Assembly: GCA_965198235.1 (NCBI GenBank)
Contig: OZ240248.1
Location: 1,760,001 to 1,824,000 of the forward strand
Length of the DNA stretch: 64,000 nt
Origin: Candidatus Poribacteria bacterium
GTDB taxonomy: Bacteria; Poribacteria; WGA-4E; WGA-3G
Direction of reading: 5' to 3'
Shown: one piece after another, positions 1 through 64,000 of the stretch
How the letters are laid out: each line of letters opens with the position of its first letter
Position numbering within the stretch: position 1 is the stretch's first letter
Program-made: the position numbers and the translations under genes
The notes under the pieces: generated by a model
Told to the model about the DNA's origin: nothing
The model's database searches: none
The model's input: only the letters and a program-made list of their open reading frames with translations

Positions 1-207
1 TCACCTCGATTTTGTCTCTGCATCCTCCGCCTCCATTTTGTCATGTTCAACAAACAGTGCGTCAGCAATTTCCGTAAGTGCCTCATCTGTCAAAGGCGGA
101 ATATCCAGCTGAGTTACCTGTTTTATGATTTCAGAGGCGAGCGCGTGTTTTTCTATCTCAGGAAGTTGGTTGAATGCTTCCAATATGTTTTGTGGGGTTG
201 CGTGCAT
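1..207 (-). CDS. Small acidic protein, probable type II antitoxin
   Basis: 68 aa with acidic C-terminus (PPLTDEALTEIADALF). Its 3' end overlaps an ATG (position 23, minus strand) reading MQRQNRG(D/E), the typical start of a PemK/MazF toxin running off the window. Confidence 0.55.
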   Translation of the reverse strand: MHATPQNILEAFNQLPEIEKHALASEIIKQVTQLDIPPLTDEALTEIADALFVEHDKMEAEDAETKSR

Positions 208-338
208 CCGGGACCTCGTGTAGCAAGAGTATAAAGTTTGTGTAAATTATACACGATGCCTTGACGAAATTCAAGGTTTTCTTTAGGGGTGTAAGGCTAT
301 TTAGTTTTCAATTTTTTCGCCTGTTTAACCTGTTTCCC

Positions 339-1163
339 TCACATGGTCAGTGTTACCTCATCCTGTTTCATAATCTCCTTAATATGACCATATCCGACAG
401 ATTCCACCAATTCTAATGTCTCTGGGGACAATCTATCCAGAATAGGCTCCGGAAAGTTATGCTTACCAGAGTATTGTGGGGCATATCGCAGGACGAGAAA
501 CCGGCGATCTCGATCCTTCGGCTTCCAGCGGAGTACACCGTGCGTTAGCAACTCCGAAATAATCACAATATCGCCCGCCTTTGGTGTAATACTGACGAAT
601 ACGGGATCCTCAAGTGGATCAATACCATCTTCTTCGTTAAGCGTCAGTAGTTGCTCTGGTCGCTTAAACTCGCTCTTATGTGAGCCCGGAATTACGATGA
701 GTCCGCCGTCGCCCGGATAGACATCCGTAAAATAGGGAAAACAGACAAAGTTATCGCAATAGATATGTCCGTTATCGACCTCGTAACGCGTGCTATACCA
801 TCCGTAATCGTCGCGAGCGCAGTGCAGTCCGCCCGGATTCACTTTCGCCCGCTCTCCCGCTTCCCACAAATCGTGCTTATCATGCTTCAACGAACCCCTG
901 GCAAACCGTGGCTGATTGTCCGTTAACTCTTTGATAATCGGCCATATTGCTTTGTGCACCGTTAAGCATTCAAGCGATTTATCGAAGGCGAACCCGTGCT
1001 GATGAAGCCCTTGTATCTCAAAACCCGGAGGCAACTCATCAGGAGGGGTTGTGATATATTGATCAACCGCTTCAGAAGCCTCCGCTAACGCATCGCCGGT
1101 AATAACATTTTCCAAATGAAGATATCCGGTTACATCAAACAGATAGCGTTGTTTCGGTGTCAT
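339..1163 (-). CDS. Phytanoyl-CoA dioxygenase (PhyH) family Fe/2OG enzyme, HxA variant
   Basis: MTPKQRYLFDVTGYLHLENV start, GGLIVIPGSHK, AGDIVIISELLTHG. Start moved to ATG 1163 because the longer ORF extension runs into the tandem repeat. Confidence 0.85.
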   Translation of the reverse strand: MTPKQRYLFDVTGYLHLENVITGDALAEASEAVDQYITTPPDELPPGFEIQGLHQHGFAFDKSLECLTVHKAIWPIIKELTDNQPRFARGSLKHDKHDLWEAGERAKVNPGGLHCARDDYGWYSTRYEVDNGHIYCDNFVCFPYFTDVYPGDGGLIVIPGSHKSEFKRPEQLLTLNEEDGIDPLEDPVFVSITPKAGDIVIISELLTHGVLRWKPKDRDRRFLVLRYAPQYSGKHNFPEPILDRLSPETLELVESVGYGHIKEIMKQDEVTLTM

Positions 1164-1179
1164 TTTTCTAATTTTCCTT

Positions 1180-1666
1180 TTTTTAATTTTCCTTGCGGTT
1201 CGTTTAGGGGGTTTGGTGGTTTTCACGTTCCTTTCCGTAGACCCGCTTTCCACTTCGTTCCAAGCTACGCGCTATTTTAACTGAAAGGAGCGCGAACCGA
1301 TTTCTAATTTTCCTTGCGGTTCGTTTAGATGGTTTGGTGATTTTCACGTTTCCTTTCCGTAGACCCGCTTTCCACTTCGTTCCAAGCTACGCGCTATTTT
1401 AAGTGAAAGGAGCGCGAACCGATTTCTAATTTTCCTTGCGGTTCGTTTAGATGGTTTGGTGATTTTCACGTTTCCTTTCCGTAGACCCGCTTTCCACTTC
1501 GTTCCAAGCTACGCGCTATTTTAAGTGAAAGGAGCGCGAACCGATTTCTAATTTTCCTTGCGGTTCGTTTAGATGGTTTGGTGATTTTCACGTTTCCTTT
1601 CCGTAGACCCGCTTTCCACTTCGTTCCAAGCTACGCGCTATTTTAAGTGAAAGGAGCGCGAACCGA
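1180..1666. repeat. Tandem array of four ~122-bp units
   Basis: Unit TTTCTAATTTTCCTTGCGGTTCGTTTAGATGG...AAAGGAGCGCGAACCGA starts at ~1180, 1301, 1423 and 1545. Copies 2-4 look identical, copy 1 is slightly diverged. No spacers. Confidence 0.95.
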
Positions 1667-1698
1667 GCGCGCTCCTACAAGTGACCGCTGACGGCTAT

Positions 1699-2586
1699 TT
1701 ATAATGCCATATCGAACTTCGTGCCGGTTACATTGCCTTTTACGTAAGCTTCACGGAAGAGCGTCTGGCGTTTGGGAGGCATTTCGTCAAGCAACGCTTG
1801 TGGAGGCTTTGAGAGACTCCATCGCTTATCCACAGAGTTGTAAGCGTTGAAAACCGCGACTCGGTCGGTGTCAGGGTTTTGCCACGGCTGCCCGCTATGC
1901 GTAATTGCCTCCGTAAAGATGATGACAGATCCAGCTGGGCAGGAATAGGTATCCCAAAACTTCCAGCCTTGTGTGTGGGCACCCTCTGGGGCAGTATAAG
2001 CCGCCTTGTGGCTCCCTGTAATGAACATTGTTCCGCCGTCACCTTTCTCCACGGGATTGAGTTCCCAGACGACGCGCGTCAAACCACTATAAGCCTGACC
2101 CGGAAGACACGAATACTGGTGACAATCTCCGGGCATCCGCAACATACCATTGCCGTTATGGGCATGGAACGTGAAAGGCGTTTCGTCCGTTGTAGAGCGC
2201 AACGCCGGAAAACTCATCTCCATGCGGAACCCGTAACAGGTATCTGAAGCAAGATAGGACGACGCGAGAAATTCGTTTCCGAATGCCACGATGACCGGAT
2301 GATCTGTCAGTTTTTCCAAAGGACCCCCGTAAGTCGAGCGGTGATGTTGCGGAATCGTTTCAGGTTCGCGCTTTAAGCGGTAACAGAAATCACGCATCTC
2401 CTTGATCTCCGATTCCGTTAACACGCCCGGCACCAAGAGCCATCCATTTTTGTCAAACAGATATTTCTGTTCCTGCGTTAAAGGAACAACCGCTTTACCA
2501 TCAGCGTTTGTTTGCGTAAGATCGGCAGGTACTGTCGCCAACGGACTGCCTAAGTCTTTGTTAAATTTACCTAATTGTTCCATCAT
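1699..2586 (-). CDS. PhyH family Fe/2OG enzyme, HxG variant
   Basis: LTQEQKYLFDKNGWLLVPGVL, GGTMFITGSHK, AGSVIIFTEAITHSG motifs. Confidence 0.85.
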   Translation of the reverse strand: MMEQLGKFNKDLGSPLATVPADLTQTNADGKAVVPLTQEQKYLFDKNGWLLVPGVLTESEIKEMRDFCYRLKREPETIPQHHRSTYGGPLEKLTDHPVIVAFGNEFLASSYLASDTCYGFRMEMSFPALRSTTDETPFTFHAHNGNGMLRMPGDCHQYSCLPGQAYSGLTRVVWELNPVEKGDGGTMFITGSHKAAYTAPEGAHTQGWKFWDTYSCPAGSVIIFTEAITHSGQPWQNPDTDRVAVFNAYNSVDKRWSLSKPPQALLDEMPPKRQTLFREAYVKGNVTGTKFDMAL

Positions 2587-2643
2587 AAATTCCTTCCTCT
2601 CTGACTATATTTAGCAACGGAGCATCGCTATGCCAATGGGAAA

Positions 2644-3627
2644 CTAATGAATACGTGCCCCCGTGAAATAGTCCGGGTTTGCTCCCATTTTTTCTAAAAG
2701 TGGCGCGGTGGCTGTGTCAAGATTCTCAATCACATCAGCGGACGGCGTGTATTCGACAACGTGCAGGTTTGCCGTCAGTTCATTTACATTTCGGGTGCCG
2801 ACGAGCATGCACGTGATGCCGGGTCGTGCCATCGCCCAAGCAATAGCAAGCCGACTCATCGGAATCTGTTCAGCTTCCGCGATTTCCCGGATAGCCTCCA
2901 GGGTCTCAAACATCTCTTGCTCGGCACCTTCTTCGCTGTGCGAAGCCTCTGCTCGGTCATCTCGAAAATGGCGAAATCGAGAATGCACCGGGGGTATTTC
3001 CTCTGCACTTTTGTACTGTCCCGTCAAAATTCCCTGTAACAGTGGCATATACCCTAAGATACCGACGTTATGCTCTCGGCACAGCGGAAGTAATTCAGGC
3101 TCTATTGCCCGTGACAATAGGTTATAGCAGAGTTGATTTACGGCAATAGAGGCACCTGTGTTCAGAGCCGCTGTGAGTTGTTCCACCCCGAAGTTGCTTA
3201 CGCCGATGGCACGGATAAGCCCGTCCTCCTGTAGGCGCGTTAACTCAGCCATGCTTTCTTCGATAGCAATCTCGTCGTCGGGCCAGTGAATCATGTAGAT
3301 GTCGACGTAATCTGTTTGCAATCGTTGGAGACTCGCTTCGCAGTGTTCACGTATCGTAGCGGGGTCGGGTCTGCTTATCTTCGTGCCGATGACAGCCTCG
3401 TGCCTTCTACCCTTCAGTGCGACGGCGAGTGCCTCTTCGCTTCGTCCGTTGTTATACCCCTCTGCCGTATCGAAAAAATTGATGCCAGCATCCAATGCCG
3501 CGTTGGCAACAGTGGTAACATCTGATTGCGCCTGTGGTCCCCAATAATCGCCACCACCGTATGACCAGCATCCAATGCCCATTGATGAGATTTCAATTCC
3601 AGATTTTCCGCAGGTTCGCATCTCCAT
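2644..3627 (-). CDS. Aldo/keto reductase
   Basis: GIGCW, GINFFDTAEGY, SLQRLQTDYVDIYMIHWP, IGVSNF motifs. GGAGG RBS. Confidence 0.95.
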   Translation of the reverse strand: MEMRTCGKSGIEISSMGIGCWSYGGGDYWGPQAQSDVTTVANAALDAGINFFDTAEGYNNGRSEEALAVALKGRRHEAVIGTKISRPDPATIREHCEASLQRLQTDYVDIYMIHWPDDEIAIEESMAELTRLQEDGLIRAIGVSNFGVEQLTAALNTGASIAVNQLCYNLLSRAIEPELLPLCREHNVGILGYMPLLQGILTGQYKSAEEIPPVHSRFRHFRDDRAEASHSEEGAEQEMFETLEAIREIAEAEQIPMSRLAIAWAMARPGITCMLVGTRNVNELTANLHVVEYTPSADVIENLDTATAPLLEKMGANPDYFTGARIH

Positions 3628-3761
3628 TTTTCAGCCTCCATGGTGTGTGAGCGGGTCGAAAAGACCTCGCATTGTTAAAAATCCTTTCATCATCCAGAGA
3701 CGGTTGGACTTAACCAAAAACCATCACGAAACGTAGTGGAGTGATGCCCAGGAGCACATAA

Positions 3762-4589
3762 TTAAGAAAAGAGTTCCGTAATCAACTGTGCATTCTGACC
3801 GATCTGATCGCCGAATTGTTGATACATACCGAGCAAAAGTGGATCAATCGGTTTGGTGTTTTCTAACGCGAATTTCACCTCTTCCCGAATTTGTTCTGGG
3901 CTTCCGATGGTCCTGCCTGCTGCGAGCACTTTGAAAATGAGGCACGGTTTATCTGTCCGTTGGATCGCTTTACACATTTCATCGCGATCCTCCCGCGCAT
4001 AGACTTCGCCCAGAGCCGCGTAGCCGAATTTCTCTCTGAACTTATCGGCACCACCGTGAAGGTTATAAAGTCCAGTCATATAGTAGTCTATATCCCAATC
4101 CTCATCTTCAGCGATATGCAGGAGTTTCGGATCATGAACGGACAGGCCAACGAGAGCCCCGGTATCACGAACCCGTTTGAGGATGTCCTGTAGGTGATCG
4201 AGCCTGTTTTCGCGTAAACACCTGTGACCAACACCACCACCGTGTGGTGCCATACCGAACGGGTCGTGCTTTGCTGCTTCAAAGACAGCGTCCGGTTCGT
4301 CATACCAAAGTCCGCCTGGACTGAGGCAGAACCAGTTCAATGTACCACCTTCATCTCGGTACCGCTGCAAGTCAGAGAGCGAGCGTTCCGTTAGGCTATT
4401 CTGCCAGCCATTAAGCCCAGCCTCCTCTGCCCGCTTGAGCGTTGCCACGACGCGTTCGGGTGTATGATATTCCTGCTGATGCTGTGAAAGAAGTTTGTTA
4501 AAGTGGGAATAGCCGTAAATCGGGTTATCCCCAATCACCAATTTACTGATCTGATGATTACAAAAAGAGACTTTTGGTAAGGTTGCCAC
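3762..4589 (-). CDS. Aldo/keto reductase-like protein
   Basis: ISKLVIGDNP N-terminus and KVLAAGR motif. Likely GTG start at 4589, 8 nt after GGAGG. Confidence 0.7.
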   Translation of the reverse strand: MATLPKVSFCNHQISKLVIGDNPIYGYSHFNKLLSQHQQEYHTPERVVATLKRAEEAGLNGWQNSLTERSLSDLQRYRDEGGTLNWFCLSPGGLWYDEPDAVFEAAKHDPFGMAPHGGGVGHRCLRENRLDHLQDILKRVRDTGALVGLSVHDPKLLHIAEDEDWDIDYYMTGLYNLHGGADKFREKFGYAALGEVYAREDRDEMCKAIQRTDKPCLIFKVLAAGRTIGSPEQIREEVKFALENTKPIDPLLLGMYQQFGDQIGQNAQLITELFS

Positions 4590-4630
4590 TGGTTTATCCT
4601 CCAAGCAAGAAACACGCTACAAAAATGTGC

Positions 4631-5701
4631 CTAACCGAACAGAAATCCTTCCGAAACAGATGTGTCAATTTCACGCACAAGATGCATCGTCAATTCCAAT
4701 GCTGCGGTGTAGTCATCAATGTTAATTATTGAAACATGGCTATGGATATAACGCGACGGCACGCCGAGCACAACCGATGGCACGCCTCTGCCGGATTGAT
4801 GGATTGCGCCACCATCCGTTCCACCGGATTGACGCACCCCAAGTTGATACGGTATTTCGTGTCGCTTTGCTGTCTCAATCACAAAATCTGCCAACTTCGG
4901 ATTGACAATCATTGAAGAATCGATTATCCGAATTTGTACACCGCCGCCGAGTTTCCCTTGTATCGCGCCGACGCTTAATCCGGGGGTATCATCAGCAGGG
5001 GGTCCCTCAAGTACTATTGCGAGATCGGGTTCCACACTTGCCGCCATCGTCTTCGCGCCTCGCAAACCGATTTCTTCCTGAACACTCCCCGCACCGATAA
5101 CGGTGTTCGGGTGTTCTTCAAGTTTCAAAAGTGCCTCAATTACAACCGAGACACCGACACGATTATCGAACGCTTTGGCAGAGAACAATTTGCTATTTTT
5201 CAACGGCATAAAAGGTCCGTAGGGTGCAATTGGACATCCCGGTAATACACCAAACTCCTCCATTGCTTGTTCTTCATTCTCCGCACCTATGTCAATAAAG
5301 AGGTCTTTCATATCTAAGACTTTATCGCGCGATCCTGAGAGCAAATGAGGGGGTGTAGAGCCGACGACTCCCGGCACTTTACCCAACTTCGTTGTGATTG
5401 TAACCCGTTGTGCTAAAAGTGTATGTGCCCACCATCCACCGAGAGGCAGAAACTTGACGAACCCGTTATCCGTGACGCTTTGCACAACAAAACCGATCTC
5501 GTCTAAGTGTGAATCCAGCAGAATTCGGGGCTGTTCAGCATTTCCAGGGCGCGTGCAGAAGATACTCCCTAATCTGTCCGTGCCGATTGGACCAACACCG
5601 GAAACAGCATCACGAAAAATCTCGCGTACTTCTGTTTCGTAACCGGGAATTCCATCTGCTTGAGTCAATGATTTGAGCAGTTCAATTGAAGTTTCAGCCA
5701 T
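4631..5701 (-). CDS. M42 family aminopeptidase
   Basis: GIPGYE, DSHLDEIG, KAFDNRVG, VQEEIGLRGA, GGTDGG and RYIHS motifs. Confidence 0.95.
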   Translation of the reverse strand: MAETSIELLKSLTQADGIPGYETEVREIFRDAVSGVGPIGTDRLGSIFCTRPGNAEQPRILLDSHLDEIGFVVQSVTDNGFVKFLPLGGWWAHTLLAQRVTITTKLGKVPGVVGSTPPHLLSGSRDKVLDMKDLFIDIGAENEEQAMEEFGVLPGCPIAPYGPFMPLKNSKLFSAKAFDNRVGVSVVIEALLKLEEHPNTVIGAGSVQEEIGLRGAKTMAASVEPDLAIVLEGPPADDTPGLSVGAIQGKLGGGVQIRIIDSSMIVNPKLADFVIETAKRHEIPYQLGVRQSGGTDGGAIHQSGRGVPSVVLGVPSRYIHSHVSIINIDDYTAALELTMHLVREIDTSVSEGFLFG

Positions 5702-6090
5702 CGTTGCATTCCTTTGATAATTGTGCTGTAATTTGTGAGCATTATAGCACGTCTCCGATTTTGTGCCAACTTTTAAGTGGTAGCATCCCAGAGCCATTCA
5801 GTTTCCGTGTAGGAGGGAACTCCGATTCCCAACTTCTTCTTCTGTAGGAGCGATCTCCGAATCGCGACTCCTTCTAATATAAGTTGCCAACTTCAAGTAA
5901 AAGCCCAACGGCGAAAGGTGTATAGAAAACGCTTTTAATTTGACACCAACCTGTTTAGTATGCTATATTAATCTTAATTGCCGCGGAGGCAAGCACACAA
6001 ATTACTGTCAGCAAAATCTGCGTTGATGTCCTCAGATGAACAGTTATGCATCAAAATTCACCAGAAGTTGATAGTCAAGGACAGGAGCCA

Positions 6091-6618
6091 ATGGCAAAAA
6101 CAAGCATACAAGATCCCAACTACGACTGGGCACAAAAACATATCGCTGACTTTGAAAGATATCTCGCGGAACAATGCCAGCCTTACTTTGAGGAAGTCGC
6201 TGCTGAAGACTCTTCTAAGTTTATGGCACCGATGTGGTGGAGTGTCGGATATGTTATCCTACGCGGCATGGCAGATAATCAATCCATTTCCGCTGACGAC
6301 ACTGATACGCTCATTGATAAATCTATGCTACTCTTGGAACTTTTAACCCATAGTCAACACCCTGTCTTTCATGAAATACGAAAAAGGTTCGTACTCCCGA
6401 TGGCACAAGCGTTGAATATTGACAAGGACAATGACGCTATCAACCAACATATCCTTAAGAGCATAGCATTCATTGCCTTCAGCCTCCAAGATGGAGAAAC
6501 CTTGACAGTTCCAGACTTAACCGGGCCTGACGGAATCATACTAAAAAGAGAAGGAGCTGCTAATGCATCGGCTGCCTCTACAGCACAAAACAAACAAATG
6601 CCGAGAGCCGCACCCTAG
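6091..6618 (+). CDS. Hypothetical protein
   Basis: Long ORF with AGGAG before ATG 6091 and a TTGACA/TATATT promoter-like sequence at ~5940-5969. Confidence 0.6.
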   Translation: MAKTSIQDPNYDWAQKHIADFERYLAEQCQPYFEEVAAEDSSKFMAPMWWSVGYVILRGMADNQSISADDTDTLIDKSMLLLELLTHSQHPVFHEIRKRFVLPMAQALNIDKDNDAINQHILKSIAFIAFSLQDGETLTVPDLTGPDGIILKREGAANASAASTAQNKQMPRAAP

Positions 6619-6873
6619 ATAGATTGTTAGATGATTGTCTTGCTTGTTGATAAAACCCGGTGAGAACATCCACAGCTCCGAAAAATATTTTGAAACAAAA
6701 GTTTTTGCTTTTCCTTAATTCGTTATCAGCGGCCAAACTCAAAAGAGGGTCTACAAGTATCCACGTTGAAAAAAGTCCATTATATACTGGTGCCATTGAA
6801 TTGGATTTTGAACCTCCAAATACCTATGCCGTAAGAGCGTACAGCGGCAATTGGATTCATTCATAAATGAGCA

Positions 6874-7962
6874 ATGCCAATGACAAAAACTATTGATAAA
6901 GTCCAAAAAACTACCGCCATTCCTAATGAAGAACGGCTCTGTCAATCTCTCTTGTTCATACTACTACTCTTCATCACCCTCTGTGCAACCGCTGCAGATT
7001 ATACAGACGACGCAATCCGAACCCTACTGCCTTTCGATGCAATCCCCGCTATCACTGATCCGCAGTTCGTATCAACCAACGACGCAAAATTAGACGCGGA
7101 TGCCCCCGTCATTGGCGTAACCTTCAACGACGAAAGCCATGCCTATTCACTTTACCTGCTGAACGGACACGAAATCGTCAACGACGTTGTCGGTGGACTG
7201 AAAATCGCCACGACGTGGTGACCGCTCTGCAAAACGGCTATCGTGTATAGTCGGGAACTTGATGGGAAGACCTATACGTTTGGCGTTAGCGGTAAATTGT
7301 GGCGGGACGCGCTGTTGATGTATGACCATCAGACGCGTTCCCTCTGGTCGCATATCACTGGAGAAGCGATACGGGGACCGCTCATAGGTAAGCAGTTGAA
7401 GCCACTCGCTTCCATGCCACAAATCGCCTGGAAAACATGGCAGTGGAACTACCCGAGAACACGTGTGCTGTCCGTGTTTACCAGAGGTGGGATGCGAGAG
7501 AACCGAAGTCAGGATGTCTACGCAGATTATCACGCCAGCCAGCGCGCAGGCGTGAGCGGGATGGAATACACCGATGATCGGTTACCCAATAAATCCCTCG
7601 TCATTGGCGTTCAAGTACTGACAAAGGATGGTAACACCGAGTTTCGGGCGTATCCGTTGACACATTTTATGGAAACTGCTGTTATCAACGATACGCTCGG
7701 CGAGGTGCCGCTGCTGATCTTTCACGATAAAACGTCCTTCGCAACGGCAGTCTTCAAGCGGAATGTGGCGGAGGACGCGCGAACCTTTACTCACCAAAAT
7801 AGATACTTTGTAGAGGACAACACCGGGACGCGTTGGAATCTCGTTACTGGTGAGGCGACATCGGGGAAGGATAAAGGGACGCGTTTAGAGCGACTGCCCG
7901 CTGTCAACATCTATTGGTTCGCATGGGCACGCTACCACCCTGAAACCTCTATCTACCGGTAA
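6874..7962 (+). CDS. DUF3179-family exported selenoprotein (UxxC)
   Basis: The two track ORFs 6874-7221 and 7243-7962 are in one frame and join as ...TTW-TGA(7219-7221)-PLCKTAIVYSR. DAIPAI, HEIVND, FGVSGKL, MYDHQTRSLWS and YWFAW motifs span both halves. Signal-peptide-like N-terminus. Start codon uncertain. Confidence 0.88.
7235..7253 (+). promoter_or_regulatory. Putative bacterial SECIS element
   Basis: CGGCTAT-cgtgt-ATAGTCG hairpin (7 bp, one G-U) starting 13 nt after the TGA. Confidence 0.7.
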
Positions 7963-8078
7963 CTATAGTAGAGTTTACAATTGGCGATGCAACCTCAATC
8001 GGCGCGCTTACAAAGCGCGCCTACCGGTAGATGTCTATATATTTTATATTCCACCATAATCTGGCAACCACAAAGACT

Positions 8079-8840
8079 CTAATTGTCTAATTCGACGGTT
8101 TCGCCTGTCATATTGCGGTGCATCGTCGGGCGAATGACTAACTCCGGGATGTTGCTCCGCTGCGGTAGCGTCGCGATCAGGAGAATCGCCGCTGAAGTCT
8201 CGTCGACACCTACCATCGTGGCGCGTGCAGCAGCGTCCGGTGGAATCGGACGTTTGTCCAGAATCGGCGTTGCCACCTCACCGGGGACAACGACGCTTGA
8301 TCGGATGCCTGTGTTCCGTAAATCGGCGTTGAGGAATTCGGTGAAATTGATAACCGCTGCCTTCGCCGCGCCGTAAGCAAAACCGCTGAACGGGCCCGGA
8401 GTGACCGCCGCGAGTGACGATATATTAATAATCGTCCCCGATTTCGCTTCCAGCATTGCCGGCACAACCGCTTTTGTACAGAAAAATGTACCGATTAGAT
8501 TGGAATCAATAACCGAACGCATCTCCTCGGGGGGCGTGTTGAGAAGTCGCCGATGCTGTGAACTGTGTCCAGCGTTGTTTACAAGCACATCAATCCGTCC
8601 GAACTTGTCAAGCACATCGGCAGCCATCTGTTCTATGGCATCGTAGTCAGCCACATCGAGCGCGTAGCTTACCGCTTTCCCGCCTGCTGCTTCAATTTCA
8701 GTTGTAACGGACACTAATTTCGATTCCGTTCTACCGATAATGACAATTGTCGCACCCTCTTGTGACATTGCGAGAGCAGCACCACGTCCGATACCGCTGC
8801 CACCACCCGTAATAATACAGACATTTTCTTTTAAACGCAT
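8079..8840 (-). CDS. SDR family oxidoreductase
   Basis: TGGGSGIG, NNAG and YGAAK motifs. Confidence 0.95.
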   Translation of the reverse strand: MRLKENVCIITGGGSGIGRGAALAMSQEGATIVIIGRTESKLVSVTTEIEAAGGKAVSYALDVADYDAIEQMAADVLDKFGRIDVLVNNAGHSSQHRRLLNTPPEEMRSVIDSNLIGTFFCTKAVVPAMLEAKSGTIINISSLAAVTPGPFSGFAYGAAKAAVINFTEFLNADLRNTGIRSSVVVPGEVATPILDKRPIPPDAAARATMVGVDETSAAILLIATLPQRSNIPELVIRPTMHRNMTGETVELDN

Positions 8841-9673
8841 TTTTCGCCTCCATTGGGTAAAACGGGTCTCACTGCCGCTTTCACCTCTTTTGATAATGAT
8901 TCTAACTCATACTGTGCATCCGAGATTTTATCGCGATATTCGTCAAGCGGGTATCCACCCTTTCCAGTCTCATTGAAATAAGCACTCAGTTGGTAGCGTT
9001 GGAAGATGTTCATACGCGGGTAATCCTCTGTCCACGGACTCGCATCGTGGAGCAGGTTCGTTGAGAAGATCGCCACATCACCTGCCTCCATTGGGAGTGT
9101 AATTGAGGTGGGTGGATCGTGCTTCACGGGTAGATTCTCCGGGGTCTGAAACAGAGATTTATGACTGCCGGGGACGAGACAAAAACCGGTTCCGGGTGGG
9201 ACATCCACGAGCGCAACCCACGTCGCAATGTGGCTGCAATAGATATGTCCAGCGGCGGCTTGGTAATCGTTGTGTGGATTGCGAAACCCCGGTGGGAATT
9301 TGAACCCGCTGTCGTCACGATGAAAGTGTTGCGGGGCATCGTGCTTTGTCATCATCGTGAAATTGCAATGAAACAGACGCGGCGCATTCATTGTCAACCC
9401 CGCCACAACTCTCATAATGTCAGGATTCATCGTAAGGTCTTCAAAGAGACGATGCCCATACTGGATATGTCCGATGTGTGTCTTGCAAGGTTCCTGTCGC
9501 CCGCGGTCAAGCGGCGGTGGGATGTCGGCTTCATCAATTGTCAACCACTGTTGAAACACCTTTAGCATCTCTTCAATTTCGTCTTTTGGGATAACGTTCC
9601 GTAAAACGAGAAATCCGTGTAAATCGAAATACCACTTTTCCTCTTCCGTCAAAGTGGAATGGATGGTATGCAT
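8831..9673 (-). CDS. PhyH family dioxygenase (canonical HxD)
   Basis: FDLHGFLVL, FHRD, LVPGSHK, AGDVAIFSTNLLH. Confidence 0.9.
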   Translation of the reverse strand: MHTIHSTLTEEEKWYFDLHGFLVLRNVIPKDEIEEMLKVFQQWLTIDEADIPPPLDRGRQEPCKTHIGHIQYGHRLFEDLTMNPDIMRVVAGLTMNAPRLFHCNFTMMTKHDAPQHFHRDDSGFKFPPGFRNPHNDYQAAAGHIYCSHIATWVALVDVPPGTGFCLVPGSHKSLFQTPENLPVKHDPPTSITLPMEAGDVAIFSTNLLHDASPWTEDYPRMNIFQRYQLSAYFNETGKGGYPLDEYRDKISDAQYELESLSKEVKAAVRPVLPNGGEKCV

Positions 9674-9844
9674 TAATTCTGCTCCACAGTTTTTATGAGT
9701 GTTGCGAATACAGATTAGCAGAATTCGGCAAAATTTTCAAGATTTCAGTTGATTTCGCATTTCACAGAGCCATTGAATTTCCGGTCTTCTATAAATTTTA
9801 TATCTCTTTGAGGAAAGCCAGAGTGGTTTGTGATTTCAAAAGAC

Positions 9845-9872
9845 TTGACAAAAATTTGAAAACGCCTATAAT
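9845..9872 (+). promoter_or_regulatory. Sigma70-type promoter
   Basis: TTGACA-16 nt-TATAAT upstream of the aldolase gene. Confidence 0.7.
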
Positions 9873-9912
9873 AGACATCATAATATGGTTGAGTTCCAAG
9901 GAGGTCCTCCCA

Positions 9913-10578
9913 GTGTCTTTAAAACAACGCATCCAGAATAAAGAAGTGATTAACATTGCATCTGGTGTCCCGTTCGGTTGCACCCGTGACGAGATGGAAG
10001 CGGTTCTCGGTCAAGGGAACTGCGATTTGGTCAGCACTGATCATCAGCACGGAGCCGCAAATGAAGACAAGCTTGTTGAATATTGCGCTATGGCGAGTGA
10101 ATTCGATGTAGGCGTGCAGCTCCGCATCAAACACACGCGCCACGCGTATCTCATAGGTAATCTATTAGATCTCGGTCCCCTCGCGATTGTTGTGCCGCAA
10201 GTCGAGAAAGTCGAAACAGTGGACGAGGCAATTGACGCGTTCTACTATCCTCAGATGGGAAAACGGAGTTGGGGTCCCAGCAGTGGTTACGGTATCAAAG
10301 GCGGCATGGACCGCCTAGCGTACGCCGAGTGGTGGAACAATACCGGCATTCTCATCTTACAGATCGAATCTGTTGATGCCGTGATTAACGTCCAAAAATT
10401 CGCAAAACCCGGCGTGGATATGGTAACCTTCGGTGAGAATGACCTGAATTTTAGTATAGAATCATATCCGAGCTCCCCGTTTCAGAACCTTCAAGAGTGC
10501 ATTGCGCATGTGCAAACGCAGTTGGCGGATACACACGTCAAAGTAGGTGCGGGGAATACGCCGTCAGGTTTACTGTAG
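9913..10578 (+). CDS. HpcH/HpaI aldolase family protein
   Basis: DHQHG, LDLGPLAIVVPQVE, YPQMGKRSWG, QIES, FGENDL. GTG start after AAGGAGG. Confidence 0.85.
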   Translation: MSLKQRIQNKEVINIASGVPFGCTRDEMEAVLGQGNCDLVSTDHQHGAANEDKLVEYCAMASEFDVGVQLRIKHTRHAYLIGNLLDLGPLAIVVPQVEKVETVDEAIDAFYYPQMGKRSWGPSSGYGIKGGMDRLAYAEWWNNTGILILQIESVDAVINVQKFAKPGVDMVTFGENDLNFSIESYPSSPFQNLQECIAHVQTQLADTHVKVGAGNTPSGLL

Positions 10579-10691
10579 GAGTCATTTCCTAATCGTTGTT
10601 AATCCCTTACATCGGAAAGTGGCAGATTTCGTATACTGAGGCACACAAACAGGGGCTTGCTGTCAAGGGAATGCTATCAAGGAGTGTCATA

Positions 10692-11936
10692 ATGTCAAAA
10701 CGGATTAAGATCGGGATTATTGGATGCGGTATGGTAGCCGGTTCACATGTCAATGGGTATCTTGCACATCCGCAGCACGCCGAAATCGTTGCTGTTTGCG
10801 ATACGGTGGAAGCGAATGCAAAGCGGCGACATGCGGAAGTCCTTTCTGGTGCAGCGTCGAGCGCGGAAGCCGCAAAAACTGACGCAGAAAAGGCAGATAC
10901 CGCGGAAGCACGCGAGCAATTGAAGGCAAACGCTGCATTCTGGTCAGAATATAGCGACAACGGAGTCAAAATCTTTAGCGACTACAACGAAATGTTGAGG
11001 GAATGTGATTTAGACGCGGTCAGCCTTGCCCTACCGCCGTTTGTCCATGAGCCTGCCACAGTCGCAGCAGCGAAGGCTGGAAAGCACGTCTTCTGCGAAA
11101 AACCGATGGCACGCACGGCAACAGAGGCGAGAAATATGCGTGATGCCTGTGACGCAGCTGGCGTTAAGCTCGCATACCAGAGCGGCGGCACATGCCTTGA
11201 TCCGACAAGTTACGCTATTCGGGACTATATCACCTCTGGGAAACTCGGGGATGTTTATTACGGCAGATTGACCAGTTACCGTGCCCGCGGCAGACCTAAT
11301 GTAGATATGTTCGGTTACGGCAGATGGTTCCTCCATTCCGTTTACAGCGGTGGCGGCACGATATATGACACAGGTGTCTACCTCATCAATCGTTCTATCT
11401 ATCTCCTCGGTTCACCACAGCCCGCCACAATTAGTGGCATTGCTTATCGTGGGATGCTTCCTGAATATACAGGCGACGAGATTAACGATGTTGAGGAGCA
11501 CGCCTCCGTGTTTGTCCGATTTACAAACGGGATGTCGTTTACATACGAGAACGGTTGGTCGAGCAATATGGCAGGGCAACCACAAGGTATTTTTATTTTC
11601 GGCTCTAAAGGTTCGTTTAGCAACGATAAGCTCTTCCTTGAAAAAGGGGAGTGGGATACTGATGATCAGGGCAATCGCAGACGCTATCAAGACAATCTTG
11701 CCGAAACGCCGTTGGAGTTGCCAGATATGTCCTTCCCGGATAAGTTCCGTGATTTCCTTGATGCCTGTAACAGCGATGCCCAACCTGTCAGCAATGGGGA
11801 TGTCGGTCTGAAGGTTACAGAGATTATGAGCGGGGCACTCTTGTCTGCGAAACTCGGTCGCGAAGTTAGCGTAGAAGAACTGTATGAATTAGAAGGACTC
11901 CGCGCAGAACCGATACCGGGTTGGCACATTCCATAA
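10692..11936 (+). CDS. Gfo/Idh/MocA oxidoreductase
   Basis: IGIIGCG, GKHVFCEKP, GGGTIYDTGVY. Contains an Ala-rich helical insert of about 40 aa in the Rossmann domain. Confidence 0.92.
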   Translation: MSKRIKIGIIGCGMVAGSHVNGYLAHPQHAEIVAVCDTVEANAKRRHAEVLSGAASSAEAAKTDAEKADTAEAREQLKANAAFWSEYSDNGVKIFSDYNEMLRECDLDAVSLALPPFVHEPATVAAAKAGKHVFCEKPMARTATEARNMRDACDAAGVKLAYQSGGTCLDPTSYAIRDYITSGKLGDVYYGRLTSYRARGRPNVDMFGYGRWFLHSVYSGGGTIYDTGVYLINRSIYLLGSPQPATISGIAYRGMLPEYTGDEINDVEEHASVFVRFTNGMSFTYENGWSSNMAGQPQGIFIFGSKGSFSNDKLFLEKGEWDTDDQGNRRRYQDNLAETPLELPDMSFPDKFRDFLDACNSDAQPVSNGDVGLKVTEIMSGALLSAKLGREVSVEELYELEGLRAEPIPGWHIP

Positions 11937-12074
11937 CGGAGCATGCAACGAATTTAATGTTGACAAATTACCCTTCAATCGGGTATTCTTTAAAAGGTGT
12001 CGTTGGGTGTGCGGAAGCATATACACGTCGAACGTATTACTTCGCTTGAAGGAACATGAAACGGAGGATTAGAT

Positions 12075-12923
12075 TTGAAGAGTTTTGAGTTTTTTGAACC
12101 TACCACCCTCGCGGAGGCATCTCGGCTATTCGCTCAGGAGCACGCGCAGCTCCTTGCAGGCGGGACAGACCTCGTTATCGGTATGAAGGCACTCACCGAA
12201 ACGCCGCAGTCCGTGATTAGTTTGCAGAAAATCCCGGAATTGGCGGGTGTCACTGCAGAAGCCGATGGCAGTATTAGCGTCGGTGCGATGACGAAGGTAC
12301 GCGAGGTCGAGTTATCGGCAGATATTCAGAATCACCACACTGCACTGGCAGAAGGTGCGGCAGAAATCGGCTCTATCCAGATTCGCAACCTTGCAACTAT
12401 CGGTGGAAATATTGCGCACGCTTCTCCTGCGGCAGATACAGTTGCTGGTTTGCTTGTCGCTGATGCACAGGTTGACATCGCGAGTGCGGATGGCGAGCGG
12501 AGCGTATCAATTGACGATCTTTTCACAGGACCGGGTCAGACCGTCTTAACACCCGGTGAGATTATCACACGTTTTCGTTTACCGAGCCCGATGTCTGGTT
12601 CTCACTACAGCAAGCATAAAATCCGCGAAGTGATGGATCTCGCGTTCATCGGTGTTGCCGCCGCTGTCAATCTGGACAATGGGACAATCACGGATGTCCG
12701 AATCGGACTCGCAGCTGTTGCGCCTACGCCGATTCGTGCGCCGGAAGCAGAGAATCTTCTAAGGGGAAATGAACTTACAGCGGAACTTTTGGAACAAGCC
12801 GGTGAAGCCGCGGCGGCAGCCGCCAGCCCAATATCCGATTTACGTTGCTCCGCAGAACATCGCAGAGAAATGGTCGATGTACTTACGAGACGAACCTTAC
12901 AAGAGGCGGTCGCGAGGGCATAA
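12075..12923 (+). CDS. Xanthine dehydrogenase/CoxM-family FAD-binding subunit
   Basis: LAGGTDL and QIRNLATIGGNIAHASPAAD. Confidence 0.95.
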   Translation: MKSFEFFEPTTLAEASRLFAQEHAQLLAGGTDLVIGMKALTETPQSVISLQKIPELAGVTAEADGSISVGAMTKVREVELSADIQNHHTALAEGAAEIGSIQIRNLATIGGNIAHASPAADTVAGLLVADAQVDIASADGERSVSIDDLFTGPGQTVLTPGEIITRFRLPSPMSGSHYSKHKIREVMDLAFIGVAAAVNLDNGTITDVRIGLAAVAPTPIRAPEAENLLRGNELTAELLEQAGEAAAAAASPISDLRCSAEHRREMVDVLTRRTLQEAVARA

Positions 12924-13024
12924 GTCCAATTATTTATTTACAAGGAGATGCGCTGAGACACGGAACATCCCACCTCACGTTCTACTACGGAATCATGGTG
13001 TATGTATAATAAAGGAGAAAAAAT

Positions 13025-13504
13025 ATGGCAAAACACCCTGTCAGTCTAAAGGTTAACGGGGACGAATACGATTTACTCATTGAACCGCGCAAAACTCTGT
13101 TGGCTGTGCTTCGCGATACGGTCGGTTTGACGGGAACCAAAGAGGGGTGTAGTACAGGCGACTGCGGTGCTTGCACCGTTATCGTTGATGGTGAAGCCGT
13201 TACGTCCTGCATGGTGCTCGGTGTCACCGCCTCCGAAAAGGAGATTACCACCATTGAAGGTTTAGCCAGCGACGGTGAGCTTCATCCTGTTCAACAGGCG
13301 TTTATCAACACAGGCGGCTATCAGTGTGGTTTCTGTACCCCCGGTTTCATCATGGCATCGAAGGTGCTCTTAGACGAGAATCCGGATAGGACCGAAGAAG
13401 AGTTCAGGCATGCACTCGGCGGGAATATCTGCCGTTGCACCGGATACACAAAGATTCTTGAAGCAGTTCTGAAAGCAGCGGAAGAAGTCCGAACAACTGC
13501 ATAA
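13025..13504 (+). CDS. CoxS-family [2Fe-2S] subunit
   Basis: GCSTGDCGACTV, QCGFCTPG and GNICRCTGY. Confidence 0.95.
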   Translation: MAKHPVSLKVNGDEYDLLIEPRKTLLAVLRDTVGLTGTKEGCSTGDCGACTVIVDGEAVTSCMVLGVTASEKEITTIEGLASDGELHPVQQAFINTGGYQCGFCTPGFIMASKVLLDENPDRTEEEFRHALGGNICRCTGYTKILEAVLKAAEEVRTTA

Positions 13505-13573
13505 AGGACGGTTTTTAACACAGCGAACCTCGATCCAAAATCGAGACGAAAACTTAATTTAATAGGAGAAAAC

Positions 13574-13804
13574 ATGGCAAAGACTCATCGTGGAAAAGGC
13601 ATAAGGCACCTTTACGTAGATCCAAACGGGCAGGTCCACAACGGCGAATATAACAACGGCCGGGGAACCTGTCCGGTTTGCGAACGTACGGGTGTGAAGG
13701 TGCTTTATGATCGGGAAGTCGGCGAGGATACTGTTAAAGTCTGTAAAAAATGCAATACTGCCATCGGACGTGGTAAACTCCACCAACTCGTTGCAAGTGC
13801 ATAG
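13574..13804 (+). CDS. Small basic C4 zinc-ribbon protein
   Basis: 76 aa, AGGAG RBS, CPVC...CKKC, basic N-terminus MAKTHRGKGIR. Confidence 0.8.
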   Translation: MAKTHRGKGIRHLYVDPNGQVHNGEYNNGRGTCPVCERTGVKVLYDREVGEDTVKVCKKCNTAIGRGKLHQLVASA

Positions 13805-13883
13805 CAAGAAATTTGTATCGGTGGGTACACTTTGGAAACGAGTGTGCCGAAGCACCGAAAAATCATGAGGAAAGGAGAATTAG

Positions 13884-16181
13884 ATGTCAGATTATACTGT
13901 TGTCGGACAAACAGTCGCACGCGTTGATGCTGTTGAAAAGGTAACCGGTGCCGCCCAATACGGCGCAGATGTTCATCCACCCGGTATGCTCTACGGCAAG
14001 ATCGTCCGCAGTAAACACGCTCACGCCAACATACTCAGCATCGACATCAGCGAAGCCGAAAAACTTCCCGGTGTCAGAGCGATCATTACGCAAGACGACG
14101 TACTAAGCGGCAGAAGAGTTTTCGCGACTGACAAAGTGCTTTACTTGGGCGAACCGCTTGCTGCCGTTGCGGCAACCGATCCCGATGTTGCCGAGGAAGC
14201 CGCTGAACTCATTAAGATTGAATACGAAGTGCTGCCGGTTGTGCAAGATGTCATGGAAGCGATTAAGGCATCCGCACCACGCTTGCACGGTGATACTACA
14301 AAGGATGGTCCCAATCGACGGGAAGTCAGCGCACAGATCCGGAAACTCTCTCGTGATAAAGAGAACGATCACAGCGACGAAATCAGCAAACTTGAGGTAG
14401 CATTAGAGGAATACCCTGATGAAGTTTACTATAACATCTCTGCCGAAAGCCACTCTGAAGCGGGTGATGTTGAGAAAGGATTCGCTGAATCTGATGTTGT
14501 TGTTGAAGATACTTATGTGATTCCACGAGTTCACCAGACTTATATGGAACCGCACGTCTCTGTCGCCAGTGCCGACTCATCCGGCAAAATCACTGTCTGG
14601 GCATCCACGCAAGGTCCGTTCGCTATCCGTTCCGGTATCGCCGGGACGCTTGGTATTCCGTTGACGCAAATTAATGTCATCGGCACAACGATGGGTGGTG
14701 GTTTTGGTGGACGTTTTGGTGTCATCATTACACACATTCCAGCCGTGCTACTTTCGCAGAAAACGGGGCGTCCAGTCCGTGTTCAGATGACACGTGAGGA
14801 GGAATTCATTGATGGTAGACCGGCACCCGGATGTGTTATTAAAATCAAGACAGGTGCTACGAACGACGGACACATTCTCGCACGGGAAGCACTCGCTTTT
14901 TGGGATTCCGGTTCCGTCTCCGGGGCATCGATCGGCAGCACGATTCGAGTCCGCGGGGTCTACAAAATTCCGAATCTCAAGGTAGACGCTTATGGCGTTC
15001 ACACCAACAAATCTGGTACTGCGGCTTACAGAGCACCCGGTGCCCCGCAAGCCATTTTCGCAGGTGAATCCCAACTCGACGAAATTGCTGAACGCATCGG
15101 TATGGATCCTGTTAAGTTCCGTCTAATGAACATGCGCGAGGAAGGCGATCCTGTCCCCGCAGGTGCAAACGAACCCAAAGTGGGTTACAAAGAGACTTTG
15201 GAAGCGGTCGCTGATGCCGCTGGATGGTGGGATCGGGAAGCTGGCGAGAACCAAGGATGGGGCGTTGCTGTTGGTGATTGGACAAACGGCTGTGGACCCG
15301 GTGGTGTTTATGTGTCTGTTCATGAAGACGGGAGTGCCCGTATCTTCCACGGGTCTATGGACATTACTGGAACAGATACCGCAATTTCGCAGATTATCGC
15401 CGAAATCCTGACAGTGCCGTATGAAAGCGTCACGATTCGACGCGGTGATACAGATTCCGCTCCATATTCTACCGGCTCAGGTGGAAGTGTCGTCACCTTC
15501 ACAATGGGCAACACTGCAAAATTGGCGGCTGAAGATGCTCACCGACGGATTCTCGAACTCGCCTCAGAGCGACTCAATATGAATGTAGACAACCTTAAAC
15601 TCAAAGATGGGGCTGTCCATGTTCTCTCCGCAGAGCCACCGAAATCCATTTCGTTAGGTGAACTTGCGGCGTATAGTTTGTCGACAACCGGGGGTCCTAT
15701 TGTCGGGAAAGGTTCCTTCGCACGGCAGGCAAGCACACCGGCACTCGCGGCGCAGATTGCGAAAGTCGAAGTAGACCCGGACACCGGCAGAACCCGAGTT
15801 CTCAAACTTGTCGCTTCTCAAGATGTCGGCTACGCCATTAACCCGATGGCTGTTGAAGGACAAATCGAAGGTGGCACAGTGCAAGGTTATGCCTGGGCAA
15901 TGATGGAAGAGATGCAGTACGGCGAAAACGGTAATATTAATCCAGGATTTGTCGATTACCGCGTCCCAACCTCAGCAGATCTCCCAACGGTCGAGTCTGT
16001 CATTGTTGAAGTGCCTGCACCCAACGGTCCCTATGGTGCCAAAGGTGTTGGTGAACCACCTATCACGCCAACATTGGCAACGATGGCAAACGCTGTCAAA
16101 GATGCCATCGGTGTGCGGATTACCGAATTGCCAATCAAACCAGAGAAGGTTGTCCAAGCATTGAAGAGCAATGGACATTAG
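13884..16181 (+). CDS. Xanthine dehydrogenase-family molybdopterin-binding subunit
   Basis: KVTGAAQY, GGGFGG, AYRAPG, GQIEGG and GAKGVGE motifs. Confidence 0.95.
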   Translation: MSDYTVVGQTVARVDAVEKVTGAAQYGADVHPPGMLYGKIVRSKHAHANILSIDISEAEKLPGVRAIITQDDVLSGRRVFATDKVLYLGEPLAAVAATDPDVAEEAAELIKIEYEVLPVVQDVMEAIKASAPRLHGDTTKDGPNRREVSAQIRKLSRDKENDHSDEISKLEVALEEYPDEVYYNISAESHSEAGDVEKGFAESDVVVEDTYVIPRVHQTYMEPHVSVASADSSGKITVWASTQGPFAIRSGIAGTLGIPLTQINVIGTTMGGGFGGRFGVIITHIPAVLLSQKTGRPVRVQMTREEEFIDGRPAPGCVIKIKTGATNDGHILAREALAFWDSGSVSGASIGSTIRVRGVYKIPNLKVDAYGVHTNKSGTAAYRAPGAPQAIFAGESQLDEIAERIGMDPVKFRLMNMREEGDPVPAGANEPKVGYKETLEAVADAAGWWDREAGENQGWGVAVGDWTNGCGPGGVYVSVHEDGSARIFHGSMDITGTDTAISQIIAEILTVPYESVTIRRGDTDSAPYSTGSGGSVVTFTMGNTAKLAAEDAHRRILELASERLNMNVDNLKLKDGAVHVLSAEPPKSISLGELAAYSLSTTGGPIVGKGSFARQASTPALAAQIAKVEVDPDTGRTRVLKLVASQDVGYAINPMAVEGQIEGGTVQGYAWAMMEEMQYGENGNINPGFVDYRVPTSADLPTVESVIVEVPAPNGPYGAKGVGEPPITPTLATMANAVKDAIGVRITELPIKPEKVVQALKSNGH

Positions 16182-16220
16182 AATAGCTGTCAGCCGTCGG
16201 AGTGCTCGGAAGTCACGTAA

Positions 16221-16245
16221 TCGGTGCGGTTTCAAACCGCACCGA
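16221..16245 (+). terminator. Strong hairpin after the Mo-hydroxylase operon (terminator or REP-like)
   Basis: TCGGTGCGGTT-tca-AACCGCACCGA, 11-bp perfect stem, no U-tract. Confidence 0.45.
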
Positions 16246-16363
16246 CCAACGTGATGGCGTGCTTCCCTTGAGGTTACGGAACCTCACTAACAACCTACCC
16301 CTACTTAACCGAAAATCTGCCTGAAACGAAGTGGAAGGCAGCCCAGGAGCCATAAATTAAAAA

Positions 16364-17080
16364 ATGTTTGGCGAAATTAGAAATGGACAGGGTGAACGCC
16401 TTGATTACGCCTTTCATGAAGGCGAAGGCGACAGAATTGCGGTGATTGGACACGGAGTGACTGGCAACAAGGACAGACCTGCACTCATCGCTTTGGCAGA
16501 GGGACTCGCTGCCGCTGGCATTTCTGTGCTGCGCTTCTCCTTCTCCGGCAACGGTGGATCGGATGGGGCATTTACAGATTCCACTATCACAAAAGAGATA
16601 GCAGACCTCGGGAACGTCATTGATGCGCTTGATGGATATAACGTCTGTTATGTCGGGCATAGTATGGGTGGTGCAGTTGGTGTCCTGCGTGCCTCTGCCG
16701 ATGAACGTATCCAACTACTGGTTTCACTTGCGGGAATGGTCCACACGAAAGCGTTTGCACAACGTGAATTCGGCGATGTCACACCCGATGAGGGCTTTAT
16801 GTGGGATGAACCTGACTGTCCACTCTCACGAGCCTATATGGATGAGATGGCGGCAATAGACAGTGTCGCAAAAAGCGCAAGTAAATTTGCCGTTCCGTGG
16901 CTTTTGGTTCACGGCACAGAGGACGATATCGTTCCCATTGAGGATAGCCACGACATCCTACAGTACGCAAACGAAGAGACAGAACTTCTCGAACTGCCGG
17001 GCGTGGACCACGTCTTTTCTGGTGACTCCACCGCAATTATGGTTGAAAAAGTCGTCACGTGGATTCGTCAAAATCTATAA
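16364..17080 (+). CDS. Alpha/beta hydrolase
   Basis: GHSMG nucleophile, VHGTEDDIVP and DHVF. Confidence 0.92.
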   Translation: MFGEIRNGQGERLDYAFHEGEGDRIAVIGHGVTGNKDRPALIALAEGLAAAGISVLRFSFSGNGGSDGAFTDSTITKEIADLGNVIDALDGYNVCYVGHSMGGAVGVLRASADERIQLLVSLAGMVHTKAFAQREFGDVTPDEGFMWDEPDCPLSRAYMDEMAAIDSVAKSASKFAVPWLLVHGTEDDIVPIEDSHDILQYANEETELLELPGVDHVFSGDSTAIMVEKVVTWIRQNL

Positions 17081-17093
17081 GGTGGAAGCGAGT

Positions 17094-17321
17094 ATGGCAT
17101 ATATTGATAAAATCAAGGAAGAAGTTGGCTGGCTAAAGGTTATATTCGCTATTTCGATTGCCACAGATATTTCTTTGATCGCCTGGCTCATTCAGAATTT
17201 CGGGAAAGTGAATCTGTTTCTTTACATAGCAGGTCCGCTCGCTGCAGTCCGAATGATGTTGGCAATTGACCGAATTGATAGTACCGCACGTCAAAAAATG
17301 AATGAATTAGAGGAACTATGA
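17094..17321 (+). CDS. Small membrane protein (75 aa)
   Basis: MAYIDKIKEEVGWLKVIFAISIATDISLIAWL..., two hydrophobic segments. It is the 3' part of track ORF 16863-17321. Confidence 0.65.
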   Translation: MAYIDKIKEEVGWLKVIFAISIATDISLIAWLIQNFGKVNLFLYIAGPLAAVRMMLAIDRIDSTARQKMNELEEL

Positions 17322-17422
17322 TGGATTGGAGAGAGTTAGTTATCATAGGTCTGATTGTGGCGTTTTTCATTACCTTCGGAAGAATCGTACGAAGAGCCAC
17401 CAAGAGCGGGAATAAAAATTAA
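17318..17422 (+). CDS. 34-aa single-pass membrane peptide (not in ORF track)
   Basis: ATGA overlap with the previous stop and GAGG upstream. Sequence MMDWRELVIIGLIVAFFITFGRIVRRATKSGNKN. Confidence 0.55.
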   Translation: MMDWRELVIIGLIVAFFITFGRIVRRATKSGNKN

Positions 17423-17501
17423 ACCGGGAACAGAAAGCTCTCAATGTCCTGCGCAACGGCATGGGTCGTTATGCTGCTACAAACCTTGGAGGAATTAAAT
17501 T

Positions 17502-18326
17502 ATGTCAACACCGCGTCTTTCAGTTTCAACGTGGAGTCTGCATCGACAACTCGGAAAACCGGGATTCACCGGACCCACGCATGACATGCAAATTCCAGTT
17601 GAAACCCACAACAAGGGACCTATTTCACTTCTGGAGTTACCTGCACGTGTCGCCGAATTCGGCATTCGCACTTTGGAGATTTGTCATTTCCATCTGCCCT
17701 CTGTCGAGAAAACCTACCTCGCTGAACTCCGCGCCGCACTTGCCGCTGCGGACGTTGAACTTTTTTCTCTACTGATTGACGATGGCGACATTACCCATCC
17801 GTCTGACGCAACCCGCGACATCGCGTGGATTGAAAAGTGGATCGACATCGCTGGCGAACTCGGTGCGAAATGTGCACGCGTCATTGGTGGTAAAGCCGAT
17901 CCGTCCGCAGAAACCGTTGCACAGAGCCGTGATGTCCTCGCGGAACTCACCGAACGGGCTGACACTGCGGGCATCCGCGTGATGAGCGAAAACTGGTTCT
18001 CTATCTTTTCTACGCCTGAAAACGTCAATACCATTTTAGGTGAGTTAGACGGTAAGGTAGGGCTATGTCTCGACTTCGGTAACTGGCGTGGTGATACAAA
18101 GTATGAAAATCTTGCTGCGATCGCTTCGTGGGCAGAGTCGTGTCATACCAAAGCACATTTCGCAGCACCGCGTGAAATGGACAAGAAAGATTACGTGCAA
18201 TGCCTTGATCTCACCCAAGAAGCAGGTTTCGCTGGACCCCATACCCTCATCTACGATGGACCCGGTGATGACGAATGGGAAGGCTTGGCTATTGAACGCG
18301 AAGTCGTGAATCCATACCTCAATTAG
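17502..18326 (+). CDS. Sugar phosphate isomerase/epimerase (TIM barrel)
   Basis: SVSTWSL, MSENW, CLDFGNW and HTK motifs. Confidence 0.88.
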   Translation: MSTPRLSVSTWSLHRQLGKPGFTGPTHDMQIPVETHNKGPISLLELPARVAEFGIRTLEICHFHLPSVEKTYLAELRAALAAADVELFSLLIDDGDITHPSDATRDIAWIEKWIDIAGELGAKCARVIGGKADPSAETVAQSRDVLAELTERADTAGIRVMSENWFSIFSTPENVNTILGELDGKVGLCLDFGNWRGDTKYENLAAIASWAESCHTKAHFAAPREMDKKDYVQCLDLTQEAGFAGPHTLIYDGPGDDEWEGLAIEREVVNPYLN

Positions 18327-18344
18327 GACTGGAGGAATCTAACG

Positions 18345-18575
18345 ATGGCTTCTAATGCTATTGCCACGATTACCCGAATGGTGGAGACACTACCTGAAGC
18401 GTTGCAGAATCAGATCATGGAGCATCTACGCGAGTATATTGCGGAGTTAGAAGATGAACTTCGTTGGGAGGTTTCCTTCAACAGGACGCAAGAGCAACTC
18501 ATCGCGACTGCTCGTCGTGCCAAAAAGGAAATCGCCGAAGGAAAAGCCGAACCAATGGATTTGGATCGGTTATGA
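18345..18575 (+). CDS. Putative type II antitoxin
   Basis: 76 aa ending EIAEGKAEPMDLDRL, with ATGA overlap to the toxin. Confidence 0.75.
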   Translation: MASNAIATITRMVETLPEALQNQIMEHLREYIAELEDELRWEVSFNRTQEQLIATARRAKKEIAEGKAEPMDLDRL

Positions 18576-18832
18576 AATCGGCAACATTGCCTTCATTTTG
18601 GGCAGCTTATCGAACACTTGATGAGACGCTTAGAAATCAAGCCAGAAAGGCGTATCGATTGTGGATTTCTAATCCGTTTCATGGTTCTTTGCGTTTCAAG
18701 TGTATCAATAATGAGGAAGGTATTTGGTCCGTGAGAATCACTCGGGGTTATCGTGCGGTCGGCATCTTAGAAGAAGATACAGTCACATGGTTTTGGATAG
18801 GGCATCACGACGATTACGAACGTTTTTTTTAG
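18572..18832 (+). CDS. RelE/ParE-superfamily toxin
   Basis: MKSATLPSFW...NPFHGSLRFK...WSVRITRGYRA...WFWIGHHDDY. Confidence 0.8.
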   Translation: MKSATLPSFWAAYRTLDETLRNQARKAYRLWISNPFHGSLRFKCINNEEGIWSVRITRGYRAVGILEEDTVTWFWIGHHDDYERFF

Positions 18833-18863
18833 GAGATAGCTGTATTCAGCTTATAGATAAAAA

Positions 18864-19706
18864 ATGTTTTCACTCTCACAAACACAACACAGTTTAACTA
18901 TTGCTTGGGACGGACAACAGGTCTTGGGCTACCATTTTTCCGAAGATGGCAATCGTCCGTTTTGCCATCCTTTGAACCTGCCCGGTGCGCCGCCGCTCAC
19001 GATGAACGAACCCGGTGATCACGTACACCACCAAGGTCTATGGGTCGCGTGGAAAAAGGTTAACGAAGTCAATTTCTGGGAACAACCGACACCCGGTAGT
19101 GACCCAACCGGTTTCGGCAAAATCGTCCATCAGCGGGTTGTTTCGCAAAGTGCAGATGCCAACAGCGCAAGTTTAACGACCGAGAACGCATGGATAGACT
19201 GGCAAGGCACGACGCATCTAACGGAGCAGCGGGAGATGACCCTCCATTCCCCCACAGCGGATGCGATGCAGATTTCCGTGTCGTTGATATTGCATCCGAA
19301 CGAGCGTGAGGTCGTTTTGGATCTGCGGCGCGGTGAACCCGGTGCAGATGGCAGATTCTACAGCGGGATGGCGATCCGATTCGACAATATCATCACACCG
19401 GGGAACCTATTGGATGCCGATGGACGCACCGAACCGATGGACATCTTCGGCAAGCAGAGCCGTTGGTGTTGCTTCACTTCGCAACACCCCACTGACAATG
19501 AAACCTACGGGATCGCTATCATTGATCACCCCGATAATCCTCGTTATCCAACAACGTGGTGGGTGCGCAACCGGGAGAACTACTGTTTAATCCATCCCTC
19601 GCTCGTTTACTACGAACCGCTGCATCTCGCATCCGATGAAACTTTGAATCTGCAGTATCGCGTGGTCCTCTATCGCGGCGAACCCAATGCAGCGTTATTT
19701 GAGTAG
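18864..19706 (+). CDS. PmoA-like/DUF6807 family protein (not methane monooxygenase)
   Basis: RPFCHPL, DHVHHQGLW and DHPDNPRYPTTWWVR motifs. Confidence 0.75.
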   Translation: MFSLSQTQHSLTIAWDGQQVLGYHFSEDGNRPFCHPLNLPGAPPLTMNEPGDHVHHQGLWVAWKKVNEVNFWEQPTPGSDPTGFGKIVHQRVVSQSADANSASLTTENAWIDWQGTTHLTEQREMTLHSPTADAMQISVSLILHPNEREVVLDLRRGEPGADGRFYSGMAIRFDNIITPGNLLDADGRTEPMDIFGKQSRWCCFTSQHPTDNETYGIAIIDHPDNPRYPTTWWVRNRENYCLIHPSLVYYEPLHLASDETLNLQYRVVLYRGEPNAALFE

Positions 19707-19948
19707 ATTATCTGATTTCCTTGGGCGGTGCTTTGTAAAAACGCAAAAGAACAGACCATAACCATGGAAAAAGCAGATTACAAATCCGATTCTACAGATG
19801 GGATTAAAACTGTTCCTGACTCAAGGCGGGACTTTCTTGCCAGGTTGGGCAAAGGGGCAAGGTTACCTCGGAAATGTTATTCACAGGGTGCCTGTCTCGG
19901 TAGTCGCCTAAACAGAAATGCGTGAAAATTGGTTCTCCATCTTTTCTG

Positions 19949-20047
19949 GTTCGCGAGACCTAAGCCCGTAATGTAATGGAGGGCGACTCTAAAAAAAAAT
20001 CTTCAATGCCCAAACCACATTACTTAACCGCAAGGAAAATTAAAAAT
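19949..20047 (+). repeat. Dispersed miniature repeat; second copy at 23645-23740
   Basis: TTCGCGAGACCTAAGCCCGTAATGTAATGGAGGGCGACTCT...CTTCAATG...ACTTAACCGCAAGGAAAATTAA is shared by both loci. Confidence 0.9.
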
Positions 20048-20530
20048 ATGAAACTTGGTGTCATGTCCGATAGTCACGACAATATCCCAAACGTCAAACG
20101 CGCTGTCGCACTCTTCAATGAAATCGGCGTAGATCTCGTTGTCCATGCAGGCGATTTCATCGCGCCGTTTGCTATTGACCCGTTAGCCGATCTAAACTGC
20201 CGCGTTGTCGGTGTTTTTGGAAACAATGACGGCGAACGCATTGTCGTTGCACAACGGTTTGAGGCAATCGGTGAGGTACATCCCAACCTCGCAAGTGTGT
20301 CGCTTGGCGATAGAAACATTGCCGTGATGCACTACCCCGAACTCGCCATCCCGATCGCCAAAAGTGGCGATTACGACATCGTCGTCTACGGACACACCCA
20401 CCAGATAGACATCCAGAAGGGGAAATCGCTCCTGCTCAATCCCGGTGAAACCGGCGGTTGGACGACTGGGAAGGCAACGGTTGCCGTTGTCGATCTCGAG
20501 ACGCTTGAGGCAACAATTCATGAATTGTAG
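20048..20530 (+). CDS. YfcE/MJ0936-family metallophosphoesterase
   Basis: SDSHDN, HAGD, GNND, GHTH and NPG motifs. Confidence 0.93.
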   Translation: MKLGVMSDSHDNIPNVKRAVALFNEIGVDLVVHAGDFIAPFAIDPLADLNCRVVGVFGNNDGERIVVAQRFEAIGEVHPNLASVSLGDRNIAVMHYPELAIPIAKSGDYDIVVYGHTHQIDIQKGKSLLLNPGETGGWTTGKATVAVVDLETLEATIHEL

Positions 20531-20546
20531 GGACAGTGCGGAAAAG

Positions 20547-20876
20547 ATGAGATACAGAGATCTGTTTACACTACCGAATGGAGAAGCACTGGAAAACTTA
20601 CACCCACCAGAACCTAAGCAACAATGCCTTATCTGGTCTGAGAATCATGAACACGCCGTTGCTTCCATAGACGACGAGATACATCCGCAGGCGAAATGTG
20701 TCTGGCTGGGATTTGAAGATCCCGATGTTATCTATGCCTACGAAAAGCACTGGAAAACAGGCGACTGGGAACTCGTTGAACGAAAAAAGGGAAATATCCC
20801 GTTAGTAAACAACAATCCTTTCAAGCCCGACAGTGAAAGCGTCTTTCCTGTTAACAAAACACCCACGGATGCTTAA
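20547..20876 (+). CDS. Hypothetical protein
   Basis: 109-aa ORF from ATG 20547 that fills the gap after yfcE-like gene. Confidence 0.5.
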   Translation: MRYRDLFTLPNGEALENLHPPEPKQQCLIWSENHEHAVASIDDEIHPQAKCVWLGFEDPDVIYAYEKHWKTGDWELVERKKGNIPLVNNNPFKPDSESVFPVNKTPTDA

Positions 20877-20902
20877 AATCCGTAGGCATATTGATTTGCA
20901 CT

Positions 20903-20962
20903 TGTAGGAGGGAACTCCGATTCCTGACTCTGCTTGTAGGAGGGAACTCCGATTCCCGACCT
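20903..20962. repeat. REP-like GTAG repeat pair
   Basis: TGTAGGAGGGAACTCCGATTCC occurs twice here and again at ~5808-5832. Confidence 0.8.
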
Positions 20963-20992
20963 CTGACTGAAAACCGATGGCTAACAGCCAAT

Positions 20993-22270
20993 TTACTCAA
21001 CGTACCCCAAATCCCGCAACCTGCTTTCCAAAATCTCCGTCTCCTCAGCCGTGGATTCTTGTGCCAACAGGTGCTGATAATTGGAATTCATTAATATCTC
21101 ATCATAAGCGTCCCTGAAACGATCTGGATCCTCACAGGCGAGATCTTCGCCGTTCAGCACATGCCGATACACAAATTCACCTGTCTGCTCATCTTCACGA
21201 TAGAGATATTCACCATCCGTCAGCGACCAAAGTCGCACGCCTTCCGAATACTTACCGATTTCCACGTTGTCGACCGTCGTCCGAGATGTCACGCGCTGGT
21301 GCGGCATCTCTAAGTTGTCCCGGCTGAGGAACCCAACGCCGTAGAGACTATCCAACTCCGACAATACTAAACGGTTTTCGTCAATTTCCGATGGAGACAG
21401 TAGGTCTCGTCCGTATCCGTGATAGTCCACATCGATACCGGCAAGGTTCGTAATCGTTGGGAACAGGTCGATCGCTGAAATCGGTGGATTTGGGCTTTCA
21501 AATGAGAGGGCGAGGTTCGTCACACCGGGGATATGCGCCAACAGTGGCACGTGTAGCACGTTCTGATTGAGCGTGCCGCCGTGATCGGTAATCTCATCGC
21601 AGATGCCTTCGCCGTGATCTCCAAAGATGAAGACTGCCCAGTCCGAGAGTTGAAGTTGCTTCAGAATTTCAACCAGTTTAAACTCAAGTATGTGGGTTAC
21701 GGCGGCAAAGTAAAATCGCAATGCCTCATCTGTTCTACCACGATCCACAAGCGATTTAAGGCTTGGGGCACCCGGGATCCCGCTCATGCCATAACCGCCG
21801 TGTGTATACCAGAAGTGCAAAAAACAGAACTGTGGTACATCCGAAGGTTGCTTGAGTTGTTGGACGAGGTCTTCAAGCGCACCGAGATGTTGTGCTTCCG
21901 CGTTTGGGTCGACCGACGTGATAAACGGCTCAAAATCAAGAAAACGAAACACGTCCGGACGTTCGGAGCGTCCCGTGATATGATAGCCTGTATCATTGAA
22001 TATCTGAAACAGGTTCGGGATACCTTCAAACATCTTGAGGTAGGTTTGCCCGTAGACCCCGTGTTCAAACGGGTAAAGCCCCGTAAAATAGGAGGTATGA
22101 GAAGGACGGGTCGCGGGTGCCGACACGAAAAACTTTTCGGCGAGCGAGAAATCCTGCGTCAGCAGATCGAACTTCGGTGTGTTGAAAAGGGGATTCGTCC
22201 GACTGAGGGCGTCGAACCGCCAGCAATCGATCGAGATAAGTAGAAATTTATTGACAGCGTTGGTTTCCAT
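20993..22270 (-). CDS. Sulfatase-like hydrolase/transferase
   Basis: LLISIDCWRFD, TRPSHTSYFTG (Thr at the nucleophile position), GDHGE, HVPLL, C-terminal RLRDLGY. Confidence 0.88.
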   Translation of the reverse strand: METNAVNKFLLISIDCWRFDALSRTNPLFNTPKFDLLTQDFSLAEKFFVSAPATRPSHTSYFTGLYPFEHGVYGQTYLKMFEGIPNLFQIFNDTGYHITGRSERPDVFRFLDFEPFITSVDPNAEAQHLGALEDLVQQLKQPSDVPQFCFLHFWYTHGGYGMSGIPGAPSLKSLVDRGRTDEALRFYFAAVTHILEFKLVEILKQLQLSDWAVFIFGDHGEGICDEITDHGGTLNQNVLHVPLLAHIPGVTNLALSFESPNPPISAIDLFPTITNLAGIDVDYHGYGRDLLSPSEIDENRLVLSELDSLYGVGFLSRDNLEMPHQRVTSRTTVDNVEIGKYSEGVRLWSLTDGEYLYREDEQTGEFVYRHVLNGEDLACEDPDRFRDAYDEILMNSNYQHLLAQESTAEETEILESRLRDLGYVE

Positions 22271-22273
22271 GCT

Positions 22274-23635
22274 TTAGTCCATTAATCGCGCATTATATTG
22301 CCGCTCGGTATGCTGATATCTACCGAACAGGTCGGGTTGAAAAGGAGTAGGTGTGTAGATGTAGACAGCGTCGCTATACGGATCATAGAGGATTACCTCT
22401 TCACGTGTGTCGCCGCAGACATCCGCAGGAAAGCAGTGGTACCATCCCATTTTGCCGCCAGTGGGGGGCGGCAGTTCAGGGAACGTCACCACCTTGTCTC
22501 CTGCACTATCGAAAAGTGCAGCTGGGCTATAAATCAATTCACAAGCTTCGTCCCCGTGCCAGCGGATAACTTCCAAGCCTGTATTGTTCGGTGTTTCATC
22601 GACGTTAAATCGACTGTTAATCTGCCCGTTGCTGTCTACTACCATCAGGTCCGTGTGATGCCCGTTATAGCGGATAACCAAGGCGTTTTCAGACGCGTCT
22701 GGTAGTAATCTGCCACACCGAATCTCTTGTCCGTGCGGCACAACGTCAAAGCCGAGCGAGAGGATTGGATTACCCTCGGCATCAACCACCTGTCCACCGC
22801 CGGAGAGGATAGCCCGGTTCCTGCCGTTCCATTCGGAAACTAAAACCGAGTCCATGTTGTCGCCAAAAAAGTGATTCCAGAGGACCGTGCCGTCGGAAGC
22901 GAGTCCGAAATTGCCACCGTTGACTTCGTCGAGTCCGTCGCCATTAAAGTCGCCGACGGCTGGGATATATGCGGAGTGCTTTGGATAGCGAAACCACTCG
23001 TCGGTATACTGCCAGAGCAGTTCCAATTTATGGTTAAAAGCGAGCAGATTCACACCTACCTTCACGACAAAATCTTGGGGTTGTGCATTTCCGCAGAGGT
23101 TGGCAATCATCAATCGTTGATGGACGTAGTTGGAGATATGGAGTTCACCTTCAGCGGACGCATTACACTGGCGCAGCGCATCCGGCGCGAGGGTCCGTTT
23201 GACAGCACCCGTCGCACCGTCTAAAATCATTAGGCGAATTGCAGACAGATCCCATTTACTCACTTCTGGAGCATTCGCGTCTACCCAGAAGCAGATGACC
23301 TCTGCCTGTCCATCGGCATCTATATCGTGAATAGCGACGGGGCCGGGTCGGTCGGGTGAGAGGGTCGTTAAAGTGGTATCCTTCGCATCCGCATCTCTGA
23401 TTTCGAGATGTTTGTCACCGAGGGACCAGAGGGGTTCACCTTCCAACGTGAACGCACCGAGGAAACACGGATGAATACCGCCGAGCGATTTGTACACGAG
23501 AAAGTCGACTGTTCCGTCGCCGGTCAGATCGCCGATTCGGATGTCGCCACCCCACTCGTTTCCCGATGTTTCATTCAGGAATACGTCTGGAATTGCGATT
23601 CGTTTATAAAGATGTGCTGATTGTGGTGTGTCCAT
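22274..23635 (-). CDS. Rhamnogalacturonan-lyase-like beta-propeller protein with FG-GAP-type repeats
   Basis: Repeated GDLTGDG, DIDADG, GDFNGDG and ADVCGDTREEVI motifs. Confidence 0.65.
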   Translation of the reverse strand: MDTPQSAHLYKRIAIPDVFLNETSGNEWGGDIRIGDLTGDGTVDFLVYKSLGGIHPCFLGAFTLEGEPLWSLGDKHLEIRDADAKDTTLTTLSPDRPGPVAIHDIDADGQAEVICFWVDANAPEVSKWDLSAIRLMILDGATGAVKRTLAPDALRQCNASAEGELHISNYVHQRLMIANLCGNAQPQDFVVKVGVNLLAFNHKLELLWQYTDEWFRYPKHSAYIPAVGDFNGDGLDEVNGGNFGLASDGTVLWNHFFGDNMDSVLVSEWNGRNRAILSGGGQVVDAEGNPILSLGFDVVPHGQEIRCGRLLPDASENALVIRYNGHHTDLMVVDSNGQINSRFNVDETPNNTGLEVIRWHGDEACELIYSPAALFDSAGDKVVTFPELPPPTGGKMGWYHCFPADVCGDTREEVILYDPYSDAVYIYTPTPFQPDLFGRYQHTERQYNARLMD

Positions 23636-23644
23636 CTTTTCTGA

Positions 23645-23740
23645 TTCGCGAGACCTAAGCCCGTAATGTAATGGAGGGCGACTCTATAGAGAAAACCTTC
23701 AATGTCCCAGTTTACGCCACTTAACCGCAAGGAAAATTAA
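23645..23740 (+). repeat. Dispersed miniature repeat (copy of 19949-20047)
   Basis: Near-identical ends. Its terminal TTAA contains the stop codon of gene 23737-24501. Confidence 0.9.
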
Positions 23741-24501
23741 GAGAATGCCTTGAAAATCCCGACGTAGAGGGCAAGCACCTTCTCTGGGTCAGAACCTGTA
23801 TAAGCACATTCATTGGATATATAGCCTGAGAAACCGATACGATCGAGCCATTGGAACATCTGTCGGTAAAGATCGAACGTCTCTGGCTCTTCCACCCGGT
23901 GCGTATGTACAGCAGTAATGTGTGTAGCTACACGCGAGAAGAGGGGATCAATGCTCCCAGCATCGCAACCGATGAATTGCGAATTGAAGACAAAACCGAC
24001 ATTCGGGAGATTCACGCCTTCGATGACTTCCATCGCCGAATCCGGATCTGTGAATGAGCCGTGCATCTCAATAGAAACGGTAATATCTTTTTCAGCGGCA
24101 TAGCTGCCCAGAGCCTTCAGTCCATCAGTGACGTAACCGACAATAGCATCGCGGTTCTCCTCGGTGTATCGGTCACCGAGCACTCGGACATGGTCACAGC
24201 CCATAAATTCCGCCATGTCAATCACACGCGTAACGCGTCGGACGGTTTCTTCACGGTCAGCGGCGTTTTCGGAGTGAAAATTTTGGCAACTCGTGAGTGA
24301 GGAGATAACAACGTCACTCGCATCGACCTGTGCCTTGAGTCCGTCCCAAGCCTCTCTCGGCGTATCCCATTCAAATCCGTGTTTCTGCTTGTAATCCATT
24401 AACAATTCGACACCATGATAACCGGTAGCGGCAGCGGTGTCAAGTATACGTCCGAGTTCCCACTCTTGGCAGGTTTGATAAGTATTCAATGACCATCTCA
24501 T
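23737..24501 (-). CDS. Sugar phosphate isomerase/epimerase
   Basis: GYHGVEL, SIEMHG and GFSGYISNE motifs. Confidence 0.88.
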   Translation of the reverse strand: MRWSLNTYQTCQEWELGRILDTAAATGYHGVELLMDYKQKHGFEWDTPREAWDGLKAQVDASDVVISSLTSCQNFHSENAADREETVRRVTRVIDMAEFMGCDHVRVLGDRYTEENRDAIVGYVTDGLKALGSYAAEKDITVSIEMHGSFTDPDSAMEVIEGVNLPNVGFVFNSQFIGCDAGSIDPLFSRVATHITAVHTHRVEEPETFDLYRQMFQWLDRIGFSGYISNECAYTGSDPEKVLALYVGIFKAFS

Positions 24502-24616
24502 ATTTTTAACTATGGCCTCCTGGGCATCGTTCCACTTCGTTTCACGATGGTTTTCGGTTCAGTCTGTCCCAACTGGGGAGATGAACGGCTTCAAGAATTT
24601 GATGAAGTATATCTTC

Positions 24617-25714
24617 CTACTCTTGTATTGGAATGGGAAACCAGAGTCCCCCAGTTTTCGTCGTTAACGCCCTATGCGTGGTATGATTAATGCCGATGAC
24701 ATCCACGGTAATGTTGTTCTGAAAGCACTGTGCTAACACTTCTGGTAGCGTGTAAGACCCTTTGCTCGCTTCATCGGTGACAAGAATGAACCGGCGGTTC
24801 ACCCCTTCGCGAAAGTTGACGCGGCGGATCGTTTTTATGATGGCATTGTGTGCCCGCTCATCGCCAGCAGCAGCGACAACATGTGAAGTTAACAGTCGTT
24901 TGTATTTCTCGCTATCCCGCGTCTGCGGATGGATAATCGTATCGCCTTCGAGATACCTGAAAATAACGATGCCGAGTGTGAAATCAACCCCTTTTTCCTC
25001 AAACACCGTTACCATCCGATTGAGTTGTCTGCCGACTGCACGGATATTATCTATCATGCTCCCACTAATGTCAAGCAGAAAAACGAGGTCAACAGCGGTT
25101 TCGGTTTTGCTATCGGCGACGCTCTCCGCGATACCTTCTAATGCCTCCCCCATCCGGGCATCTCTGTCGATTGGGGGTGCAGGGCTGTTATTACCTGTCG
25201 CTGTGTTCATCGCAGCCTCTCCTTGGATGGTTTTGGGCTTGGGCGCGATTGTGGGAGCCTGCGCATTTGCAGTCGCAATCGTTTTCCACGCAAGGGTTTC
25301 TGTGGTCTGCTCGCGCAGAGATGTCTCAGCCATCGGTAACCGAGCATCTGTCCTCAGCACGGGAATAGATGCACGGGACGCAGTCGGCGGAGCTGAATGC
25401 ATCAGTTTTGCAATGTTTGGGTTAACAGCGGGCGAGGTTTTAGAACGCGCAGGTGTTGACCGCTGCGTAGCCGGCATAGAACGTTTGCGAGTACTACTCA
25501 CATGAAAACGTTGGAGAGATGTCACTGAGATGGCTTCCGAAGTAAGCGGTTCCGAAGGTTGCATCGGTCGATACCACTGGATATAACCCAAACCTATAAT
25601 GCCTGTCGCAATGGTATGTAGAACCAATGAAACCAGAAACGCACGCCGAGTTTTCCTACGCCTGTGGTGTCTGAAGTGCTGGAGTTTATCTGAATAGGTG
25701 TCGAGTAGCAGCAT
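24617..25714 (-). CDS. Membrane-anchored VWA-domain protein
   Basis: N-terminal TM (AFLVSLVLH), low-complexity linker, MIDAS DISGS and LVTDE. The track start at 25753 lies inside a repeat, so ATG 25714 is preferred. Confidence 0.85.
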   Translation of the reverse strand: MLLLDTYSDKLQHFRHHRRRKTRRAFLVSLVLHTIATGIIGLGYIQWYRPMQPSEPLTSEAISVTSLQRFHVSSTRKRSMPATQRSTPARSKTSPAVNPNIAKLMHSAPPTASRASIPVLRTDARLPMAETSLREQTTETLAWKTIATANAQAPTIAPKPKTIQGEAAMNTATGNNSPAPPIDRDARMGEALEGIAESVADSKTETAVDLVFLLDISGSMIDNIRAVGRQLNRMVTVFEEKGVDFTLGIVIFRYLEGDTIIHPQTRDSEKYKRLLTSHVVAAAGDERAHNAIIKTIRRVNFREGVNRRFILVTDEASKGSYTLPEVLAQCFQNNITVDVIGINHTTHRALTTKTGGLWFPIPIQE

Positions 25715-25869
25715 TTTTTTAATGTATTGCTTCTGGGCTGCCTTCCATTTCATTTCAGGCAGGTTTTTTGTTAATTCGCGACTGGTTTTGAGGATTTGAT
25801 CGGTTTTTCTTCTGTGACAAGAGAAGCTCCTGTAATGAGGCGGACAGGTACGAGATCAGTTAGTTTCCG

Positions 25870-28455
25870 CTACAAAATTGAGATCGTGCCCTGATTCCCG
25901 TCAACCCGAAGCATCTGTCCATCAGCAATACGACGGGTTGCGTTCGGGATGTTCGCGACTGCAGGCACACCATATTCTCTGGCAACGACTGCACCGTGGG
26001 ACAAGATCCCACCACGCTCCATTACCAGTCCCGCCGCATGCAGGAAAAGCGGTGTCCATGCTGGATCTGTTGACGGACATACCAGAATGTAATTCCTGTC
26101 AGATGGGCACACATCTGCCGGTGTCAAAAGCACGCGTGCCTGCCCCGTCGCAACACCTGCCGAGACGCCCACGCCTGTATACGTATCCACCGCTTCGATT
26201 GGCGTTGAGACTCCAATCTGGTCCAACGAATCACTAAAAATGACATCCGGGATCTCAATCTGAAGCGTCAATTCACGCCTCACCTTACGTGTGGTGATGA
26301 CATCGCTGAGAACCTCACCGTTTATGAGTCGTCTTAGTTCATCAGGTATGAGATAGAAGATGCCGTCATTGAGTTGATAACGACGATCCAGTTCAAACAG
26401 CGCACGGCGAATCTGTTCATAGCCGAGCATTAAGTAAAATTTCGCTGTTTCCCTGAAAGGCATATAAGTTCTTGTGAAGTCCAGTTCACTCTCGATCTGC
26501 TTTCTTAAACCCGTTTTATTTTCGAGCCGTGTGGCGAGTTCCTTTTCTGCGGACTCCCGTTGCTCTATCTGTTGTTTCGCACCATCATTCTTGGAAAGAG
26601 CGGTTCCAGCGTTCTCTTGCTGGAAAGATGCAAGGATCTGTTCAAGATAGGTGGTATCTTCGCGCCAACGGGGCTGTGCTAATTCAAACTCGTCAACGGC
26701 GCGATGCCCGTAATCTTTTAGGAAATCGGTAAGGGTCAAGTCTCCTGTTGCCACTTCCCACAATTTCGACGCAAGCCGCGGGTGGGCTTGCGGGACAATA
26801 GTTTCAACGGTGAGATTGCCAGAAATCCCACTAATAAGCCTGTTCGCGAAGGTTTTTACTTCTATTTCATTCAAGCACTTCTGAAGAGCCGCCTCCAATC
26901 GTTGAAGTGAAAATCCCGCGAGGAGTGTAGCGGTAAGGGCTTTCGATGCGAAGTCGTCCAGTGTTTTGGCTCGCCATTCTTCAAATTTCGTCACTAATTC
27001 CGCATCCGTTAGGTCTGAATATGAAATGTTTCGTTCTGCTTCTACTTCCTCCTGAAACGCTGGGAAGACCTCTTCGGTTAACGATCGGGCGAAGTCGGAG
27101 CGGCACTGACGTAGACGCACCTCTGCTCTGCTCATACGAATGATGTGGAGCGGCAGTTTCAACCAAAATGCGGCGTTGCTCCGCGTAATATCGGTTTGTG
27201 CTTGGGCATACATCGCTTCTTGTGGATTTTGCTTCAAGGCATTAAAATCGTGCGCAAAGGGGAAACCCTCAAAGTGGAGTTCTGCCTCGCGGTTCAAATT
27301 AACGTAAATTCGTCCACAAATCAGGTCGAGAATTCCCTCATTGTGGACCCGTTCACTCGGATAGAATCCCAAGCCTCGATACGCTTTACCTAACCCACCG
27401 GCACCCGACATAAATTCCTTCATAATTTTCCACGTCATCGGGAGTGGAGCCGGTAGTACCTCGGCGAGGTTGTGATGACACCAGACGGTACCATCGACCT
27501 CAGCACGCGCCTCCAATATCTGAATCTCCTCCTGACGGACTTTCTCAACGGTTTCTTTATCAACTTCAGAGGTCGGATATGCCCGCTCAGGAGATGCGAT
27601 AGCGTTGGAAGGTGTGGTGATGTAGCGGGACTGCAACAAAACAAACTGTCCACCTGCGAGTGCCCACTCAATATCCATCGGTTGTCCATAGTAGGTTTCA
27701 ACCTGCATGCCGAGTTGTGTAAGCTCCTTCAGTTGTGCGTCCGTTAGACTTGGGATGTCTTGCTTCGCAGAGGATACCTTACTTACGCCAGCAGCGGTTA
27801 CCATTTCGCACTTCGTAGCGATGTTTCTTTCCAAAATCTCGCCTGTTTCCCGCGACACGTGAAAACTATCAGGCGTGATGGCACCAGATACAACCGACTC
27901 ACCCAATCCCCAATTCGATTCAATGATAGAGGCGTTTTCATTAAAGGGAGCAACAGTAAAAAGCACACCGGAGACATCTGCGTCGCACATTTCTTGAATG
28001 ACGACTGCCATTGCCAACCCTTCATCAGCGATTTTCTGTGTCTGCCGATAGGCGATGGCTCGTTCCGACCAGAGTGATGCCCAGCACGCTTTAAGGGCGT
28101 CTAAAAGTCCATCGGATGTTACATTCAGAAACGTGTCCTGTTGCCCGGCAAAACTTGCTTCTGCCAGATCCTCCGCTGTGGCACTGGAACGCACTGCGAC
28201 CGTGGCTGTCTGCAATTTTTCTCGCGCCGTATGGATTTCCGCGACGAGTTCTGACGATAGCCCGATGTCTTTAACGCTGCTCTCATTCTGTTCCGATAGA
28301 CCTTGAACAGACAATCGATAAGCGTCTGTGGTGACACAAAAACCTTTCGGCACTGGAAACCCTGACCTCGTCAGTTTTCCGAGGTTCAACCCTTTTCCGC
28401 CGACGCAGGGCAAATCAGCATCATCAATTTCTGAGAAGTGTTTGATAAATTGCAT
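25870..28455 (-). CDS. PEP-synthase-like phosphotransferase (ATP-grasp plus C-terminal His swivel domain)
   Basis: VGGKG, AVRSSATAED..SFAGQQDT, DIEWA..LQSRYIT and GGILSHGAVVAREYG. Confidence 0.88.
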   Translation of the reverse strand: MQFIKHFSEIDDADLPCVGGKGLNLGKLTRSGFPVPKGFCVTTDAYRLSVQGLSEQNESSVKDIGLSSELVAEIHTAREKLQTATVAVRSSATAEDLAEASFAGQQDTFLNVTSDGLLDALKACWASLWSERAIAYRQTQKIADEGLAMAVVIQEMCDADVSGVLFTVAPFNENASIIESNWGLGESVVSGAITPDSFHVSRETGEILERNIATKCEMVTAAGVSKVSSAKQDIPSLTDAQLKELTQLGMQVETYYGQPMDIEWALAGGQFVLLQSRYITTPSNAIASPERAYPTSEVDKETVEKVRQEEIQILEARAEVDGTVWCHHNLAEVLPAPLPMTWKIMKEFMSGAGGLGKAYRGLGFYPSERVHNEGILDLICGRIYVNLNREAELHFEGFPFAHDFNALKQNPQEAMYAQAQTDITRSNAAFWLKLPLHIIRMSRAEVRLRQCRSDFARSLTEEVFPAFQEEVEAERNISYSDLTDAELVTKFEEWRAKTLDDFASKALTATLLAGFSLQRLEAALQKCLNEIEVKTFANRLISGISGNLTVETIVPQAHPRLASKLWEVATGDLTLTDFLKDYGHRAVDEFELAQPRWREDTTYLEQILASFQQENAGTALSKNDGAKQQIEQRESAEKELATRLENKTGLRKQIESELDFTRTYMPFRETAKFYLMLGYEQIRRALFELDRRYQLNDGIFYLIPDELRRLINGEVLSDVITTRKVRRELTLQIEIPDVIFSDSLDQIGVSTPIEAVDTYTGVGVSAGVATGQARVLLTPADVCPSDRNYILVCPSTDPAWTPLFLHAAGLVMERGGILSHGAVVAREYGVPAVANIPNATRRIADGQMLRVDGNQGTISIL

Positions 28456-28647
28456 GAACTTAAATCGGTCTGTGAAGGGTAGAAGCAAGTGAAGATAGTA
28501 TATCAGAATCTATCTACCAAATGCAAATGAGTTTGGGCTTGCTTTTTATGGTCTTTTGTGTATATTTTCTTTCTCGGTGTTTTGAAAGCAGGTTCACTGA
28601 ACAGAATTCCTTTTGACAAATCTCCGCAACTTGAGTAAACTAACAAA

Positions 28648-29760
28648 ATGTTTCAGAACGCGACCGAAATTCTCACTTTAATCGCTTCTGCTGCTGTGCA
28701 GTGGCTCTTTTATCGGAAACGTTTGCCGAAGGATTTCGCACCTGAACGGATCCTCGTTATCAAACTTGATCATCTTGGGGATGTCCTGTTAGCGACACCG
28801 GTGTTTTCCAATCTCCGTCGGACGTATCCAAACGCTGAACTGCACGCGCTCGCCGGGGCGTGGAGTCGCGTTGTTTTAGAGAAGCATCCTGATGTCAGTA
28901 AAGTCATGGAATACAACTCACCGGCTTTCTGTCGCACAGGGCGACCGACATCACTCAGAGAAACGTTTAAGCTCTATCGCCAATTACGCCGCCAAAAATA
29001 CGATCTGATAGTGGAGCTTCGCAGCGATTGGCGGACTGTCTGGTTTGCGTTCTTACGGCTTACACCGAATCGACTCAGTCGTGCAGCCCTACAAGTTGCG
29101 AACAAAATGGGTTTTGCACAATTCAGTGGAACCCACGAAACGACGCGTAACCTCGATGTCTTAAAACAAGCAGGCATCCCAACGCCGGTACAAACCGCTA
29201 TCTTCTCAGTAACAACAGAAGATAAAAAATGGGCATCTGATCTCCTTGCCACATATCAGATTGAGAAGCAACATCCGTTGATTGCTATCCATCCCGGTTC
29301 TCCGATTGCACTAAAACGGTGGATGCCTGAGCGGTATGCAAAATTAGCGGATTGGCTGATTGCCCAAAAACGTGCACAAATTCTATTTGTCGGTGTGAAA
29401 GATGAAATGCCGATAATCACCGAAGTTCAAGCACTCATGCGGGGAAAATCAATCAATATTGCTGGCAAAACGACGCTGACACAATTGGCATCAATCTTGC
29501 GCATGTGTAATGTGTTTATCGGCAACGATAGCGGTCCAATGCACCTCGCTGCAGCGGTTGGTACCCAGACGATTGGACTGTATGGACCCGGAGATCCGAC
29601 CCGTTTCGGTCCAGCGGGTGAAAAGTGTCAGACAATTCAGCAGAAGTCTGACTGTCCATGCTTGGGAACGACCTGTCGATTCGGAAAAACAGGGTGTATG
29701 TCCGAAATTCAGGTTGCTGATGTGATACAGACCCTTGAAGCAACTGCGTATTTGACATAA
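28648..29760 (+). CDS. Glycosyltransferase family 9 (heptosyltransferase-like)
   Basis: KLDHLGDVLL, HPGS..KRW and GNDSGPMHLAAA. Confidence 0.93.
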   Translation: MFQNATEILTLIASAAVQWLFYRKRLPKDFAPERILVIKLDHLGDVLLATPVFSNLRRTYPNAELHALAGAWSRVVLEKHPDVSKVMEYNSPAFCRTGRPTSLRETFKLYRQLRRQKYDLIVELRSDWRTVWFAFLRLTPNRLSRAALQVANKMGFAQFSGTHETTRNLDVLKQAGIPTPVQTAIFSVTTEDKKWASDLLATYQIEKQHPLIAIHPGSPIALKRWMPERYAKLADWLIAQKRAQILFVGVKDEMPIITEVQALMRGKSINIAGKTTLTQLASILRMCNVFIGNDSGPMHLAAAVGTQTIGLYGPGDPTRFGPAGEKCQTIQQKSDCPCLGTTCRFGKTGCMSEIQVADVIQTLEATAYLT

Positions 29761-29905
29761 ATTGAAGGATTTGATTCTAAGCAACAAACGCGCATCAACA
29801 GTGATAGGGTCGTTTAGTTTTAAGCATTTCATATGGGATTACAAAAGAACGAACAAAAACTTAGTTAAACCTGTCTAAGGGACCGCATCATAGTGACGAA
29901 TTAAC

Positions 29906-29934
29906 TTGACATATTTTTGTAAAGAAGTTATAAT
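29906..29934 (+). promoter_or_regulatory. Consensus sigma70 promoter
   Basis: TTGACA-17 nt-TATAAT. Confidence 0.8.
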
Positions 29935-30094
29935 GTCTTAAACAGCATCCATGGAAAATGTGTCTTAGCCATTAAGCGGCTAATTCTTGCCTTATGCACA
30001 TTTGGAAAACTGGAAAGCACGATTTTTGGATGCAATAGGCTTGCAACCCTCGCTTGCAAGCGATGTGATGAATCTAAAGGAGGAATTTAGAAAA

Positions 30095-30760
30095 ATGCAA
30101 TCGAGATTAACGTGGTTCGTGCTTGCCCTTTTCGCAGCAAGCATCATGAGCATCGGTATCGTAGGATGTGGTGGCGACACCGAAGAAGAATCCGCTGAAA
30201 AGCCGACAGAAAGCTCCTCAAGTACCTCTGATGAGCCAGTAGTTGCTGCGAGACCGCCTATCGACTTCGCAGCAGAAAAAGCCGAAATCCAAGCGGTCTA
30301 TAGTGCCTTCTACGAAGCCTTTAACGACAACGATCTCAAAGCCATTGGGGGGACCTTTCGGACGAGTGACGGCAAGGTTGCCTTCGGAACAATCTTTGCC
30401 GGAAATGAACCTGTGCCAGTCGCCTTCGGTTGGACGAATGTTAAAGTCGCTATCGAAGGTCTGTGGATTGGCATCGGCACGAAGGGTTCTAAATGGGGAC
30501 GGGACGATGTTTTGAAAGATTTTTGGATTGGCTATAAAGGGAGCAAATTGGAAGCCGCCGCAATCGGTTACAACTGCTACAAAGGCTCGTTTCCTGGGGA
30601 AACGCACCTCTATTTGATAAAAGAAGAAAAGGATGGGTGGAAAATTCACGAGCTTGATAGCAGCACCGAAAACAACCTTGGGATCTTTGGCTTTCACAAA
30701 GGTAAACCGCGAGTTGAGAAATTCATCAAGGTTACCAGAGAGACGGACAAAGCCCCCTAA
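30095..30760 (+). CDS. Hypothetical lipoprotein (possibly NTF2-like fold)
   Basis: AGGAGG RBS, signal peptide with IVGC lipobox, EIQAVYSAFYEAFNDND helix and GWKI end. Confidence 0.7.
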   Translation: MQSRLTWFVLALFAASIMSIGIVGCGGDTEEESAEKPTESSSSTSDEPVVAARPPIDFAAEKAEIQAVYSAFYEAFNDNDLKAIGGTFRTSDGKVAFGTIFAGNEPVPVAFGWTNVKVAIEGLWIGIGTKGSKWGRDDVLKDFWIGYKGSKLEAAAIGYNCYKGSFPGETHLYLIKEEKDGWKIHELDSSTENNLGIFGFHKGKPRVEKFIKVTRETDKAP

Positions 30761-30882
30761 TGTTCCCTACGTCTTGTTAAAAACTGCCCCTTTTTGTGCA
30801 GTTTAAAAAGGTAAATGCCCCTTTTCGTGCAGCTTAACCCGCTTGATGCAGGGATTCATCGTCAATTCAGCGTTTTTTGCAT

Positions 30883-30898
30883 TGGCACGGAAATTGCA
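30883..30898 (+). promoter_or_regulatory. Sigma54 (-24/-12) promoter
   Basis: TGGCAC-GGAAA-TTGCA, an exact consensus match 66 nt before ATG 30964. Confidence 0.75.
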
Positions 30899-30963
30899 TA
30901 TCCCTGCATCAACAACTTTTATTTTTTGTAGGATACGCAAATATCCCTTGGAGGTAATAACGA

Positions 30964-32442
30964 ATGAGTGCAAAAAGAACCTCAGGTGCCTTAATGACTT
31001 CATTGGTACTCCACGCGGTCATCGCGTTCATTGCTGGCATTTATCTTGTCACGCAAACTGAACAGTTCAAAGATCTCGTGGGTGCTGACGTGCTCAAACC
31101 TCAGGAGCCACCGAAGCCTAAGGTACGGAAACCCGTTGTAAAGCCTGTTATTAAGCCGACGGTTCCAACGCAGAACACCGTCATCGTTGAGCCGGTTCAA
31201 GTGCAACCCCGTGTAACGACTGCGTTTGTTGCCAAGTCGAGTTTCCAACCGCAGACGGTACTCGAATTTTCAAACCAAACCGTCAGAGTGGACGCACCGA
31301 TTAATCCGAATGTACCGAGAGTGGTTACGCTGAACGCACCCGTGCCGACAGTTGTAACACACGCGGATCTACCTGTTTCGGATGCTCCCGGTGCCTTGGC
31401 GTTCTCCGCACCCGTAGCAACTGCACCCTCCGCCGGACCGGCTAACATTGGTCGTGGTGTTGCAGGCAGCGTCGTGCAGGTGAAAGTCGCTTTTGAACGT
31501 CCACCCGGACTCGCAATGGTTGAAAACGTCGGTGCCGCACGCGATGCCCTCGGCGATGTCGTTGAAAACATCACCCTCGGTAACGTTGAAGTACCACCCC
31601 TGCCCAGAGGCGAACCCGGTGGACGCGTTATCGGTAAAGGTAGAGACATCCGCGGTGTATTCCGTTTCACACGGATCCGTCACAGTCTCTCTGACTGGTG
31701 GGCTGACGCTTCGTCCCTCAATGCATTGACGAAGTGGCTCAACGAGCGGACTAAAATCAAAACCGACATGAACGTTGAAGGTGGTGCATTGAAACTTACC
31801 GATGCCAACCTCTTCAAAACACCGTTTGTCTTTATGACAGGACACGATCCGTCACTCGTCCGTTCTCGGAACCTCCTGGGACGGCAGTATGGTGGTGGTA
31901 AAATGGATAGCCGTCTCACTGAGACTGAAGCCGCTGGTATGCGTCGTTATTTCGTTGAAAAAGGCGGATTCCTCGTCTTTGACGACTGCGGTGTGAACGC
32001 TCCGGCTCAAGCGATGATTCGTCTCTTCTTGGCGCAGATGCGCTACGTCATGCCTGAGTATCAGATTGAACGGATTGCTAACGATCACTCAATTTACGAT
32101 AACTTCTATGAAATGGGGGGTCCCCCTGTCGGATACGACATCTTCTGGTGGGGCACACGTCCACCGAAACGGAACTACCTTGAAGGTATCTCCGTCGGTG
32201 AAAAGTTATCGGTTATCGTTGTCCGTCGTGACTACATGTGCGCAATGGAGTCTGTCAGTCTCCCGACGCGTAGTGTTCACTATTCACCCGGTGTGTATCG
32301 TTTCATGACGAACGTTGTGGTGTATGCCTTGACACACGGTCAGATTTCTGATTATTCTGGTTATGTGCCTGAAGATACGTTAGCCAAGAAGGAACTTCCG
32401 ACGAGCGCACCTGAAGCTGCGAAGGTCGGCGGTTTCGAGTAG
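30964..32442 (+). CDS. Membrane-anchored DUF4159-domain protein
   Basis: N-terminal SLVLH TM, Pro/Val-rich linker, PFVFMTGH and GGFLVFDDC. Confidence 0.8.
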   Translation: MSAKRTSGALMTSLVLHAVIAFIAGIYLVTQTEQFKDLVGADVLKPQEPPKPKVRKPVVKPVIKPTVPTQNTVIVEPVQVQPRVTTAFVAKSSFQPQTVLEFSNQTVRVDAPINPNVPRVVTLNAPVPTVVTHADLPVSDAPGALAFSAPVATAPSAGPANIGRGVAGSVVQVKVAFERPPGLAMVENVGAARDALGDVVENITLGNVEVPPLPRGEPGGRVIGKGRDIRGVFRFTRIRHSLSDWWADASSLNALTKWLNERTKIKTDMNVEGGALKLTDANLFKTPFVFMTGHDPSLVRSRNLLGRQYGGGKMDSRLTETEAAGMRRYFVEKGGFLVFDDCGVNAPAQAMIRLFLAQMRYVMPEYQIERIANDHSIYDNFYEMGGPPVGYDIFWWGTRPPKRNYLEGISVGEKLSVIVVRRDYMCAMESVSLPTRSVHYSPGVYRFMTNVVVYALTHGQISDYSGYVPEDTLAKKELPTSAPEAAKVGGFE

Positions 32443-32790
32443 AATTTTTGTATCTAAGCGCGGTTTTTAACCTCGCACTTTGTTTGGGCTATTGAGTTAT
32501 CCTCCAAGGGTAGCTGAATAGCCCTATATATTGCAATCAAACTCTCTTTCCAGTGATCTAAACACAACCCCTAATTTTCCCCAACAGCAATTACCTCCTA
32601 TCGGACCCCATAAGTTTTTTAGAAGGATCTAATCAACTCACAACGATCTCAACCGATACGCTTTGCTGTGACCAACAACCCATCTCAATTTGGATGCGGA
32701 TTTAATGAATCGTTAGTGGAATGTAATCTATACATCCAGCGCTGAAAATCCACGGCACAATTCCTAAAAAAATCCAGACTTTCGCACACT

Positions 32791-33012
32791 TTGTCCCGAT
32801 GCCTCGTGTGGAAAGTTGGGCTGGATTGGAACGCATTTATTTATGTGTCAATCTTTCTCGCGCTGGGGCTGCTCATATCTTCCCGCGTGAGCAACTCGTC
32901 AACAAGTCTTACGATACTCTTACTGATTTGGACGGTTTGGGTGGTCCTGCTGCCCTCTACGCTCGGAGCGACTACCAGTGGTCTACAGCCGACGATGACC
33001 AGTGACGAATGA
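32791..33012 (+). pseudogene. ABC transporter permease fragment
   Basis: YVSIFLALGLLISSRVSNSSTSLTILLLIW parallels YLSLFYLIGMLISAMTRRTSTALILSLFVW in gene 34122-35627. Both ends are missing. Confidence 0.7.
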
Positions 33013-33265
33013 AGGATCAGAGTGGGGTCAGTGGAACGTCTACACGCGGCATAAAGACTGTGAGAAAATTAACTTGATAAAGCACTCTTTTTGATTGTAT
33101 ACTGTCTCACAATAGACTGCAAAGACAAAGGATTGGATAACGCAAGTTGTTAGTCAATTCTTTGTTAGGAGACATAATGTATTTGAGGCGCGCATAAGCC
33201 AACCGCCGGTAACCTCCTAATCGCGTTCGTTACTAACACACGCTATATGAAATTCAGTACCGCTT

Positions 33266-33454
33266 ATGAAATTCAGACAGCTCACTAAAATGATTGAAGA
33301 TGATGGATGGTATCACGACCGAACGAAAGGCAGTCATAGACAGTTTAAGCATCCTACAAAACCCGGAGTCGTCACAATTGCAGGAAAACCAAACGAAGAT
33401 GTCGACAAAGGAACACTCAATAGCATCCTGAAGCAAGCCGATCTCAAAAATTGA
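33266..33454 (+). CDS. hicA: HicA toxin
   Basis: DGWY..RTKGSHRQFKHP..GVVTI..GTLNSILKQA. Confidence 0.93.
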   Translation: MKFRQLTKMIEDDGWYHDRTKGSHRQFKHPTKPGVVTIAGKPNEDVDKGTLNSILKQADLKN

Positions 33455-33467
33455 GGAGGAAAACCTA

Positions 33468-33710
33468 ATGGAATATGTCGTTATTTTTGAAAAATTTGAA
33501 AACAATTACGGTGCGTATGTCCCCGATCTTCCAGGATGTGCTGTTGTAGGTGCGACACTCGATGAAGTGCGGAGACTGATCGCCGAAGCTATCGATTTTC
33601 ATATCGAAGGGCTGCAAGAAGCAGGTTATAATGTGCCACAGCCGTCATTGACATTACCTGTTCAAACCCCGCCAGGGCAGTCGTCCGAATTAATCGCGAC
33701 GCGGATCTAG
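33468..33710 (+). CDS. hicB: HicB antitoxin
   Basis: YGAYVPDLPGCAVVGATLDE..EAIDFHIEGL. Confidence 0.93.
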   Translation: MEYVVIFEKFENNYGAYVPDLPGCAVVGATLDEVRRLIAEAIDFHIEGLQEAGYNVPQPSLTLPVQTPPGQSSELIATRI

Positions 33711-33712
33711 CT

Positions 33713-34117
33713 CGGATACAAACTTTGGAAGGCGAGACCTACACACTATCGGCGATGTCTGGAAAGATCGTTTTACTTGATGTTGGAGCGTCGTGGTGCG
33801 GTCCCTGTAACATGGCGATCCCGGAGGTCAAAACCATCTATAAGCACTTTAGCAAAACCGAGGATGTCGTCGTCTGGGGCATCAATGATGGGGAAACCCC
33901 TCAGAAAGTTCGGGAGTTTTTAGACGAATATCAGCCACCCTGGCCCGTTCTACTTGACCCACATCGGCAGGTGAGAAAGGCTTATCAGATTGAAAGGATC
34001 CCCTTTTTTATCTTGATTGACAAAAAGGGGAATTGGCAATACAGTTTTGAAAGTTCAAATCTCATAAGCGGTCAGCCCTTAATCTGGCTGATTGAAGCAC
34101 TCCTGTCAGATGCGTGA
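33713..34117 (+). pseudogene. 5'-truncated TlpA-family redoxin
   Basis: IQTLEGETYTLS..GKIVLLD..WCGPC. No RBS or N-terminus; begins right after the hicB stop. Confidence 0.7.
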
Positions 34118-34121
34118 TAAT

Positions 34122-35627
34122 ATGATGTTACTGATACTTATTCGACGAGAACTCCTGGACAATCTAATGACGTTCCGATTTGCGGCAGCTGTCGTGATTA
34201 TGCTGTTGCTCGTTGTTGCGAATACCGTTGTGCTCATCAAGGACTATGAACTGCGGTTGGCGGACTATAACACCGCTGTCAAAACCCATCGGCAGGAACT
34301 CCTGGAGATCAAAACCTATTCGGCAGGAAATATAACCTTTGACCGCCCGCCGAACCCGTTGAGCATTTTCAACACGGGTTTAGATAAGCGATTGGGAAAC
34401 GAAATTGAGGTTTCTCACATTTATATACCGACAATTTGGGATGCCAAAAAGCACGAAGCGGATAATCCATATTTCAACATCCTCACTTCAATCGACATTG
34501 TCCTTATTTTTCAGGGGGTCCTCAGCCTGTTGGCACTCACTTTCGCCTACGATGCCATCGCCGGAGAATACGAACGTGGCACCCTACGCTTGGTGCTCAC
34601 CCATCCAGTCGGGCGTGGGTACGTCCTGTTTGCCAAGTATACCGGTGCGATGGTATGCTTGTTTGTGCCATTGCTGATGAGCCTGCTCCTTATGCTGATT
34701 TTGCTGACGACATCCACTACGATTTCCCTGAACACCGATGATTTCCTGCGTATCGGTGGGATTGTTCTGACATCACTCGTTTATCTGTCGCTGTTCTACC
34801 TTATCGGCATGCTCATTTCTGCAATGACACGTCGAACCAGCACTGCGCTCATTCTGTCGCTATTCGTCTGGGGGTTTTTAGTGCTCGTCTACCCAAATCT
34901 GATTCTCACGGCAGTTGCAACTGACCCGCAAGCGGAAAAAGAAACCGCCGCTTACAATCGGATTAAACGGATGTGGGAAGAACTTGAGAGAAAGCAGAAC
35001 CAATTTCTCGTTAATGACCCTGTCCCAGGGGAAGATTGGGGGTTTGACTTTGATGGGGCAAGTTACATTTTTTGGTCGTTTGAAGACAAACCATCAAGAT
35101 TACTGTATTGGTACCACGCTGGGTCCCATCTTGAAACGATTGACGAGAAATTTGAACCACAGGTGCCACATGCTCAGAATTATTACCACTTCTTGGGAAC
35201 ACTGACCGTCAATACCGTAGAACGAACGTGGCGCCTCCGAAAGCCGGGACTCGATGCTATCTACGTCCAACCCGTAAATAGAGAGCGAATGTTATTAAAG
35301 TTTTCGCCCGCGGGTCTGTATGATGCAGCAACCGAAGCTTGGGCTGGCACTGACTTCAATGGCATCCAAGATTTTTTCACAGCGGCGCAACGCTACCGAC
35401 AAGCAGTCGTCAATTATTATTATGATGAAAAAATATTTGCGTCCCGGCAATGGTTTGCTGCCGATCAGGGTGCCGTTGATTGGAACACACTCCCGCAGTT
35501 CTCTTTTCAGAGAAGCGATATAGGCGTAAATGCAAAACGGGCATTGCCGGATTTATTCTTCCTGCTCACGATGAATGTCCTTCTCTTTATAGCGATATTT
35601 CTCGTTTTTATCAAAAGTGAAGTGTAG
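34122..35627 (+). CDS. ABC-2 type transporter permease
   Basis: LIRRELLDNL, YDAIAGEYERGTLRLVL and multiple TM helices. Confidence 0.9.
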   Translation: MMLLILIRRELLDNLMTFRFAAAVVIMLLLVVANTVVLIKDYELRLADYNTAVKTHRQELLEIKTYSAGNITFDRPPNPLSIFNTGLDKRLGNEIEVSHIYIPTIWDAKKHEADNPYFNILTSIDIVLIFQGVLSLLALTFAYDAIAGEYERGTLRLVLTHPVGRGYVLFAKYTGAMVCLFVPLLMSLLLMLILLTTSTTISLNTDDFLRIGGIVLTSLVYLSLFYLIGMLISAMTRRTSTALILSLFVWGFLVLVYPNLILTAVATDPQAEKETAAYNRIKRMWEELERKQNQFLVNDPVPGEDWGFDFDGASYIFWSFEDKPSRLLYWYHAGSHLETIDEKFEPQVPHAQNYYHFLGTLTVNTVERTWRLRKPGLDAIYVQPVNRERMLLKFSPAGLYDAATEAWAGTDFNGIQDFFTAAQRYRQAVVNYYYDEKIFASRQWFAADQGAVDWNTLPQFSFQRSDIGVNAKRALPDLFFLLTMNVLLFIAIFLVFIKSEV

Positions 35628-35632
35628 AGTGG

Positions 35633-35828
35633 TTGTCAGCGATCAGCAGTCAGCAATCAGTTAATTCTTATGGCAGTTGCGTGTCCCTTGAATGTCGTAG
35701 AATTCTCATACTGAAAACTGAAAGGGTGCGCAGCACCCGTACTGACAACTGATGACTGTAAAACTGACAACTGAAAGGATTACGCAGTAATCCGTACTGA
35801 TAACTGACAACCAATAACTGACAACTGA
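35633..35828. repeat. Heptamer-based inverted repeat element (TCAGCAR ... CTGAYAR)
   Basis: Runs of TCAGCGA/TCAGCAG/TCAGCAA on the left and CTGACAA/CTGATAA on the right. Related copies at ~40266-40297, 47095-47180, 47900-48012, 49691-49835, 54760-54862 and 55141-55193. Confidence 0.85.
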
Positions 35829-36029
35829 ACTCATGTTCGCGAATTAATTCCATGAATAGCATCTCCCTCCATATGAAGATTCTACTGCTTCAAAAGTAAG
35901 CAGTGAGAAATTATATCAACTTTGTCTCGTCGTAACTTCGCGTTAATTTTTACTCCTCAACCCTTTTCTTGTGTGTTAAACTGTACGGGACACCAAAATG
36001 GCATCTTCATATACCAATCAACGTTCACG

Positions 36030-36580
36030 ATAGGAATCGTAGTTTTGGTGATTCCCAACTTCAGTCCATTTTTAGCCGCCTATTTGCGACCTACATCCAC
36101 AGTGTATGAAGTCCATGAGAATATACGAAGATTGTCAATGGACATTCGGCAACAGAGCCGGGAGGCGGTGGAGGAGTTCATACACGAACACGGCGGCGAT
36201 CTAACAGCGTTGAGCGATGCGGAAAAACAAACTATAGACAAAATTCGTGCGAAAGCGGAGCGAAAACAGATGGACCTAAGTGTGGGAAAAGCAGCAGAAA
36301 TCCGACAAGATTTCATCAATAAGGTTGAAGCACAAGCCGATATGAACCTGTCCATATCCCTAATTTCGCCCTCAGCAGCATTTGTTTATTTAGCGACTGA
36401 TGTAGCGAATACCGGAATTCTCAGCGAATGGAATTTCCGTCGCTCTGTTATTCGATACCGTCGCCAATATGCCGAACACGTCAACAACTATATTGAAGAA
36501 ACAGGGACTATGAAATTCTACAACGTATTTTGAAAGCAGATCCGCCAGATTTTGTTCCACCGAGATTTTTTGTTTCAGAC
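36030..36580 (+). pseudogene. ABC permease C-terminal fragment with frameshift
   Basis: LVIPNFSPFLA, LISPSAAFVYLATDVANTG permease-type segments. No N-terminus. Confidence 0.6.
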
Positions 36581-36752
36581 TTGATATTACACGCAACGTG
36601 GAAACGACTTCGCGCGCGGCTGTAGCGATAGCGCGCTCCTCAAAGATTGAAGGGCGGCTCCGAACCGTTCTCGCTGAAAATCTGAATCGGCATCCAGTGC
36701 GGAAGGTTACCGTAGGGATCCGTTAGCTGACGATACTCATTCTCATCTCGTT

Positions 36753-38147
36753 TTGCATCCAGTGCCCGTAGGGATGGTTTTGCGCGATGCGATGCGTTTG
36801 GCGCAAGCGGTTAACCCAGAGGAAACACTGGACGAACAAATTCTTCAGGAGGCATCCAAATCGCAACCGGTCCCAGAAGAGTTACAACCAAAACTTGGAG
36901 AAGTCGGACAGGACTCAGGTTTAAAGCAGGACCAGAAAAATGTTGAAATCTGCACCCAAAATTTGGTTGCGATTGGCAAAGCAATCCAAGCCTACCAGAA
37001 GGAACACAACGATTTTCCAGAGTGGCTGTCGGAACTCCATCCGAAATACTTGCCAGATGCGAATAGCTTACTTTGTCCAGCAGATGAAGACGGTGGCAAG
37101 ACTTATTTTCTTATCAATAGGGATCCAAAAATGTCCATGAGTTACGACTACCAATTTCACCCTCAGTATCGAGCAACAAAAACTGAGGAACGCCTCATGT
37201 ATGGGGATGTTTTACCGCTTGTCCGTTGCCGACATCATAAGAATCGAGCGTTTGAATGTCTAAACTTGAATTTCGCTTTTAAGGTATTTTGGTCATCTGG
37301 TGTGTACACACCGGATCAGTTGTATGAAACCGTTGAGGGAGCCATTGAAGCATTGGAAAAAGGGCTTCAGCGACAAGCAGATAATGAACGGTTCTTTCAT
37401 GTCTATCGTACACTCGCGCATCTCTATATTGAAGTCGGACGCGAAAAAGATGCCGAGCACCTCATTAATCGTTTCAAATCGGTTATAAAACCTGATGACC
37501 TTCAGGCACATTTTATTCTCAGCAGGATGCTTGAAATGGCGAATCAGCATGAAGAAGTGCTTAAAGTTTTTGAGAATCTTGAGGAGTGGTATCCGGAGAA
37601 CTACCGCGTTCTTGAAGAACTTGCGAGGATTCATGAGGAACTGGGTAATTCCGATCTCGCCGCGGAATATCGGAGAAAGGCGGATCCAATGTCGGAGCTT
37701 GTAGGAAAAGTTGTGCATGGCTTTTCTGCGACAGACCTTGATGGTAAACCGATTTCGCTTCAGGACTATCGTGGGAAAGTTGTCTTGCTTGACTTTTGGG
37801 GAGTGTGGTGTGGTTTCTGCATTGACGAAATGCCGAATCTCAAAAAAGTCTACGCTACCTATAAGGATCAGGGATTTGACATCATCGGTGTTAGTCTTGA
37901 TGATGAGGAATCGGAACTGCGGGACTACATTAAGGAGAACGACATCCGGTGGCGGCAGATTTACAGCGGTGAAAGGTGGGAGGACGATCCACTCGCACAG
38001 CAGTATGAAATTATGGGTGTTCCGGAACAGTGGCTTATTGACAGAGGTGGCAAATTAATCACGCATAAAGCCAGAGGGTTGAAGTTGGAACAACTCGTAG
38101 TGGAAGCACTCAAGGACAAATCTGCAGATCAATCAATAATAGATTAA
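36753..38147 (+). CDS. TPR plus TlpA redoxin protein, probably the truncated remainder of an M56/BlaR1 fusion
   Basis: CTQNLVAIGKAIQAY (DUF1559-like), TPR helices, WGVWCGFC redoxin. An out-of-frame M56-like remnant lies at 36580-36726. Confidence 0.75.
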   Translation: MHPVPVGMVLRDAMRLAQAVNPEETLDEQILQEASKSQPVPEELQPKLGEVGQDSGLKQDQKNVEICTQNLVAIGKAIQAYQKEHNDFPEWLSELHPKYLPDANSLLCPADEDGGKTYFLINRDPKMSMSYDYQFHPQYRATKTEERLMYGDVLPLVRCRHHKNRAFECLNLNFAFKVFWSSGVYTPDQLYETVEGAIEALEKGLQRQADNERFFHVYRTLAHLYIEVGREKDAEHLINRFKSVIKPDDLQAHFILSRMLEMANQHEEVLKVFENLEEWYPENYRVLEELARIHEELGNSDLAAEYRRKADPMSELVGKVVHGFSATDLDGKPISLQDYRGKVVLLDFWGVWCGFCIDEMPNLKKVYATYKDQGFDIIGVSLDDEESELRDYIKENDIRWRQIYSGERWEDDPLAQQYEIMGVPEQWLIDRGGKLITHKARGLKLEQLVVEALKDKSADQSIID

Positions 38148-38260
38148 ACGAAAAAGCGCAGTTTCATATAATTCCTATTAACGTGGGTTTGATATAAAGA
38201 TTAGAGAAATCCGACACGATATATCACACCCATCCCAGGCTTGTGAGGGACAGATTCCCG

Positions 38261-38332
38261 CACTCCAGAGGAGTGCTATGTCTATAGAAATCCAATGCCC
38301 AAATTCTTGCACTCCAGAGGAGTGCTATGTCT
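38261..38332. repeat. Direct repeat pair
   Basis: CACTCCAGAGGAGTGCTATGTCT occurs twice, 49 bp apart; each copy is a small hairpin. Confidence 0.8.
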
Positions 38333-38488
38333 GGTAGATTTCATCGTAGGTTGGGTTGAACGGATAATGCCGAACGCTCGCAGTCTAAAAACTGCTGGCA
38401 CTTTTCCCACACATCTTCTTCATAGAGATAATGAGTGAAACCCAACGCTTTTCTAAATCGTCCCAACAATAGGAGGCAAAATAAGATA

Positions 38489-40177
38489 GTGGTAGACTTT
38501 AGCAACACTCTTAGTAGGACAGCAAGTGTGCAGATAGAAGCACATTGGGATCCAATCGAGAATACAGCGAATAACTTACATCGGTCAACAGAAGAAAAGT
38601 TTAATCGAGCCAAGGCACAGTGGCGAGAGCCGGTGGATATGACGTGGGAACAGTGGTTGGAGGTGTTCAATCCCGGACCTGCACATCCGCTGAAGAATTA
38701 CAGCACGGCAGATTTTCAAATCTTTCTTCCACCGTCAACCGTCAATGTCGGGGGTGTCTGGGACTTGGACCCAGAGGGAATTCTCCCTTTTCTACGCCAG
38801 TTTCACCCAAGTGCAACAATGAAAATCCCACGTTATGGCTCCATTCCATCCGATCAGAAAGATGCAAAGGCGTGCTTACGGGCACTTTCGTCTGAATATG
38901 CTGACATCGTTTTCCGAATTCATCCGCGCTTTACACTGGACGCGTCCATTGATGCCTACTTTATGCCAGCGCAATTTGCCGGACATCTGGTAATCAATCG
39001 CGACAACGGAACGGTTTGTCAATGGACGCTATCGCTTCCGAGACGCAATAGTAATGTAGATATCGGTGCTTTTAGAACTCACGATTTGGGGTTCGTTCCT
39101 CGCATGGAGCTCTACAGTTTATCGGAGACGCAGCCAGAATCGATTGCTTGGGAGGTAGCTATCACTGAGGAAGAAGTCGATAAGAAGTTTCAGAAAGCAC
39201 TCTACAAGTTCGCTGAAATTGAATGGACCCCTATTGAAGATGCGGTCGAACTCGCAAAAGCATTGAATCGCCCGATTCATGCGGTACTTTTATTCGGTGT
39301 ACTCGACGATGAATCCTGCTGAGGGACAGGCAAAAGTTTGAGAGCGGGTCCGCTCTCCTCACCGAAAATTATCAATTTGCTCAACACGCACTTTGTGAAC
39401 GTCTGGGTTCTGCTGAGAGAGTTGCCCGAACTGCAGGCGGGTACCAAAGGGGCAGCAGCTGGTGCCTTGGCAACGAAACTTTGGCAGCATTACTCCGATT
39501 CTGTGGACATCCTAACACTGACCCCCGAATTGGAAGTGATTGAACATCTGCCCAGCAAAAGTTTATTGCATCTCGATTATCTACCTCGTAGTGAGCGAAT
39601 ACCCCGATATTTAGAATTGCTAAAGTCATCCGCGGGTGTGGAAGTTGCGGCACAAAAGCTGAGGAAACTTGAAGAGCAGTCCCCCGAAAAGCACAGTCTA
39701 CCCCGCAGATTTGCCAATATCTATGAAGAATTTGGAAACCCTGTGCCTGATTTTTCTGCGACAGATCTTGATGGAAAACCGATTTCGCTCCAGCAATATC
39801 ATGGGAAAGTCGTCCTACTCGATTTTTGGGCGGTCTGGAGTGGTTTCTGCATCGGAGATATACTGAAGGTCAAGAAGATTTACGATACCTATAAAGATCA
39901 GGGATTTGACATTATCGGGGTTAGCCTCGACACCGATGAAATGAAGCTGCGAAATTACCTTAAGAAAAATAACATCCCTTGGCGACAGATTTTCAGTGGG
40001 CAAGAACGGCAGAGTCCACTTGCACAACAGTATGACGTTCGCTCTATTCCAGCACGGTGGCTTATCGATAGAGATGGCAAGCTGATCGCTCAGGAAGCCC
40101 ATCACAAGTTGATCGCCCGTAAAGGCAGGACGGCAGATTTAGAGCAGCTTGTGGCAGCGGCAATCGAAAACTGGTAG
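38489..40177 (+). CDS. selN: Selenoprotein N-like protein fused to a C-terminal TlpA redoxin
   Basis: Track ORFs 38435-39322 and 39338-40177 share one frame: LLFGVLDDESC-TGA(39320-39322)-GTGKSLRAGPLSSPKIINLLN, matching the SelN motif WGALDDQSCUGSGRTLR. Upstream FMPAQFAGHL, NVD and GFVPRMEL also match SelN. GTG 38489 follows AGGAGG. Confidence 0.9.
39340..39357 (+). promoter_or_regulatory. Putative bacterial SECIS element
   Basis: GAGAGCG-ggtc-CGCTCTC perfect hairpin 17 nt after the TGA. Confidence 0.75.
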
Positions 40178-40375
40178 CCTTCCGTAGGTTGGGTTGAACG
40201 AATCTGTGAGGTCTGATGCGGAGTCTCGTAAGTGCGTCAAGTCCAATACAGCCGCCTATACACTCATCTGACAACTGACAACTGATAACCGATAACCAAT
40301 CAAAAGAGTGGATTTAGCATTCCGAGTTATGCTATCATAAAGAGCACAAATACTCTAACTGAGGTAATAAATAAA

Positions 40376-41200
40376 TTGAAACTCGGTGTATCCACTTATT
40401 CTTATTGGCATTTCAAACCTGAACGGGTGCCGATTGAGCACGTTATCGAGGAAGCCGCACAGCTCGAACTCGATGGCGTTGAAATCTTACATCAACAGAT
40501 GGCATCGGAAGCCAATCCGTATCTCCAGAAACTGAAAAGGCTCGCTTTCATACATGGACTTGATCTGTACGCGCTCTCCATCCATCAGGGCTTCGTTTCG
40601 CCAGACGAAGCAACACGTCAAAAAAATATCAATCACACCATCCACTGCATCCGATTAGCACACGAACTCGGCATCCCCGCAATTCGCCTCAACTCAGGAC
40701 GATGGGGCACTGTTCCTTCTTTTAATGAATTAATGAAAACCGAAGGGCAAGAACCGACACTCCCCGGACACACAGAAAACGAGGCGTTTGAGTGGGTAAT
40801 CGCAGCTATCGAAAAGTGTCTTCCAGACGCTGAAAAACATGGGGTTGTTCTTGGACTTGAAAACCATTGGGGACTAACATGCACGCCCGAAGGTGTCAAT
40901 CGCATCGTCTCCGCTATTGATTCAGAATGGTTGAAAGTGACAATGGATTGTGGCAATTTCCTTTCAGATCCATATCAAAAACTGGAACAGATTGCAGATG
41001 AAGCAGTGCTTGTCCATGCCAAAACCTATTACGGTGGTGGCGAATGGTATACATTAGATTTGGATTATGCTAAAATAGGTAATATTCTAAAAGATGTTGG
41101 ATTTCGGGGATACGTATCCATTGAATTTGAAGGGAAAGCCGAGGCACATGTCGGTGTCCCACAGAGTGTGGCGATGCTCCGCGATGCCATCCCTCAATAG
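40376..41200 (+). CDS. Sugar phosphate isomerase/epimerase
   Basis: LGVSTYSY, GLENHWG, DCGNF, HAK and SIEFEG. Confidence 0.92.
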   Translation: MKLGVSTYSYWHFKPERVPIEHVIEEAAQLELDGVEILHQQMASEANPYLQKLKRLAFIHGLDLYALSIHQGFVSPDEATRQKNINHTIHCIRLAHELGIPAIRLNSGRWGTVPSFNELMKTEGQEPTLPGHTENEAFEWVIAAIEKCLPDAEKHGVVLGLENHWGLTCTPEGVNRIVSAIDSEWLKVTMDCGNFLSDPYQKLEQIADEAVLVHAKTYYGGGEWYTLDLDYAKIGNILKDVGFRGYVSIEFEGKAEAHVGVPQSVAMLRDAIPQ

Positions 41201-41226
41201 CATGACACAATTTGGAGAAACTTCTA

Positions 41227-43923
41227 ATGCTCAGAAAAATCGCAGTATCAATTTTGGCTTTCGCGTTGCTCGGAATAGTAGGAGGGAATATGACAATGGC
41301 AGACACTGGAGAAATGGCGGGAGCAACGAACGCTTCGGAGGCTTGGCGCGCCTTACAACGCCTACAGACAACTGCTACCGTCTTACACACCGTCGCTCAT
41401 CCTGACGACGAAAACGGCGCGTTGTTGACGTGGCTCAGCCGTGCACGCGGTGTCAGAACGGGATTATACTCAACCACGCGTGGTGAGGGTGGTGCTAACC
41501 TTATCGGACCCGAATTATTTGACGCGCTGGGTATCGTACGAACCGAGGAGCATCTCGCTGCTGTGCGCTACTATAGTATCGACCTCTTTTTCAGCAGTGC
41601 TGTCGATTTCGGTTATTCCAAGCGACTCGACGAAACTCTGGAAAAATGGGACTATCAGATGCTTTTGGAGGATATGGTCCGCCTGATTCGTCAATATCGT
41701 CCCGATGTCGTCATCGCTCGATTTCAGGGTAATCGTCAAGACGGACACGGACACCATCAAGCATCCGGAGTCGTAACTTTAGAGGCATTCCGTGCCGCAG
41801 GCGATGTGAATCGGTTCCCAGAACACCTCGCAGCAGGACTACAGCCGTGGCAACCGAAGAAACTCTATATCGCGCGTTCCAGATGGCGACGCAGTAACAC
41901 CGAGACTCCCGATACACCCGTGCTAAAAATTGATACAGGTGAATACAATGCCTTGTTAGGACTCTCTTATGCTCAAATTGCACGCCAGGGGCTTAGTTTC
42001 CAACGTTCACAAGGTGCTGGTCAGACGCGCGCATCCAAGGGTTCCGCTGTTGCAGAGTTGCGATTAGTGGATACGACCCTTACCGAGCAGCGAAAACCCG
42101 AAGAGAGTCTCTTTGACGGGATTGACACGACAATTGCGGGGATGGCGAAGTTGGCAAATACATCTGCCTTAGACGCAGCGTTCATTCAACTTCAAGAAAG
42201 TGTCGATGCCGCAATACGCGATTATGATGCCCGCCACCCTTGGAGAGTCGTTCCGCATCTTGCAAGCGGGCTAAAAACGGCTCGCAGCTTAATCGAAAAC
42301 GTCCAGCGTATAGACCTTGATGACAACACTCGATCGCATCTTCTTTTCCTGCTTCGGAATAAAGAGCAGGAATTTATGACTGCCGCAAACGCTGCCCTCG
42401 GTTTGTCTTTAGAAGTGCTGGTTCAACCCACAGCGGAAACCCGTTCATCTGAAACCTTTGCCGTCGCAATTCCCGGGCAGAAGTTTTCAATTGGGATGCG
42501 AATGGTGAATCCCACTCCGATTGCAGCTGAACTCGTTAATGCCTCACTCCACACCCCCGAAGGCTGGAACGTGCATCCTATCCAGAAGGACTCGGATCAG
42601 GAAGGAATAATACCTATACAGACGAACGAACCAATCTCTATCGTGTTTGAGGTGCAGGTGGCACAGAACGCGGATTACACGCAGCCTTATTGGACTCGCG
42701 CGTCTGAGTACCACGATGCTGTCTATACACTGAAGCGTCCAGAATTTCGCTTCCTACCTTTCACATTACCTGAGGTCAATGGTGTTGTAACCTATCGTGT
42801 AGATGGGGTGGACTTTACGCTGACGCAGCCAGCACAAACAGTTTCAATTAATAGACCGTGGGGAGAAAGACGACGTTTGCTAACGGTTGCCCCTGCTATC
42901 AGTCTATCTGTTTCACCGCGTATTGGCGTTATTCCAATCTCTGAATCCAATGTCGCAAATGGGGAAGCGACATTTACTGCAACAGTGGAGATGCTAAATA
43001 ATGTAAAGGGTGAGGCAGAGGGGACCCTTTCGCTTAAGTTACCGGACGGATGGTATTCGTCACCTGAAAGCGCGCCTTTTGATTTTACGCACGAGGGTGC
43101 GAGCAAAACGTTTGCTTTTCAGGTAGCTGCCAAGAATGTCGAAGCCGACAAGGAGTACACAATTCAGGCAGTCGCTACATACGATGGCGAAGAATATACT
43201 ACTGGCTATCAGACGATTGATCATCCAGATCTTGAACCGCGCCACCTATATCACCCTGCCGTCATGACGCTTCGCAGTATTCCACTCAAAGTCCCATCGA
43301 ATTTGAGCGTCGGGTATATCATGGGGGTAGGCGACAGGGTACCCGAGGCTCTGCAACAGATCGGTATCAACGTGGAGATGCTTGATAGGGAGGAACTCCG
43401 CACCGGTGATCTGAATCGATTTGGGACAATCCTCGTTGGCATCCGAGCGTATGCCGTTCGGCGGGATCTCGTCTCCTATAACAGCAGACTCCTCGATTAC
43501 GTGCATAAGGGTGGCAACCTCATCATTCAATATCAGACCCCGGAATTTGATACGGCTCCTTTTGGTCCCTATCCTTATACGATGGGCAGACGACCAGAAG
43601 AAGTCTCCGAAGAGGATGCACAGGTAACTCTTTTGATGCCAGACAACCCCATCTTCCAGCATCCCAATCAAATTACAGAGGCTGATTTCGATGGATGGGT
43701 TGAGGAGCGCGGTTCTAAATTCCTTACTGAATGGGACGCAAACTATCAGGCACTCCTCACATGCAATGACCGCGGGCAGGAGCCGCAACACGGCGGATTC
43801 CTCTATGCGACGTACGGACAAGGTTCCTATACATACTCCGCTTACGCCTTTTATAGACAACTTCCGGCGGGTGTAGCGGGCGCGTACCGCCTTTTCGTCA
43901 ACATGCTAACCCTTGGTCAGTAA
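41227..43923 (+). CDS. Exported PIG-L/LmbE family deacetylase
   Basis: AHPDDE, TRGEGG, DFGYSK and HGHH motifs, signal peptide, C-terminal GATase-like domain. Confidence 0.9.
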   Translation: MLRKIAVSILAFALLGIVGGNMTMADTGEMAGATNASEAWRALQRLQTTATVLHTVAHPDDENGALLTWLSRARGVRTGLYSTTRGEGGANLIGPELFDALGIVRTEEHLAAVRYYSIDLFFSSAVDFGYSKRLDETLEKWDYQMLLEDMVRLIRQYRPDVVIARFQGNRQDGHGHHQASGVVTLEAFRAAGDVNRFPEHLAAGLQPWQPKKLYIARSRWRRSNTETPDTPVLKIDTGEYNALLGLSYAQIARQGLSFQRSQGAGQTRASKGSAVAELRLVDTTLTEQRKPEESLFDGIDTTIAGMAKLANTSALDAAFIQLQESVDAAIRDYDARHPWRVVPHLASGLKTARSLIENVQRIDLDDNTRSHLLFLLRNKEQEFMTAANAALGLSLEVLVQPTAETRSSETFAVAIPGQKFSIGMRMVNPTPIAAELVNASLHTPEGWNVHPIQKDSDQEGIIPIQTNEPISIVFEVQVAQNADYTQPYWTRASEYHDAVYTLKRPEFRFLPFTLPEVNGVVTYRVDGVDFTLTQPAQTVSINRPWGERRRLLTVAPAISLSVSPRIGVIPISESNVANGEATFTATVEMLNNVKGEAEGTLSLKLPDGWYSSPESAPFDFTHEGASKTFAFQVAAKNVEADKEYTIQAVATYDGEEYTTGYQTIDHPDLEPRHLYHPAVMTLRSIPLKVPSNLSVGYIMGVGDRVPEALQQIGINVEMLDREELRTGDLNRFGTILVGIRAYAVRRDLVSYNSRLLDYVHKGGNLIIQYQTPEFDTAPFGPYPYTMGRRPEEVSEEDAQVTLLMPDNPIFQHPNQITEADFDGWVEERGSKFLTEWDANYQALLTCNDRGQEPQHGGFLYATYGQGSYTYSAYAFYRQLPAGVAGAYRLFVNMLTLGQ

Positions 43924-43932
43924 TCTCTGACG

Positions 43933-45033
43933 CTAAGCATTTTCCCAGGGTGCTACATCGCCAACAGGCGGTGGTGCTGGGAAACGGCTCATAACATCGA
44001 TAGGTCTCCCTGCATCAGACGATTCGATGATCCGCTCACACACCTCTAATGCATGCCGTGCTTGCGCACCGTTACAGCGCGGGTTCCGGTCAGATCTGAT
44101 TGCGTCCGCGAAATCCGCGACTCCTTTGCCCCAATCTAATCCGGTAAAGGCTTTCGGCGGAGAGGGTTCATCTTGCCACCGGTCCTGCGGAGTGAACTTT
44201 TGGATACCACGTCCATCGTCGTGTGCTTGAAGCGAGAACCCACCTGCCGTGCCGTGGATTTCGTAGGGTGGAATCCCAGAAGAGACAGTAAAACTGTGAT
44301 AAATGAGTCCATGTGCTCCATTGTCGAATTCGAGTACAGCAAACCCGTGATCCTTCTCATGAACCTCAAATTCAGTCCCTTTCCGTGGACCCTGATGCAG
44401 CATCCGTTTTGGGACAGCAACTCGTGCAAAGCCATGCACCGTTTTGACCGGGGCGATCATCGTTGTCATCGCCGTTAGTGGGTAAGGTGCGACATCTCGG
44501 AAGGGACCGGCATGCATGATGAAAGCGTCTGCGTTCGGGTGCCAGTGTTCCAACGGACCGCCGAAGTTGCCGATCGCGGAAATCACATCACCGATCTCAC
44601 CCTCACGAATCCGTTGCCAAACGTTCTGTTGAACGTAGCCGAGAATTGCCGATGGCGCGCATGCCAGTTTTAACCCCATTGCTTCCGCCGTCTCTACCAG
44701 TTCGTTTGCCTCGTCGGTTCGGATAGAAATCGGTTTTTCAGAGTAGACATGTTTTCCTGCTTTGAGTGCTGCTAATGAAACCGGATAATGGGAGATGTGA
44801 ATGGTCAAATTCACAATCGCTTCTACGTTCGGATCGTTCAGAACTTCGTCAAGCGATTTGTAGACGTGTCCCCCGTTTCGTTCTGCCAATGCTGAGGCGC
44901 GTTCCTCATCTTGGTCATGGTAGCCAACCAGTTCAATACAATGAGGGTAAGCTTGGCAACGCGGCTGGTAGCCACCCGCGGCTATCATACCACATCCAAC
45001 AATCACCGTACGGAGTGGAGTCGTATTAGACAT
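43933..45033 (-). CDS. Gfo/Idh/MocA oxidoreductase
   Basis: IVGCG and GKHVYSEKP. Confidence 0.92.
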   Translation of the reverse strand: MSNTTPLRTVIVGCGMIAAGGYQPRCQAYPHCIELVGYHDQDEERASALAERNGGHVYKSLDEVLNDPNVEAIVNLTIHISHYPVSLAALKAGKHVYSEKPISIRTDEANELVETAEAMGLKLACAPSAILGYVQQNVWQRIREGEIGDVISAIGNFGGPLEHWHPNADAFIMHAGPFRDVAPYPLTAMTTMIAPVKTVHGFARVAVPKRMLHQGPRKGTEFEVHEKDHGFAVLEFDNGAHGLIYHSFTVSSGIPPYEIHGTAGGFSLQAHDDGRGIQKFTPQDRWQDEPSPPKAFTGLDWGKGVADFADAIRSDRNPRCNGAQARHALEVCERIIESSDAGRPIDVMSRFPAPPPVGDVAPWENA

Positions 45034-45055
45034 TCAATCTGCTCCTTCTTATGTA

Positions 45056-45757
45056 TTATAGCGACTCTAATTTTTTCATAATGTAGGACTTAACTTCTTC
45101 ATCTCCTGCTTTCTCTGCCAAATCTAATGCTGTCTGATAATCTCGCTTGGCATCATCAGCAAGACCTAATTCTCCTTTGGCATTACCGCGGTTGGTATAG
45201 GGCTTCGCATCGTTTGGGTTTAGCCGGATAGCCTCATCAAAGTCAGGGATAGCGGCTTCAGGATGCCCTAATTTAGCTTTGGTAATACCCCGATTGTTAT
45301 AGGCATTCACATTGTTTGGGTTTAGCCGGATAGCCTCATCATAATCTGAAAGAGCCTCAAAGTATTGTCCAATCTCGTCTTTCACAATACCTCGATTGTT
45401 GTAAGCCTCTGCATCGTTTGGGTTTAGCCGGATAGCCTCATAATAGTCAGGGATAGCGGCTTCAGGATGCCCTAATTTAGCTTTTGTAGTGCCCCGATTG
45501 TAGTAGGCATCCGCATCATCAGGATTTAGGCGAATAAACGTATCATAATCTGAAAGAGCTTCAAAGTATTGTCCGATCTTGTCTTTCGCATTACCTCGCT
45601 TAAAATAGGCAGCAGCAAGGTTAGGGTTTAGGGTAATCGTTTTATCATACACCGAAATGGCGGATTCATAATCTCCTTGATTATACAAGGCATTACCCTT
45701 ATCAAGGTAGTTTTGGGCAGATTTGACATTGCTATTTGCGTTGTTAATGTTTTCCAT
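45056..45757 (-). CDS. Tetratricopeptide repeat protein
   Basis: About six 34-aa repeats (AIRLNP..AYNNRG) with visible DNA-level duplication. Confidence 0.93.
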   Translation of the reverse strand: MENINNANSNVKSAQNYLDKGNALYNQGDYESAISVYDKTITLNPNLAAAYFKRGNAKDKIGQYFEALSDYDTFIRLNPDDADAYYNRGTTKAKLGHPEAAIPDYYEAIRLNPNDAEAYNNRGIVKDEIGQYFEALSDYDEAIRLNPNNVNAYNNRGITKAKLGHPEAAIPDFDEAIRLNPNDAKPYTNRGNAKGELGLADDAKRDYQTALDLAEKAGDEEVKSYIMKKLESL

Positions 45758-46368
45758 TAAACTTTCTCTTTTGTGGCAGGCGAGTAGGATTTTAGGTATT
45801 CTGTCAACTCTTTTTCCCCATCAGGCAACTTTGACGACAAGGTTGGGGTGGGAGCGGGTTCGCGCTGTCTCACCTGTGTGAGGTTAGTGGAAGCAGGTTC
45901 GCTCTCATTATCCTGTGAAGTCTGGACAGGAGTTGCTTCGCTCTGGCTCACTTGTGCGGGATTTGTAGGAGTTGTTTCGCTTTGACCGACTTGGATAGAA
46001 GTAGTCTTGTTTTCACTGTTTTGTTTTATCCTATCGTAAACAGACAACAATAAAGGTCCAAAAATCCCCGCCAGAATTACATATTGCCAGTTAGATATCC
46101 CTTTTGTTCTTTCGTCAATTCTTGCGACCGTTGTTTTCAATTCTCCTACAGTTGTGTTCAGGGTCCCCACAGTTGTGTCCAGATTTTCGATCGTTTTAGT
46201 CAAGTCTTCCACCGTTTTAGTCAAATTTTCCACGTTTTCGTTCAGTTTCGCCACATCTATCTCTTTCGTAACCGTTATAATGTGTGAATCTGACGATTCT
46301 TGCCCAAAGGCAGCAGCAACGAAGATAACACAAAGGATCCCGAGTAGGATAGCCCGCCCATTTAGCAT
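45757..46368 (-). CDS. Membrane protein with heptad coiled coil
   Basis: Signal peptide, (V/I)ENLxxT heptads ending VARIDERT, TM helix and S/T/Q-rich tail. Start at ATG 46368 after GGAG. Stop overlaps the TPR start. Confidence 0.7.
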   Translation of the reverse strand: MLNGRAILLGILCVIFVAAAFGQESSDSHIITVTKEIDVAKLNENVENLTKTVEDLTKTIENLDTTVGTLNTTVGELKTTVARIDERTKGISNWQYVILAGIFGPLLLSVYDRIKQNSENKTTSIQVGQSETTPTNPAQVSQSEATPVQTSQDNESEPASTNLTQVRQREPAPTPTLSSKLPDGEKELTEYLKSYSPATKEKV

Positions 46369-46689
46369 TGTAAATCTCCATGACTTCAATTTTACTACAT
46401 GAAAGTAACGTATATATCGCATTTTGGTTAATAGATTAAAATATTTTAGCATATTGTTCAAGAAAAAAGTAAAAAAATCAGCGGCATACAGTTATCGGTA
46501 AGCGAGGTATAAAACCTTGTCAGTAAGATAAAACGGGATAATCCTACAGTGAAGAGACCTCGAATAGAAGATCAAAACTACGGGAAAATTAAACGCCTTA
46601 TTACAAACCTAATTTTCTCTTGACGCAAAAGGTGGATACGGTGTAATATATACGGTGTGGCTTGCATACCAATATAACAAAATCTTGAG

Positions 46690-47094
46690 GTGATAAACGT
46701 GTTAAGATATAGTCAACTCGCGTCTATCGCTTTTCTTTTCTGCTTGGTTCTGTCCGGATGTGCTGGGTTGGGTGATGTTACGCGGACTGAGGCTTACAAT
46801 CGATTCGCAATCAGGGCAGCGCAAGCGCAGCTCTGGAATGAAGCCGTCTTCCGGTGGAAGCAGGTTATCAGTATCGATCCAGAGGACTCTAAAGCACATA
46901 ATAACCTCGGCGTTGCTTACGAGGCACTCGGAAACATGGAGGAGGCTATTGCCTCTTACCAGCGCGCGGCGGAATTAGAACCAAATAATAAATACTACAG
47001 ACTCAACTATCGGCGGTGCCGTATACACCTTCGGCGAAGTGGAGGGGACGATGAAGATGCACCGCAGTTAGAAGATCCACCACTTATGGAGTAG
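46690..47094 (+). CDS. TPR lipoprotein
   Basis: LSGC lipobox and AHNNLGVAYEALG TPR. Confidence 0.85.
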   Translation: MINVLRYSQLASIAFLFCLVLSGCAGLGDVTRTEAYNRFAIRAAQAQLWNEAVFRWKQVISIDPEDSKAHNNLGVAYEALGNMEEAIASYQRAAELEPNNKYYRLNYRRCRIHLRRSGGDDEDAPQLEDPPLME

Positions 47095-47175
47095 CGGTCA
47101 GCAGTCGGTTTCCGTCAGCAAAGAGTTTCTTGCTGATGGCTGAAAGGGTTGCGTAGCAACCCGTGCTGATGGCTG

Positions 47176-47901
47176 ATGACTAATATGCAGATAGTGAAAA
47201 GAATGGGAATCCTACTGATAGCCTTAACGCTTTGCGGATGTGGCAGTGCTGTAACGCGCGTCTCTATTCCGGTGAAGGTTCAATCTGAAATCGACATCAC
47301 TCGCTATTCCAACTTCGCCGTTTTACCGTTTGTAAGTGAAAAACAGATAGAACGAAACGAAAAATTACCCCCAGAGATCGGCGAAGAGATCGCTTCAATA
47401 CTTCGGAGGGGTTTAGCACGCCAAAAGCATTTCGAGGTCGTCAGCACGCAGGAAACGGCGAGACTGCTCATTGGGGAAACCATCGGAGAAGATTGGCTTA
47501 CTGATACAAAACACTTGAGTCAGCTCGGTGAGTACTTTGAAGTAAAAGCAGTTATCATCGGAAGTTTTCGATTTTATTCCGATAGCCGCCCAAGACGTTA
47601 TTATGGGGAACGTTACTCCGTACGACGGCAACGCTACGTCTTGGATTATCAGGACTACATGCAGAAAACCTATCTGCTCTCACTCCGTGTAATGATCGTT
47701 GATGTTGAAACCGGACAGGTCGTCTGGGATGAGCCTTATCGGAGGAGCACTGCTGAGGCGCATACCATCGGATCGTTCATTTTTTCACAGGTTGGACCGC
47801 AAGCGAATACTATCAGGGAACTGGGTAGACGTGCCGTGTCAGAATTTACACGCCAAATCTCTCCACATTATGAGAACGAAGATAGATATTTAGTAAATTA
47901 G
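47176..47901 (+). CDS. Lipoprotein (CsgG/LpoB-like fold)
   Basis: LCGC lipobox, AVLPF and RVMIVDVETGQVVW. Confidence 0.7.
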   Translation: MTNMQIVKRMGILLIALTLCGCGSAVTRVSIPVKVQSEIDITRYSNFAVLPFVSEKQIERNEKLPPEIGEEIASILRRGLARQKHFEVVSTQETARLLIGETIGEDWLTDTKHLSQLGEYFEVKAVIIGSFRFYSDSRPRRYYGERYSVRRQRYVLDYQDYMQKTYLLSLRVMIVDVETGQVVWDEPYRRSTAEAHTIGSFIFSQVGPQANTIRELGRRAVSEFTRQISPHYENEDRYLVN

Positions 47902-48023
47902 CAATCAGCGGTCAGGAAGAGACTGGAATGGAAAAGTGGAAGGATAGAAGAGTAGGTCCCACTCTTCCATCATTCCATTCAAGCACCGCCAGCCGACGGC
48001 TGATGGCTGAAAGCCATTAAAAG

Positions 48024-51000
48024 GTGAATAGTGTGAAGGAAGGTAAAAACAGAACCTTATTTGCAAAAGGTACGTGTAGAAACCGCGCCCGCGATGTGAT
48101 AGGGCAGTGGTTGGGTAGACATGTCCTGTTGATGCTTGTCATCCTGACCTTGTTAGCACCTTGTATTGCGTGGTCGCAAAGTTTTGGGAAAAACAAGATT
48201 ACCGGACAACGCTTCGATTGGCACATTCACCGGACAGAGCATTTTGATATCCACTACTATCCAAGTGAAGCGAAACTCGTGCCTATTATGGCTGCTATTG
48301 CTGAGGAAGCTTACGAGAAGCACAGCGAAGATTTTGAGCATGAACTGCAAGACAGGACACCGCTCATCCTTTACAAATCCCACAAGGATTTTCAGGAAAC
48401 CAACATAATTCTCCAAGAACTTCACGAAGGCATTGGAGGTTTCGCGGAACTCTTTAAGCACCGTATCGTTATACCGTTTACCGGGTCCCTGGAAGCGTTT
48501 CGAGAGGTAATTTTTCACGAACTCATTCATATTTTCCAATACGATATTATCTATCAGAAACCGCATGCCCGCATTTATAGCGGTGAGTTCTTGTATTCCC
48601 CGCCAATCTGGTTTATAGAGGGAATGGCGGACTATTTTGCAGAAGACAATGATGCGATTGGAGAAATGGTAGTCCGAGATGCCAGCATAACTAACAATGT
48701 TGTGCCCCTACCGCAACTTCACAATTTCAACCGACTCAGCTCACCCTTCGTTGGGTATAAGTTAGGGCAATTAGCGGTGGCGTATCTCACAGAAACTTAT
48801 GGACGAGAGAAAATCGCTGAGATTTTGCAGGGGTTACGACAAAGCCGCACAAAGGACATTGACCGTGTTTTCAAAGAAGTGCTTGGGGTAGAACTCAAAG
48901 AATTTGATAAGGCATGGCGACAGACAGTCCGAAGACGCTACTGGCCCCTCATTGAGGACAGGGAATTGCCGGATCTGGTTGCAAAGAACCTTACCGAGGA
49001 ATCTCGATACTCGCATAACATTAAACCTGTCTGGTCTCCAAGCGGCGATATTATCGCTTACGTCACAGGAAATGAGGGGTTTCTGGAAATCGTCCTCATG
49101 TCCGCAAAAACGGGTGAACGCATCGAGCGGGTCACCAAGCGGTTTTTCCGTGAGAAATACGAGGAGATCCGGACCGATTTCGGTGGATTTGGTAGAAGCC
49201 TGACGTGGGCACCCGATGGTGACAGGATAGCATTCATCGCTAAACATCACGATGCGAATTATCTCCTTGAAGTCAATATTTTGACTGCGGAACTAACGCA
49301 GTACTTCGAGTTGGATTTTGATAACGTCACTTCACCGGACTACGATGGCAGCGGTGAACGGATAGTCTTTTCTGCGCTAAGAGAAGGGCAGACAGATCTC
49401 TATGTAATCGAATTGCTGACGGGTGAAGTGGACAGGTTCACCTTCGATCCATTTAACGATACGCATCCATCATGGCATCCCATAACTGGCGAAATCCTCT
49501 ACACCTCCGAGCGAGGAGCCAAAAATAGACTGGTACTGATAAACCTCAACCAAGGCACGGAACGCTTGCTGACCGATGGCACCTATAACGCTATCAGTCC
49601 AAGCTGGACACCAGATGGAAAATCAATCCTCTTCTGTTCGGATCGGCAGGGCATCTACGATATACACAAGCTTGAAATCGTGGAGAAGGACAGCCATCAG
49701 CGGAGTAGCGATCAGCCATCAGCCATCAGCAGTCAGCAGAATAGCAGTCAGCAGTCAGCAATCAGCCATCGGCAAGAGGGTGTCACTTCACCAGAAAACC
49801 TCTTAACCGATAGCCAACACGCCGACAGCCGCGCCAACGAAAAAGTCGTCTCGACTGGAAGTGGTAGCACGGAACCTGTGGGTTCTCGATCTGTAGAGGT
49901 TGAGTTGACGCGCCTTACCAATATGATGACAGGTTGTTTCAATCCGAGCTTGGCTCCGGACGGCAAACACCTGCTGTTTAGTGCCTACCAGAATGGAAAA
50001 TACGATGTCTGTATCATGGAGACTGCCAAAACGATTGAGGAAAAAATTGAGGTTTCAAGCGTGGCAGAACCCTTTGTAATTTTAACGGAGGAAGAACAAG
50101 AAAATTATAGGGTCGCCAAGCGAAAATACAGCACAAAATCCTCTTTTGCTTTAGATGCTATCTTCCCGGATTTTAGTTTCGGCGCGGATGGTATCCTGAG
50201 AAGTACGGTGCAAATCGTCGGCAGTGACATGTTAGGTAACCATCGTATCGGGGTTAGCGTGATGAACCAATCCAGCTACCTTACACCGGATTTTATCGCA
50301 CAATACGGTTTTTTGACACACCGAACTGATATTGGGGCAATGATTTACAACTATCATGAATACCATATTTTGGGTGGTATACAGAGAAGGCGGGGCATTC
50401 TACAACGGATTACCGGGCTTGGCGCGTATGTCAATTACCCATTTGACAGATACCATCGACTTGACTTTGAGTTCTCAATGTACTCGAAGCCGTTTTCCTT
50501 TAACTTCCAAACGCGCCAGCCTTTGGATCCATACGACGATAGAGGCTTGCTCACGATGGGTTCCATTGCGTTTGTTGGGGATACAACGATGTGGCGGGAG
50601 TGGGCACCTTATACAGGTTCGCGGTACCGCGTTGAACTTGAGCAATCCTTCCCGGCACTTGGTAGTGAATTGTCGCTAACAAATGTTATTTTTGATGCGC
50701 GACGCTATTTTGGTTTTGGCAGACGCTCTACCCTCGCAGCACGATTATTGCTCGGCGGTAGTTTCGGTGGTGATAGATCCTATTTTTATCTCGGTGGGAT
50801 TGATACACTACGCGGCTATAATTATGAAGAGTTGGTCGGGACACGCATCGGACTTCTCAACTTCGAGCTCCGTATTCCCTTCATAGATGTGCTTCACTTC
50901 GGGTGGCCCATCCAGTGGACGATCGGTGGGATACGCGGAATTGCCTTCGCAGATTTAGGAGGTGCCTGGTCGGATTGGCAATATGGACCGAAGAATCCTT

Positions 51001-51182
51001 TCAGGATATTTGTTCGCGATAAAAACCGTATTCGCCTTGACGATGTCAAGGCTGCAATCGGTGCTGGACTTCGTTTGCGACTCGGTGTGTTTTCTGTGGA
51101 CTTCGCCGCAGCGTGGCATACGGATCTGACGAGCGTGGAACCCGGTATGAAATACCATCTCGGACTCGGACAAGCTTTCTAA
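48024..51182 (+). CDS. Omp85/BamA-family barrel with N-terminal gluzincin-like and TolB-like (PD40) domains
   Basis: FGKNKI, HELIH plus WFIEG, P.WSP/PDG repeats, LRGY lid motif and C-terminal Phe. Start codon uncertain. Confidence 0.88.
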   Translation: MNSVKEGKNRTLFAKGTCRNRARDVIGQWLGRHVLLMLVILTLLAPCIAWSQSFGKNKITGQRFDWHIHRTEHFDIHYYPSEAKLVPIMAAIAEEAYEKHSEDFEHELQDRTPLILYKSHKDFQETNIILQELHEGIGGFAELFKHRIVIPFTGSLEAFREVIFHELIHIFQYDIIYQKPHARIYSGEFLYSPPIWFIEGMADYFAEDNDAIGEMVVRDASITNNVVPLPQLHNFNRLSSPFVGYKLGQLAVAYLTETYGREKIAEILQGLRQSRTKDIDRVFKEVLGVELKEFDKAWRQTVRRRYWPLIEDRELPDLVAKNLTEESRYSHNIKPVWSPSGDIIAYVTGNEGFLEIVLMSAKTGERIERVTKRFFREKYEEIRTDFGGFGRSLTWAPDGDRIAFIAKHHDANYLLEVNILTAELTQYFELDFDNVTSPDYDGSGERIVFSALREGQTDLYVIELLTGEVDRFTFDPFNDTHPSWHPITGEILYTSERGAKNRLVLINLNQGTERLLTDGTYNAISPSWTPDGKSILFCSDRQGIYDIHKLEIVEKDSHQRSSDQPSAISSQQNSSQQSAISHRQEGVTSPENLLTDSQHADSRANEKVVSTGSGSTEPVGSRSVEVELTRLTNMMTGCFNPSLAPDGKHLLFSAYQNGKYDVCIMETAKTIEEKIEVSSVAEPFVILTEEEQENYRVAKRKYSTKSSFALDAIFPDFSFGADGILRSTVQIVGSDMLGNHRIGVSVMNQSSYLTPDFIAQYGFLTHRTDIGAMIYNYHEYHILGGIQRRRGILQRITGLGAYVNYPFDRYHRLDFEFSMYSKPFSFNFQTRQPLDPYDDRGLLTMGSIAFVGDTTMWREWAPYTGSRYRVELEQSFPALGSELSLTNVIFDARRYFGFGRRSTLAARLLLGGSFGGDRSYFYLGGIDTLRGYNYEELVGTRIGLLNFELRIPFIDVLHFGWPIQWTIGGIRGIAFADLGGAWSDWQYGPKNPFRIFVRDKNRIRLDDVKAAIGAGLRLRLGVFSVDFAAAWHTDLTSVEPGMKYHLGLGQAF

Positions 51183-51586
51183 GTTATTAAAACCTGGGCA
51201 TCGTTCCACTGCGTTTCACGATGGTGTCTGGTGAATTCTGATGTGACTGGGGAGATGTACGGTTTCTAAGAGGGTGGGAGAACCCAAAACCTGCCCTACA
51301 ACAAAGTAGGCACAAGACCTACCTCTACAACCGCTTATAATTCAGAGGCGGTTAGACTTAACCGAAAACCACCGCGAAACGAAATTATGCCTTAAATGGC
51401 ATAATTTGTCTTTGCTTTACATTTGGAGCGGTTTAACCATCAACTCGACTCCGTTATAAATGTTAAAGCACGAGTGTTTTTGCTTGGGGTGTTTTTGCTT
51501 GGGTATTTCTGCGTATTGCTTGGGTGTTTCTGCGGATTTCTTCGATGGTTAACAGATTTAATCGTTTAAAAAGGATAGTTAAAAAT

Positions 51587-54500
51587 ATGGATTCACGAAC
51601 CAAACGCTTTGTTATCACTGTTGTCATACTTGCGGTTGTTGGAGGGCTGGGTGCAATCTGGGTTAACCTTTATCCCGACTTCCTATGGTTTAAGGTAGTG
51701 GACTATTTCAGCGTTTACACTAAAATTCTCACAACAAAAATACTCGTCGGTGCAATTGTTGGCGTTTGTTATTTGGCGATCCTTCTAACGAACCTTGCCC
51801 TAATCTATCGATTCACACCCGCGCATCTCAGTCCGGCTTTTATGGGGGGGGCGGATTTCATGGGTGGTGACGCAAACAACCCCGGTGATACGCGAAAACT
51901 AATTTACGGTGGACTCACACTTCTTGCGGTTCTTTTTAGTGTCATGATGGGTTACGCAGCCAGCGATCGGTGGGAGGTCTATCTACGCTACGTCAATGCT
52001 GAGAACCTCGCTTTCCGTGCCGCTGCCCCCATTATTGTAGAAGAAAGCCTCAATTCTGCCGAAATTCCTGTCTCGCAACTGGAACTCCAAGCGAAAAACA
52101 TAAGAGTCGGGGATCAGATAAGCGTCCGAGTAAATGGGGCAGATCAGGACGCGCGGGTTGAAGCTATTTTGGATAACGCCATCCGTTTGAATACGCCTGT
52201 TCAGATAGAACTGGGACAGAAAGCGTTCTTCACGTCTCCTGCACGCGATCCTATCTTTGATAAGGATGTCGCCTACTACGTTTTCAGGATGCCAGCGGAG
52301 CGTTATGTTTGTGGGACGCTTTTCGGTATCTTTATGTTAGTGACGATATTTGCAATCGTCATCTACTTTTTTCACGGGCTAATCACGGGAGATACCAACC
52401 AGTTTCGGTTCCGTCCACCTTTCAACGTGAAAGCACATTTGTTCACTCTTGTAGGTTTGACACTCCTATTCCGAGCATGGAACTACCGCTTTGCTATGTT
52501 TGATCTGCTCTACACAACAAACGATGTTGTCCGTGGTGGTGGTGGATACGCCGCGATGAAGGCACGACTCCCTATTTTGTATTTCTTGATTGGACTTACA
52601 ATTCTGTGTGCCATCATTTTCATCATTAGTATTTTCTTGAGACGCAACACCCTCGCTTTTGGCGGACTTGCCGTATTCCTGATTGCTGGATTCCTCGGAC
52701 AAGTCTATCCTATCGCTATACAAAGATGGCAAGTTGAACCCAGAAAACAGGTTTTAGAAGCAGATTATATCAACTACAACATCAAAGCAACGCTCCAAGC
52801 ATACGGCTTGGCTGAGAACACTGTGACGGAAGAAGAATATCCGCTGATAGAACAACTCAGTTATGATGACATAAGAAGTCCCGAAAACGCTTCTGTTTTC
52901 AATAGCATTCGTCTCTGGGATTGGCGTCCCTTGCGTAGAACTTTCCGACAACTTCAGGAATTGCGGACACAATATGATTTCAGCGATGTTGATATTGATC
53001 GCTATGTCGTTGATGATGAGATTCGACAGGTAATGCTCTCTGGACGGGAACTCAATATCAACGAACTCCCTGTCGAAATCAGAAGCGACTGGTATAAGCA
53101 GACTTATACCTACACGCACGGCTACGGCGCAGTTGTTAGTCCCGTTAACGAAATTGATAACGGCAAACCTAACATGTACATTCAAGGATTGCCCCCGATT
53201 GACTATGACGAGCAGTGGCAACATCGGTTCAGCGAAACACCGGGACCCCGTATCTATTATGGTGAGCGCACAGATCGCTACGTTATCGTACATCCAGAAC
53301 GGAGCCAAGGACTTGAGTTTGACTATCCGCAGGAAGGGCAACAATACGCCGAGTATGCATATCAAGGAAAGGGCGGCGTGCAACTGAACTCTTTCTGGCG
53401 CAAAATGGTATATATGCTTAAGTTCGATAACGAAATTAACTTCGTGCTCCCTGGTGAAATTTCACCGGCAAGCCGTATTCTCTATGAACGAAACATCAAA
53501 AGACGGATCCAAAAAATCGCACCCTTCTTACGGTACGATGGGGACCCTTACATCATTCTCTATAATGGCAGATTGGTTTGGATGATTGATGCCTATACCA
53601 TCACACACCGATATCCTTATTCCGTTTCAATGCAGGAGTTCGTCAGCGAGAGAAGACGACAGATTGCAAATGCACAGCGAGATGGTGAACCGTGGGGAAA
53701 CTACATCCGAAATTCTGTTAAAGTCATCGTTGATGCTTACGATGGCACTGTCGATTTTTACGTTATGGAGCGGGAACAGGATCCAATCGCGGAATGTTAT
53801 CGAAGAATCTTCCCAAATCTTTTCAAGTCGTTTGAGGAGATGCCGGATGAACTCAAGGCGCATATCCGATACCCGACATCCATGTTCCTTATCCAAGCTC
53901 GCGTCTATCAGGATTATCACATGAAAGACCCAGTGACCTTTTACGCAGGGGAAGATAAATGGGAGATCGGCAAGGAACTTTATGACAATACGGATGCCCA
54001 AACACGGCAAACCGCTCCTCCGCAGCCAAGGAGTCCTTTCGCACCGCAGCAGGTCCCCCAAAGTTCCGGTGCAAATGGACAACCCGTTGAACCCTATTAT
54101 GTCATCATCAGACTACCGGGGCAGGAGCAATCGGAATTTATGTTGATGTTGCCGTTCACACCGCTCAACAAACCGAATCTTACTGCATGGCTCGCTGCCC
54201 GATGCGACTTGCCACAATATGGGCAGCTCCTTGTTTACCGATTCCCAAAAGGGAAACAGGTCGCAGGACCGATGCAGGTGGAGAACTTTATTAGCCAAGA
54301 ACCGGAGATTTCACAGCAGATTAGCCTCTGGAATACGCAAGGGTCCCGCGTCTTACGCGGAAATCTGTTGATTCTGCCCATGAACAACTCGCTACTCTAT
54401 GTTGAGCCTATCTATATACAATCCGAAGATGAAAAAACCGCCATTCCCGAATTACGGCGGGTCGTTATCGGATATGGGAACGAAGTCGTATGGGGTGAAA

Positions 54501-54760
54501 GTCTTGAGGAAGCACTCGTCAATATGTTCGGACAGGGAACAGGGGTCCAGACCACCACTGCGACAATGACAACTGACGACATCGGCGCGGCTGATATCGG
54601 GGATATTCAGACCTCGTTGCAAGGGCGCATTGAACAAGCAAACCGTTATTTCAATCTGGGACAGGAGGCACTACGTACGGGTGATTGGACAGAATATGGA
54701 CGGTATCAGCGACTTTTAGAGGAAACTTTACGTCAACTTGAAGGAAATATACGGGAATAG
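51587..54760 (+). CDS. UPF0182 family membrane protein
   Basis: DFLWF, DPIF, IRLWD, DVDIDRY, YTHGYG, NYIRNSVK and LYVEPIY. Confidence 0.93.
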   Translation: MDSRTKRFVITVVILAVVGGLGAIWVNLYPDFLWFKVVDYFSVYTKILTTKILVGAIVGVCYLAILLTNLALIYRFTPAHLSPAFMGGADFMGGDANNPGDTRKLIYGGLTLLAVLFSVMMGYAASDRWEVYLRYVNAENLAFRAAAPIIVEESLNSAEIPVSQLELQAKNIRVGDQISVRVNGADQDARVEAILDNAIRLNTPVQIELGQKAFFTSPARDPIFDKDVAYYVFRMPAERYVCGTLFGIFMLVTIFAIVIYFFHGLITGDTNQFRFRPPFNVKAHLFTLVGLTLLFRAWNYRFAMFDLLYTTNDVVRGGGGYAAMKARLPILYFLIGLTILCAIIFIISIFLRRNTLAFGGLAVFLIAGFLGQVYPIAIQRWQVEPRKQVLEADYINYNIKATLQAYGLAENTVTEEEYPLIEQLSYDDIRSPENASVFNSIRLWDWRPLRRTFRQLQELRTQYDFSDVDIDRYVVDDEIRQVMLSGRELNINELPVEIRSDWYKQTYTYTHGYGAVVSPVNEIDNGKPNMYIQGLPPIDYDEQWQHRFSETPGPRIYYGERTDRYVIVHPERSQGLEFDYPQEGQQYAEYAYQGKGGVQLNSFWRKMVYMLKFDNEINFVLPGEISPASRILYERNIKRRIQKIAPFLRYDGDPYIILYNGRLVWMIDAYTITHRYPYSVSMQEFVSERRRQIANAQRDGEPWGNYIRNSVKVIVDAYDGTVDFYVMEREQDPIAECYRRIFPNLFKSFEEMPDELKAHIRYPTSMFLIQARVYQDYHMKDPVTFYAGEDKWEIGKELYDNTDAQTRQTAPPQPRSPFAPQQVPQSSGANGQPVEPYYVIIRLPGQEQSEFMLMLPFTPLNKPNLTAWLAARCDLPQYGQLLVYRFPKGKQVAGPMQVENFISQEPEISQQISLWNTQGSRVLRGNLLILPMNNSLLYVEPIYIQSEDEKTAIPELRRVVIGYGNEVVWGESLEEALVNMFGQGTGVQTTTATMTTDDIGAADIGDIQTSLQGRIEQANRYFNLGQEALRTGDWTEYGRYQRLLEETLRQLEGNIRE

Positions 54761-54887
54761 CCGTCAGCAATCAGCGGTCAGCAGTCAGCAAGAGGGTATA
54801 ATTTCACCAGAAACCTCTTTACTGATGGCTGATAGCCGTCAGCCGATGGCCATTCCCTGACTGCTACTAAAAAAGGAGGTGAAACAG

Positions 54888-55133
54888 ATGGCTCTTGATT
54901 GGAAACCACGGCACCGGGACATGATTATTGGGGATATCCCATGGTTAGCCAGAATTGGTGATAAAGCCAGTGCAAAACTGCAGGGTATCCTCGGTGAATA
55001 TATCTACCCGTGACCGCAGGATAAGCTGTTCCTGGAGGAACACGAGATAAGTGCTGAGGCGTTCACTGAGATGGTGAAAAATAACCCCTCAGACGAGGAA
55101 ATGATTACCGCTATGAAGAAATTGGATAGTTAG
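54888..55133 (+). CDS. DUF5069-like small selenoprotein (not in ORF track)
   Basis: AAGGAGGT RBS. Sequence MALDWKPRHRDMIIGDIPWLARIGDKASAKLQGILGEYIYP-TGA(55011-55013)-PQDKLFLEEHEISAEAFTEMVKNNPSDEEMITAMKKLDS, 81 aa. Confidence 0.8.
55027..55042 (+). promoter_or_regulatory. Putative bacterial SECIS element
   Basis: TGTTCC-tgga-GGAACA hairpin 13 nt after the TGA. Confidence 0.7.
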
Positions 55134-55215
55134 CTTAATAGCGGTCAGCCGTCAGCGATCAGCAAGAAAACCTCTTTGCTGACGGCTGACCGCCATTAAC
55201 ACGGAGATCTATTTT

Positions 55216-56283
55216 TTGGATTTAACAAAGTACCGGAACCAGATTAACGAGATTGACGACCAAATTTTAGTACTGCTACAGAAACGGGCTGAGATTTCCA
55301 AGCAGGTCGGTGCGGTGAAAGCAGAAACAGGCGTTGCAGAAGTCTATGTTCCGCACCGGCAGAAGCAGATTATTGAACGTTTGAAGGAACGAAATTACGG
55401 CAAGTTCCCTGAAGCCGCACTTGAGGCGATCTGGACCGAGATTTTATCTGCGTCCCGCTCCTTGCAGGATCCGGAGCGGGTAGCCTTCCTCGGGCCGGTT
55501 GGCAGTTTCGGGCACTTGGCGGCTCTATCTCATTTCGGTACGTCAACTGAGTTTATCCCTGTCCGCCCACAGATTGACATTTTTACTGAGGTTGAATCTG
55601 GTAGAGCGGACTACGGTGTGGTGGCTATTGAAAATTCAGCACAAGGTGCTGTTCGTGATGTTTTGGAACGTTTCCAACGTACGCCGTTGTGGATTTGTGC
55701 AGAGACATTCCAACCGATAAAACAGCACCTTTTATCAAAGTCACCGCTCGCGGAAATTCGGTGTGTTTACTCGCATCCGCAACCTTTCGCGCAATGTAAG
55801 ACATGGTTAAGGCGACATCTCAGTGGTGCTGAGCAGATCGAGGTCATCAGTACGTCTGAAGCGGCGGAACGCGCCGCACAAGAGTCATCAGCAGCTGCCA
55901 TTGCAAGTGAACTCGCAAGCGAAATTTATCAGGTTCCAATCGTCGCAAACGCCATTATGGATGACCCTGATAACACAACCCGCTTCTTTGTGATCGGAAA
56001 GCGCGTCCCAGAGCCAAGCGGGCACGATCGGACTTCGCTGTTTTTCGCAATTCCGGACAAGGTTGGGGCACTACACCAAGCCTTGGGTATTTTAGAGCAA
56101 GCGCAATTGAATCTGAGTTATTTAGAATCTTTGCCGTCGCGAGCCAAACCGTGGGAATATATCTTCTTTACTGAGATGGAGGGTCATATTGCCGATGAAC
56201 GCGTCATCGTGGCACTTGAGCAGCTTGAAGAATTGTGTCGGCACGTCAACGTTCTCGGATCCTATCCGCGCGGGTCTTTTTAA
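55216..56283 (+). CDS. pheA: Chorismate mutase/prephenate dehydratase
   Basis: RNQINEIDDQI, AFLGP, IENS, SHPQ, NTTRF and LGSYP. Confidence 0.95.
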   Translation: MDLTKYRNQINEIDDQILVLLQKRAEISKQVGAVKAETGVAEVYVPHRQKQIIERLKERNYGKFPEAALEAIWTEILSASRSLQDPERVAFLGPVGSFGHLAALSHFGTSTEFIPVRPQIDIFTEVESGRADYGVVAIENSAQGAVRDVLERFQRTPLWICAETFQPIKQHLLSKSPLAEIRCVYSHPQPFAQCKTWLRRHLSGAEQIEVISTSEAAERAAQESSAAAIASELASEIYQVPIVANAIMDDPDNTTRFFVIGKRVPEPSGHDRTSLFFAIPDKVGALHQALGILEQAQLNLSYLESLPSRAKPWEYIFFTEMEGHIADERVIVALEQLEELCRHVNVLGSYPRGSF

Positions 56284-56485
56284 CGATGGGCCTCTGAGCT
56301 AAGAAACACCCAAGCAATACGCAGGGAAATCCGCAGAAATGCCCTATCAAAAACCCCTATCAAAAACACCCCTCCACTGCGTTTCGGGCAGGTTTCTGAT
56401 TTATTCAGAGGTCTTCCTTTAAAAACCCCGTAGGGGTGAGATGTCTGTAGAGGAACGAGGACCAGAGTTAATAGTTAAAAAAACG

Positions 56486-57655
56486 ATGCCCAGATTTAAT
56501 AGTCTAAAAAAGCAAATTCATGCGCGCGCAAACGAACTTGGCTTTGAACTCGTCGGAATTATACCCGCAGCCCACAGCGACACAATTGAACGGTACCGAC
56601 AGTGGATAGAAAACGGGTATGCTGGGGAGATGAACTATCTCGAAAAACATCTTCTCCTCAAGACAGATGTCCGCCAACTTCTGGCAGAGGCGAAATCGGT
56701 TATTAGCCTCGCGATGAACTATTATACACTCGACCCGCCGAATCCACTCGCGGAAGATCCCGGACGAGGACAGATTTCTCGCTATGCGTGGGGCGATGAT
56801 TATCACGAACTTATTCGTGAACGACTTTTAGAACTTGTCACTTTTATCAAACAGACCGCCGAAAGCGAATTGCGAACCCGCGTATGTGTTGATACCGCGC
56901 CTATTATTGAAAGGGAGTACGCACAGAGAGCAGGCATCGGGTGGATCGGTAAAAATACAAACTTGATTCATTGGCGTTCCGGTTCTTGGTATTTTCTCGC
57001 GGAGGTACTCGTCAGTGTCGCATTGGAATCTGACACGCCGGAGCTGCGCGGAAGTTGTGGCACTTGCACCCGCTGTATTGAAGCATGTCCGACAGACGCA
57101 ATTATTGAACCGAATCTCCTGGATTCCCGGCTCTGTATCTCTTATCTGACAATCGAGCTAAAGGAGAGCATACCAAAGGCACTTCGCCCCAAGATCGGAA
57201 ACTTAATTTTCGGCTGCGACATCTGCCAAGAGGTCTGTCCGTGGAACAGTAAAGCGGTGCCGACAACCGAACCGGCGTTCCAGCCACGCGACGGAAACTT
57301 CGTCCCGAAGTTACTCTCCCTTGTCGGTATGACGCAGCAGGAATTTAGCCGACGATTCAAGGGGAGTCCAGTCAAACGTGCTAAACGTCGCGGATTCTTG
57401 CGGAATGTCCTCGTTGCCATCGGTAATTGGGGGACGCAGCGTGCTGTCCCGGCACTCAAAGACGCATTAGCCGATGATGAATCTTTAGTTCGGGGTCATG
57501 CCGCTTGGGCATTGGGGAAAATTGGAGGCGAAACCGCCAAACGAGTATTGCAAACGCGACTCACCGTTGAAACTCATCAAGATGTTATCACTGAAATTCA
57601 GGACGCGCTCTTAGAGACAGAGCAATTATCAGGGAGAGACGAAAAAAATGCGTGA
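56486..57655 (+). CDS. queG: tRNA epoxyqueuosine reductase
   Basis: ISRYAWGDDYH, VDTAP, CGTCTRCIEACPT, FGCDICQEVCPWN and a HEAT-like tail. Confidence 0.95.
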   Translation: MPRFNSLKKQIHARANELGFELVGIIPAAHSDTIERYRQWIENGYAGEMNYLEKHLLLKTDVRQLLAEAKSVISLAMNYYTLDPPNPLAEDPGRGQISRYAWGDDYHELIRERLLELVTFIKQTAESELRTRVCVDTAPIIEREYAQRAGIGWIGKNTNLIHWRSGSWYFLAEVLVSVALESDTPELRGSCGTCTRCIEACPTDAIIEPNLLDSRLCISYLTIELKESIPKALRPKIGNLIFGCDICQEVCPWNSKAVPTTEPAFQPRDGNFVPKLLSLVGMTQQEFSRRFKGSPVKRAKRRGFLRNVLVAIGNWGTQRAVPALKDALADDESLVRGHAAWALGKIGGETAKRVLQTRLTVETHQDVITEIQDALLETEQLSGRDEKNA

Positions 57656-58268
57656 AACAACAACTGGACACCAATTTTCAGCACCCGGTGCTGGCACAAA
57701 TGGACTCGCATGGCACGGAACATCACTCTGGAGTGTTGAAGGGGTTGGACCTATCCACAAAATCAATCCTGAAACCGGCGATGTTGAACTAACGCTTACG
57801 CCTTCCTACCCCGGCAGTTCTGGTATAGAATCGGACGGCGAGCATCTCTGGTATAACAGTATATGGCAGCAAACTTTCTACAAACTCACGATTCCGGAAT
57901 TGGAAGTCGTTACAACATTTTCATCGCCTGGGGAAGGACCACACGGGTTGGCATGGGATGGCGAGCATCTCTGGAGTGTTGACATGAACACGGGGCGGTT
58001 CATCAAACAGTGCCCTGAGACTGGCGAAATCCTTGCTGAACTTCAGACACCAGGCGGTCGTGCACATGGACTCGCATGGGACGGCGAGGCACTTTGGAAC
58101 GCCGACACGAATGACCATGTCATTTACCGAATCCATCCGGAATCTGGTGAGATTCTAAATTCCGTTTCATGTCCAAGTGAACCGCATGGACTAACTTGGG
58201 ATGGCACGGCGTTGTGGTACGGTGACGATTCCGCCAAGACCATCTGTAAACTTAGCATATCAGACTAA
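57648..58268 (+). CDS. Five-bladed beta-propeller repeat protein (glutaminyl-cyclase-like)
   Basis: Five GL(A/T)WDG..LW-type repeats. Confidence 0.75.
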   Translation: MRETTTGHQFSAPGAGTNGLAWHGTSLWSVEGVGPIHKINPETGDVELTLTPSYPGSSGIESDGEHLWYNSIWQQTFYKLTIPELEVVTTFSSPGEGPHGLAWDGEHLWSVDMNTGRFIKQCPETGEILAELQTPGGRAHGLAWDGEALWNADTNDHVIYRIHPESGEILNSVSCPSEPHGLTWDGTALWYGDDSAKTICKLSISD

Positions 58269-58362
58269 CGTTGACCGGCAGTCCTGTTCAATAAATGAAC
58301 AGCACGTCGCAAATTCTGTTGACCACAGGTTGAAATCTGTCAATTTCGTGCGAATTTACGGG

Positions 58363-58378
58363 TGGCATACAATTTGCT
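58363..58378 (+). promoter_or_regulatory. Sigma54-like promoter
   Basis: TGGCAT-ACAAT-TTGCT, about 380 nt upstream of the FG-GAP gene. Confidence 0.5.
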
Positions 58379-58759
58379 AACTGTATGCAAGACATCTCCA
58401 GTGGGATGCCTCTGCAAACGCGTCAAACAGGAGACCTTTGCGAACGTACCTGTAATAATGGCACTTACATCATGCCATCCGTAAGTGGGCTTTGGAATCC
58501 CTTGGCATAGGGGATCCTTATACAAACTGATGTTTATGAGATAGGTTCTAATTTTTCAGATTAAAACTCAGATTTTTATGATTTTTCTGAAATTATGCAC
58601 CCTTTTCGTCTACAAATTGTGTCACTAATTAAGTGAAGAAAGGCTCATTACGACAGAATTCAAGGAAAAACGTTACCAATCAAAACAGTTTACCTTAACT
58701 CACACCTGTTTTTGTCAGTTCAGTACATCAGGTAATATTCAATAGCGAGGAGAAGAGAA

Positions 58760-61537
58760 TTGAGAAAATTACAGATAACCATACTCATCTTATTTTTCAG
58801 TATCGGGTCGGTCATGCAAAGCAGTGCCGACCGAGTGCAACTCAACACGAGTGCTGCTGTCCTCCAGGACAATCTCGGTGAGAGTGTTGGTATCAGTGGT
58901 GATTATGCAGTGGTAGGTGTTCCAAATGATGATACCGACTTCGGCAGAGACACGGGCTCGCTTCAGGTCTTTCTGCGCACCGAAACCGGGTGGGTTCAAC
59001 ATCAAAAACTGTTCGCCAGCGATGCCGAGGCGGGAGACCGATTCGGAACGGCACTCGCGATGAGTGGCGATTACGTCGTCGCTGGTGCACCGAGGAACGA
59101 TGGAGCTGGAAGGAACTCAGGTGCCGCTTATGTTTTTAGGCGACAGGGTACTGAATGGGTAGAGCAAGCCAAGCTCGTCGCATCTGACGAAACGCGTAGC
59201 GACTATTTCGGTATCTCGGTAGCGATGGATGGAGATACCGCCCTCGTTGGTGCACACCGTACGAACGAACCTTTGGCAGATTGCGGTACCGTCTACGTTT
59301 TTGAGAGGAACGGAGAGATTTGGAATCAGACAGCCAAACTCTCTGCTCCAGATCCCGACAGTTTCGCATACTTCGGCTTTTCCGTCGGGCTTGATGCAGA
59401 TACCGCCATTGTGGGTGCGACTCGGGACGATGAAGCTGGACATGATGCCGGTGCTGCTTATATTTTCGTCCGAAACCAATTCGGATGGGCACCTCAGGCG
59501 AAACTTATCGGAAACAATACCGAAGCGGAAGATAACTTTGGATACGCAGTCGATGTTGATGGGGATTTTGCCATTGCGACCTCACCTAAAAACAGAGGGA
59601 GTGGTTCTGCTTACATCTATAGGCGCGAAGGGATCGAGTGGAAGCAAAAAAGAAACCGCATTCGTATTCGTATGATTCCGATTGACCCTGATGGCGCGTC
59701 CTCTTTTGGTGTTTCTGTTGACATCCGTGGAGCAACCGCTGTCATTGGTGCAACGGGGGGCAATGTTGGTGAAGCGGTCGTCGGTGCCGCTTATGTCTTT
59801 ACGCAAAATGAGCCTCCATTTTGGAACCAACACACAAAGTTGGTCGCAGGCGATAGAGAAGGCGGTGACCAGCTCGGATTCGCTGTCGCGATCGGTGAAA
59901 ACGAAGTGATCGCCGGGGCACCAAAGCATAACGCGGGGGGATTATCCTCGGGTGCCGCTTATATCTTTGAACAACGGGAAGATGGCTCCTGGGTAGAGAG
60001 TGGCAAGTTGAGTGATGGCGAAACCGCTTCAGAGGATCAGTTCGGCGTATCTGTTGCTATAAGCGGCAACTTCGCTATCTCCGGCGCACAACAAGATGAT
60101 GACATCGCACCTAACGCGGGTGCTGCCTACATCTTTGAGCGTAGTGGGCTCCTCTGGCTGCAGCGCACGAAACTCACCGCTGACGACGCAAAGGCTGGGG
60201 ATCTGTTTGGGAATGCCATTGCAATGGATGACGAAACGGTCCTTGTTGGTGCCCCCGGCGTTGATGATGCAGGACCAGAATCCGGCGCAGCTTATGTTTT
60301 CGTACAGGTCGGCGACGAATGGATTCAACAGGCGAGATTCATCGGAGACGACATCGGAATCTTTGATCGGTTCGGATCAGCCGTTGCAGTACATGAAAAT
60401 ACTGCTATCATCGGTGCACACGGGAAAGACGAAATCGGCACGGATTCCGGTGCTGCTTATGTCTTTGTCCGAAACGGTGCTTCTTGGACACAACAGGCGA
60501 AACTGACGCACCAAGGGGCTGTACCGGGGGACCTGTTCGGCTTTGCTGTTTCTGTCTATGGCGATAACGCCGTTGTCGGTGCCCATCAGAGCGACGCGGC
60601 AGGACCTGATTCAGGCGCGGCCTATTTCTTTACACGCAATGGAGGCAGATGGACACAAGACATTCTGCTTGTTCCAAATGATATTAGCATCGGTGACGCA
60701 TTCGGTTACGCTGTCAATCTAACCAAGGGTGCCGCTATCATTGGTGCACCTAAAGAAGATCGACATCTTGATAACGTAGGAGCCGCTTATGTTTTTGTGG
60801 AGACCCGAAACGCTTGGGTACAACAGGCGAAGTTAGGGGCAAGCGATGCCGACACCGGAGATGAATTCGGTTCAGCAGTCGCAATCTATGAAGATACTGT
60901 GATCGTCGGGGCGTGGAAAGATAATCACGCCTTAGTTGACCCCCATGAAAATCCGGCACTGCAACTCGACAAAGGTTCAGCTTACTCCTTTCTGCGTGAC
61001 GGGCTATCTTGGGTAGAGAAAAGGCGGATCGAGGCCGCCTACACGAGACAGGCGGACCTATTCGGGGCATCTGTTGCAATCAAAGGCGCGTTTGCTATCG
61101 TCGGTGCCTCAGGTAGCGACAATGCCGGGGATAACTCAGGATCCGCGTTTATCTTTAACCCAATTGATCTCGGGTTCCGCTCTGCGGATATCCCTTTCTC
61201 TGTGGATCCGGCATCGCATGCACTCTCGACGCTCGGATATATTAAACAGACGACGATTCTCCAGAATTATCCGAATCCCTTTAACCCAGAAACATGGTTC
61301 CCTTACGATCTGGCAGAGAAGGCAGAAGTCATCTTGAAAATTTACGATGTCCGTGGGGCACTTGTACGTCAATTGAATATTGGGCAACAGGAACCGGGCA
61401 GTTATCGGAGCCAAGAAAAAGCCGCGTACTGGGATGGAAAAGACCAATATGGAACGAAGGTCGCAAGCGGTATGTATTTCTACACGTTTTCTGCTGGCGA
61501 TTTCCAACGCACCCGTCGAATGGTAATTCTGAAATAG
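58760..61537 (+). CDS. Secreted FG-GAP repeat protein with C-terminal FlgD-like sorting domain
   Basis: Signal peptide, about 14 FG..V..GA...GAAY(V/I)F repeats, and LQNYPNPFNPETW...WDG...SGMYFY tail. Confidence 0.92.
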   Translation: MRKLQITILILFFSIGSVMQSSADRVQLNTSAAVLQDNLGESVGISGDYAVVGVPNDDTDFGRDTGSLQVFLRTETGWVQHQKLFASDAEAGDRFGTALAMSGDYVVAGAPRNDGAGRNSGAAYVFRRQGTEWVEQAKLVASDETRSDYFGISVAMDGDTALVGAHRTNEPLADCGTVYVFERNGEIWNQTAKLSAPDPDSFAYFGFSVGLDADTAIVGATRDDEAGHDAGAAYIFVRNQFGWAPQAKLIGNNTEAEDNFGYAVDVDGDFAIATSPKNRGSGSAYIYRREGIEWKQKRNRIRIRMIPIDPDGASSFGVSVDIRGATAVIGATGGNVGEAVVGAAYVFTQNEPPFWNQHTKLVAGDREGGDQLGFAVAIGENEVIAGAPKHNAGGLSSGAAYIFEQREDGSWVESGKLSDGETASEDQFGVSVAISGNFAISGAQQDDDIAPNAGAAYIFERSGLLWLQRTKLTADDAKAGDLFGNAIAMDDETVLVGAPGVDDAGPESGAAYVFVQVGDEWIQQARFIGDDIGIFDRFGSAVAVHENTAIIGAHGKDEIGTDSGAAYVFVRNGASWTQQAKLTHQGAVPGDLFGFAVSVYGDNAVVGAHQSDAAGPDSGAAYFFTRNGGRWTQDILLVPNDISIGDAFGYAVNLTKGAAIIGAPKEDRHLDNVGAAYVFVETRNAWVQQAKLGASDADTGDEFGSAVAIYEDTVIVGAWKDNHALVDPHENPALQLDKGSAYSFLRDGLSWVEKRRIEAAYTRQADLFGASVAIKGAFAIVGASGSDNAGDNSGSAFIFNPIDLGFRSADIPFSVDPASHALSTLGYIKQTTILQNYPNPFNPETWFPYDLAEKAEVILKIYDVRGALVRQLNIGQQEPGSYRSQEKAAYWDGKDQYGTKVASGMYFYTFSAGDFQRTRRMVILK

Positions 61538-61735
61538 CATTTCCTTTTTTAAACAATTGGCCTTCGCGCTGCCCTCCATTACATTTCGGGCAGGTTCTTG
61601 ACTTATTTCAACGTGGACTGAACTATGGGAGGAGTTTCTAACTCCGATTGCTTTCAAATAAATCAGAAACCATCGTGAAACGAAGCGGAACGATGCGCGA
61701 TGGGCCATAGCTTAAAATGTGGAGACAAGCACTAT

Positions 61736-62134
61736 ATGAGCCAACATACTGGCTATGACGATTTACAAACCCATATCCGTCAACTGAAAACACCTGCAAT
61801 TGAGACATGGGAAAATCAGTATAGCCACCGAGATTACACAATCGAGATTACCAACTTAGAGTTTACTGCCGTATGTCCTAAAACAGGACTACCGGATTTC
61901 GCAACCCTCTGTATCACTTACGTGCCAGACCTGCATTGTGTCGAACTGAAATCGTTGAAGGAATACTTCCTTTTCTACCGAGATGTCGGTATCTTTCATG
62001 AACACGTCGTGAATAAGGTGTTAGAGGACTTTGTTGCAGCCTGTCAACCGCGGAAGGCAGAAGTCGTCGGAGATTTTAACATCCGCGGCGGCATCAAAAC
62101 GGTCGTGCGTGCAAGCTATCAAAAGCCTTTTTAA
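61736..62134 (+). CDS. queF: PreQ0 reductase, type I
   Basis: EFTAVCPKTGLPDFA, VELKSLK, FHE and RGG. ATG follows GGAG. Confidence 0.95.
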   Translation: MSQHTGYDDLQTHIRQLKTPAIETWENQYSHRDYTIEITNLEFTAVCPKTGLPDFATLCITYVPDLHCVELKSLKEYFLFYRDVGIFHEHVVNKVLEDFVAACQPRKAEVVGDFNIRGGIKTVVRASYQKPF

Positions 62135-62314
62135 GTAATTGAATCTGCGCGTCGTTCCAAATGTAAAGCAAAGACAAATTATGCCATTTAAGTCATAATT
62201 TCATTTCACGATGGGTTCCGTCTGAGTAGAGACCCTACGTTAGGTGATGAAAGGTTGCTAACTTTACTGGAAACCATTGCGTAATGTAATGGAGCAATGC
62301 TCGGAGGCAATCGT

Positions 62315-63343
62315 TTAAAAAATCGGAACGGAACGACCTATCCTCGCAGATTCGTAAAGCGCATCGAAGATTTTCGCAACGTTCAACACCTCTTCAGCAG
62401 GAACAGGAGACGACAATCCGTCTCGAATAGCCGTGTGGAACGATTCAAATTCACTCGGTAACCCTGTAAGAAGTTTCGGCGTGTAGTTCACCATCTCATC
62501 TTTTTTGTCGAGGTAAATCTGAAGCGGTTCATAAGTCGCACCGGCTAAGTCCCCCATGAAAAACGTCCCGCCGATGTTTTCAATATGTGATGCCCAGGCC
62601 GTTTCCAAGGTCACCGTCAGATCCCCCTCAAAGCGGATAGTCCCCATCGCGAAGTCTTCCACCTCAAATTCTTCAGGATTCCATTTGCCCCACGGATTGA
62701 TGACATTCTCTCTATGTCCAAACTTCGTTGCCGTCATCCCGAAAGCCTCGATAGGTTTCGGAGAACCGATCATCCAGAGCAGCACATCAAGGATATGCAC
62801 GCCGATGTCAATCAACGGTCCGCCACCTGCAATGGCTTTACTGATAAAAGATGGTGAGGCAGGTACCCCACGCCGCCGCATCGACATTGCACGGGCATAG
62901 TAGATGTCTCCAAAGAAACCTTCATCATAGAGTTTGCGTAGGGTGCGCGCCTCAGCACGGAACCGAGATTGTAACCCGATCTGTAGAACTTTACCACTCG
63001 CTTTCTGCGCATCCACCATCGCTTGCCCGTCAATAGCATTGCCAGCGATCGGCTTTTCAGAGATGACGTGTTTTCCGGCGTTCAACGCTGCAATCGTTGG
63101 ACCGGCATGGAAGTTATTCGGCGTGCAAACGCTCACCGCATCCAATTCATCCATGGCAGCTAATTCCTCATAATCACTGAAAACGTGTGGAATGCCGTGT
63201 TGTTTGGCGAACGCTTTCGCGCGGGCCTCGTCGATGTCACACGCGGCGACAATCGAAACACCCTTGACACCTTTATGGCCCGGTAGGTGTTTACCGCCAG
63301 CAATACCACCACACCCAACAATACCTACCTTAATGTCCTTCAT
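62315..63343 (-). CDS. Gfo/Idh/MocA oxidoreductase
   Basis: GIVGCGGI, GKHVISEKP and GGGPLIDIGVH. Confidence 0.95.
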   Translation of the reverse strand: MKDIKVGIVGCGGIAGGKHLPGHKGVKGVSIVAACDIDEARAKAFAKQHGIPHVFSDYEELAAMDELDAVSVCTPNNFHAGPTIAALNAGKHVISEKPIAGNAIDGQAMVDAQKASGKVLQIGLQSRFRAEARTLRKLYDEGFFGDIYYARAMSMRRRGVPASPSFISKAIAGGGPLIDIGVHILDVLLWMIGSPKPIEAFGMTATKFGHRENVINPWGKWNPEEFEVEDFAMGTIRFEGDLTVTLETAWASHIENIGGTFFMGDLAGATYEPLQIYLDKKDEMVNYTPKLLTGLPSEFESFHTAIRDGLSSPVPAEEVLNVAKIFDALYESARIGRSVPIF

Positions 63344-63362
63344 TTTTTCCCTTTCTCTCTTA

Positions 63363-64000
63363 TTAAATCGCGACGATCTGTGGGGCTTGTTCCAAGTTCA
63401 GATTATGCGTCGCTGCCCATTCTGAACCAGCCCAGTGTACGCCGTTCGGATCGCGCCTGCCTTGTGTGTCTATGGATGCCCCGAGAAACTGTCTGCCGAG
63501 ATCATCCAGGTTTTCCACCAGTGTTTCAGCCGGTTGCAGACTGTCATTGTAATAGCGCAAATAATAATCCGGCTTAATCCAGCGGTAATGGTACCCGTAG
63601 ATGACGACCTTAGAGATATTCTCTGTGAAGTTCAGCCCCGCCGCATGATAGATACGGCTTTCAAACAGGAACGCGTCTCCTGCACGGAGGAGCGGTTCGT
63701 CGTACGCAAGCGGATCGACTTGACCTTCGGGAATACTCAACGGTTTACTCAGTTTATGGCTCTTTCGGATAAACCATGTCGCACCTGAGTCCGGTACGCT
63801 GAAATCCGTTAAGCAGTAGCCTACCTTCAAGCCGACGCGCGGACACCCTGCGTACCCAACGTCCAAATGCACACCGACATCTCGATGCCAATTGCGGTTG
63901 TCAGGTTTTTCAGGTGCCTGTGGGTGTTTGTGGATAAGTGCTGTGTTCGTAATATGGATATTTGTACCGAGCAGTTGAAGAATCAACGGCACTGCCTTTG
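63363..64000 (-). CDS. PhyH family dioxygenase (5' end outside the window)
   Basis: WHRD, GATWFIRKSH and AGDAFLFESRIYH. The frame stays open to the window edge. Confidence 0.85.
   Translation of the reverse strand, partial: KAVPLILQLLGTNIHITNTALIHKHPQAPEKPDNRNWHRDVGVHLDVGYAGCPRVGLKVGYCLTDFSVPDSGATWFIRKSHKLSKPLSIPEGQVDPLAYDEPLLRAGDAFLFESRIYHAAGLNFTENISKVVIYGYHYRWIKPDYYLRYYNDSLQPAETLVENLDDLGRQFLGASIDTQGRRDPNGVHWAGSEWAATHNLNLEQAPQIVAI

What the first reader, a model, noticed from the sequence alone, without database searches (positions are those of the whole stretch)
38489..40177. Bacterial selenoprotein N homologue fused to a thioredoxin-like domain, hidden by an in-frame UGA
Seen: two track ORFs are one frame joined through SC-TGA-G, with a perfect 7-bp hairpin (39340-39357) just downstream. 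Knowledge: the motif LDDESCUGTGKSLR..LSSP.I..LLN..F..VW.L..EL.ELQ closely follows animal SELENON (LDDQSCUGSGRTLR), an ER selenoprotein linked to myopathy and regarded as essentially eukaryotic. I recall a Poribacteria homologue being mentioned previously but cannot verify that here. Inference: a Sec-containing SelN core with its own redoxin partner, possibly reflecting gene exchange between symbiont and animal host.
Basis: partly seen in the sequence, partly recalled or inferred. Interest (0 to 1): 0.92.

Follow-up and report, generated by a model that had tools for sequence, protein, structure and literature searches.

The report
Bacterial selenoprotein N homologue with redoxin
A sponge-symbiont-type bacterium (Poribacteria) encodes a real selenocysteine protein related to animal selenoprotein N, the muscle-disease protein, fused to a thioredoxin-like domain; it belongs to a large bacterial gene family and could serve as a simple model for the poorly understood animal protein.

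Summary
ORFs 38435-39322 and 39338-40177 are one frame joined by TGA 39320-39322 (…LDDESC-U-GTGKSLR…), with a perfect 7-bp hairpin at 39340-39357.

It is a genuine selenoprotein gene:
- The genome has selA, selB, selD and tRNA-Sec.
- 84 of 86 distinct relatives carry TGA at this codon (one Cys, one Trp).
- Cys forms exist in other bacteria.
- All 79 distinct TGA contexts have a hairpin at the same place. Hairpin codons are frozen at synonymous sites, and other paralogue classes and Planctomycetota use different hairpin sequences.

The first ~384 residues are homologous to animal SELENON on both sides of the Sec (BLASTP 8e-33 and 3e-30; profile 1e-47 to 1e-52). They lack its EF-hand.

The C-terminus is a TlpA/ResA-like redoxin whose CxxC has decayed to SGFC. 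The first Cys is lost in 32 of 33 orthologues.

The host-symbiont exchange idea is not supported. Fourteen animal sequences form one clade apart from 55 bacterial rows, and this gene sits inside a Poribacteria radiation (117 of 151 sampled genomes). No sponge sequence could be included.

The function, a Cys-Sec oxidoreductase or redox sensor, is inferred. A Poribacteria homologue is probably already in print; that is recalled, not verified.

The parts
38472..38477 (+). Shine-Dalgarno-like AGGAGG, 11 nt before the GTG start
   Evidence: Read directly from the sequence.
38489..40177 (+). Whole selenoprotein gene: 562 codons including one UGA = Sec, plus the TAG stop
   Evidence: The start agrees with the orthologue starts MIDFSN/MVDFSN.
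38489..39640 (+). SELENON-like core (residues 1-384): a beta-rich N-terminal part followed by a DsbH-type thioredoxin fold
   Evidence: BLASTP to animal SELENON 8e-33 and 3e-30; profile hits. AlphaFold2 block means of pLDDT are mostly 80-97 over residues 11-360. DsbH-type matches 7tkv and 2ju5.
39317..39322 (+). TGC-TGA: the Cys-Sec redox pair of the SCUG motif (Cys277-Sec278 counted from the 38489 start)
   Evidence: TGA in 84 of 86 distinct relatives, Cys in 1, Trp in 1. In the model the pair lies at the N-terminus of a helix that follows a beta-strand.
39340..39357 (+). bSECIS-like hairpin: 7-bp stem and GGUC loop. The stem starts 17 nt after the UGA and it encodes (L)RAGPLS.
39641..39733 (+). 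Linker. It is short here; orthologues have 60-190 extra residues with TPR-like sequence.
   Evidence: pLDDT below 50.
39734..40102 (+). TlpA/ResA-like redoxin domain (Pfam Redoxin and AhpC-TSA)
   Evidence: E 1.1e-20 and 4.8e-20, residues 434-556 of P0001; ResA 4nmu, 5e-17.
39839..39850 (+). SGFC at the place of the CxxC active site; the first Cys is replaced by Ser (AGT)
   Evidence: Orthologues: NGFC 14, NSFC 12, HSFC 3, SGFC 2, SSFC 1, CGFC 1, of 33.
36753..38147 (+). Upstream neighbour: TPR plus TlpA-like redoxin with an intact WCGFC motif. It is a candidate electron donor; that role is inferred.
   Evidence: A redoxin-domain match lies upstream on the same strand within about 4 kb in 15 further genomes of the genus (my count from the rows).

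Best explanation
The gene encodes one 562-residue selenoprotein. During translation, SelB with Sec-tRNA(Sec) reads UGA 39320-39322 as selenocysteine, directed by the hairpin 17 nt downstream (39340-39357).

Residues 1-384 are a bacterial member of the selenoprotein N (SELENON) family. A beta-rich part is followed by a DsbH-type thioredoxin fold. The adjacent Cys277-Sec278 pair (SCUG) sits at the start of the first helix, where thioredoxins carry CxxC.

The most likely chemistry is thiol/selenol-disulfide exchange. The selenolate attacks an oxidised cysteine (a disulfide or sulfenic acid) on a substrate protein. The neighbouring Cys then resolves the adduct into a Cys-Sec selenenylsulfide.

The fused TlpA-like domain has kept only the second Cys of its CxxC. 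Together with the intact CxxC TlpA-like protein encoded just upstream, it is proposed to relay electrons that re-reduce the centre.

Shown here: the reading frame, the Sec-decoding signals and machinery, the homology to SELENON, the fold class, and the decay of the CxxC.

Inferred: the catalytic cycle, the electron relay, the substrates, and a cytoplasmic location (no signal peptide by eye).
For: Frame and motif.

Sec machinery in the same genome:
- selA, 592 bits.
- selB, 348 bits.
- selD, 360 bits, itself with one in-frame TGA.
- tRNA-Sec, 78 bits, about 170 nt from selB.

Conservation of the TGA:
- 84 of 86 distinct core sequences from loci L023-L116 carry it; 1 has Cys and 1 has Trp.
- All 150 listed matches in a sample of the phylum have one in-frame TGA.
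- All 5 copies in the own genome have one.
- Cys forms (SCCGTGK, SCCGSGK) occur in other bacteria.

Hairpin:
- 79 of 79 distinct contexts have a stem of 5 bp or more.
- 75 of 79 have 6 bp or more, against 280 of 1580 controls.
- Hairpin codons are nearly frozen: GCG 57/57, GGT 57/57, CCG 55/56, CTC 54/55, while flanking four-fold codons vary.
- Other paralogue classes and two Planctomycetota use different hairpin sequences at the same place.
- 98 of 5000 synonymous re-encodings fold as well.

Homology to SELENON:
- A profile of bacterial sequences hits wombat and jellyfish SELENON at 1.6e-52 and 2.1e-47 in 1.84 billion proteins.
- BLASTP gives 8e-33 and 3e-30. The first alignment runs through the Sec column to residue 324; the second spans both sides of the Sec fully.
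- A four-sequence bacterial HMM scores named animal 'Selenoprotein N' entries at about 100-210 bits.
- The Atlas names the nearest cluster 'Selenoprotein N'.

Fold: the core is confidently modelled. The best PDB matches for it are Thioredox_DsbH 7tkv and DsbH 2ju5 (TM 0.61 by target).

Redoxin domain.

Conserved upstream TlpA-like gene.
Against: - No experiment shows selenium in the protein.
- The folding energy of the region alone is unremarkable (z -0.05).
- The compared sequences are kin, so the counts overstate independent support.
- The fused redoxin domain lacks the nucleophilic first Cys and was modelled poorly (pLDDT about 40-60). An electron-relay role is therefore speculative, and the domain could be structural or substrate-binding.
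- Most other paralogues replace it with an unrelated C-terminal domain, so it is not needed for the core's function.
- I saw no signal peptide, whereas TlpA-type domains and many relatives of the core are exported. The compartment is therefore uncertain.
- ECF-sigma-fused paralogues suggest that sensing rather than catalysis may be the family's role.
- RNA support is weak: contigs of an RNA library cover parts of the gene, and none bridges the TGA by 31 nt on both sides.
Confidence: 0.8

Rival explanations
1. The SELENON-like core is mainly a redox sensor or regulatory domain, not a turnover enzyme. Oxidation of the Cys-Sec pair switches a conformation or a partner interaction. Here the fused monothiol TlpA-like domain would be the regulated or trapping partner.
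For: One paralogue class fuses an ECF sigma factor and a hydrophobic segment to the same core, the usual layout of a sensor-coupled sigma factor. By the 2026 review (passages), animal SELENON is described as both a calcium sensor and a redox regulator. The redoxin domain has only one Cys left.
Against: Sec is costly and is typically kept where catalytic rate matters; that is established knowledge, not tested here. The pair sits at a thioredoxin-type catalytic position. Many family members are stand-alone proteins without any output domain.
Confidence: 0.2
2. The gene came from, or was given to, the animal (sponge) host by recent symbiont-host transfer.
For: The family is concentrated in Poribacteria: 117 of 151 sampled genomes against 9 of 301 Planctomycetota. 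RNA-library runs that hold the stretch are labelled sponge metagenome. SELENON is otherwise described as animal-specific (passage). Sponges have one SelN (Table 1 passage).
Against: In both trees the 10 and then 14 animal sequences form one clade (SH-aLRT 100) on a branch of about 1.3-1.5 changes per site. Their internal order roughly follows animal phylogeny. The window gene lies inside a 28-row clade of Poribacteria loci (25) and metagenome rows (3), support 99, whose neighbours are Planctomycetota and metagenome rows. Identity to animals is 26-31%, against 33-37% to other bacterial forms. Bacterial genes use an in-frame hairpin; by the paper the sponge gene uses a eukaryotic SECIS. No sponge or non-animal eukaryote sequence was in the trees, and the root is unknown.
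Confidence: 0.07
3. TGA 39320 is a real stop. Either the locus is two genes (a truncated N-terminal protein and a separately started redoxin protein), or it is a pseudogene, or the organism reads TGA as a standard amino acid.
For: Public gene calls split it this way. Many database proteins end at ...DDESC and others begin at MRAGPLSS, named 'TlpA family protein disulfide reductase'. TGA is a rare stop in the window: it ends 2 of 25 open frames of 300 or more codons.
Against: - The codons between the TGA and the next possible start (GTGKS) are conserved as protein in relatives, in Cys forms and in animals.
- There is exactly one TGA at the same column in 84 of 86 relatives.
- The Sec machinery is present.
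- TGA ends other frames in the window and is followed there by further stops. General recoding is therefore unlikely.
Confidence: 0.03

Closest known systems
Animal selenoprotein N (SELENON / SEPN1)
   Same: The core is homologous over about 330 residues on both sides of the Sec. The SCUG motif has Sec in the same column. A basic residue lies four places after the Sec: K here, R in animals. That Arg is R466, a disease-mutation site according to a passage of the 2026 review. The motif sits in a thioredoxin-like fold.
   Different: There is no EF-hand (the jellyfish protein has one), and I saw no transmembrane segment by eye. Sec insertion uses a hairpin inside the coding region rather than a 3'-UTR SECIS. 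A TlpA-like domain is fused at the C-terminus. Identity is only 26-31%. The calcium-sensing, SERCA-directed role cannot apply to a bacterium.
Other bacterial SELENON-like proteins (Poribacteria paralogues, Planctomycetota, metagenomes); no Pfam or NCBIfam model
   Same: They share the core, the Sec position and a hairpin at the same place.
   Different: Most carry a signal-peptide-like N-terminus, an unrelated conserved C-terminal domain of about 130 residues, or both. One class is fused to an ECF sigma factor, and some are stand-alone proteins of about 390 aa. Among the loci examined, the redoxin fusion was seen only in Poribacteria, in the motif class that includes this gene: 33 of 39 distinct ORFs.
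TlpA / ResA / CcmG thiol-disulfide oxidoreductases
   Same: The C-terminal domain matches Pfam Redoxin and AhpC-TSA above their cut-offs, and matches solved ResA structures.
   Different: The CxxC motif is SGFC, with the first Cys lost in 32 of 33 orthologues. It scores 79 bits against the NCBIfam ResA cut-off of 170. I saw no N-terminal membrane anchor by eye.
DsbH / DUF255 (Thioredox_DsbH) thioredoxin-fold proteins
   Same: They are the best structural match to the part of the core that carries SCUG (7tkv; 2ju5 TM 0.61 by target). One paralogue gives a weak Pfam hit (17 bits, below cut-off).
   Different: There is no significant sequence match for this protein. It has an adjacent Cys-Sec pair instead of CxxC, and a large extra N-terminal beta-rich part.

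Membership tests
Selenoprotein N (SELENON) family | Significant sequence similarity over the conserved core, on both sides of the Sec | tested here: met
   Profile E 1.6e-52 and 2.1e-47. BLASTP 8e-33 (31% over 240 aa, ending 28 residues after the Sec column) and 3e-30 (26% over 330 aa, spanning the Sec site). A bacterial-only HMM scores named animal Selenoprotein N at about 100-210 bits.
Selenoprotein N (SELENON) family | SCUG redox motif with selenocysteine | tested here: met
   ...DDESC-U-GTGK..., the same column as animal ...DDQSC(U)GSGR.... TGA in 84 of 86 relatives.
Selenoprotein N (SELENON) family | Thioredoxin-like fold around the motif | tested here: met
   In the AlphaFold2 model the block means of pLDDT are mostly 80-97 over residues 11-360. 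Cys-Sec lies at the N-terminus of helix 279-286, after strand 263-268. DsbH-type hits. This is a model only; no SELENON structure turned up among solved chains.
Selenoprotein N (SELENON) family | N-terminal transmembrane anchor and calcium-binding EF-hand (the ER calcium-sensor architecture) | tested here: not met
   No EF-hand in Pfam, whereas jellyfish SELENON shows one. No hydrophobic N-terminal segment by eye; no predictor was run.
Selenoprotein N (SELENON) family | Redox regulation of SERCA in the ER | not testable with these tools
   A functional property of the animal protein, read only in passages of PMC12839072.
Bacterial selenoproteins (SelB/bSECIS-dependent UGA decoding) | In-frame UGA conserved among relatives, with Cys in some homologues | tested here: met
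Bacterial selenoproteins (SelB/bSECIS-dependent UGA decoding) | Stem-loop shortly downstream of the UGA | tested here: met
   7-bp stem at 39340-39357, with the loop starting 24 nt after the UGA. Conserved, or replaced by other hairpins, in 79 of 79 contexts. Frozen synonymous sites. No Rfam family matches.
Bacterial selenoproteins (SelB/bSECIS-dependent UGA decoding) | selA, selB, selC and selD in the genome | tested here: met
   all four are above the curated cut-offs.
Bacterial selenoproteins (SelB/bSECIS-dependent UGA decoding) | Selenium shown in the polypeptide | not testable with these tools
   Needs 75Se labelling or mass spectrometry.
TlpA/ResA-like thiol-disulfide oxidoreductases | Match to the Redoxin / AhpC-TSA domain models | tested here: met
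   74.4 and 72.2 bits against cut-offs of 26.6 and 26.
TlpA/ResA-like thiol-disulfide oxidoreductases | CxxC active site | tested here: not met
   SGFC at 39839-39850. 32 of 33 orthologues lack the first Cys; 33 of 33 keep the second.
Peroxiredoxins (AhpC/TSA) | PxxxT/SxxC peroxidatic motif (the motif is recalled, not from a call) | tested here: not met
   S-G-F-C is present here, but there is no Pro four places before it (LLDFWAVWSGFC). Most orthologues have N or H instead of S/T.

The most novel reading that the evidence does not exclude
SELENON is not an animal invention. It is one branch of an old bacterial family of Cys-Sec thioredoxin-fold proteins.

Poribacteria have expanded this family into one of the largest single selenoprotein families in any bacterium. 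Copy numbers run from 5 to at least 12 Sec-encoding copies per genome. They include exported forms, forms fused to an ECF sigma factor that would work as selenium-based redox sensors, and this redoxin fusion.

The soluble bacterial proteins would then give the first tractable system for solving the structure and chemistry of the SELENON core, whose molecular mechanism in human myopathy is still unclear.
Probability: 0.35. Interest if true: 0.8.

Novelty: new member of a known kind. Interest (0 to 1): 0.6.

Why it matters
SELENON mutations cause congenital myopathies. No SELENON structure turned up in my search of solved chains, and neither Pfam nor NCBIfam has a model of its core.

A soluble bacterial homologue carries the same Cys-Sec centre. 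Natural Cys variants are available for easy expression. It could be crystallised and assayed to define what the SCUG centre does.

For microbiology, public gene calls split these genes at the UGA. Hundreds of selenoproteins in Poribacteria genomes are therefore mis-annotated as fragments or as 'TlpA family' proteins. The main text of the 2026 review of prokaryotic selenoproteomes does not mention the family.

The shared Sec position in bacteria and animals, served by two incompatible insertion signals, is also a neat case for studying how selenoprotein genes cross domains.

Tried and rejected
I used the natural Cys homologue P0028 and the wombat protein instead.
- **Profile search.** The profile, 26 absorbed the ECF-sigma region of two rows. 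Many of its 3466 hits are therefore sigma factors, and the count is not a family size.
- **The search for related loci** failed with the 9-row alignment (no conserved stretch). With 4 rows it worked. However, one pattern needs Cys at the Sec codon, so the hit list is biased towards close Poribacteria relatives.
I dropped the step, so the interdomain relay stays untested.
- **Sponge SELENON.** Two protein searches with animal queries listed only the best 120 rows each, and none was a sponge.
- **Literature.** 'selenoprotein N'+Poribacteria and SelN+Poribacteria gave 0 papers. Poribacteria+selenoprotein gave 1 unrelated paper. 'selenoprotein N-like' and variants gave 2 unrelated papers. Apparent hits in two 2026 papers on bacterial selenoproteins were 'selenoprotein name/neighborhoods'. 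Castets et al. 2012, where I recall a Poribacteria homologue being mentioned, is not held. Supplements were not opened.
- **Rfam.** Nothing above chance.
- **RNA evidence.**
  - In one sponge-metatranscriptome run, contigs lie on 38300-39151, 39133-39347 and 39605-39946.
  - The second contig reaches only 25 nt past the TGA (28 counted from its first base), less than the 31 needed to count as bridging. Between 39365 and 39577 that run has no cover.
  - An RNA library can also contain DNA, and several contigs differ from the window by 7-24 letters, so they may come from relatives. I count this as no more than a hint of expression.
- **16-mer repeat.** A 16-mer flanking the gene on both sides looked like a cassette boundary. 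It is a genome-wide repeat with 118 copies.
Full report
**1. Observation**

The two ORFs 38435..39322 and 39338..40177 lie in one frame and are separated only by TGA 39320-39322. Reading TGA as Sec gives one product with ...VLLFGVLDDESC-U-GTGKSLRAGPLSSPKIINLLNTHFVNVWVLLRELPELQ....

The likely start is GTG 38489. It has AGGAGG 11 nt upstream, and orthologues begin MIDFSN/MVDFSN at the same place. That gives 562 residues.

On its own it is not statistically remarkable: for the 91-nt stretch z is -0.05, and 87 of 200 shuffles fold as well.

**2. Is the UGA decoded as Sec?**

The window's genome has 5.17 Mb in 2 contigs, with completeness 96.3% and contamination 5.3%. It holds the full machinery:
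- selA, 592 bits.
- selB, 348 bits.
- selD, 360 bits, itself with one in-frame TGA.
- tRNA-Sec, 78 bits, about 170 nt from selB.

All four are above the curated cut-offs.

TGA is an ordinary, though uncommon, stop elsewhere in the window. It ends 2 of 25 open frames of 300 or more codons, and other TGA-ended frames are followed by further stops. General recoding is therefore unlikely.

The TGA is conserved:
- Among 86 distinct core sequences that I translated from loci L023-L116, the codon is TGA in 84, TGG in 1 and a Cys codon in 1.
- All 5 copies in the own genome have exactly one in-frame TGA.
- So do all 150 listed matches in a sample of the phylum.
- Bacterial homologues with Cys at this position exist: SCCGTGK, SCCGSGK, ACCATGK.
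- Public gene calls break at the site. Many database proteins end ...DDESC, and others start MRAGPLSS and are named 'TlpA family protein disulfide reductase [Candidatus Poribacteria bacterium]'.

**3. The hairpin as a bSECIS**

I collected 79 distinct nucleotide contexts of the TGA.
- All 79 have a hairpin with a stem of 5 bp or more between 12 and 45 nt from the first base of the TGA.
- 75 of 79 have 6 bp or more, and 49 of 79 have 7 bp or more.
- In 1580 control windows from the same ORFs the figures are 688, 280 and 119.
- Mean folding energy is -10.1 against -4.2 kcal/mol.

In the 57 contexts that share the ...AGP/AGQ... peptide (the window's class and the ANGK class), the codons forming the stem are nearly frozen. 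Ala is GCG in 57/57, Gly is GGT in 57/57, Pro is CCG in 55/56 and Leu is CTC in 54/55. Four-fold codons nearby vary: Ser at -2 uses four codons, and Gly at +3 uses three.

Other paralogue classes have a different hairpin starting at the same offset, GAGGGC-AGGT-GTCCTC or GAGGAC-AGGT-GTCCTC. Two Planctomycetota genes have unrelated hairpins 6 nt closer to the UGA, GACCCTC-CGTGC-GAGGGTC and CTCTC-CGTGT-GAGAG.

Re-encoding the window's 20 downstream codons synonymously, with local codon usage, gave a fold as stable as the native one (-11.5 kcal/mol) in 98 of 5000 trials.

These sequences are relatives, so the counts are not independent. The contrast within the same sequences, and the replacement by other hairpins, argue for selection on the RNA. 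Rfam has no matching family.

**4. Homology to SELENON**

Pfam, NCBIfam and PDB sequence searches see only the C-terminal redoxin domain.

A profile of bacterial relatives was searched against 1.84 billion representatives. It hit a 588-aa wombat protein (E 1.6e-52) and a 522-aa jellyfish protein (E 2.1e-47).
- The wombat protein is UniRef A0A4X2KGP4, 'EF-hand domain-containing protein'. Its nearest Atlas cluster is 'selenoprotein N' at 0.98.
- The jellyfish protein is from Sanderia, in EukProt.
- Their own relatives are named Selenoprotein N in UniRef and NCBI. In the top 120 rows of two searches every named row was an animal, and a few rows carried no name.

Direct BLASTP of the window protein gives 8e-33 (31% over 240 aa) and 3e-30 (26% over 330 aa). 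The first alignment runs through the Sec column to residue 324; the second spans both sides of the Sec.

An HMM of four bacterial sequences scores the named animal proteins at about 100-210 bits.

Conserved blocks include FLRQFHP, FRIHAEF, PAQF.G, VPRMEL and SC-U-G.G(K/R).LR. The basic residue four places after the Sec corresponds to human R466, a reported missense site (passage).

The bacterial protein has no EF-hand; jellyfish SELENON shows one in Pfam.

**5. Structure**

The AlphaFold2 model used 26 alignment rows (mean pLDDT 75, pTM 0.65). It is confident over the core, with block means mostly 80-97 for residues 11-360, and poor for the linker and redoxin domain.

The Cys-Sec pair lies at the N-terminus of helix 279-286, directly after strand 263-268. 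That is the position of CxxC in thioredoxin folds.

Foldseek against the PDB finds Thioredox_DsbH proteins for the core (7tkv; DsbH 2ju5, TM 0.61 by target, rmsd 4.4 over 147 columns). It finds ResA/TlpA structures for the C-terminus.

**6. The redoxin domain and neighbours**

Residues 434-556 of the 580-aa reading match Redoxin and AhpC-TSA (1e-20) and ResA structures. The active-site position reads WAVW-SGFC.

Of 39 distinct ORFs in this motif class, 33 carry the domain. Their motifs are NGFC 14, NSFC 12, HSFC 3, SGFC 2, SSFC 1 and CGFC 1. The second Cys is always kept and the first almost always lost. The remaining 6 ORFs are stand-alone cores.

The gene upstream (36753-38147) is a TPR plus TlpA-like protein with an intact WCGFC. 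By my count from the rows, 15 other genomes of the genus have a redoxin-domain match within about 4 kb upstream on the same strand.

An electron relay from that protein through the monothiol domain to the Cys-Sec centre is my inference.

**7. The family**

Record titles of related loci place the organism among Candidatus Poribacteria, including a 79%-identical gene in the single-cell genome WGA-3G.
- In a sample of the phylum, 117 of 151 genomes have the core (E at most 1e-10).
- In a sample of Planctomycetota only 9 of 301 genomes have it, mostly as a single match (one genome gave two partial matches). All 8 listed matches that span the site have a TGA.

Architectures vary:
- Signal-peptide-like N-termini (by eye).
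- A conserved, unannotated C-terminal domain of about 130 residues.
- An ECF sigma factor plus a hydrophobic segment.
- Stand-alone cores.
- This redoxin fusion.

**8. Origin**

Two maximum-likelihood trees were built (quick IQ-TREE, LG+C20). Rows were chosen by hand.
- The first had 63 rows: 31 locus sequences, 22 metagenome representatives and 10 animals.
- The second had 69 rows. I left out three long-branch rows (P0236, P0208, P0146) and added 4 invertebrates and 5 Planctomycetota.

Both trees put all animals in one clade (SH-aLRT 100), on a branch of about 1.3-1.5 changes per site. Cnidarians, echinoderms and a mollusc, and vertebrates are arranged roughly as expected.

The window gene lies in a 5-row clade of fusion orthologues. 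That clade sits inside a 28-row clade of Poribacteria loci and 3 metagenome rows (support 99), which lies beside Planctomycetota and metagenome rows. A second, distant Poribacteria clade also exists.

This argues against a recent host-symbiont exchange. The trees are unrooted and contain no sponge or non-animal eukaryote, so neither the direction nor the age of the link between bacteria and animals is resolved.

**9. What is known**

- Lobanov 2007 says SelN appears specific to animals (passage).
- Jiang 2012 lists one SelN in the sponge Amphimedon (Table 1 passage).
- A 2026 SelN review has no occurrence of 'bacteri' or 'prokaryot' (term search).
- A 2026 review of prokaryotic selenoproteomes has no SelN or SELENON in its main text (term search).
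- My searches for SelN together with Poribacteria found nothing.

Against this, an Atlas cluster of 283-aa fragments is automatically named 'Putative selenoprotein n 1 (Fragment)', and its commonest phylum is Candidatus Poribacteria. Database annotation has therefore already noticed the similarity.

I also recall, without being able to check, that Castets et al. 2012 mention a Poribacteria SelN homologue fused to a thioredoxin domain.

I therefore rate this gene a new member of a known kind. The size of the Sec-encoding family, its sigma-factor fusions and its conserved in-frame hairpin are the parts I did not find in print.

**10. Expression**

Contigs of a sponge metatranscriptome library lie on parts of the gene on both sides of the UGA. 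None bridges it adequately, and such libraries can contain DNA. This is a hint only.

Noticed in passing
window 38346-38361 and 40184-40199 (+); genome-wide in G000: The 16-mer GTAGGTTGGGTTGAAC flanks the gene on both sides. It is a dispersed repeat with 118 copies at up to 1 mismatch in the genome (62 forward, 56 reverse; 0 for the reversed control). Copies often form inverted pairs about 210-230 nt apart, which looks MITE- or REP-like. Contigs of public runs often break or skip about 66-70 nt at 38363-38433.
   Followed up: partly
G000:C1:3115227-3116150 (locus L012): selD itself has one in-frame TGA, so the selenophosphate synthetase of this genome is probably also a selenoprotein.
   Followed up: no
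Loci L086, L088, L091, L093, L095; proteins P0003-P0017: One paralogue class fuses an ECF sigma-70 factor (Pfam regions 2 and 4) and a hydrophobic segment to a SELENON-like core with Sec. One member (L093 / P0003) has Cys instead. It looks like a one-component redox-sensing sigma factor.
   Followed up: partly
Loci L113-L116, L045, L105; protein P0126: Many family members share an unannotated C-terminal domain of about 130 residues, with motifs such as ...YQDYT.VEIDTT.FE.GG...RG.RFKLGATG...NAF.A.ISV.... Pfam has no match, and it is also present in a Pirellulaceae genome.
   Followed up: no
Proteins P0185, P0221, P0230, P0240: Some relatives have a long coiled-coil-like insertion of about 170-200 residues in the middle of the beta-rich part of the core. 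As called, they end before the Sec region.
   Followed up: no
Protein P0004; loci L087, L097, L103: SELENON-like genes occur in tandem. Two cores lie on one locus, and one database protein runs from the post-UGA part of one copy into the pre-UGA part of the next.
   Followed up: no
window 36753-38147 and locus L034: The long linker of some fusion orthologues (for example L034, 751 aa) resembles the N-terminal part of the window's upstream TPR-TlpA gene. The fusion's C-terminal half therefore looks like a duplicate of that neighbour, and the window's version has lost most of the linker.
   Followed up: no

Follow-up and report, generated by a model that had tools for sequence, protein, structure and literature searches.

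A predicted selenocysteine-containing form of DUF5069 in Poribacteria, with a compact SECIS-type hairpin inside the gene

We found that a small gene of Candidatus Poribacteria bacterium, absent from the open reading frame track because an in-frame TGA divides it, very probably encodes a real selenoprotein, a short member of the DUF5069 family with a single predicted selenocysteine (Sec). The gene lies in the window, by which we mean the whole stretch of DNA analysed, 64,000 nucleotides of contig OZ240248.1 (assembly GCA_965198235.1, positions 1,760,001 to 1,824,000 of the forward strand). Judged by comparison of sequences, it would be a genuine, expressed-type selenoprotein gene whose UGA in codon 42 is recoded by the organism's own SelA, SelB and tRNA-Sec, and this recoding would be directed by a small intragenic hairpin 14 nt past the UGA. 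The features of the gene are as follows.

54873..54880, plus strand: ribosome-binding site AAGGAGGT, with a 7-nt spacer to the ATG, by direct reading of the sequence
54888..55133, plus strand: coding sequence of the predicted 81-residue selenoprotein, short DUF5069 form, translated with TGA as U and with TAG at 55131-55133
55011..55013, plus strand: in-frame TGA, codon 42, read as Sec, in the motif Y-P-U-P-x-D
55028..55041, extended 55027..55042, plus strand: SECIS-type hairpin with core GUUCC, loop UGGA and GGAAC, recognized by its invariance across genomes

The initial annotation had described the AAGGAGGT ribosome-binding site followed by 41 codons, a TGA, 39 more codons and a TAG, and re-reading the sequence gave the same layout: an ATG at 54888, 41 sense codons, the TGA as codon 42, 39 sense codons and the TAG. 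The read-through product has 81 residues, among them one Sec and no Cys. The gene had been said to escape the track because both of its halves fall below the cut-off, which is consistent with the table 11 listing, where the sole entry is a 44-aa frame (54879-55013) and the second half is unlisted. On up to 118 contigs the public gene calls stop at the TGA and give 41-aa proteins, one of which carries the name 'hypothetical protein'; in the protein collection a Cys homologue is entered as 'DUF5069 domain-containing protein'.

A six-frame search of the Poribacteria, which is the tblastn-type check that had been proposed for a conserved TGA with a conserved frame downstream of it, gave full-length-frame matches in 169 of 176 genomes. 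By family, matches were found in f1 (110/111), f2 (11/11), f3 (29/29), f4 (7/7) and f6–f9 (11/11), and this search gave no match in f5 (0/3), f10 (0/2) or f11 (0/1). Each listed full-length row of the phylum search contained exactly one TGA, G009 excepted. A second search, of 21 genomes, returned 12 full-length rows that contained a single TGA, together with 8 stop-free ones, the latter being all eight f8 genomes. We parsed 69 Poribacteria loci, leaving out L059, which runs off the end of its contig; 61 of these read Y-P-U-P/A, with a TGA, and the other 8, all from family f8, read Y-P-C-P. Codon 42 was TGA in all 59 distinct Sec-form coding sequences, and in the eight f8 Cys forms it was TGC (seven) or TGT (one).

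The frame 3′ of the TGA appears to be under purifying selection, with a mean pairwise pN/pS of 0.25 in codons 43–80 as compared with 0.155 in codons 2–41 (57 distinct sequences). Past the TGA, third codon positions vary without changing the residue: Asn66 is AAC in 29 sequences and AAT in 29, and four codons are used at each of Pro67, Val63 and Ala75 in the Sec forms. Orthologues with a Cys codon are colinear with the Sec forms across their full length. Homologues that end at YIYP, or a downstream frame without conservation, had been named as what would speak against a selenoprotein; the entries that end there proved to be calls truncated at the TGA, past which the DNA frame continues in conserved form.

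This conservation bears on the reading in which the TGA is a true stop and the gene yields a 41-residue peptide, or is a decaying pseudogene, the downstream frame being fortuitous. The public calls, with their 41-aa entries on up to 118 contigs, end where that reading would have them end, and TGA does serve as a stop in this genome: 2 of the 25 window frames of at least 300 codons end in TGA, as do several orthologues of the 81-residue gene itself. We nevertheless consider a true stop highly improbable, because protein-level conservation of the 39 downstream codons extends to at least two phyla, with the pN/pS given above, because they fall within the same match to Pfam PF16798 and the same structural match to PDB entry 3OMD as the upstream half, and because full-length colinear orthologues with a Cys codon occur.

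The candidate SECIS consists of GTTCC (55028-55032), TGGA (55033-55036) and GGAAC (55037-55041), with a 14-nt spacer from the TGA. A SECIS-like hairpin had been noted earlier at 13 nt past the TGA; it is present, and the shorter distance arises because an extra T–A pair in the window (55027/55042) lengthens the stem, the conserved core standing at 14 nt. As a single sequence the region folds at chance level against shuffles, with z-scores of 0.05 (55005-55075, 71 nt) and −0.97 (55011-55060, 50 nt), and the case for the hairpin is therefore one of comparison between genomes only. When 58 distinct Sec-form sequences were aligned, two with N having been excluded, the 14-nt core was invariant except for a G–C to A–U double change in L056; one G·U variant of the hairpin was found (L127). 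The RNAalifold consensus of this alignment comprised exactly the five core pairs, and no consensus lower stem was predicted. With an optional sixth pair included, 95.1% of cells pair, as compared with 28–78% with slid partners. Double changes occurred in three cells only, one of them in a single core pair and two in the optional sixth pair, and covariation proper appears weak for this hairpin.

Because covariation is thin, our case for a SECIS is built on the lack of change at synonymous sites and on how the Sec and Cys forms differ. Codons 48–51 read TTC CTG GAG GAA in 57 of 57 in-register Sec sequences, with zero synonymous variation; conserved Leu residues in other parts of the gene are encoded by five to six different codons. 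By contrast, the f8 Cys forms vary at codons 48–51 in both codon and residue (FLEK, FLER, FLQR, WLQK, WLRK and FLKQ). All 61 Poribacteria Sec loci have the sequence TTCCTGGAGGAA after the TGA, and it stands after the Cys codon in none of the 8 Cys loci. These patterns suggest that the hairpin behaves as a SECIS, in which case its apical loop would present GG at +21/+22 from the UGA and the hairpin would force the peptide F-L-E-E and fix its codons. No SECIS family came up in an Rfam scan of 54700-55300 (E ≤ 10), whose matches, to fragments of miRNA, snoRNA and RNase P, were all at chance level.

The textbook gene with an intragenic SECIS is E. coli fdhF, whose hairpin is bound by SelB. The Poribacteria gene resembles SelB/SECIS genes of this kind in having an in-frame UGA, an intragenic hairpin downstream of it, G residues in the loop, Cys orthologues and a genome with SelA, SelB and tRNA-Sec. 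It differs from them in that its conserved hairpin is very small, with a 5-bp core and a 4-nt loop, and in that this hairpin has no Rfam match.

Machinery for Sec was found in the window's genome (5.17 Mb, two contigs), which contains matches to SelA (517.7 bits), to the SelB wing domain (70.1 bits) and to a tRNA-Sec (78.1 bits, over the Rfam cut-off) that adjoins selB, together with five AIRS-domain matches, none of which was singled out as SelD. The same genome has five AhpC/TSA-family matches and one Rdx/SelW-like match, each with one in-frame TGA at the expected redox position, so that the 81-residue gene co-occurs with other Sec candidates. When the printed sequences of these six genes were read by eye, a hairpin starting 14 nt past the TGA was seen in at least four of them, and the loops were GGA and GGU in two of these. 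The same spacing and loop character in other TGA-containing genes would make them an internal control for the hairpin of the 81-residue gene. SelA is kept in seven of the eight f8 genomes, which have the Cys form, and the eighth is 61% complete; loss of the Sec trait was therefore ruled out as the cause of the f8 Cys forms. In family f5, SelA (0/3) and the selenoprotein gene (0/3) are both missing.

Sec and Cys forms also occur in other lineages. When GTDB genome contigs were scanned with a divergent homologue (P0014), 56 loci were obtained. Twenty of these belong to Candidatus Latescibacterota, 19 by title and one, titled only 'bacterium', by its grouping with the others. In all 20 the site is TGA and the core hairpin is identical, with a stem that often reaches 7 bp; their proteins are about 55% identical to the Poribacteria form. 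Cys occupies the site in loci titled Chloroflexota, Bacillota/Clostridia and Eremiobacterota, where such a hairpin is absent. A metagenome scan with a truncated homologue (P0040) gave 10 loci, two of which (L153 and L156) have a TGA followed by a conserved full-length frame and would form a third Sec lineage; their close relatives L154, L155, L157 and L158 have Cys without such a hairpin. The stem in L153 and L156 is different, with 7–8 bp and a loop of GGA or UGGAU, and starts 12 nt past the UGA, although the distance from the UGA to the GG of the loop, counted by eye from the sequences, equals that in the window. Fold z-scores were −2.42 (L097), −1.92 (L153) and −1.63 (L156) for Sec forms, as compared with −0.39 (L155) and −0.12 (L048) for Cys forms.

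A protein tree placed the Poribacteria sequences, both Sec and Cys, with those of Latescibacterota in one clade (100/99), apart from the Cys forms of Chloroflexota and Bacillota. The interior of this clade is a polytomy and the root is a midpoint only, which makes the direction of change between Sec and Cys unreadable. Both Poribacteria and Latescibacterota have members in sponge-labelled samples.

The product had been called DUF5069-like from the family's motif, and a profile search bore this out: the read-through protein matched PF16798 with 49.8 bits (cut-off 27) over residues 7–77, across the TGA, and a PF16798 search of the genome gave 44.3 bits with one TGA inside the match. The match covers profile positions 4–74 of 133, which is short of the whole domain, the C-terminal half being missing. 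The protein thus appears to belong to a short (~81–100 aa) DUF5069 subfamily, whose Cys-containing members are found in further lineages, Chloroflexota and Bacillota among them. A profile built from 27 orthologues retrieved 636 representatives (E ≤ 0.001) among 1.84 billion proteins, and we examined 177 domain rows, made up of the best 150 of the 636 representatives together with earlier matches. The residue aligned to position 42 was Cys in 111 of these rows, Ser in 30 and Trp in 7, and was absent from 15. The Ser rows come mostly from tandem multi-domain proteins, the Trp rows are gene calls from short contigs in which TGA was read as W, and 13 of the 15 rows that lack the residue end at position 41, one residue short, as read by eye. 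The motif given in the initial annotation, with Cys at the TGA site, therefore holds for most of the family (111 of 177 rows, and also 3OMD). The Cys is not universal, in view of the 30 Ser rows and of the genome's own 427-aa paralogue, in whose three DUF5069 domains the site reads G-E/D-x-S-G, with no Cys.

The Trp entries relate to a further reading, in which the TGA specifies a residue different from Sec, either Trp (codes 4/25) or, by near-cognate read-through, Cys or Trp. Although W stands at the position in six database proteins, these come from contigs of 530–914 bases and related genomes have TGA in their DNA, so that the W probably reflects the caller's choice of code; W occurs in no row other than the calls across TGA, and natural homologues have Cys. 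TGA is otherwise a stop in this genome, which argues against a reassigned code, and the Sec system looks complete. Conservation of a hairpin at synonymous sites is what SelB-dependent decoding would lead one to expect, and a change of code would not. We give non-Sec decoding very little weight, as little as we give the true stop, and we read codon 42 as Sec in what follows.

The nearest protein of known structure is an uncharacterised 145-aa protein of Leptospirillum rubarum (PDB 3OMD), which matched in sequence (E 2.5e-16) with its Cys aligned to Sec42. AlphaFold modelled the product with moderate confidence (mean pLDDT 73.3) as a short beta-hairpin followed by four helices, and residue 42 directly precedes helix 2 (residues 43–51). 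The product would thus be small and mainly helical, with a lone Sec before helix 2 in Y-P-U-P-x-D. The model aligned with 3OMD over 79 residues in VIA-align (Z 10.8, rmsd 2.4), and Foldseek gave a TM score of 0.75 on the query. In a wide VIA-align search, nothing beyond 3OMD exceeded Z 4.1 among the matches listed, the rest being small helical DNA-binding domains at noise level. Foldseek against the PDB returned 3OMD alone, with all other rows at E > 2, and an ESM Atlas search with the natural Cys orthologue L048 as the query gave no usable match. The likeness to DUF5069 proteins and 3OMD is one of fold and motif only, in that they share G-x-Y-x-Y-x-C-P-x-D; the 81-residue protein differs from 3OMD in having Sec where 3OMD has Cys and in its shorter domain. 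Redox selenoproteins of the thioredoxin fold carry a CxxU or UxxC motif, which the 81-residue protein, with its single U and no Cys, lacks.

A Cys or Sec placed where a helix begins is often a good nucleophile; residue 42 has this position, and we accordingly take it as the reactive centre. We infer that Sec42 is a reactive nucleophilic or redox centre, the sole support for which is that exchange between Sec and Cys recurs at this one site. A second conserved Cys was sought in the alignment of 27 orthologues, and none was found. Lacking a resolving Cys, the protein would depend for turnover on an external thiol, another copy of itself or a partner protein, through one of which the Sec would cycle. 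Domain fusions were also considered as a clue to function and were dropped, because the partners in 22 longer or related proteins are heterogeneous and have no coherent theme: cupin (three), DUF2249 (one), an AI-2E transporter, a dienelactone hydrolase, a methyltransferase, a CO-dehydrogenase flavoprotein C-terminal domain and an amino-acid kinase.

The neighbourhood of the gene contains the following features.

51524..54760, plus strand: UPF0182 family protein, the upstream neighbour (Pfam PF03699, 794.6 bits)
55135..55199, no strand assigned: inverted repeat, repeat-element-like or terminator-like, with 22-nt arms that are 95% complementary and 21 nt apart
55216..56283, plus strand: pheA type gene for a bifunctional chorismate mutase/prephenate dehydratase (Pfam CM_2, PDT and ACT)

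The UPF0182 gene is kept as a neighbour within the order and not in more distant families. In most Poribacteria loci, among them all eight with the Cys form, the next gene 3′ is a pheA gene in the same orientation, and the selenoprotein gene may be co-expressed with it; at five loci (L062, L088, L089, L091 and L096) pheA was missing within the 1.5 kb examined. The pheA linkage was absent from the three Latescibacterota loci and from the scanned Chloroflexota and Bacillota loci, and no conserved neighbour was found at the scanned loci outside Poribacteria; the linkage may therefore reflect conserved gene order and not function. At a single scanned locus of one Poribacteria family (L050), a glutaredoxin/pyridine-nucleotide-disulphide oxidoreductase fusion lies directly upstream.

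The inverted repeat sits in the 82-nt gap before pheA. GTCAGC-rich motifs related to it occur 7–36 times in the genome. A promoter scan found no promoter-like site, and a terminator scan found one terminator-like site, on the opposite strand, which is no more than in shuffles. Among 24 listed sequencing runs that match part of 54600-55600, 14 are recorded as RNA libraries, the best of them labelled sponge metagenome, and we compared contigs from four runs of three studies. One RNA-library contig of 303 nt matches 54887-55150 without a difference and takes in the complete gene with its TGA. Contigs of relatives also span the gene, and no listed contig differed at 55011-55013 or at 55028-55041. 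The gene is present in RNA libraries, in assembled contigs that prove neither transcription nor the ends of a transcript. The RNA-library contigs break or rearrange at the 55135..55199 repeat.

A different role for the residue has to be weighed against a reactive centre, namely that the protein is a real selenoprotein in which Sec binds a metal or metalloid or carries sulfur or selenium, or that it is a redox-sensing regulator of PheA. A lone Sec without a resolving Cys in a small, helical protein would suit such roles, as would the fusion of short DUF5069 domains to cupin (3 of 22) and DUF2249 (1 of 22). The adjacency to pheA, kept across the Poribacteria class in Sec and Cys forms alike, would suit the regulator. 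However, the same set of fusions also includes a transporter, a methyltransferase, a hydrolase and kinase fragments, and the pheA linkage does not extend to the scanned loci of Latescibacterota, Chloroflexota or Bacillota. We regard these roles together as possible, though somewhat unlikely, and prefer Sec42 as a reactive nucleophilic or redox centre.

The initial annotation had known of no described Sec form of DUF5069, and we likewise found none in the literature, including that on Poribacteria and sponge symbionts, or in NCBIfam, supplementary tables lying outside this search. None of the models of NCBIfam release 20.0, its selenoprotein families included, matched the protein at E ≤ 1. The deep-Sep paper describes nine new families, and DUF5069 is not among them in the available part of that paper (PMC12013277). 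PF16798 is likewise absent from the accessible part of a 2026 review of the prokaryotic selenoproteome, whose Table 1 gives 119 families or subfamilies with domain IDs (PMC13188914); two strings '5069' there we take to be parts of accession numbers. The family might still be listed as a selenoprotein in a published supplementary table, as large screens exist (deep-Sep, BSepDB and a groundwater MAG survey that the accessible part of PMC13188914 mentions) with full lists in their supplements. We think this quite unlikely, because a full-text search of the literature finds neither DUF5069 nor PF16798, NCBIfam release 20 has no match, and the database entries are 41-aa hypothetical proteins.

The recoding would follow the standard mechanism, and what is new here is the Sec-containing family. 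Three features set it apart: an uncharacterised fold, apparently not thioredoxin-like, with a lone Sec; a very compact SECIS with a visible constraint on the peptide; and the occurrence of the identical hairpin in at least two phyla. The gene resembles the small redox selenoproteins (SelW-like/Rdx, AhpC/TSA peroxiredoxins and thioredoxin-like proteins, as covered in the accessible part of PMC13188914) in being short, with a single Sec and with Cys orthologues, and in the logic by which it was detected. It differs from them in having no CxxU/UxxC motif and no Cys, and in its predicted helical fold, which clearly matches only 3OMD. A more far-reaching account, which we think unlikely, is that the gene of this undescribed helical lone-Sec family, with its 14-nt SECIS core, was transferred between the unrelated phyla Poribacteria and Latescibacterota, that a separate Sec/Cys switch took place in the third lineage, and that in Poribacteria the protein would serve PheA as a redox partner or switch.

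These results correct a systematic annotation error, in which a 41-aa hypothetical protein is called on more than 100 public contigs, and would add a family to the 119 families or subfamilies given in the accessible part of PMC13188914, apparently outside the dominant thioredoxin-like folds. A compact natural SECIS, with a 5-bp stem, a 4-nt loop and a visible constraint on F-L-E-E, would be useful for models of recognition by SelB in little-studied phyla. If the PheA redox partner or switch were true, selenium would be linked to the synthesis of aromatic amino acids. For DUF5069, the exchange of Sec and Cys at one site in at least three lineages would provide a first functional handle, in that it may mark the reactive centre of the family.

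The short DUF5069 family acquired a third Sec lineage in our survey, represented by the metagenome contigs L153 and L156, both of which carry TGA at the same site as the window's gene. The SECIS stem of these loci is unlike that of the window's gene, and the C-terminal tail of their protein resembles Bacillota-type Cys forms. The window's own genome (G000) also encodes, on its contig C1, a multi-domain paralogue that lies outside the window:

G000:C1:834782-836029, 427-aa protein with three tandem DUF5069 domains

None of its three domains has Cys at the site that corresponds to Sec in the window's gene. Two- and three-domain DUF5069 proteins were frequent among the library matches, with Ser usual at the Sec-equivalent site.

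We found that the small gene is flanked on both sides by palindromic elements:

Window 54760-54850, GTCAGC-rich palindromic element upstream of the gene
Window 55135-55199, GTCAGC-rich palindromic element downstream of the gene, an inverted repeat with 22-nt arms that are 95% complementary

Motif counts revealed 7–36 copies each of related 11–14-nt motifs across the genome, and RNA-library contigs show breaks, inversions or insertions at both palindromes. The elements appear to be members of a REP-like intergenic repeat family. Among the 25 window frames of at least 300 codons, TGA was seldom used as a stop (2 frames; TAG, 12; TAA, 11).

The window also contains three AhpC/TSA-domain matches without internal stops, all inside 7 kb:

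Window 33713-34039, AhpC/TSA-domain match
Window 37701-38057, AhpC/TSA-domain match
Window 39734-40087, AhpC/TSA-domain match

Together they make up a local cluster of putative thiol-peroxidase-like or redoxin-like genes. At L050, a locus of the Sec form in Poribacteria family f4 and the single locus scanned, a domain scan placed a fusion protein directly upstream of the Sec gene:

L050:1762-2985, (-) strand, glutaredoxin domain fused to pyridine-nucleotide-disulphide oxidoreductase

This fusion is a possible redox partner of the Sec protein.

Beyond the window, six other genes of its genome have a single in-frame TGA at the redox site, of which five are AhpC/TSA-family members and the sixth is Rdx/SelW-like:

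G000:C1:1595931-1596299, 1106391-1107209, 2532553-2532921, 3191163-3191549 and 1567743-1567955, AhpC/TSA-family and Rdx/SelW-like genes with in-frame TGA

Reading of the sequences placed a hairpin approximately 14 nt 3' of the TGA in at least four of these six genes. On this sequence evidence, the genome appears to be selenoprotein-rich.
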